A stretch of DNA of 19,401 nucleotides, taken from contig CAZECW010000169.1 in assembly GCA_964510585.1 (NCBI GenBank), positions 1 to 19,401 of the forward strand, read 5' to 3'. The position numbers were made by a program, and so were the translations under genes. Of this stretch, positions 1 through 19,401 are shown in pieces. Below the pieces are notes generated by a model. It made no database searches. It was not told the origin of the DNA and saw only the letters and a list, made by a program, of their open reading frames with translations. This DNA is from an uncultured archaeon. Its GTDB lineage: Archaea; Asgardarchaeota; Jordiarchaeia; Jordiarchaeales; Jordiarchaeaceae. The number at the start of each line of letters is the position of its first letter. Within the stretch, counting starts at the first letter, position 1.

Positions 1-75
1 TGGTGTGGATGCTTTTCTAACCCTTCTCTCAGGAGGTTTGTAGTCAACCTCGATGAGCACACATCTATTTTTCAA
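1..75 (-). CDS. Possible N-terminus of a divergent gene running off the window (LKNRCVLIEVDYKPPERRVRKASTP...)
   Basis: TTG at 75-73 preceded by GGTGA; 25 open codons to the window edge; too short to assign a product. Confidence 0.3.
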   Translation of the reverse strand, partial: MKNRCVLIEVDYKPPERRVRKASTP

Positions 76-243
76 AATTCACCAGTTTTAATGTTAAGCA
101 ATTATAACCTTTAAGCTATCACGCTAAGCCCGAAAATGTCATCAATTACTCTAGTTTAAACCTTTTTGCCGCGAACATTTTTGCATAACTTAGCACCTGA
201 AGCAAAAAAATGTGAGAAAAAAGGATTTTGAAGGGAACAATAA

Positions 244-1416
244 ATGTTTAATGAAGCGACATGTAAGCAATGCGGTAAATGCCTATCAGAATGCCCCTTT
301 TTAGAGATGCCGGAACAAAGGGCTAAGGAAGAAATCTCCAAGATGATCAAAACCAGAACCTCTGAACAAATAATTAAGAACTGCGCCGGATGCTCCTACT
401 GCAACTCAATTTGTCCAACACAGTCCAACCCATCGGATCTAAGGAAAGAAATAAGACTTTGGAAAAATCGTGCAGAGGGGGTAGGAAGCCTACTACTGAT
501 AAATGAACAAGTGCCTCTGAACCTTATGTCCATAGGACTAGAATTAGAAACCCAAGAGAAAATGGAAAACCTGAAAAAATACATGAATCCACCCAAAAGT
601 AGAGAAATGTTCTACCTAGGATGCAGCCTCTCATACATTTATACTGATCTGACCAAAACAAAATTGCTTAGGAACTTGCCCCTAATGGGGGGAATGAAGT
701 ATTGCTGTGGAGGATACCTAAACAGTCTTTTTGGACAAGAAGAAGCGAAAATATGGGGAGAAAAATTGTTAGCAGAGTTTAATAAACTCGGAGTGGAAAA
801 GCTCATCTCCTTCTGCCCCGGCTGCGACCGAATGCTGAGAGACTTGTATCCCAAAATAGTTGAAGGATATAATGTTGAAAACCAAAGCATTATCGAGTAC
901 CTCGTGGAAAAATATCACAAGGGAGAACTAAAACTAAAAAACAAGGTAAAGCTGAGAATAACTTTCCATGATCCTTGCCCCTGGCGTGGATTGGACAGGA
1001 AAATTTACGATAGTCCAAGGGAGCTTCTAGAAATTCTGGGCGCCGAAGTAGTGGAGATGAATCACAACAGGGAAAAATCACTTTGTTGTGGTGCCCCTGT
1101 TTCATTTAGAAACAGAGAATTGGCAGAAAAAATAGCAAATATGAGGGTATCTGAGGCTGAAGAAGTGGGAGCGGAAGCACTCGCCTTTGTATGCACTGGA
1201 TGTGTCTTCGCTTTATCAAAGAGTGCTACAGAGAGAAATATTGAGGCATACTACATTACTGAACTGGCTCAAATGGCAATAGGGGAAAAACCGCAACATA
1301 AAATTGTGGAAGTCACGAATCAAGCAATGGCTCTACTGACTAGAAAAATAGTAGAGAATCCCAGCCTTCTAAAAGACAGATACATTATCAAAGATGGGGA
1401 AATACACAAAATATAA
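244..1416 (+). CDS. Fe-S oxidoreductase, HdrD/GlpC-like (two 4Fe-4S ferredoxin motifs plus two CCG domains)
   Basis: CKQCGKCLSECP and CAGCSYCNSICP; CCG-domain motifs GC...YCCGG...CPGC and HDPC...CCGA...CTGC. Confidence 0.85.
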   Translation: MFNEATCKQCGKCLSECPFLEMPEQRAKEEISKMIKTRTSEQIIKNCAGCSYCNSICPTQSNPSDLRKEIRLWKNRAEGVGSLLLINEQVPLNLMSIGLELETQEKMENLKKYMNPPKSREMFYLGCSLSYIYTDLTKTKLLRNLPLMGGMKYCCGGYLNSLFGQEEAKIWGEKLLAEFNKLGVEKLISFCPGCDRMLRDLYPKIVEGYNVENQSIIEYLVEKYHKGELKLKNKVKLRITFHDPCPWRGLDRKIYDSPRELLEILGAEVVEMNHNREKSLCCGAPVSFRNRELAEKIANMRVSEAEEVGAEALAFVCTGCVFALSKSATERNIEAYYITELAQMAIGEKPQHKIVEVTNQAMALLTRKIVENPSLLKDRYIIKDGEIHKI

Positions 1417-1532
1417 CACCTTAAACCAATAATCATATTTTTTGCACATAAAATTTAAATCCCATACCAAAAACATACTATCTGAGTTCATGTGATTAAT
1501 GCCTAACTGTTCAAATTTTAGGGTGTGGAATA

Positions 1533-2720
1533 ATGAGAGATGTTGCAATAATTGGTATAGGGCACACCAAATTTGGAAAATCAGACAAGACAAACATTGA
1601 GCTTTTCGCCGAAGCAGCACAGGAGGCAATAGAGGACGCGAACATAGACAGAAAAGAAATAGAAGCAGTATTCATGGGTGCAGTTCTTCCAATGTTTGAG
1701 GAAGGACAAATGATGCCCGCAGTGTACGCCACCGCAGAGCTAGGCTTGGGAAGTATACCCTCAACCAGATTTGAGGGGGCTTGCGCCTCAGCAACTGTAG
1801 CTATAAGAGACGCATATATGTGGGTCGCCTCAGGACAGTACGACATAGTGTTGGCGGGCGGAGCAGAGAGAGCAACGATAATGGGAACAGCCTTTGCCAC
1901 AAGAACCTTCCAGATGGGAGGACATGCTCCTACAGAGGGACCCGCGGGGCTCACCTTCCCAGGAGCCTTCGCTATGGCCGCCGTACTATACTCCCGGTTC
2001 TACGAAATACCTCTTCAGAAACTGAGAGAAAAAATGGCATATGTGGCGATTAAAAACCATAAACATGGAGCGCTAAACCCTCTAGCCCAATGGTACAAAA
2101 AGTATGGAGACTTGACAGTGGAAAAAGTCCTAAGCTCGCCCATGATAGCAGACCCACTAACACTACTTGACTGCTGTCCCTTCTCCGACGGGGGTGCTGC
2201 AATAATATTATGTTCCGGAGACATTGCAAGAAAGTATACTGATGAGCCAGTCTATATTTTGGGCACTGGTCAGGGTACCGGTGCGGCTTTGGCTAGATTG
2301 GAAGATTTTACAAAGCCGCCTTCAAGGATTTATTCTGCGAGAATGGCTTTTAAGAAGGCGGGTCTTGAACCAAAGGATATTGACATTCTCGAGCTACACG
2401 ACTGCTTTACTCCCGCAGAGTTAATTGCGCTTGAAGCTATGGGCTTCTTTGGTGAGGGCGAAGCAGCAGACGCAACTGTGGATGGCCAGACCGAAATAGG
2501 GGGAAAGATTCCCACCAATATTTCGGGAGGACTGATTGGCAGAGGACACCCCATAGGGGCAACCGGAGCTTCCCAAGTGTGTATGATTGTACAGCAAATG
2601 AGGGGAGACGCACCCAAAGGAAACCAGCTAGACCCTGTTCCAGAAATTGGAATGGTTGACACTCTGGGAGGAGACTTTGGAACACTTTGCCACCTAATTC
2701 TTGGAAGGTCAAAGAGGTGA
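1533..2720 (+). CDS. Thiolase (acetyl-CoA C-acyltransferase), archaeal/SCP2-type
   Basis: MRDVAIIGIG start, EGACAS catalytic Cys, ELHDCF, GGLIGRGHPIGATG; DUF35 gene directly downstream. Confidence 0.92.
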   Translation: MRDVAIIGIGHTKFGKSDKTNIELFAEAAQEAIEDANIDRKEIEAVFMGAVLPMFEEGQMMPAVYATAELGLGSIPSTRFEGACASATVAIRDAYMWVASGQYDIVLAGGAERATIMGTAFATRTFQMGGHAPTEGPAGLTFPGAFAMAAVLYSRFYEIPLQKLREKMAYVAIKNHKHGALNPLAQWYKKYGDLTVEKVLSSPMIADPLTLLDCCPFSDGGAAIILCSGDIARKYTDEPVYILGTGQGTGAALARLEDFTKPPSRIYSARMAFKKAGLEPKDIDILELHDCFTPAELIALEAMGFFGEGEAADATVDGQTEIGGKIPTNISGGLIGRGHPIGATGASQVCMIVQQMRGDAPKGNQLDPVPEIGMVDTLGGDFGTLCHLILGRSKR

Positions 2721-2723
2721 GTA

Positions 2724-3170
2724 ATGATTATGGTGGGAAGAGACCCTGCAGAAATAGAGAAGCAAATCAAGAGCCGCTACGTTTTAACCTCGAAGGATTA
2801 TGAGAATGGACTAAGACAAGGGAAACTGTTGGGGCTTAAATGTAAAGATTGCGGAGCGGTTACCTGCCCCCCCATGATGGTTTGCCAGAGGTGTGGTAGC
2901 ATTAATGTTGTGCCCACGGAGCTTAGTGGCAAATGTGAAATTATGACATATACAGTGATAAGAGTTCCGCCAGAAGGATTTGAGGCACCATACATTGTAT
3001 GTCTAGCAAAGACCGTGGAGGGCCCATGGATCGTCGGTAGACTGGACTATGATCCCCAAAAAATGTCTGAGGAAATGCTGGGGAAAACTGTGAAGATTAA
3101 GGGTGTATTTGCTTTCTCCGACAAGTATACTGGCGGAGAACACGTCTGCCCAGTTTTTGGACTCGTCTAG
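2724..3170 (+). CDS. DUF35-family Zn-ribbon/OB-fold protein (thiolase partner); alternative start at 2730
   Basis: CKDCG...PP...CQRCGS Zn ribbon, then YTVIRVPPEGFEAPY OB-fold segment; GAGGTGA RBS overlaps the thiolase stop. Confidence 0.88.
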   Translation: MIMVGRDPAEIEKQIKSRYVLTSKDYENGLRQGKLLGLKCKDCGAVTCPPMMVCQRCGSINVVPTELSGKCEIMTYTVIRVPPEGFEAPYIVCLAKTVEGPWIVGRLDYDPQKMSEEMLGKTVKIKGVFAFSDKYTGGEHVCPVFGLV

Positions 3171-3359
3171 CCGCCCCCTCTAAAGAAGCGAGCAGAAATC
3201 TTTGATATAAAAATTTGAAAAAGCAAAAAGTTATAGTCGCCTATAATGAAGGCTTCAGGGGATAAATACAAAAATCTCTTTTTTCTTTTTTAATTCGTCC
3301 TTTTCACACACGGTATTGTTTTTGAAATCTTTTATTTCGCGAAGAGTTGTTGTCCGTTA

Positions 3360-3953
3360 CTAGAGGGCTTCTAGAATGTTTTTTGTGGTGGTTATGTGGC
3401 CCACAACGTAGTCTATGCATTTGAGTGCTGCTTGGTGTCTTTCAGTATTTGTTCCCACTACAGCGTCTTCGGGAATTATCACTCTGTAGTCTAGGGCTCT
3501 TGCATCCATTGCGGTGGCTAGTATGCAGACGTCTGTGAAGGCCCCTGTTAGGATGAGGTTCTCAACTTTTAGGCCTCTAAGTAGGATTTGGAGGTCTGTT
3601 CCCATAAATGCGCTGTATCTTCTCTTGTTTGTGATGAGGTAGTCTCCCTCTTGGGGTTTCAACTCTTCAATTATTTCCGCTCCGGGAGTTCCCTCTATGC
3701 AGTGTTCTTCTTCGAATTGGAGTTCTATGCCAAAATCTACTCCTCGGGCTCGGTGCACCTCTTTGGTGTAAATTATGGGTATTCCTTTATCTCGGGCTTT
3801 TTGGAGTATTATTTTGATGTTTGGAATTATTCTCTTTATTTGTTCCCATCTTTCAGGGGTGTTCTTTTGTTGGGATGCGAAGTCGTTTTGCATATCTATG
3901 ACTAGAACCACGCTGTCCTTTTTTAGATTATTTAAATCGTACTGTTTTTTCAT
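3360..3953 (-). CDS. Isochorismatase-family cysteine hydrolase, nicotinamidase (PncA)-like
   Basis: VIDMQNDF (Asp), KRRYSAF (Lys), GAFTDVCI (Cys); putative metal ligands in KEVH and EHCIEGTPGA. Confidence 0.85.
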   Translation of the reverse strand: MKKQYDLNNLKKDSVVLVIDMQNDFASQQKNTPERWEQIKRIIPNIKIILQKARDKGIPIIYTKEVHRARGVDFGIELQFEEEHCIEGTPGAEIIEELKPQEGDYLITNKRRYSAFMGTDLQILLRGLKVENLILTGAFTDVCILATAMDARALDYRVIIPEDAVVGTNTERHQAALKCIDYVVGHITTTKNILEAL

Positions 3954-3991
3954 GCTCTTTACCTCCGCACCCGAGCTTTAAAAGAGTTATT

Positions 3992-4037
3992 TTCCAAATT
4001 TTTGGTCACCGTTCCTCCTTTAAGAGAAAATTTGGAA
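3992..4037. promoter_or_regulatory. 11-bp inverted repeat (TTCCAAATTTT-N24-AAAATTTGGAA) in a divergent promoter region
   Basis: Arms at 3992-4002 and 4027-4037 read directly from the sequence; regulatory role is inferred. Confidence 0.3.
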
Positions 4038-4081
4038 CGAAAATAATTTTAATTTGTGTAATTTATAGGATTTGTTAAACT

Positions 4082-5644
4082 GTGTGGGTGTTTTTTGAAG
4101 TGAAGGAAATCATTTTTTATGGTGATGATGTTCTGGTTTACGATTTTCCTGAGGAAACCAAGATTTTCTATGCGCCCAAGCCTTTGCCTCCCGTGGAGGA
4201 TGAGAAGGAAGCGATAAGAAAAGCCCTAGATAGCCCTATTGGCTCCAGAAAGTTGGAACATTTGCTCAATGAGAGGTCTAGAGTGGCTATCTGTTTTGAT
4301 GATGTGAGTGTGCCTTTGCCCCAGATGAAGGACGATGTAAGAGCCAAGGCCGCCGAGGTAGTTCTGGAAAAGCTGAGGGAGATAGGAGTAAAGAGGGAGA
4401 ATATTCGCCTCATATGCGCAACTGGTTTACACAGGAAGTGTAAGCCTCAAGAATTAGCTCACATTCTTGGAAAACGTGTGTTTAAAGAGTATGGGGACAG
4501 GATTATTAACCACGACGCTGATGATAGGGAAAATCTGGTAGTTCTGGGTAAAACCGGGGATGGATACGAGGTTGAGATTAACAGGTTCGCCGCAGAGTCG
4601 GATTTAATAATCTATCTGAATATTACCTTCGTTCCCATGAACGGGGGCTGGAAGTCCATAATAGTTGGTCTGGGAAGTTTCAAAACCATAATACCAAATC
4701 ATTCTCCGGAAGTTCTTAAAGAGGGATCCTTGATGGATCCCAAGGCTTCAGGGTTACACAGGGTTATTTGGGAGATGGGAAGAGCAATAAAGGATAAGAT
4801 TAGGGTTTTCACAGTTGAAATGGTTTTAAACGACAACTTCTACAGTGGCTTCTTCGAAAAGTTGTGGCGACCCCTGGCAGAAAACAATTATAATTTACCT
4901 TTATGGAGGAGAGTCGCATTATCAGCAATTAGGAAGATGCCTGATTCTCTGAAAGCCTTTGTGAGAAACAGGTATAAGGCCAATTATAGATTGATTGGGG
5001 TTTACGCAGGAGACATTGAGAAGGCTCATGAAGAAACACTTAAACTGGTAAAGAAGCAGTTAACAGTCCCCGTAGACAAGCAATATGATGTTATAATTTT
5101 TGGGGTGCCCAACTTTACACCCTACAGCGTAGGTTCAGTGATGAATCCCATACTTCTACACAGCCTGGTCCTCGGATACCTATACAATATGCATAGTGGG
5201 AAGCCTCCCCTAAAAAAAGGCGGCATAATAATAATCTCCAATCCAGCACTGGAAAAATTTGATCCCCAACAGCACCCCTCCTACATAGACTTTTACGAAC
5301 AGGTGTTGAGCAAAAAACCGGACATTTTCAAGCTCAAAACAGTGGAAAAAATGTATCTAAACAATAAGGAATACTCGGAAAAATATCGTAAGGGATTCGC
5401 CTACCACGGGACACATGCACTAATGGCCTATTATTGGGGCGTTCTAGGGTTACTTAACGTAAGTAGAGTAATGGTCGCCGGCGCCAAGAGTAGGAGAGCC
5501 TTAGAAATGCTGGGATTCGACTACGCCAAAGACCTTGACGAAGCCATAGATGCAAGCAGGAAATATCTGGGAAAAAACAGCTCAATAGCCTACTTCTGCA
5601 TGCCTCCCATATTCATCTCCGAAGTGGGACAAATAAAAAAATAG
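4082..5644 (+). CDS. LarA (lactate racemase/DUF2088) superfamily protein; start may be GTG at 4100
   Basis: CFDDVSVP, ATGLHRK, IINHDA, NGGWKS and PNHS resemble the LarA motifs DxTRP, ATGxHR, NHD, SGGxK and the Ni-ligand His. Confidence 0.75.
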   Translation: MWVFFEVKEIIFYGDDVLVYDFPEETKIFYAPKPLPPVEDEKEAIRKALDSPIGSRKLEHLLNERSRVAICFDDVSVPLPQMKDDVRAKAAEVVLEKLREIGVKRENIRLICATGLHRKCKPQELAHILGKRVFKEYGDRIINHDADDRENLVVLGKTGDGYEVEINRFAAESDLIIYLNITFVPMNGGWKSIIVGLGSFKTIIPNHSPEVLKEGSLMDPKASGLHRVIWEMGRAIKDKIRVFTVEMVLNDNFYSGFFEKLWRPLAENNYNLPLWRRVALSAIRKMPDSLKAFVRNRYKANYRLIGVYAGDIEKAHEETLKLVKKQLTVPVDKQYDVIIFGVPNFTPYSVGSVMNPILLHSLVLGYLYNMHSGKPPLKKGGIIIISNPALEKFDPQQHPSYIDFYEQVLSKKPDIFKLKTVEKMYLNNKEYSEKYRKGFAYHGTHALMAYYWGVLGLLNVSRVMVAGAKSRRALEMLGFDYAKDLDEAIDASRKYLGKNSSIAYFCMPPIFISEVGQIKK

Positions 5645-5720
5645 AGGTAAAATAGAGCATTCGTCCCCAGCGCATCTCTGGGATCCTCAAAACGTATCTC
5701 TAATTCTTTATGGTATATCC

Positions 5721-6302
5721 TTATTTCTTCCAGTATCGCCAGTAGTCCTTGTTATTTACTCCTATTCCTATTTCTACCAGATAGATTAAGGCTGATAGGA
5801 AGATTATAATTGCGAAGAGGTTGATGATGCCCTGAATGTCAAAAATCCATGGAGAAGTATAGTTGAGGTAACTGATTAGGACGTATTGTGGAGGGGGAGC
5901 CAGTGAAATTATGGGTATGCTCATGTACAGGAAGAAGACCGTTGTGCCCAGTGCTCCCAACCCCAGAAGGAACCATACTCCAAAAAGGATCTGTGTAGCA
6001 AGGCCGCCTAATCCGTGACCCACTGTTTCACCCTTAAAAAAGCCCAAGAAGAACGCCGCTATAGAGATAGGTATGCCCAACAATATGATTAAGCCAAAGT
6101 TAATATTAATAACGGGGAAACCGTGGGAAGCCAAGGAGGATACTAAAGTCTGAACTTCAGGCACTAAGTTATAAAGAATAAATATGTCTCTGAAAACCCC
6201 AATGAAAAAGTTATACAGAGTATATGGAATAAGGAAGTAGAAGACAAAAGCAACAAAGGCAAACACAAAACCTTTAATTACAGCCACCGTGCGCGGTTCC
6301 AA
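5721..6302 (-). CDS. Hypothetical integral membrane protein (about 4 TM segments)
   Basis: Several long hydrophobic stretches; GGAGG upstream of TTG start; co-oriented 15 nt after the upstream gene. Confidence 0.7.
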   Translation of the reverse strand: MEPRTVAVIKGFVFAFVAFVFYFLIPYTLYNFFIGVFRDIFILYNLVPEVQTLVSSLASHGFPVININFGLIILLGIPISIAAFFLGFFKGETVGHGLGGLATQILFGVWFLLGLGALGTTVFFLYMSIPIISLAPPPQYVLISYLNYTSPWIFDIQGIINLFAIIIFLSALIYLVEIGIGVNNKDYWRYWKK

Positions 6303-6317
6303 ACTTCAAACCTCCCA

Positions 6318-7163
6318 TCAAGTTGGAACAACCTCATAACCACTTTTCGTATAGGTGTAACCAAAAGGACTCTCCACAGTAAGCACAAGAGTGTAACCGC
6401 CACCCGGAACTATGTGGCCTCCTCCAGTTGATATTGTAATATTTTCAAAAAACGGGATGGCGAAGAATGTAGCTGAGGGAATAGTAAATGAGCCAGTGCC
6501 AGAAGCAACAGTTCCAGAACCGTTATAAAGCTCTGCTTTTATATTCAGGTTATAACTTTGTAGGGTATTAATGAAGAATATGGTTACGTTGGCAGTCGTA
6601 TTGGTGACAAGATCTAAAATTGCTGGTCCAACTGTTAGGTTGAACATTGGGGACATGGCTCCTATGGGGTTTATGAGTAGGGTTGAAAGTGTTGCCAGTG
6701 AGAACGCATACCTTACACTCAGTATGGTTTGGCCGAAGAAGGATGAGGTGTTTAGAAAGTCACCTAACGTTCCTGTGGAGTTTAAAGCGGTAGTGTTCAC
6801 CCTCATTGTTATGGGGATGAGCATTATACTTCCTTTGGGGATAACGCTTGCGCGAATGAGTGGATCACTATAGTAGTAGAATGACTCGTTGAGAACAGAG
6901 GTGACTAGCAGTATGCTGTTTACGTCGTACCATCCAAAATTAGTTACGTAAATCATGCTAGTTTTTGTGATAGTTCCATTCTCATCAATTGAAGCAGGAG
7001 TTAAAGAATCCAGTGGGTTTGGATAAAACTGGAATTGTGTCAGTGAAGCCAAAGCCGTTACGGGTATGGCAACTAAGCCTATCATCACTAGACCCATAAT
7101 TATTTTGAATGCTGTAAACTTTTTGACCACTTGCCGATTCCTCTTATTCACTCCTATTTCCAT
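6318..7163 (-). CDS. Hypothetical membrane-anchored extracellular protein, probably N-glycosylated
   Basis: Basic N-terminus plus one hydrophobic helix, then a Thr/Ser/Asn-rich beta-type region with 10 N-x-S/T sequons. Confidence 0.7.
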   Translation of the reverse strand: MEIGVNKRNRQVVKKFTAFKIIMGLVMIGLVAIPVTALASLTQFQFYPNPLDSLTPASIDENGTITKTSMIYVTNFGWYDVNSILLVTSVLNESFYYYSDPLIRASVIPKGSIMLIPITMRVNTTALNSTGTLGDFLNTSSFFGQTILSVRYAFSLATLSTLLINPIGAMSPMFNLTVGPAILDLVTNTTANVTIFFINTLQSYNLNIKAELYNGSGTVASGTGSFTIPSATFFAIPFFENITISTGGGHIVPGGGYTLVLTVESPFGYTYTKSGYEVVPT

Positions 7164-7291
7164 GAAGTTTTGATTATTAGTATTATAGATTCTGTCTAAT
7201 AAATACTTCCGAAAATGAAAAGGAACTTATATTCAAATATCCCAAGAATTAGTCTTCATTTAAGTCTCTAAAAAAGGGGTGGGTTTAGGTT

Positions 7292-8671
7292 CTATTTCTT
7301 GTTCTGGCGTGTCTTATAGTATTTATACATGGTGGCCATGGCTTTTGATGCTCTTTCTGGGGTGTCATAAACTGGTAGGCCTTCCTTTTCTAAGCTGTGA
7401 ACCTCTTTTTCTAAATTTATGTGGCCTGTAGCGTTTACCAGAACTGGTTTGTCGTGCTTGCCGATGATGTTTCTAAGGGTGTCCACAATGAATTTTTCCC
7501 TATCATACATTACGCTCCACAGGGCGATGCATACTACAACTCCATCGATTTTTGGATCCTTTAACACTTCTTCTATGCAGACATCAAAGAGCCAGTCTGC
7601 GGGGCCTATGTCTACTGGTCCTTTTGCTGACGGGAGCCACGGAGGTGCCTTCTCAAGTATTTTGTTTTGAACCTCTTTGGATAATTGGGGAACTTCTAAC
7701 CCGAATTTTTGGCAGGTGTCGGAGGCCAGCACAGCTAAGGTTCCAGAGTTGGAAACCACCTGTATCCTGTTTCCTGTGGGTAGGGGCTGAAAGGCAAGGG
7801 CTTTGGTGTAGTCGAAGAGTTCCTCAAGATTGTAGGCTCTTACTAGTCCACTCTGTTTTACAGCGGCTTCAAAAACTTCTTCCCTCCCAGCTATTGCTCC
7901 AGTGTGTGATGATGTTGCTCGGGTGCCTGCCTCGGTTACGCCTCCCTTTAAAACTACTATGGGTTTGATTTTTGAAGCTTTTTTTGCGATTTCTATGAAT
8001 CTTTTTCCATCTTTAATGTCCTCAAGGTAAAGTCCTATGGCTTTGGTTTGGGGGTCTCCCACAAGGTATTCTATTACATCTGTTTCGTTTATGTCCATTT
8101 TATTTCCCAGTGTGGCTATTTTGCTGAAGTTCCATGTGTGAACCAGTTTTTCCAGAGTTGCGCCGCCAAAGATTCCGCCTTGGGTGACTAGGGCTATGCT
8201 TCCTGGTTTTGCTTTGTCGATTCTGCAGAAGGTGTTTATGAGTCCGTTGGTGGAGTTTGAGGTCCCCACACAGTTGGGCCCAATGATTCGCATTTTGTAT
8301 TGTGTCGCGATTTTTTTCACTTCGTTTTGAAGCCTTCTGCCTTCTTCTGTTCCTGTTTCTGCGAATCCCCCGCTCTCAATTATAACGTGTCTCACTCCTT
8401 TTTCGCCCAGTTCTCTCAGGGCTTTGGGTGTTTGGGCTGCGGGGATAATGATTATTCCCAGCTCTGGAGTATCTGGAAGGTCAGCAATGGATTTGTAGAA
8501 TTTATATCCTAAGGCTTCTTCACCACTGTGGTTAGGATTCACACAGTAAACTTTACCTTGGTAATTGGAATTATGGTAGTTCTTCAAAATGTTGAAACCT
8601 AGCTTATCTTCTTTGGGGGAGGCTCCCACAATTACAACAGATTTAGCTTCAAAGAATGGTTTCACTATCAA
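7292..8671 (-). CDS. acdA: Acetate/acyl-CoA ligase (ADP-forming) alpha subunit
   Basis: VIVGAS CoA-binding fold, IESGGFAE, IGPNCVG, SSHTGAIAG phospho-His motif; GGTGA upstream of TTG start. Confidence 0.85.
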   Translation of the reverse strand: MIVKPFFEAKSVVIVGASPKEDKLGFNILKNYHNSNYQGKVYCVNPNHSGEEALGYKFYKSIADLPDTPELGIIIIPAAQTPKALRELGEKGVRHVIIESGGFAETGTEEGRRLQNEVKKIATQYKMRIIGPNCVGTSNSTNGLINTFCRIDKAKPGSIALVTQGGIFGGATLEKLVHTWNFSKIATLGNKMDINETDVIEYLVGDPQTKAIGLYLEDIKDGKRFIEIAKKASKIKPIVVLKGGVTEAGTRATSSHTGAIAGREEVFEAAVKQSGLVRAYNLEELFDYTKALAFQPLPTGNRIQVVSNSGTLAVLASDTCQKFGLEVPQLSKEVQNKILEKAPPWLPSAKGPVDIGPADWLFDVCIEEVLKDPKIDGVVVCIALWSVMYDREKFIVDTLRNIIGKHDKPVLVNATGHINLEKEVHSLEKEGLPVYDTPERASKAMATMYKYYKTRQNKK

Positions 8672-8870
8672 GGAAGGCTCACCGGAATAGACGAAACTGA
8701 AAATTTGAATTTAACACTTTCCACCAAAAAATACAAAAATAAGAATCCAAAAAATACTTGAAATTAGAAGATAATTACTTCAAATAGGATGATTTAAACA
8801 GCCAAACTAGGATACACGTAGGAAACATTTTAAATTCCAAAAACATTACTCCAAAAGTAGCTAAACAAGG

Positions 8871-10832
8871 GTGAAAAGTACGAACAAGGAGCAAATAGAG
8901 ACTAACACCAGGAAGCCAAAGGAAAGGCGGATAGAGAAATCTCTGAAGACCATCAGAGCACGAATGAAAAATGGCTTCAATGGCATGTTCAAGGATTTCG
9001 GCTCAAAATTTTTAACGAAAAGGCATCTTAAGCTCATATTCTCCTCAATCATCGTTGGACTCCTAGTTGGCCTAGGCACCGCAGCCTTCTTATATCTCAT
9101 AAAATTTTTCAGCGACATCCTCCTGAATTATCCAACCAGCATCTATGCCCCCTTAATAATTCTTATGCCAGCCGCTGGAGGCCTCATAGTTGGCGTGATT
9201 ACATACAAAATTTCCCCTGAGAGTGAGGGACACGGAGTCTCCGAGGTTCTAGAATCCATGGCTCTCCATGGGGGAAGGATACGCGCCAGGGTACCTTTAA
9301 TTAAAATGATTACCTCCGCCATTACCATTGGCTCTGGAGGAAGCGCAGGATACGAAGGACCAATGGTTCACATAGGAGGAGGTACAGGATCCACCATTGG
9401 GCGACTTCTGAAAATGGATGAGGCCGCTGTTAAAATCTTGGTAGTTTGTGGAGCTGCAGCGGGAATAAGCGCTATATTTAATGCTCCGTTGGGCGGCGTG
9501 TTCTTCGGTTTAGAAATAGTCTATGGGGGAGTAGAAGCTATAGCATTAATTCCTGTTGTTTTATCTTCATTTGTTTCAACCGCTGTAGCTCAGGGAATAC
9601 TTGGAGCAGAGCCGCTACTCAAACTTAGAGTCTTTGCAATTTTGAATCCCTACGAGTATTTGTTATTCTTCGCTTTGGGCGTAATTTTTGGTTTGATGAG
9701 CATATTTTGGATAAAAATATTCCACTATATATCTGACCGTTTCCAAAAATTAAAAGCTCCAAAGTATATTAAACCGGGAATTGGAGGACTGATGCTGGGA
9801 TTCATAATATTTTTCTTCCCCCAAATAATTGGAGGAGGCTACGAAGTAATCAACAGAGAACTTGTAGTTCCCATAAGTTTAGTCCTACTTCTTACCCTCG
9901 GTTTACTAAAGATAATAGGCACTTCTATAACACTGGGAAGCGGGGGAAGCGGAGGAGCCTTCGCACCCATGTTATTCATAGGGGCAATGTTTGGAGGAGC
10001 CTACGGGCTATCCTTACAATGGCTACTTTTCTCCAACACCTATGGATCCCTCACCCCCATACTGCCATACTTAGCCAGTTTAATGGGTTCTTGGGTTCGC
10101 TATCTTTCACCCGCCATTGCCTTTGAGCCCATGGCTTATGCCTTGGTAGGTATGGCGGCCCTCATAGCCGCAGCAGCTCGAGCCCCCCTAACGGGCATAG
10201 TTTTGGTAACTGAAATCTCTAAAGACTACAGTATGATATTGCCCCTTATGCTCGCCTGTATAACAGCGTATTTGGTTAGCCGATTAATTATGAGGGGAGA
10301 CCTCTACACGGAAAATCTGCTGAAGAAGGGTATTGACCTTGTGGAAGAAAGACGTGCTGATTTACTTGACAGGGTAAGGGTGGGCGATGTTATGTCCAAG
10401 CCGATGGTGGTGTCTTCAGATATGAAGGTTTTCCAAGTTCTGGAAATGATATGCAAGTATCACCATCACGGTTATCCAGTTGTAGATAATGACAACCTGA
10501 TAGGAATCATTGATTCTGATACTGTAGATAGGGAGATGGCGGAAAACCACGAAATGAGAAGAGTGGGGGAGATAGTTAATAAAAACGTGGTTACAGTTTT
10601 CCCCGATGAGACTCTTCACCAGGCTCTGGATAAAATGCTTGAAAACAAGACAGATAGACTGGTTGTAGTGGATCGTAAAAATAAAAATATTGTTGGTATA
10701 ATAACAAGGACAGATATCCTAGAAGTTCACGAAATAAAACTAATTATGAAATATGGCAAGGGAGCAATAAGAGATAAACTTCAAAAAATTGCAAGAATAG
10801 ATGAAGAATACCGAGAAGAGATGGAAATATGA
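8871..10832 (+). CDS. ClC-family chloride channel/antiporter with C-terminal CBS pair (true start may be downstream, e.g. 8964)
   Basis: GHGVSE, GSAGYEGP (gating Glu), FGLEIV, GGAFAP, LYT motifs; two CBS domains (VGDVMS..., YPVVD..., LVVVD...GIITRTDI). Confidence 0.9.
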   Translation: MKSTNKEQIETNTRKPKERRIEKSLKTIRARMKNGFNGMFKDFGSKFLTKRHLKLIFSSIIVGLLVGLGTAAFLYLIKFFSDILLNYPTSIYAPLIILMPAAGGLIVGVITYKISPESEGHGVSEVLESMALHGGRIRARVPLIKMITSAITIGSGGSAGYEGPMVHIGGGTGSTIGRLLKMDEAAVKILVVCGAAAGISAIFNAPLGGVFFGLEIVYGGVEAIALIPVVLSSFVSTAVAQGILGAEPLLKLRVFAILNPYEYLLFFALGVIFGLMSIFWIKIFHYISDRFQKLKAPKYIKPGIGGLMLGFIIFFFPQIIGGGYEVINRELVVPISLVLLLTLGLLKIIGTSITLGSGGSGGAFAPMLFIGAMFGGAYGLSLQWLLFSNTYGSLTPILPYLASLMGSWVRYLSPAIAFEPMAYALVGMAALIAAAARAPLTGIVLVTEISKDYSMILPLMLACITAYLVSRLIMRGDLYTENLLKKGIDLVEERRADLLDRVRVGDVMSKPMVVSSDMKVFQVLEMICKYHHHGYPVVDNDNLIGIIDSDTVDREMAENHEMRRVGEIVNKNVVTVFPDETLHQALDKMLENKTDRLVVVDRKNKNIVGIITRTDILEVHEIKLIMKYGKGAIRDKLQKIARIDEEYREEMEI

Positions 10833-10920
10833 GCCCGCCGTGAATGGAAACTGCAAACACAAAATTTTTTGAAAAATCAATTATTGGACCGTTTAAACTT
10901 CTGTCGTGGTATTAGAGGCA

Positions 10921-11217
10921 CTATTTTATTTGAAAAAGCGGCTGGGATATCCTTTCATTCTTGCACTTCGGGCATCTTGAGGGTAATTTGGGTCGACTTA
11001 AATCCTTAAAGACGAAACCACACCTGAGACAAGCGGGAGGAAGCATAACCAGTTTGCTATTCTTCTTTCTCAGAGTTAGGGCTATGTGGGACAAGTCCTC
11101 AAGAACTATTTTCCTATCAAAGACTCCCAGCATTCGGCACAGCTCGTCGAGGCTGACAGGCTCGCCCGTGCTCAAAAGTTTAACTATTTTTTCTCTTCGG
11201 GTATCCCAGCCCTCCAT
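10921..11217 (-). CDS. Small HTH plus Zn-ribbon transcriptional regulator (COG3357-like)
   Basis: TRREKIVKLL...; CLRCGF and PSRCPKCKNERI CxxC pairs; ATG at 11217 preceded by GGTG. Confidence 0.8.
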   Translation of the reverse strand: MEGWDTRREKIVKLLSTGEPVSLDELCRMLGVFDRKIVLEDLSHIALTLRKKNSKLVMLPPACLRCGFVFKDLSRPKLPSRCPKCKNERISQPLFQIK

Positions 11218-11248
11218 ACCAACACCAACGGTAGAAAGCACTATTTAG

Positions 11249-12217
11249 CTATCCTATCTCCCTCTTTAGACGCTCCATTATCTCCTTTGCCCCATTCACC
11301 ATTTCGTCTATGACTTCTTTTACTGTAAGGATTTTGTCTATTCTCCCCACAGCCATACCTAAGGAAAGTATTCCGGCATCGATGTCCCCTTCTTCCCAAG
11401 CTTTCTTGCCCAGTTGACCACTTATTACTGGAAGGACTTCCTCAAGCGTAGCGCCCCTGGCCTCCATCTGCTGAGCTGTTAGTGCTGGCTTGTTCTTTAT
11501 AACTCGGGAGGCGAGTTTAAAGGGTTTCCCTATGATGGTGGTGTCGCTGTCTTTGGCGTTCACAATCCATTCTTTAATCTTGGGGTGCACGTTACACTCC
11601 TTGGTGGCCACGAAGCGTGTTCCCATAACCACGCCCTCTGCACCTAGGGCTAGGGCGGCGACGAAGCTTCTTGAATCGCATATGCCTCCCCCTGCACAAA
11701 CTGGAATTTTTACGGCGTCAACAGTTTCTGGAATTAGTATTAGGGAGGTTACATCATCGAGTCCCGGATGTCCTCCGCACTCGAATCCCACAACAGTTAC
11801 CGCGTCGCATCCTATTCTTTCTGCGGTTTTGGCGTATCTGACCCCTGCAACCTTGTGTATTATCTTTATGCCTGCTTCCTTTATTCGGGGAAGGTACTGT
11901 TCGGGACTCGTTCCCGAGGACTCAATTATTGGTACGCCTTCATCTATGAAGAGTTCAATGTCCTTATCTAAGCCTCTGGGTCTCATGGCGGGAAAAAGAT
12001 TTAGATTCACTCCAAAAGGTTTTTTTGTTAGTTCTCTGGTTCTCTGAATCTCCATACGTAAATCTTCGGGATTCTCAAAAGTTGTTGCAGCAAGGATTCC
12101 AAGGCCGCCCGCATTCGAAATGGCTGCAACGAGTTCAGCCCTGGAAAGATTGTGCATAGCTCCGCCAATAATGGGATACTTAATACCAAAAAGTTCAGTA
12201 ATTCTGGTCTTAAACAT
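11249..12217 (-). CDS. Nitronate monooxygenase / FabK-like FMN-dependent oxidoreductase
   Basis: MFKTRITELFGIKYPIIGGAM, GLGIL, GFECGGHPG, AGGI, ALGAEGVVMGTRF; ATG at 12217 preceded by GGTGG. Confidence 0.88.
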   Translation of the reverse strand: MFKTRITELFGIKYPIIGGAMHNLSRAELVAAISNAGGLGILAATTFENPEDLRMEIQRTRELTKKPFGVNLNLFPAMRPRGLDKDIELFIDEGVPIIESSGTSPEQYLPRIKEAGIKIIHKVAGVRYAKTAERIGCDAVTVVGFECGGHPGLDDVTSLILIPETVDAVKIPVCAGGGICDSRSFVAALALGAEGVVMGTRFVATKECNVHPKIKEWIVNAKDSDTTIIGKPFKLASRVIKNKPALTAQQMEARGATLEEVLPVISGQLGKKAWEEGDIDAGILSLGMAVGRIDKILTVKEVIDEMVNGAKEIMERLKREIG

Positions 12218-12337
12218 TTTAAACCACCTTACATTCAAATATTTGATAGAATTACAACTATGTCTCATATATTCTTATTGATAAAAAATAGGCTACCCCT
12301 TTTAAATCCAGAATTTTTTAGTAGTGGAAAAAGGGAA

Positions 12338-12515
12338 TTGACACTCTCCGCGACTAAAGTCGGGAGATTCTTGCTTCTGGCTCATCGGGAGCCTTCGAAG
12401 CAATGGGTGTGCCATCACCCAGTTAACACGCCCTTCCCTTAAGGGAACGGCGTCTATGTTGGCACCCTCATGGGGGCTGCGTCTTGTTTAGCCTCTTAAG
12501 CCCAAGCCAAACCCT
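12338..12515 (-). ncRNA. Putative TnpB omegaRNA (reRNA) scaffold; predicted guide is the flank 12337-12318; 5' end approximate
   Basis: Hairpins at 12428-12453, 12404-12421 and 12371-12403 plus the right-end hairpin, ending at TCAA; TATA-like motifs upstream. Function inferred from position and structure. Confidence 0.55.
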
Positions 12516-12530
12516 TCAGCTACCAACAAC

Positions 12531-12563
12531 TATTTATATACCATACTTTCAAATAAACTTTCT
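12531..12563 (-). promoter_or_regulatory. Candidate BRE/TATA promoter(s) inside the mini element, directed toward the right end
   Basis: AGAAAGTTTATTT (12563-12551) and TATATAAATA (12540-12531) on the minus strand. Confidence 0.45.
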
Positions 12564-12612
12564 GGCGATTCATCCCCACGACTAAAGTCGGGGGCTTTCT
12601 CACCAAGGTTTT

Positions 12613-12920
12613 GTAACAAGAGATTTTGGTGCTTCCTTAGCTACTCTTCTGGTTATAACTCCAGTTGCACCTGCAAGCAAACTCTCTCCCTTCGTTGCAC
12701 CATAAACCCAAGCATCCTGCGAGGGATATTTTTCCACCAAACTTAGTAAGGCGCTTTCCAATTCGTCTACCGTATTGCATTTTCTATCTAGCTGGAATTT
12801 TTCCTGAGCATACCTGCTGGCATGCTCCAAAAAGAGTTTCAACACTGCGGGAGAAGTCAGTGGTTCATACCGATACGCATCGGCAATAGCTCTAACTATC
12901 CTCTCATTTCCAACAGGCAT
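12613..12920 (-). pseudogene. Hypothetical protein gene interrupted by the mini element; remaining 3' part at 12337-12265
   Basis: ATG at 12920 with GGGGTG RBS and TTTATATA upstream; ORF runs into the element at GTT AC|A AAA CCT TGG TGA; removing the element gives a 126-aa ORF. Confidence 0.7.
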
Positions 12921-13375
12921 ATTTTGCACCCCTTCCTGTCGTACGTTGGCAAACAAGTATATAAAATATATGTAATAAATTTTTTCCAAATAATAATTAT
13001 AAGTTTTATCCTAATTGTTTTTGGAGAGAGTGAATGTGTTGGTAGTGAATTTCCCCTCTTCTTTGTCTTTAGAGGCGAAGCATTTATAGGATTCCCTCTC
13101 GAGAGCCTCAAAATGAGATTTTTAGTGTTGGGCGCAGTATAGCCCTTCCTTTTTTTAAACAATGCTCCGTTGCGCTTGTTGTATGTTTGTAATTTGCCTT
13201 TTAGTCCCCTCAGTATTCTCTCTGTTTCCCCCTCTTTATTATATAAATGTGTTAACTAGGGGGTGAAAATGGATATCTTCAAGTCTGGCATAGAAACAAT
13301 TTATACGAATATGATTGTCGCCCGATTGTGGCGTGTGGTGTGGACTAGTTTAAAAGAGAACAGTTTTTTGGTTTT

Positions 13376-14770
13376 TTATTTTTGGGGTGTTCCGCTTAGG
13401 AGGTCTGCTACTCTGTGGATTTCTATGAGATTACTTTCATGGGGTTGTCTTGTTCTGATTCCTGCTGTGAATAGGACGTAGTCTTTGTCTTCGATTAGGG
13501 CTTTCTCCTTGAGTATCTGTGCTGTGTAGTGGATTATGTCTGGGGCTTCTCGGTATTTTAAGTGTACTGGTTCCACTCCGTAGACTATTTCTAGTTGTCT
13601 CTTGACCATTTCGTTTTCTGTTACCGCGATGATTGGTTGTTTGAGTCTGAATCTGGCAATCATTCTTGCGGTATATCCGGATCTTGTTAGGGTTACAATC
13701 TTGTCTATGGGCATTGAGTTTGCTATTAGGTTTATGGATTTACTCACTGTTTGGGAAATGTTGATGTAGCCGTTCATTTCTACTTTACTCGTTACCATGC
13801 GTTCTGCTTCTTTTGCGATTTTGGTCATCATTTCTACGCTTTCTACGGGATATTTTCCGATGGATGTTTCTCCTGAGAGCATGACTGCGTCGCTTCCATC
13901 TAGTATGGCGTTTGCCACGTCGCTTGCTTCGGCTCTGGTGGGTGTGGGATTGTTCATCATAGATTCCAGCATCTGGGTTGCGGTTATCACTGCTTTTCCC
14001 AGCTGGTTGCATCTTCGAATTATGTTCTTCTGGATGAGGGGAACCTTTTCATAATCTATTTCTACACCTAAATCTCCGCGTGCAACCATTATGGCGTCTG
14101 ATTCATCTATAATTTCGGCGATGTTCTTTACGCCTGAATGGTTTTCGATTTTGGCTATTACTGCCTGTCCACTGTTGCCGATTTTGGCTCTCAGATTTTT
14201 TACGTCGTTAGCGTCTCTTGTGAAGGAGAGTGCTAGGAATTCGACATTGTGTTCTTTGGAGAATTCTATTGCTTGGAGGTCCTTTTGTGATAGGCTGGGA
14301 ACGTTAATCTTTTTGTGGGGAATGTTAACTCCCTTGTTGTTTTCAATTATTCCTGCATCGAAAACTTGGAGGTAAAGTTTCCCGTTTTCCTTCTTTTTTA
14401 TTTTTGTTCCTATGGCTCCGTTGTCAATGAGAATCCTGTCTCCCACATCCACCTCGTCATAAAAGTTGTAGGAGAAAGTGAGTTCTTCGTCTCCGAAACC
14501 AGCCACTACCATATCGCCCTCGTTAACCTCTCGGGGGCTCTTAATTCTTGTTCTGATCTCTGGCCCCTTAATATCCATAATGATGGGTATCTCCCCCACA
14601 CTCCTCGTCAAATTAATAATTTCTTTGTACTGGTTGAAGTCACCGTGGGCAGTGTTTATTCGAACCACATCCATTCCTGCTTCATACATTTTTTTGATTG
14701 TTTTAAGATTCAAACTAGCCGGACCTATTGTGCATATTATTTTAGTTTTTTTCTCTCTTCTTCTAGCCAT
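13376..14770 (-). CDS. pyk: Pyruvate kinase
   Basis: KTKIICTIGP, RINTAHG, DIKGPEIR, AKIEN, MVARGDLGVE, ATQMLESM, PTRAEASDVANAILDGSDAVMLSGET; ATG at 14770 with GGTGG RBS. Confidence 0.97.
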   Translation of the reverse strand: MARRREKKTKIICTIGPASLNLKTIKKMYEAGMDVVRINTAHGDFNQYKEIINLTRSVGEIPIIMDIKGPEIRTRIKSPREVNEGDMVVAGFGDEELTFSYNFYDEVDVGDRILIDNGAIGTKIKKKENGKLYLQVFDAGIIENNKGVNIPHKKINVPSLSQKDLQAIEFSKEHNVEFLALSFTRDANDVKNLRAKIGNSGQAVIAKIENHSGVKNIAEIIDESDAIMVARGDLGVEIDYEKVPLIQKNIIRRCNQLGKAVITATQMLESMMNNPTPTRAEASDVANAILDGSDAVMLSGETSIGKYPVESVEMMTKIAKEAERMVTSKVEMNGYINISQTVSKSINLIANSMPIDKIVTLTRSGYTARMIARFRLKQPIIAVTENEMVKRQLEIVYGVEPVHLKYREAPDIIHYTAQILKEKALIEDKDYVLFTAGIRTRQPHESNLIEIHRVADLLSGTPQK

Positions 14771-15206
14771 ACTGAATCCACCCCAAAATAACATTCGAGT
14801 ATTGAGAACAAAAATCCTGAATTTAAAAATAGTCCATGGCTGCCTTTGCACTTATGTTTTTTGTTTTAAATCCTGCCACACACTATTTATCTGGTTTATT
14901 CTCTCAATTTACTGCTATTTCTAATTGTATCATAGGAATATGAATTTATCCTTCACTGTCTAGGGGGAGTTTTTAACATACGTATCCTCTGGCTAATCTA
15001 TAAATTTTTTACGTAGCTCCTCAGGCACCTTTAAGGGGAAGTCAATTTGTCCCAACCCTCGAGGTTAACCCTCTCCACCTTACTATTTCTTTTCTGATTA
15101 ATTATTTCTCTTTTTTATTCTGATGTCCTCTAAGAAAAACTTTAAAGAATGTGTGCTAAAAGACCGTACTTGTGCAAGAATGGTTTTAGTAGTGGTGGTC
15201 GTTAGA

Positions 15207-16697
15207 GTGGGAAAACCGAAGGTGCTCCTTACCGGCGCTTCAGGTTCTATGGGAAAAATGGCTTTCCAAGAACTGCTTAAAAGGAAGGATGAGTTCGACA
15301 TAGTTCTACTTCTTCTACCCTACAAAGACATAATAAAAGAATTTTCAAAGTATGTGGGCGGAAAAAAGGTACCAGTCGGGGGAAGAGGGATTGTTGAACA
15401 TGGGGGATTGAAAATTGTGTATGGCGATTTGATCAACCCCGATGATGTATTGGAGGCGGTTAACGGCTGCGATTTTGTTCTTCATCCTGCTGCTTTGATC
15501 CCGCCTGCTGCTGATCATAATCCAGAACTTACAGAAAGGGTGAATTTGGGGGGCACTAAAAACATAATTAACGCCATCAAAAAGCAGCCAAACCATGGAG
15601 AAGGAGTAAAGCTAGTCTACATTTCCTCTATTGCCATATATGGAGATAGGCTTCCTCCTGTTCACAGAATAAGGGTGGGCGACCCTTTAATTCCCAGTGT
15701 CTATGACTTTTATGCTACGACAAAATTGAAGGCCGAGAGGGAAGTTATAGATTCGGGTTTGAAGTACTGGGTTTCACTGAGACAAACATATATTGCGATT
15801 CCCAACGCTCTAAGTTTAATGAATCCCATACTCTTCCACCAGCCCTCAAATACGCACATAGAACTCATCACCAGCCAAGACGCGGGATATGGACTGGTGA
15901 AGTGCTTGGACGCCCCAGACGATTTCTGGTGCAAAATATATAATATGGGAGGGGGAGAATCGTGTAGATTCATCTTTAAAGACTACATCAGAGACATGAT
16001 GAAAGTAATGGGAATAGGGGACTACAGAAAAGTATTGGAGAGAAACTGGTTCTGCCTGAGAAACTTCCACTGCGGCTGGTACGAAGACAGCCACATCCTC
16101 AACAGGTACCTCCACCATCAGAGGCAGTCGCTAGAAGACCATTACAAACAAGTAAAGGAAAACATCCCAGCATACTACAAATTGGTAAAAATTGTCCCAA
16201 GAGGTATTATCAAAAAAATGATGGAAAGAATGGCTAAAAGTGAGGACGGACCACTTAACTGGGTGTACTCCAATAATCAGGGGAGGATTAACGCTTTTTT
16301 CGGATCAAAGGAAAAATGGGAGGCCATACCTGACTGGGACGATGAAACTCTCAACCGTGATGAAGAATCATACCTATTAGACCATGGCTACGATGAAACA
16401 AAGGCGGATGAAGATTTAACAATAGAAGACCTGCGTCAAGCCGCTAAATTCAGGGGAGGGGAATGCCTCTCAGAAAAACTCGTGGATATGAAGACAAAGC
16501 TAAAATGGAAATGTGCTTTCGGCCACATTTTTGAAGGCAGCCCCACACTTATACTCAAGGGAGGCCATTGGTGTCCTGAGTGCACACCTCCACCTTGGTT
16601 CTATGATAAAATAGCAAAGAAAAACCCGTTCCTCGCCCAAGTATACTATATAAATCACTCCAAAGACGAAAATAATTACTATGACTCAGTGATATGA
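15207..16697 (+). CDS. Extended SDR NAD-dependent epimerase/dehydratase with a C-terminal Zn-ribbon-like domain
   Basis: TGASGSMG, HPAA, ISSIAIYG, YATTK; C-terminal WKCAFGH...GGHWCPEC; GTG at 15207 preceded by GGTGGT. Confidence 0.82.
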   Translation: MGKPKVLLTGASGSMGKMAFQELLKRKDEFDIVLLLLPYKDIIKEFSKYVGGKKVPVGGRGIVEHGGLKIVYGDLINPDDVLEAVNGCDFVLHPAALIPPAADHNPELTERVNLGGTKNIINAIKKQPNHGEGVKLVYISSIAIYGDRLPPVHRIRVGDPLIPSVYDFYATTKLKAEREVIDSGLKYWVSLRQTYIAIPNALSLMNPILFHQPSNTHIELITSQDAGYGLVKCLDAPDDFWCKIYNMGGGESCRFIFKDYIRDMMKVMGIGDYRKVLERNWFCLRNFHCGWYEDSHILNRYLHHQRQSLEDHYKQVKENIPAYYKLVKIVPRGIIKKMMERMAKSEDGPLNWVYSNNQGRINAFFGSKEKWEAIPDWDDETLNRDEESYLLDHGYDETKADEDLTIEDLRQAAKFRGGECLSEKLVDMKTKLKWKCAFGHIFEGSPTLILKGGHWCPECTPPPWFYDKIAKKNPFLAQVYYINHSKDENNYYDSVI

Positions 16698-16886
16698 GAA
16701 ACACAAGTGGCGGAATATACGGCAAATTTTTGTCTCCTCTGAGTTGGAGTTTTGCTACAAGTTTCCGCATCCAACTCTGCTGCTATAGAAGAGCTTTTGT
16801 GATAATCCTCAGCGTCCCATTTGTACACGGTGCCGCATTAATGATAACTGACATGATAGGACGAAAAATGGGATGTATATTAGAAT

Positions 16887-17990
16887 TTATCCTACAACTT
16901 TTCGGAATACTCGGAGAAAGTTTTTCCCGGCTATTTTGTCTATTTCCTGATCACTATAGCCCCTTTTAGCTAGCCCCTTGATTAGATTTGGAAACTTTGT
17001 GTAATCTTCAAAGCCTTCCATTTTTGTGGCGAAGCTGGCTCTATGTTCTGGCCTAAAGCCCAAAACTTGGAGAAACTCGCTTATCTTTTTAGCTAATGGT
17101 TCTGGAAGTGAGAAACCGTAGAAATCTGTTCCTATTCCCACATAGTCAACTCCCACTAGGTTTACGATGTAGTCAACATGGTCTAGCCAGTCCTCAATGG
17201 TGGTCTTGGGTCTGCTGGTTAGGAATCCGGGCACCGCGAGTACACCTATGTATCCTCCTTTTTCAGCTATAGCTTTAAGGAGCTCATCGGTTTTGCCTCT
17301 ATCGTGGTCATATAACTTTTTGGAAAAAGTGTGGGTGGCCACCACAGGATCTTTTGAGTTTTCCACGGCGTCCATAGAGGTTTTAGGTCCACAGTGGGAA
17401 ACATCCACCAATACCCCGAGCTTGTTCATCCTTTCAATAACTGTTAATCCATAGTTGCTAAGTCCCCCGTCCATCCTTTCCGTACACCCATCTCCCACCA
17501 GGTTTCTATAGTTATAGGTTAACTGCATTATTCGGACACCCATCATGTAATAAAGGTCTAATAAATCAATGTTGGAACCGATGTGCTCCAAGCTTTGAAA
17601 ACTGAATATGATGCCTTTTTTATCCTGTTTGAAGGCTTTCTCAATATCCTCTGCTTTTAAAACCTTCACAAAGAAATCCTTCCTGGTGTCAACTATGTGT
17701 GTTAGAAAAGAGTAATTGTGGAAAACCCCCTCATAGGAGTAGGGTTTCTCGTGAATTGGGCCAACTGTCCAGCTCACACAAGTGACTCCCGACTTCCTCC
17801 AAGCATCCACATATTTTGAAAAATAATCATTATCTGAAGCAATGGTCTTGGCTGCAACCAAAATGAGATCTTGAATAATCTTCCAAGGACTAAGACCCAG
17901 AGACAACATCTGGTTACTGGTTTCTACTAAGTTATCCGACCAAACCATCGGACCGTGACTTAAAGTGTCTATAATTAGTCTAGAGTTCAC
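16887..17990 (-). CDS. Membrane dipeptidase (peptidase M19) family amidohydrolase
   Basis: MQLTYN..N..GDGC, GLS.YG..VIERMNKLGVLVDVSH, THT, GIGTDF, IAGKNFLRVF. Confidence 0.88.
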   Translation of the reverse strand: MNSRLIIDTLSHGPMVWSDNLVETSNQMLSLGLSPWKIIQDLILVAAKTIASDNDYFSKYVDAWRKSGVTCVSWTVGPIHEKPYSYEGVFHNYSFLTHIVDTRKDFFVKVLKAEDIEKAFKQDKKGIIFSFQSLEHIGSNIDLLDLYYMMGVRIMQLTYNYRNLVGDGCTERMDGGLSNYGLTVIERMNKLGVLVDVSHCGPKTSMDAVENSKDPVVATHTFSKKLYDHDRGKTDELLKAIAEKGGYIGVLAVPGFLTSRPKTTIEDWLDHVDYIVNLVGVDYVGIGTDFYGFSLPEPLAKKISEFLQVLGFRPEHRASFATKMEGFEDYTKFPNLIKGLAKRGYSDQEIDKIAGKNFLRVFRKVVG

Positions 17991-18310
17991 AATTTATCTC
18001 CTCCAGTTTAACTAACCTTTATACCTATCTTTTTTATACTTCTAGTATATATTTGTTCCAGTTTTCTTAACCCAAAAATTACAGGCGACACGAGTTAGTG
18101 ATGCTCCTCTCGCTCGTTTTTGTCTAACCCATAAATCTTCCAGAGCACATAGCAGATTTCGAATGAGTTTGAGTGGTGCAGCTAATAGTAACTTTTTTCA
18201 GCCAAAGTCCTTATGAATTCTCCACACATTTTACTGCAGCGCGAAAAGCATATTTCAGTCATTAAGATTTAATAAATCACGGGATTTTTTAAAATCTGGA
18301 TGGAATTTCG

Positions 18311-18489
18311 ATGAGTGAACTTAAAATCACTAATTCGGGGATAAATTTTCTGGATAATTTGTTGGGTGATGGATTCTTATCCAATTCTATTATTGTTATT
18401 TCACACCAGCCAGGCTCTAAAATTCGCCATCTAGGACTACAGATAGGATTAAACAAGTTCAATGAAAAGTTTCACCTGATCAACGTTAC
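18311..18489 (+). pseudogene. 5' part of a RAD55/KaiC-like (RecA-fold) gene interrupted by the IS
   Basis: SGINFLDNLLGDGFLSNSIIVISHQPGS resembles the TGIxxLDxLLGGG...GxPGSGKT N-terminus; frame enters the IS at AAC GTT AC|A. Confidence 0.7.
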
Positions 18490-18587
18490 AAAACCGTTGG
18501 CGGGAAAGCCCCCGACTTCAAGTCGTGGGGATGAATCGCCAAAAAGCTTATAGGCTGGTATATTGATAGATTTATGGTTATCAATAG

Positions 18588-18977
18588 ATGGAATACAGAC
18601 ATTCTCGAAACCAAGTCTATCCCATCAACTACCACCTCGTCTGGCGCCCCAAGCGCAGAAAGCCAGTCCTCGTAAACGAGGTAAAAATGCGGCTGGAGCA
18701 AATCCTGAGAGAAGCAGCAAAGGAGAAGGACGTGGAAATCCCGGCGCTAGAAGCGCAACCAGACCACCTTCACCTGTTCATGTCTGCATATCCCCAACTT
18801 CCAGCCCACAAGCTCGTCAAGGCATTCAAGGGCCACTCGTCTCACCACTTAAGAAGGGAGCTCCCCCACCTGCTTAAGCTTCCGTCACTTTGGACGAACT
18901 CATACCTCTTTTCGACAGCGGAGAACATGTCGAACAAAACCATTCAGAAATACATCGAAACGCAGTCGAGGCTGTGA
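18588..18977 (+). CDS. tnpA: IS200-type Y1 (HUH) transposase, possibly decaying
   Basis: NYHLVW.PK, PDHLHL (HUH), LWTNSY, KYIETQ (catalytic Tyr...Gln). Confidence 0.93.
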   Translation: MEYRHSRNQVYPINYHLVWRPKRRKPVLVNEVKMRLEQILREAAKEKDVEIPALEAQPDHLHLFMSAYPQLPAHKLVKAFKGHSSHHLRRELPHLLKLPSLWTNSYLFSTAENMSNKTIQKYIETQSRL

Positions 18978-18979
18978 AA

Positions 18980-19401
18980 ATGAAGCGTACAAACACGTTT
19001 GCACTCGCCCCAACGAAAAAACAACACAGGCAGCTGTCGGAGATCGCAGATGCATGCGCCCGACTGTGGAACGAACTTAACTATCGTCGCAGGCAATCTT
19101 TCTTCAAGGGCAAGATCAACTGGGAGAGCCGCGACCTCTACAACAAGTATAAGGGTATAGTGGGCTCCGCAACCGCCCAGCAAATCCAGAGGAAGAACAA
19201 CGAAGCCTGGAAATCGTTCTTCGCCCTACTTAGACAAAAAGCCGAGGGAAAACTCCCGCCACACACACAAAAGGTGGCACCGCCGCGCTACTGGAAGGAT
19301 TGGAAGAAAGGAAAGCGGAAGCTCTTGATTCTAATCAGGCGCGACTGCTATAGGATGGAAGCGGGCATCCTGAAGCTCCCCTCGAAACTGAAAGTAAAGT
19401 G
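18980..19401 (+). CDS. tnpB: TnpB RNA-guided nuclease, N-terminal 140 aa (partial; absent from the supplied ORF track)
   Basis: My translation: MKRTNTFALAPTKKQHRQLSEIADACARLWNELNYRRRQSFF...GSATAQQIQRKNNEAWKSFF...PPRYWKD...; archaeal IS605 OrfB type; starts 2 nt after the tnpA stop. Confidence 0.92.
   Translation, partial: MKRTNTFALAPTKKQHRQLSEIADACARLWNELNYRRRQSFFKGKINWESRDLYNKYKGIVGSATAQQIQRKNNEAWKSFFALLRQKAEGKLPPHTQKVAPPRYWKDWKKGKRKLLILIRRDCYRMEAGILKLPSKLKVK

Follow-up and report, generated by a model that had tools for sequence, protein, structure and literature searches.

A multicopy, gene-less IS200/IS605 mini-element of an uncultured hot-spring archaeon keeps a putative omegaRNA-type scaffold that may serve TnpB in trans

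Can a transposon that has lost both of its genes still supply a guide RNA to a nuclease made elsewhere in the cell? This question is raised by a short repeat in the window, the stretch of 19,401 nucleotides from an uncultured archaeon that was analysed here. A preliminary description had read the segment as a stand-alone omegaRNA cassette with its own TATA box, stacked hairpins, and a guide taken from the flanking DNA. Checking the coordinates in the sequence found the hairpins, both TATA-like boxes, the NWVMAHPLL reading frame, and the flank guide all where they had been placed. The element as a whole and its left boundary comprise the following features.

12338-12616: repeat unit, the TTAC target plus the 275-bp mini-element.
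12338-12612, sense on the minus strand: gene-less mini-element, 275 bp, 3' of the TTAC target.
12613-12616, minus strand: TTAC target, adjoining the left end; predicted TnpA target and predicted TnpB TAM.
12564-12612, minus strand: left end, with an 18-nt spacer, a bulged hairpin (12574-12594), and then GATGAATCGCC.

The mini-element has no coding capacity, with stops in all three sense frames and no Pfam-bearing ORF, and its two ends are directly repeated bulged hairpins that are 84% alike, without inverted terminal repeats. A BLAST comparison against its own 3.78-Mb, 217-contig assembly returned 29 full copies at 90-99% identity and about 100 half copies that break off at contig ends after ~140 nt, and on the basis of these two figures we put the copy number at roughly 70-80 in the 3.8-Mb genome. 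About 100 of the 434 contig ends of the assembly fall ~140 nt inside the mini-element, which makes the repeat a main source of the assembly's fragmentation. In three hot-spring metagenome runs, unitigs within the mini-element were ~65-90 times as deep as the flanks; this is a summed depth, not a copy number, and it agrees with the copy count in order of magnitude. TTAC stands directly before 89 of the 90 left-end junctions in the genome, with unrelated flanks on the two sides; the right terminus reads AGTGTCAA in 29 of 29 full copies, TCAA being the right-end cleavage motif; and the 3' flanks of 70 copies are distinct in every case. No contig in the metagenome runs X1-X3 spans the junction without the mini-element. 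Because of the TTAC/TCAA signals, the repeated end hairpins, the many copies, and the lack of coding capacity, we conclude that 12338-12612 is a non-autonomous internal-deletion derivative (PATE/MITE) of an IS608-like IS200/IS605 element. The copies are young (mean pairwise identity 94%), so that conservation within the family says little, and copy identities of 94-99% imply a spread that was probably recent.

PATEs were defined in Haloquadratum walsbyi as deletion derivatives of IS605-type elements (PMC3119063), and the mini-element resembles them in having no ORF, IS605-type subterminal palindromes, no inverted terminal repeats, no target duplication, insertion at a 4-nt motif, many homogeneous copies, and an origin by internal deletion. 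Unlike the PATEs of Haloquadratum and Geobacillus, it resides in a hot-spring archaeon, taken here as being of the Thermoproteota type, and it differs from described PATEs in its ~70-80 copies against roughly ten or fewer tnpB loci, in a scaffold variant that lacks an assembled full-length parent, and in keeping the left-end box of a leaderless tnpA. With IS608 of Helicobacter pylori it shares the TTAC target, the TCAA right terminus, a distance of ~18-19 nt from target to left hairpin, and bulged hairpins, and the full element likewise has a Y1 TnpA and a TnpB; the archaeal host and the gene-less form of the derivative set it apart from IS608. At this locus the mini-element is inserted in the 3' end of an ORF with no Pfam family (12600-12989, minus strand), which now ends in SLVTKPW and a stop inside the left end and would be 24 codons longer without the insertion. 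A 96-codon GTG ORF on the plus strand (12152-12442), antisense to the start of a nitronate-monooxygenase-like gene and running into the mini-element, is probably spurious.

The possible parents and helpers of such an element were sought among the IS200/IS605 genes of the same genome, and one full-length relative lies in the window itself.

18486-19401, plus strand: full IS200/IS605 element with TTAC, left end, tnpA, and the start of tnpB; candidate helper.
18588-18977, plus strand: tnpA, matching Pfam Y1_Tnp (9e-35).
From 18980, plus strand: start of tnpB, matching HTH_OrfB_IS605 and running off the contig.
12398-12424, minus strand: NWVMAHPLL, remnant of a TnpB C-terminal tail, similar to the TnpB tails of contigs C8 and C81.

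Over 66 nt, the left end of the mini-element is ~90-97% identical to the tnpA/tnpB element that starts at 18486 (~90% for the 12338-12612 copy and up to 97% for other copies), and in many archaea tnpB elements have right ends that match its own at 85-100% identity. The mini-element preserves the TATA region of the left end, together with a ~134-nt segment that is homologous to the tnpB 3' end plus the right end. This homology covers the last 125-135 nt in nucleotide alignments with the elements of contigs C8 and C81 and, together with the tail remnant and the loci of relatives, bears out the earlier proposal that the structured segment derives from a tnpB 3' end and right end. The likeness of NWVMAHPLL to archaeal TnpB tails, noted in the preliminary description, is found within the genome: the tnpB 3' fragment on contig C8 has the C-terminal tail NWAMAHPLEVQI, which includes NWAMAHPLE, and the C81 TnpB tail reads NWVVAHPLLL...RGECQ. 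The frame of the mini-element also runs on to RGECQ at its last base, as does the end of the C81 TnpB.

Helper genes are present in the form of tnpA and tnpB in the window and tnpB on contig C81, which has an uninterrupted frame of 425 codons (L034:1315-2589, minus strand). The genome contains five TnpB zinc-ribbon matches, the C81 gene and the C8 fragment among them, and its tnpB loci number roughly ten or fewer. Further copies of the family of the 18486 element lie on contigs C7, C162, and C15, and 3' ends on C8, C54, C152, and C45; in the C7 copy the tnpB match is split over two frames, which may be a frameshift. We compared the RuvC-II region of the C81 TnpB with that of its relatives L105, L087, L093, and L111-L122, and found that this clade has, at the glutamate position, G with R, N, K, or D after it (IVLGRL, IVVGNL, IIAGDV); the RuvC-I and RuvC-III aspartates are kept throughout the C81-type clade. 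Because the canonical RuvC-II glutamate is missing, the nuclease activity of these proteins should not be taken for granted, and the clade may belong among the rearranged archaeal branches that PMC10691335 mentions. A sequence search of the PDB with the C81 TnpB found nothing beyond remotely similar TnpB and Cas12f proteins (E ~1e-5). The relatives of the host's TnpB carry names including Bathyarchaeia, Terraquivivens, Methanomethylicia, Culexmicrobium, and others.

Between the left end and the structured segment lie two TATA-like boxes and a leader.

12549-12558, minus strand: TATA-like box 1, GTTTATTTGA, directly after GATGAATYG of the left end; putative promoter element.
12531-12540, minus strand: TATA box 2, TATATAAATA, homologous to TATATTGATA of the full element.
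12472-12530, minus strand: predicted 5' leader and deletion junction, where a decayed piece of tnpB RuvC-III coding sequence persists.

In the full element, TATATTGATA begins 28 nt ahead of the tnpA ATG (18560 against 18588), and a TATA-to-ATG spacing of ~28 nt suits the archaeal TATA box of a leaderless mRNA. By this homology, the boxes are the putative left-end (tnpA) promoter region of the transposon itself, brought next to the scaffold by an internal deletion; the preliminary description had likewise supposed that a deletion set a promoter beside the scaffold, and the homology with the TATA region before the leaderless tnpA of the 18486 element agrees with it. RNA from TATA box 2 would start near 12508-12513, and in the 12338-12612 copy an RNA from either box is predicted to begin 37-57 nt ahead of the scaffold. 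Scattered stretches of the leader resemble the coding part of tnpB in the C8 and L057 elements, in a frame with stops, and from the TATA boxes to the right end the sequence is free of T5 runs. In the gene-less elements of other species (L095, L107, L101, L103, L086), a TATA-like box also follows GATGAAT (GTTTAAAT/GTTTAAAC, with a weaker GTTAAAC in L103), and in L095 and L107 it stands ~20 nt ahead of the scaffold. Because TATA box 2 is altered in 13 of the 29 full copies, it does not appear to be strongly constrained. A scan for sigma-70 promoters and intrinsic terminators, which is not suited to archaea, found neither. No RNA dataset containing the 1.4-kb stretch was found. Two contigs of the mat metatranscriptome X10 (depth ~3.5) cover 12338-12489 and 12338-12426 of related copies; they are not counted as evidence of transcription because strand and ends are not shown and DNA carry-over is possible.

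The segment that a transcript from either box would contain has the following parts.

12338-12471, minus strand: putative omegaRNA-type scaffold, with hairpins A-C, the right-end hairpin, and the tail GUGUCAA; matched by covariance model R1.
12428-12453, minus strand: hairpin A, ACGCC/GGCGT, with 13-nt arms that are 92% complementary.
12404-12421, minus strand: hairpin B, TGGGTG/CACCCA.
12410-12414, minus strand: UGGCA in the loop of hairpin B; candidate 5' strand of a pseudoknot.
12371-12403, minus strand: hairpin C, TTGCTTC/GAAGCAA enclosing GGCTC/GAGCC.
12345-12367, minus strand: right-end hairpin, bulged, with a UUUA loop.
12339-12343, minus strand: UGUCA, just 5' of the would-be guide; candidate 3' strand of the pseudoknot, sharing the TCAA cleavage motif.

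The minus-strand RNA of 246 nt has a folding energy of -88.5 kcal/mol, which none of 200 shuffles equals (z = -3.9). We used an alignment of 22 sequences, comprising mini-element copies, the tnpB 3' ends of the same genome, and ~210-bp gene-less elements of the sister species G004, from which RNAalifold, unaided, recovered hairpin A with 5 compensatory pairs and a long-range pairing of UGGCAC, in the hairpin B loop, with GUGUCA before the element end. In the unfitted alignment, hairpin A shows a compensatory difference of ACGCC/GGCGT versus GTGCC/GGCAC and hairpin C one of UUGCUUC/GAAGCAA versus UUGGAGG/CUUCCAA, and hairpin B occurs as UGGGUG/CACCCA versus CGGGUG/CACCCG and GGGCUG/CAGCCC. The covariance model R1 (four hairpins, 123 positions, 31 pairs) scores the 134-nt scaffold at 117.8 bits (E ~6e-37) and matches 22 of 41 related genomes of one phylum as well as over 80 sites in the genome to which the window belongs; the left-end hairpin of the mini-element also matches the part of R1 that describes the right-end hairpin. 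In alignment A2, built from 42 matches, 90% of cells are paired compared to 43-54% with the partners slid, and 27 of the 31 pairs have changes on both sides, values that 0 of 500 shuffles reach; A2 was fitted to R1 and is biased towards structure, and the margin over the slid controls is still large. The comparison with tnpB 3' ends and the covariance model, both proposed beforehand as checks on the scaffold, yielded homology as well as covariation.

A TnpB match on the same strand enters the R1 match in 13 of the 29 loci of relatives that were checked, and 10 of these matches span most of the protein; the other R1 loci among the 29 are without a TnpB match inside the stretch examined. Because the structure covaries and TnpB matches enter the R1 sites, the scaffold is, on this comparative evidence, an RNA structure linked to this TnpB clade, which also recurs without the gene. 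The covariation proves the structure for the tnpB-linked family, not the use that the RNA of the mini-element may have. No Rfam family reached its gathering threshold, and in a search up to E = 10 the best E-values, 4.5 and 7.2, belonged to unrelated families. Hairpins A and C of the mini-element are unlike both full-length families assembled in the genome in sequence, and its cross-compatibility with the TnpB of other families is for this reason an assumption. The G004 loci L056, L059, L060, L062, and L069 hold ~210-bp elements that consist of TTAC, left end, TATA-like box, and a ~120-nt scaffold; these would come near a minimal guide cassette because the predicted start falls right at hairpin A. 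Two partial sites lie on other contigs of the assembly: at C136:4663-4744 a right end, 100% identical over 36 nt, is joined to unrelated upstream sequence, and C107:7057-7233 is a second scaffold of the C81 type (177 nt).

The closest structural reference is the omegaRNA of ISDra2, for which cryo-EM work (PMC10097598) gives a 116-nt minimal scaffold with four stems plus a 16-nt guide, a dispensable 5' 115 nt, a tetraloop, UUUA, spanning -20 to -17, and pseudoknot pairing of -6 to -2 with an upstream segment. The scaffold of the mini-element likewise overlaps the tnpB 3' end and right end, with a guide that by position would come from the flank; it has 123 model positions and four stems, a UUUA loop at -21 to -18, and a -6 to -2 segment that is complementary to an upstream segment, the partner lying ~103 nt upstream in ISDra2 and here in a hairpin loop ~75 nt upstream. 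In contrast, there is no detectable sequence similarity to ISDra2, and the predicted TAM is TTAC here and TTGAT in ISDra2. UGGCA and UGUCA (-6 to -2) pair in 96.5% of cells; both are near-invariant, with 7 one-sided changes that keep the pairing and 1 double change. The pseudoknot may reasonably be inferred by analogy with ISDra2, and it is not proven by covariation.

If an RNA passed through the right end, its 3' portion would come from the adjoining flank.

12318-12337, minus strand: 3' flank, would-be guide; the 20 nt after the element end, with T5 at guide positions 6-10.

Removal of 12338-12612 in silico leaves TTAC followed by the flank 12337-12318, which recreates the empty donor site that had been proposed as TTAC plus flank. 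A guide from the right-end flank, with its TAM and donor joint, would fit by position only. The T5 at guide positions 6-10 could end archaeal transcription early, and the 12338-12612 copy may be a poor source of guide; this caveat, raised before our analysis, holds for that copy and not for the family, in which a run of T5 or longer inside the first 16 nt of flank occurs in 3 of 70 copies. When TTAC plus the 16-nt guide was searched genome-wide, there was one match only, at C154:2120 for the copy on contig C12. A simple empty site is ruled out here, as only the right-side flank matches (198 nt, 98%) and the left side is unrelated; C154:2120 is a paralogue, strain variant, or rearrangement. The first 38 nt of C154:2120-2321 and C12:8956-9153 are identical, and the former would be a perfect TAM-plus-guide target of the C12 copy. 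A similar case, with 2 extra nt after TTAC, is C75:18718 relative to the C62 copy.

The reading that we prefer, with a probability of about 0.6, is that the mini-element is a PATE with an omegaRNA-type scaffold, whose guide RNA, made from the left-end promoter, would be used by TnpB in trans. The TnpA of full-length elements, such as that from 18486 onward, would mobilise the mini-element in trans. The left-end promoter would give a minus-strand RNA of ~170-190 nt that passes through the right end into the flank, and TnpB made elsewhere would bind and probably trim it. The guided TnpB would then cut the empty site that excision leaves behind, TTAC plus flank, and repair would restore the mini-element, which would in this way parasitise both the transposase and the nuclease. 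There are precedents: Meers et al., in work that describes PATEs in Geobacillus stearothermophilus, state that PATEs often encode omegaRNAs needing TnpB in trans from other elements (PMC10055086), and stand-alone omegaRNAs that have been mobilised work in trans with effectors that are compatible (Altae-Tran et al. 2021, according to the summary in PMC10691335). Like those stand-alone loci, the mini-elements would be guide-RNA loci without effector or transposase, with effector loci in the same genome; unlike them, the effector clade has a non-canonical RuvC-II position. We lean against, while still entertaining, the larger proposal that ~70-80 self-promoted guide cassettes (~10:1 over nuclease genes) load the RuvC-II-rearranged TnpB in trans and that homing drives the burst or protects the copies.

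The scaffold could instead be a passive relic of a PATE that is mobilised by TnpA only, its tnpB 3' segment having been inherited from a recently amplified master copy and giving no functional guide RNA. The youth of the copies would suit this account, as would the region of TATA box 2, which is among the most variable parts of the mini-element; no cognate TnpB with the scaffold variant of the mini-element was found, a full-length parent carrying it being absent from the assembly and from the related loci examined; and Haloquadratum PATEs as short as 52 bp imply that PATEs need no RNA part (PMC3119063). Nevertheless, gene-less derivatives with at least 3-4 different internal junctions (the mini-element family, the G004 minis, L055, and L066), which come from this genome and its sister species, keep ~120 nt or more of scaffold, a part that exceeds the right-end hairpin, whereas ends of the TnpA type need far less. 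That all of these derivatives keep the scaffold, though the transposase should need little beyond the end hairpin, would be indirect support for a function. The same layout is found in several gene-less elements of other relatives, and the differences of hairpins A and C from the full-length families are compensatory, both of which speak against a relic. The density of private substitutions in the scaffold, 14 per 100 columns, is about half of that in the left end and promoter (25-26), which is weak evidence in the same direction. On balance, we consider a passive relic unlikely, and the use of the RNA by TnpB in trans remains the reading that we favour. An exact 25-mer from the middle of the mini-element is absent from the genome collection of other species.

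The element could also act mainly as a mobile promoter, with transcription directed outward from its left-end promoter into neighbouring genes, or as a regulatory RNA with a small-RNA role apart from TnpB. The predicted transcript is codirectional with the downstream nitronate-monooxygenase-like gene (12268-11249, minus strand), and regulatory RNAs derived from IS200 exist in bacteria (PMC5435999). However, the flanks of the 70 copies are unrelated and the conserved part is exactly the tnpB-linked scaffold, and the T5 right after the 12338-12612 copy would limit read-through there, which makes either role quite improbable. That the stacked hairpins act as single-stranded DNA signals for TnpA, rather than as RNA, appears highly improbable. 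Single-stranded DNA hairpins at the two ends do take part in IS200/IS605 transposition (PMC10055086), and the four helices that covary include the right-end hairpin. The recognition known for TnpA, however, involves a single subterminal hairpin at each end, and hairpins A-C are set back 35-135 nt from the right end; in full elements they fall within the tnpB coding tail, as omegaRNAs do.

The principle of a guide RNA that travels apart from its nuclease is already published, both for stand-alone trans-acting omegaRNAs (in the account given by PMC10691335) and for PATEs that encode omegaRNAs (PMC10055086). Particular to the mini-element are its very high copy number relative to tnpB, its uncultured hot-spring archaeal host, and a scaffold family outside Rfam. 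With strong covariation across one archaeal phylum and its parallels to ISDra2, this family could aid the annotation of these genomes and could help to pick compact thermophilic pairs of TnpB and guide to test. Were the larger proposal true, the mini-element would be a hyperparasite of TnpA and TnpB and would give its uncultured hot-spring archaeal host a natural multi-guide system. The preferred reading would make it a clean archaeal case of a guide-RNA gene that travels without its nuclease and far outnumbers it, and as such it bears on how TnpB may be shared among selfish elements.

Follow-up and report, generated by a model that had tools for sequence, protein, structure and literature searches.

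The 275-bp segment at positions 12338 to 12612 of the window (the whole stretch of 19,401 nucleotides analyzed here) is very probably a copy of a high-copy, non-autonomous element of the IS200/IS605 type, a palindrome-associated transposable element (PATE), here called the mini element. The window corresponds to contig C169 of a draft genome of 3.78 Mb in 217 contigs. A neighboring pyruvate kinase was 94% identical to those of 2 Ca. Jordarchaeia MAGs, and DNA of the window was also present in hot-spring metagenomes of 3 studies. Judged by its sequence, the host is an Asgard archaeon from hot springs, related to Ca. Jordarchaeia.

The mini element was read on the minus strand, and its features are listed in Table 1. 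The left part reads ...CTTGTTAC / AAAACCTTGGTGAG-AAAG-CCCCCGAC TTTA GTCGTGGGG and the right part GAAT-CTCCCGAC TTTA GTCGCGGAG-AGTG-TCAA / TTCCCTTTTTCC, with the slash marking the border between the element and its flank. As single-stranded DNA, the left and right ends were predicted to fold into bulged hairpins with energies of -9.8 kcal/mol (z -2.84) and -7.2 kcal/mol (z -1.98), respectively. The anatomy claimed in an earlier note on this DNA (TTAC, AAAG with a hairpin, GAAT with a hairpin, and TCAA) was thus recovered in full at the expected positions. The 2 hairpins are direct rather than inverted copies of one motif, and the element has no terminal inverted repeats. The 275 bp are too short for a protein, in agreement with a non-coding element, and no Pfam match was obtained for any of the overlapping ORFs, including a 96-aa ORF on the plus strand (12152-12442) and a 129-aa ORF that stops 4 codons inside the left end.

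Table 1. Features of the mini element, its flanks, and the full-length relative in the 19,401-nt window
Feature	Positions	Strand	Basis or remark
Protein-free mini element (PATE)	12338-12612	-	275 bp, left end to right end; self-match 100%
TTAC, target and left cleavage site, presumed TnpB TAM	12613-12616	-	Sequence reading; matches IS608 CL (PMC5934647)
AAAG, left guide tetranucleotide, directly 5' of the left hairpin	12595-12598	-	Kept in the alignment of 29 copies
Left imperfect hairpin, CCCCCGAC-TTTA-GTCG(T)GGGG	12574-12594	-	DNA fold; stem is that of the full-length element at 18509-18530
TATA-like box, TATATAAATA, from upstream of tnpA; candidate archaeal promoter	12531-12540	-	Homology
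OmegaRNA-like scaffold, tnpB 3'-end remnant and right end	12338-12512	-	175 nt; fold, homology, covariation
Stem TTGCTTC...GAAGCAA, immediately 5' of GAAT	12371-12403	-	Stem changes on both sides between families
GAAT, right guide tetranucleotide	12367-12370	-	Invariant across 15 related right ends
Right imperfect hairpin, CTCCCGAC-TTTA-GTCG(C)GGAG	12346-12366	-	DNA fold and covariation (one pair, compensatory C-G to U-A)
TCAA, right cleavage site, final bases of the element	12338-12341	-	Present in 70 of 70 right ends
Right flank, TTCCCTTTTTCCACTACTAA, predicted guide of a read-through omegaRNA	12318-12337	-	TnpB/omegaRNA model (PMC10055086)
5' half of a conserved hypothetical gene, cut at TTAC	12600-12989	-	217 aa in G003; no Pfam family
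Full-length IS605-family relative, cut by the contig end	18490-19401	+	Left end, tnpA 18588-18977, tnpB from 18980

The published signals of IS608 are CL TTAC, GL AAAG, GR GAAT, and CR TCAA (PMC5934647). The 4 tetranucleotides of the mini element are the same, as the earlier note had asserted for the Helicobacter pylori element, and both pairs follow the guide/cleavage rule (AAAG/TTAC and GAAT/TCAA). Given the genome-wide junction counts presented below, this agreement is far beyond chance. The mini element also shares with IS608 (ISHp608, the IS200/IS605 prototype from H. pylori) the subterminal imperfect hairpins, the lack of target duplication, and a distance of about 18 nt between TTAC and the foot of the left hairpin. 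In contrast, IS608 is about 1.8 kb long and carries tnpA and tnpB, both of which are missing from the 275-bp element, which furthermore has only 4 nt (AGTG) between the right hairpin and TCAA and resides in an Asgard host.

A blastn search with the mini element identified 29 full-length copies inside contigs of its own genome, including the reviewed copy. The other 28 were 90% to 98% identical to it, and the pairwise identities among the full copies averaged 94%, with a range from 85% to 98%. About 90 contig ends stopped 134 to 141 nt inside a copy, and the repeat is thus the cause of most of the breaks in the assembly. There were 77 distinct left junctions, of which 74 showed an exact TTAC, 2 a TTAC shifted by 1 nt, and 1 TCAC, while each of the 70 distinct right ends terminated in TCAA. 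The flanks of the copies all differed from one another. The earlier note had proposed a search for further copies with the same ends 3' of TTAC; this genome contains at least 70 copies at distinct TTAC sites, and they form a single homogeneous family. Reading frames were open over 180 nt in 31% of the left flanks and 46% of the right flanks, compared with about 70% at random TTAC sites, a depletion that is expected for insertions under purifying selection. A 28-mer specific to the mini element, taken from the fusion sequence, had no match in the public genomes of other species, a collection that excluded the genome studied here.

We noted that at 2 other loci an end of the mini-element type is joined to an unrelated interior: a left end of 98% identity at C166:7978-8172 and a right end of 100% identity at C136:4663-4838. 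They suggest the existence of a further non-autonomous derivative with different cargo. A different repeat of about 100 nt was observed just upstream of the PATE copy on contig C37 (L003:1345-1455). It had many matches of 75% to 90% identity across the congeners G001, G003, and G004 and is another small, dispersed repeat family.

A trace of insertion was found at a sister copy located at C121:20824-21101, the flanks of which are contiguous in both G001 and G004, reading ...GAAGAACAAATTAC / AAACATC.... By comparison of these sequences, this locus is a precise empty site without a duplication in 2 congeners, in agreement with the earlier statement that such elements make no target duplication. 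The empty allele that had been predicted for the reviewed copy, CTTGTTAC / TTCCCTTTTTCC (CTTGTTACTTCCC...), was on the other hand absent from its own genome and from the relatives, and the reason is that the flanks of this copy come from 2 different ancestral TTAC sites, as described below. A 14-kb contig from a strain of about 97% identity covers the right flank up to position 12337 and then differs, which hints at an unoccupied site. The circle junction of right end and left end was absent from the own assembly, and no excision joints were found in the contigs of 3 metagenome runs, where contigs enter the element by 25 to 26 nt, less than the bridging threshold of 31 nt. The summed depth over the element was about 75-fold or more above that of the flanks, a value that is not to be read as a copy number. 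Overall, the comparative evidence supports the notion that the element can be mobilized in trans by TnpA.

Two other classes of small repeats were considered and rejected. A classical MITE does not fit, since the ends are not inverted repeats and the empty site of the sister copy has no target duplication. The REP/RAYT reading was dropped on account of the homology to the 3' end of tnpB and of the length of the element, which greatly exceeds that of a REP.

The origin of the mini element was traced by comparison with full-length relatives. One of these lies in the window and is preceded by a TTAC at 18486-18489; positions 1 to 83 of the mini element were 81% identical to its left end. It encodes an intact-looking TnpA of 129 aa that matched the Pfam family Y1_Tnp with an E-value of 9e-35 and had the TnpA of ISHp608 as its best match among solved structures (E = 1.6e-28), in an alignment that matched both the HUH motif and the catalytic Tyr. 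The TATA-like sequence TATATTGATA, which is homologous to the box in the mini element, is located 29 nt upstream of the tnpA ATG, suggesting that the tnpA mRNA is leaderless. At the other side, positions of about 116 to 275, representing 60% of the mini element, aligned to the 3' end of tnpB and the right end of full elements on contigs C8, C54, C152, C45, and C81. Taken together, the homologies at both ends identify the mini element as a fusion of the left end and tnpA promoter region with the 3' end of tnpB and the right end. The earlier claim that tnpA and nearly all of tnpB were lost while every cis signal was kept is borne out by both end alignments. Its reading as a deletion holds for the derivation of the element but not as a one-off event, since the copy belongs to a large family.

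Only 2 to 3 intact tnpA genes of this type were present in the assembly. An intact cognate tnpB was missing from the assembly, and the gene copy in the window is cut by the contig end. A search of public genomes for the donor lineage, using TnpA, retrieved only distant relatives of at most 73% identity (Dehalococcoidia and others). The element on contig C81 was the only assembled one with the same type of omegaRNA stem as the mini element. Located at C81:5072-6745 (L227:173-1846, minus strand), it consists of a single ORF of 557 aa in which a degenerate Y1 TnpA is fused to TnpB. The TnpA part has YIQ at the HUH motif and a scrambled N-terminal strand, while the RuvC-II Glu of the TnpB part appears to be replaced by Gly in what is a weak alignment. 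The ORF passes through the omegaRNA region and stops immediately beyond TCAA. This element has a right end and a stem 5' of GAAT like those of the mini element, but a different left hairpin.

The sister species G004 was found to contain a PATE family of its own, with copies of about 205 nt located after TTAC (loci L214 and L216 to L219, e.g. L216:80-285). These PATEs keep the same 4 modules (left end, TATA region, 3' part of the omegaRNA, and right end), with an omegaRNA part that is shorter than in the mini element. The formation of PATEs has thus recurred within the genus.

To examine the retained interior, the 175 nt from 12512 to 12338 were folded as RNA, which gave -80.1 kcal/mol as compared with -54.8 +/- 4.0 kcal/mol for shuffled sequences (z = -6.35). 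Covariation was analyzed in an alignment of 14 related right ends drawn from this family, the full elements, and the independent elements of G003 and G004. In the structure inferred by RNAalifold, 94% of the cells were paired, against 41% to 51% when the partners were slid, and compensatory changes were seen in 6 pairs, against 0 to 2 in the slid controls. The covariation score was reached by none of 500 shuffles; it is to be read as resting on about 3 lineages of related sequences. The stem 5' of GAAT, which was misaligned by MAFFT, is TTGCTTC/GAAGCAA in the mini family and in the C81 element, but TTGGAGG/CTTCCAA in the C8-type full elements and in the elements and PATEs of G004. The 2 variants differ at 4 positions on both sides, and the pairing has thus been kept. 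The strong fold and the compensatory changes together argue that the interior is an omegaRNA scaffold placed behind the old TATA box of tnpA. In terms of sequence, then, what the mini element retains is a predicted omegaRNA scaffold fused to the tnpA promoter, and not junk.

The scaffold derives from the 3' end of tnpB and the right end and terminates at TCAA, so that the flank supplies the predicted guide. The TATA-like box lies about 25 to 30 nt upstream of the first stem and is, by its motif, a candidate promoter; the scaffold may accordingly be expressed and bound by TnpB. A search of the region from 11800 to 13200 against the 4,227 covariance models of Rfam gave no hit at E <= 1. A scan for bacterial sigma-70 promoters and terminators also gave nothing, but these rules are bacterial and do not apply to an Asgard archaeon. 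One metatranscriptome contained a share of 0.14 of the words of the element, and no RNA datasets were listed among those matching the 1.4-kb stretch.

The flanks of the reviewed copy were found to be of mixed origin. At its left, the element interrupts a conserved hypothetical gene, and the truncated ORF of 129 aa ends in 4 codons provided by the element (T K P W), followed by a stop. The gene continues uninterrupted past the TTAC in G003, G004, and G001. Its 3' half is located on contig C160 in the genome studied here, beside the right end of another copy. The left flank in G003 (contig C14) reads CTTGTTAC / AAGCC..., and the right flank in the same genome (contig C145) reads CCCCCTTTAC / TCCCC..., with TTAC placed exactly at the junction in both cases. 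The region preceding the right flank in G003 (CCCCCTTTAC /) has its homolog on contig C96 of the host genome. The relatives lack the element at both flanks. As read from these comparisons, the 2 flanks of the reviewed copy stem from separate ancestral insertions, one having supplied the left flank and the other the right. A single inversion was rejected as the source of these flanks, because at least 3 loci (C169, C160, and C96) are permuted.

Among the other copies tested, 5 of 7 also had non-cognate flanks (C37, C193, C21, and C58, and less sharply C212), whereas the copies on C121 and C184 had cognate flanks. Including the reviewed copy, the flanks were non-cognate in 6 of 8 tested copies, a share that may be inflated, since mosaic copies are those that short reads can assemble. 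For the copies on C37 and C193, which were inspected at base level, the homologs of the right flank in the relatives have TTAC at the junction, or TTAT in one relative. We consider it fairly probable that the flanks were exchanged by homologous recombination between copies.

A separate observation concerns C96:1-600 (L231), in the region homologous to the ancestral left flank of the reviewed copy. At the contig end, ...CCATTTTTAC is followed, without any element in between, by the sequence found after another TTAC 483 bp upstream, and the 119 nt at this place exactly duplicate C96:479-597. The arrangement could stem from a tandem duplication or from TnpA-type joining of 2 TTAC sites.

The main competitor of recombination is an artifact: the copy, or the joining of its flanks, could be an assembly chimera formed through the 275-bp repeat, with the left flank truly continuing into C160. 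Such an error would be in keeping with a draft of 217 contigs that is broken mostly at this very repeat, with the position of the 3' half of the interrupted gene next to another copy on C160, and with the surprisingly high share of non-cognate flanks (6 of 8). The linkage of the 2 flanks also rests on one short-read assembly, and no record spans the whole element. However, the longest exact match between the reviewed copy and any other assembled copy was 126 nt, shorter than the 134 to 141 nt that contigs run into a copy before they break, which implies that every k-mer on the path was unique to the reviewed copy. Moreover, each junction was recovered separately in other data: Logan contigs from 3 studies enter the element by 25 to 26 nt, and in a JGI contig, 121 nt of the element, including the A variant of the reviewed copy (in TTAAGGG), adjoin the same right flank. 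The latter was the one match to the right-junction 28-mer and begins inside the element, and it is therefore no test of the linkage between the flanks. The left-junction 30-mer had no match among the metagenome contigs. We rate misassembly as rather unlikely and favor recombination between copies, with some confidence, as the source of the flanks.

Two further readings concern the nature of the element itself. That a single IS605 insertion left behind a dead and immobile deletion product, amounting to ordinary decaying DNA, could be invoked for the lack of an excision product, of a circle junction, and of an empty allele for the exact flank pair, as well as for the few intact tnpA genes of this type that were assembled. 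This is highly improbable in view of the many copies (at least 70) that have intact ends at different TTAC sites, the precise empty site of the C121 copy in the congeners, the intact state of the 4 cis signals and both hairpins in the reviewed copy, and the relatives without the element at both flanks. A domesticated guide-RNA gene, serving a dead or active TnpB, or an outward promoter that regulates the nitronate-monooxygenase-family (NMO-family) gene, appears improbable as well: the guide would be whatever flank a copy landed beside, the flanks are all different, and the copies are depleted from coding sequence, as for a selfish insertion. The features that speak for domestication are the fusion of the TATA-like box to the scaffold and its orientation toward the NMO-family gene, which is on the same strand and begins about 120 nt downstream of the right flank at 12318-12337, the retention of the same modules in the independent PATE family of the sister species, and the possible lack of the RuvC-II Glu in the TnpB of C81.

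The reading that we prefer, a mobile PATE, can be put into a proposed sequence of events. An internal deletion in an IS608-type tnpA-tnpB element would have founded the family by joining the left end and the TATA box of tnpA to the last 170 nt or so, containing the omegaRNA scaffold and the right end. A Y1 TnpA acting in trans, for which there is a candidate gene 6 kb away in the window, would excise and insert the element as single-stranded DNA. AAAG would pair with TTAC and GAAT with TCAA, which would direct insertion 3' of TTAC without target duplication. It is about an even bet that an omegaRNA driven by the TATA box and carrying the right flank as its guide would direct a TnpB provided from elsewhere to cut the vacated TTAC site, after which recombination would restore the copy. 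The 2 flanks of the reviewed copy would have been brought together by homologous recombination between 2 copies. More tentatively, the copies might serve both as guide-RNA genes for TnpB, scattered over the genome and each with its own promoter, and as recombination substrates that have scrambled the Asgard chromosome. With 6 of 8 tested copies joining flanks of different ancestral TTAC sites, this would put the PATE-mediated rearrangements since the divergence from the congeners in the dozens, with TnpB cuts at vacated sites as a possible stimulus.

Elements of this class have been described before. The PATEs of Haloquadratum walsbyi are derived from IS605 elements by deletion of the core and occur in 177 to 194 copies of six families, with strain-specific insertions (PMC3119063). 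Like the mini element, they are protein-free, have palindromes near the termini, lack terminal inverted repeats and target duplications, and reach a high copy number in an archaeon. They differ in lineage and sequence, and the family described here is a single homogeneous one of at least 70 copies, the interior of which is a predicted omegaRNA scaffold behind a tnpA TATA box. Meers et al. reported that the PATE-like elements of Geobacillus stearothermophilus often encode omegaRNAs, which are used in trans by TnpB (PMC10055086). Those elements also have no protein genes and must be mobilized in trans by TnpA, but they are bacterial and present in several copies, and the activity of the family was shown experimentally, whereas the activity of the mini element is predicted from sequence. 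Closest in architecture and size is a PATE-like element of 271 nt in Halanaerobium hydrogeniformans, which lacks tnpA but retains a left hairpin, the terminal 58 nt of tnpB, and the complete right end (PMC7290912), and which is present in a single copy as compared with at least 70 here. Our literature search found no paper linking Jordarchaeia or Freyarchaeia with TnpB or PATEs. As the mechanism and the element class have already been described, the findings represent an extension rather than the discovery of a principle; the exchange of flanks is the one point that goes beyond the known picture.

According to a recent survey, Asgard genomes contain about 8.5 IS elements on average (PMC13343696). 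With its copy number of at least 70, the mini element dominates among the mobile elements of this Asgard genome, and it has been missed by annotation and IS-counting pipelines. For an archaeal TnpB system with TTAC as its TAM, the family amounts to a naturally occurring collection of at least 70 guide/target pairs. Should the exchanges of flanks prove real, PATEs would be a major driver of rearrangements in a lineage that is studied for eukaryogenesis.

Follow-up and report, generated by a model that had tools for sequence, protein, structure and literature searches.

The stretch of DNA analysed here (the window, 19,401 nucleotides) is the whole of contig C169 of the archaeal assembly G000, which comprises 3.78 Mb in 217 contigs. 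Its end, positions 18490-19401, holds an IS605-type tnpA-tnpB element with ends of the IS608 type. The element interrupts a gene for a KaiC-like tandem ATPase of 521 residues, whose first 59 codons remain at 18311-18489 on the forward strand, as do all parts of the element. The TTAC tetranucleotide at 18486-18489 is host DNA, the cleavage site CL of TnpA and the predicted TAM of TnpB. It is followed by the left end (18490-18540), which includes the guide AAAG at 18505-18508 and a subterminal hairpin at 18509-18530. An archaeal BRE/TATA-like sequence at 18540-18554, picked out by eye, may be the tnpA promoter; a scan with a sigma-70 promoter model, not applicable to archaea, returned no match. 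Downstream lie tnpA (18588-18977), encoding a Y1 HUH transposase of 129 residues (PF01797, E 9e-35; NF033573 over its cut-off), and the first 140 codons of tnpB (18980-19401), where the contig terminates. The window shares no end overlap of at least 21 nt with any other contig, and an attempt to join it to one was abandoned.

The interrupted gene has an intact orthologue in G004, 93% identical, with weak matches to KaiC profiles and with TTAC exactly at the element junction. Within G000 the gene picks up again at an IS605 right end on contig C8 (C8:367 onward), 908 nt downstream and at a second TTAC; the 908-nt stretch between the two TTAC sites is missing from the assembly, in which the smallest contig is 1697 nt. 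The C8 end is either the right end of the window copy after a deletion or part of a second insertion, in which case the spacer would sit on a contig too small to pass the size cut-off. Pattern scans of the metagenome gave no match for the C8 flank and 31 for the window flank, all unrelated. KaiC-like tandem ATPases form an expanded, clustered paralogue family in the genus, with 13 matches in G005 (contig C1, about 3.14-3.27 Mb).

About 6 kb away, on the reverse strand, lies a gene-less mini element of 275 nt (12338-12612), one of some 80 copies in the genome; complete copies show a median identity of 96%. It has both IS605 ends, has no protein gene and occurs in multiple dispersed copies, as expected of a PATE. 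Its TTAC target is at 12613-12616, and the corresponding empty alleles are found in G001, G003 and G004. The left end (12550-12612) contains AAAG at 12595-12598, a hairpin at 12574-12594 and a BRE/TATA-like sequence at 12550-12564. An omegaRNA-like scaffold merges with the right end at 12338-12453, as judged from fold energy (z -4.9) and pair counts, and consists of helices P1 (12428-12453), P2 (12404-12421) and P3 (12371-12403), with the loop of P2 pairing with the terminal TGTCA to form a pseudoknot. Right-end motifs are the guide GAAT at 12367-12370, a hairpin at 12345-12367 and the terminal TCAA at 12338-12341; the predicted flank-derived guide of the mini RNA is 12318-12337. Nucleotides 55-165 of the mini find no match in the full elements and a single relic in G004.

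The mini truncates a host gene of 217 residues, of which the 5' part remains (12600-12920, reverse strand) and which is intact in G001 and G004. The continuation of this gene adjoins the right end of another mini, on contig C160, while the right flank of the window mini follows TTAC at another locus in G003. Because its two flanks correspond to different insertion sites in relatives, the window mini is either a recombinant or an assembly mis-join, and its guide may thus be foreign to the left end seen here. The right flank also occurs in eight other assemblies, every one of which breaks off within the mini and leaves the left flank unreadable. Other apparently complete minis, on C160, C58 and C12, also join flanks of different insertion sites; these mixed flanks arose either by recombination among copies or by an assembly error across the repeat.

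Three further sets of short elements were observed. Shorter minis of the same family, 200-270 nt, occur in G004 (L124-L130, L136) and G003 (L131), and in them the scaffold follows the left-end promoter with hardly any sequence between. A second gene-less family of 330-335 nt (L122 on C107 and L123 on C58 of G000, also C21, C32 and C162) has the TTAC target, the AAAG guide and the same pseudoknot, with a longer P3. A multi-copy palindromic repeat of about 140 nt (C121, C20, C90, C112, C21, C7 and others) is unrelated to the mini.

The sequence-only reading had cast the window element as a probable helper of this mini, on the grounds of their matching left ends, and the match itself is exactly as it described. 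Global alignment of 18490-18540 with 12612-12564 gives 46 identities in 51 columns, and local alignment extends the similarity patchily through the promoter-like region to about 18569, with TGGTATAT in common. BLAST of the two ends returns 82% identity over 90 nt (E 6e-17), a level that argues against chance. Both ends are also preceded by GTTAC. The match is not special to the pair. The genome holds 80 mini and 9 full left ends, together with 62 right ends of minis and 4 intact ones of full elements. Of the 80 minis, 58 align with the end at 18490 at 47-50 of 51 positions, better than the neighbour at 12612. Nor does the short distance carry the meaning given to it: a mini end lies within 5.9 kb of 18% of random positions, and the probability that at least one of nine full copies has a mini neighbour this close is about 83%. 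The proximity of the two elements is a coincidence, at chance-level distance.

The two elements belong to one family of the IS605 group of IS200/IS605, with IS608-type ends and represented by about 9 full and about 80 gene-less 275-nt copies. Complete full copies were found in other assemblies (L159, L160, L161, L205 and L207), and L159 shares its left flank with contig C71 of G000 at 100% identity. These copies tie a left end, tnpA and tnpB of the window type to the right ends seen on C8, C45, C54 and C152 of G000 (96-100% identity). Every feature of the IS605 group open to checking was found: the HUH motif and catalytic tyrosine, tnpB, paired guide and cleavage sequences, and a target that is not duplicated. 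The ends have subterminal hairpins with AAAG/TTAC and GAAT/TCAA pairs, no terminal inverted repeats, and exact copies of the four IS608 motifs.

Three lines of evidence establish TTAC as the TnpA target. It stands directly 5' of the left end in 88 of 88 copies; at fixed offset, positions -4 to -1 read T in 87, T in 88, A in 84 and C in 84, and in the four deviating copies the left end is shorter by one base, with TTAC kept. The same target is predicted independently from the left guide AAAG by the IS608 rule. Empty alleles in relatives end in TTAC, both for a full element (G004) and for the mini (G001, G003 and G004). Left and right flanks abut in the empty sites of the C49-C22 and C58-C19 pairs, without target duplication.

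In L159 and L160, tnpA is followed by a tnpB of 393 codons whose product scores above the cut-off of NF040570. This intact frame is known from the other assemblies, none being assembled intact in G000. Residues D190, G283, E331 and D365 are invariant in 14 homologues, and alignment to Cas12f places a glycine at the canonical RuvC-II glutamate position. By a naive check for D-E-D this TnpB would be called inactive, a conclusion rejected because an alternative glutamate, E331, is invariant; intact family copies thus have the complete RuvC triad that the sequence-only reading had asked to see, with its glutamate rearranged. In G000 the catalytic residues are read from C7 (the first D) and C8 (E and the second D), outside the part of tnpB in the window. 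By its aligned residues the protein has the TnpB2/RIIr-5 arrangement. An AlphaFold2 model of the 393-residue protein (pLDDT 81) has Cas12f, TnpB (8iaz, 8h1j) and Fanzor2 as its best Foldseek matches, and the predicted fold resembles that of Cas12f/TnpB. The closest named relatives of this TnpB (79-84%; L021, L022) are in tnpB-only elements of Hadarchaeota genomes, which suggests transfer between archaeal groups.

The right ends and scaffolds of the full copies proved to be related to the mini region 12338-12515. The 3' 193 nt of the mini fold with a z score of -4.9, and the resulting helices are those of the full right end. In a set of 16 related ends, pairing holds for 90.3% of cells and both sides have changed in 11 of 31 pairs; none of 500 shuffles reaches this pairing and slid controls give 38-53%, comparisons that are inflated by deriving the structure partly from the same sequences. 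In P1 the mini and the full element differ in both partners of the pairs A-U/G-C, C-G/U-A and U-A/C-G. The pseudoknot motifs are kept in 61 of 62 mini right ends, with pairs so nearly invariant that they are weak structural evidence; a loop-to-terminus pseudoknot is a described feature of archaeal omegaRNAs (PMC12558985). An Rfam search matched the scaffold to no family.

Because the scaffold is common to minis and full elements, with compensatory changes, a TTAC-like TAM and use of the mini RNAs in trans are plausible on comparative grounds. The healthier copies of the IS605-type family are likely the helpers of the gene-less minis. TnpA from intact copies elsewhere would move the minis in trans by peel-and-paste, and transcription from the retained left-end promoter would yield scaffold RNA of about 190 nt together with flank. 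TnpB may load these RNAs in trans and cut TTAC plus guide at empty donor joints, where recombination would restore the element. The sequence-only reading had proposed that this TnpB serves two guide RNAs; the family would instead have its own RNA and those of about 80 minis to deal with. An IS605 family that serves minis in trans, with a TTAC-type TAM and a decayed copy in the window, is the best explanation as a whole, to which we give a probability of about 0.65.

It is possible, though we consider it unlikely, that the minis travel purely as DNA passengers, mobilised by TnpA, and that their scaffold is never used by TnpB as a guide but is kept by recent amplification or as a structure in single-stranded DNA. 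The youth of the copies (median identity 96%) would agree with this, as would the existence of an uncut site with TAM and guide: G000 has one uninterrupted TTAC plus perfect-guide site (C154, about position 2119) for the mini at C12:8955, and this site is 98% identical to the right flank, and so the guide, of that mini. In a population assembly, an uncut site is weak counter-evidence to guide-directed cutting. Guide seeds of 8 nt preceded by TTAC number 42 against 50 expected, not a significant difference in an underpowered test. Against passengers stand the two-sided changes in P1, far from the hairpin that TnpA binds, and the retention of the same scaffold by the separate shorter minis of G004 and G003.

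A different partner protein for the minis is possible: over its terminal 42 nt the mini resembles an element on contig C81 (39 of 43) more than the C8 right end (35 of 42), and the C81 element also follows TTAC. This second TnpB2 element (L121, C81:5075-6700 of G000) has an open tnpB frame of 424 codons, about 45% identical in product, with D, the rearranged E and D; the base of P3 of the mini is also closer to C81. That C81 mainly serves the mini RNAs is nevertheless unlikely, since the left end, promoter and P1 region of the mini match the window family and not C81, which occurs only once and whose tnpA is frameshifted.

Within the preferred reading, in which healthier family copies serve the minis, the window copy is probably an old, decaying member rather than a working helper. 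The sequence-only reading had proposed it as the active helper of the neighbouring mini. For this it can be said that tnpA and the visible part of tnpB are open in this assembly, that HLH (residues 60-62) and Tyr122 are present, and that this tnpA is one of only two unbroken frames assembled in G000. The encoded TnpA, on the other hand, has six private substitutions, L12P, C20R, L52P, R83H, F92L and V108F, at columns at least 95% conserved. None is seen in 111 homologues, which have 0-3 such changes each, and by this comparison the window TnpA is probably degraded. Damage is found in other full copies of G000: the tnpB of C7 and the tnpA of C15 and C162 are frameshifted, and C7 has L12P and C20R in common with the window.

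The open tnpB start also appears doubtful. Six other assemblies of the same insertion have a stop (TAG) at tnpB codon 18, position 19031, where the window is open. Up to 18960 the window is nearly identical to these six (99.4% for the three compared by BLAST), whereas beyond about 18965 it is 91-94% identical to them and 97.7% identical to a different copy. The window thus switches haplotype near 18965 and, because the later sequence follows the different copy while the other assemblies have the stop, an assembly switch or gene conversion probably explains the open start. With proximity at chance level and with TnpA and TnpB acting in trans, it is improbable that the window copy is itself the active helper. 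An open frame at a contig end should be read with caution, as it may be an assembly switch.

That the TAM is GTTAC, the extension the sequence-only reading had drawn from the two window flanks, is scarcely credible: a few other copies share the G, 9 of 88 in all, and in empty alleles it is host sequence. Position -5 of the 88 left ends is T in 51, C in 16, A in 12 and G in 9; compared with genomic NTTAC, T (58%) is enriched (p 4e-4) and G, at 10% against 18%, is rarer if anything (p 0.07). GTTAC is refuted for the TnpA target, and the case is a caution that two flanks alone can yield a false motif. We consider a TAM with a TTAC core fairly probable. The TAM equals the TnpA target for ISDra2 and SisTnpB7, the latter with NTTAA (PMC11043419), and SfaTnpB recognises TTAC/NTAC (PMC12781874). 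Because measured TAMs (SfaTnpB, SisTnpB7) are looser than the TnpA target, the flank logo only approximates the TAM, for which we would expect TTAC or a relaxed NTAC rather than GTTAC, perhaps with a mild preference for T at -5.

The closest known parallel in end anatomy is IS608 of Helicobacter pylori (PMC5934647), with the same TTAC target, AAAG left guide, TCAA cleavage site and GAAT right guide, tnpA and tnpB between subterminal hairpins, and empty sites without target duplication. The present family differs in its archaeal host, in the tandem, same-strand order of tnpA and tnpB, and in its rearranged-glutamate TnpB. In population structure it resembles ISGst1-5 and the PATE-like elements of Geobacillus stearothermophilus (10.1101/2023.03.14.532601), where few tnpA genes and many non-autonomous copies have common ends. 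It differs from these in that the gene-less form dominates (about 80 copies to 9), the host is archaeal and several right ends are split by IS110. TvTnpB of Thermoplasma volcanium (TnpB2/RIIr-5; PMC10530073, PMC10691335) also has glycine at the RuvC-II glutamate position, an alternative glutamate about 48 residues downstream and an archaeal IS605 context; the likeness is one of residue arrangement, and the TAM of TvTnpB is TGAC, unlike the TTAC predicted here. Its rearranged TnpB2 cuts DNA (PMC10530073).

The core claim repeats published biology, namely that the TAM follows the TnpA target and that PATEs or stand-alone omegaRNAs act in trans. For SfaTnpB (PMC12781874) and SisTnpB7 (PMC11043419) the TAM was predicted from the insertion site and confirmed (TTAC/NTAC and NTTAA). 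Gene-less elements often encode stand-alone omegaRNAs used in trans by a TnpB encoded elsewhere (PMC10691335), and trans use of such RNAs has been stated by Meers et al. (10.1101/2023.03.14.532601) and Altae-Tran et al. The family offers a well-defined archaeal TnpB2, a candidate compact nuclease whose predicted TAM is TTAC, and some 80 natural guide cassettes as a test set for trans-guide use.

A further layer was found at the right ends of the full copies. An IS110 element of 1.4 kb (L206:1004-2416, reverse strand) has inserted five bases from the tip and so split the right end of a full copy in three other assemblies. In G000, nine contig ends (C19, C22, C26, C36, C98, C100, C102, C137 and C184) carry an IS110 end with the displaced tip, each with a different flank; a search of the assembly, contig ends included, found no free copy of the other IS110 end. 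In the empty sites of relatives, two of the IS110 flanks are matched to left ends of full elements (C42 and C49) and a third to the left end of a mini (C58). Independent IS110 insertions at chance sites were rejected as an explanation, with the other end missing from contig ends and empty sites without TGTCAA. An IS605::IS110 composite that moves as a unit is possible.

The leader of the IS110 contains TTGACACT and CGTGGGGA, which match the two halves of the IS605 right-end site, and leader segments also match both donor halves. A relative in G004, 80-90% identical, has TAACCACT at the same place in the leader and inserts at TAACC-like sites; its two right junctions that were read both lie outside IS605 ends. 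That the leader segment co-varies with the insertion sites supports a candidate bridge RNA that may be aimed at the IS605 right end. When IS110 inserts there, the element's cis guide RNA loses its pseudoknot strand and its guide junction.

These observations lead to a tentative extension of the preferred reading, a three-way system that we think somewhat unlikely as a whole, in which an IS110 bridge RNA is reprogrammed to the IS605 right end, full copies are guide-less and TnpB uses the minis. IS110 would cut off the pseudoknot strand, the guide junction and the terminal TCAA of full-length tnpB copies; the split copies would become immobile protein donors without a guide RNA of their own, and TnpB would work mainly on the RNAs of the roughly 80 minis. 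Other IS110/IS1111 elements are known to target sites in mobile elements, such as IS4321/IS5075 at Tn21 repeats, and attC and REP (PMC11187229, PMC11208160). What they have in common with the present case is an RNA-guided IS110 directed to a site that recurs in mobile elements. The target differs, being here an IS605 right end, at the point where the scaffold of a TnpB omegaRNA meets its guide, and a literature search found no report of IS110 targeting an IS605 right end. If the proposal is true, one RNA-guided element is directed at the gene for another's guide RNA, a finding of relevance to the ways in which TnpB is disarmed by hosts or by competing elements. Among uninterrupted right ends in the genome, 72 are of the GGAGAG type and 5 of the GGGGAG type that matches the IS110 guide; the mini right-end variant GGAGAG mismatches that guide, and minis with it may partly escape IS110.
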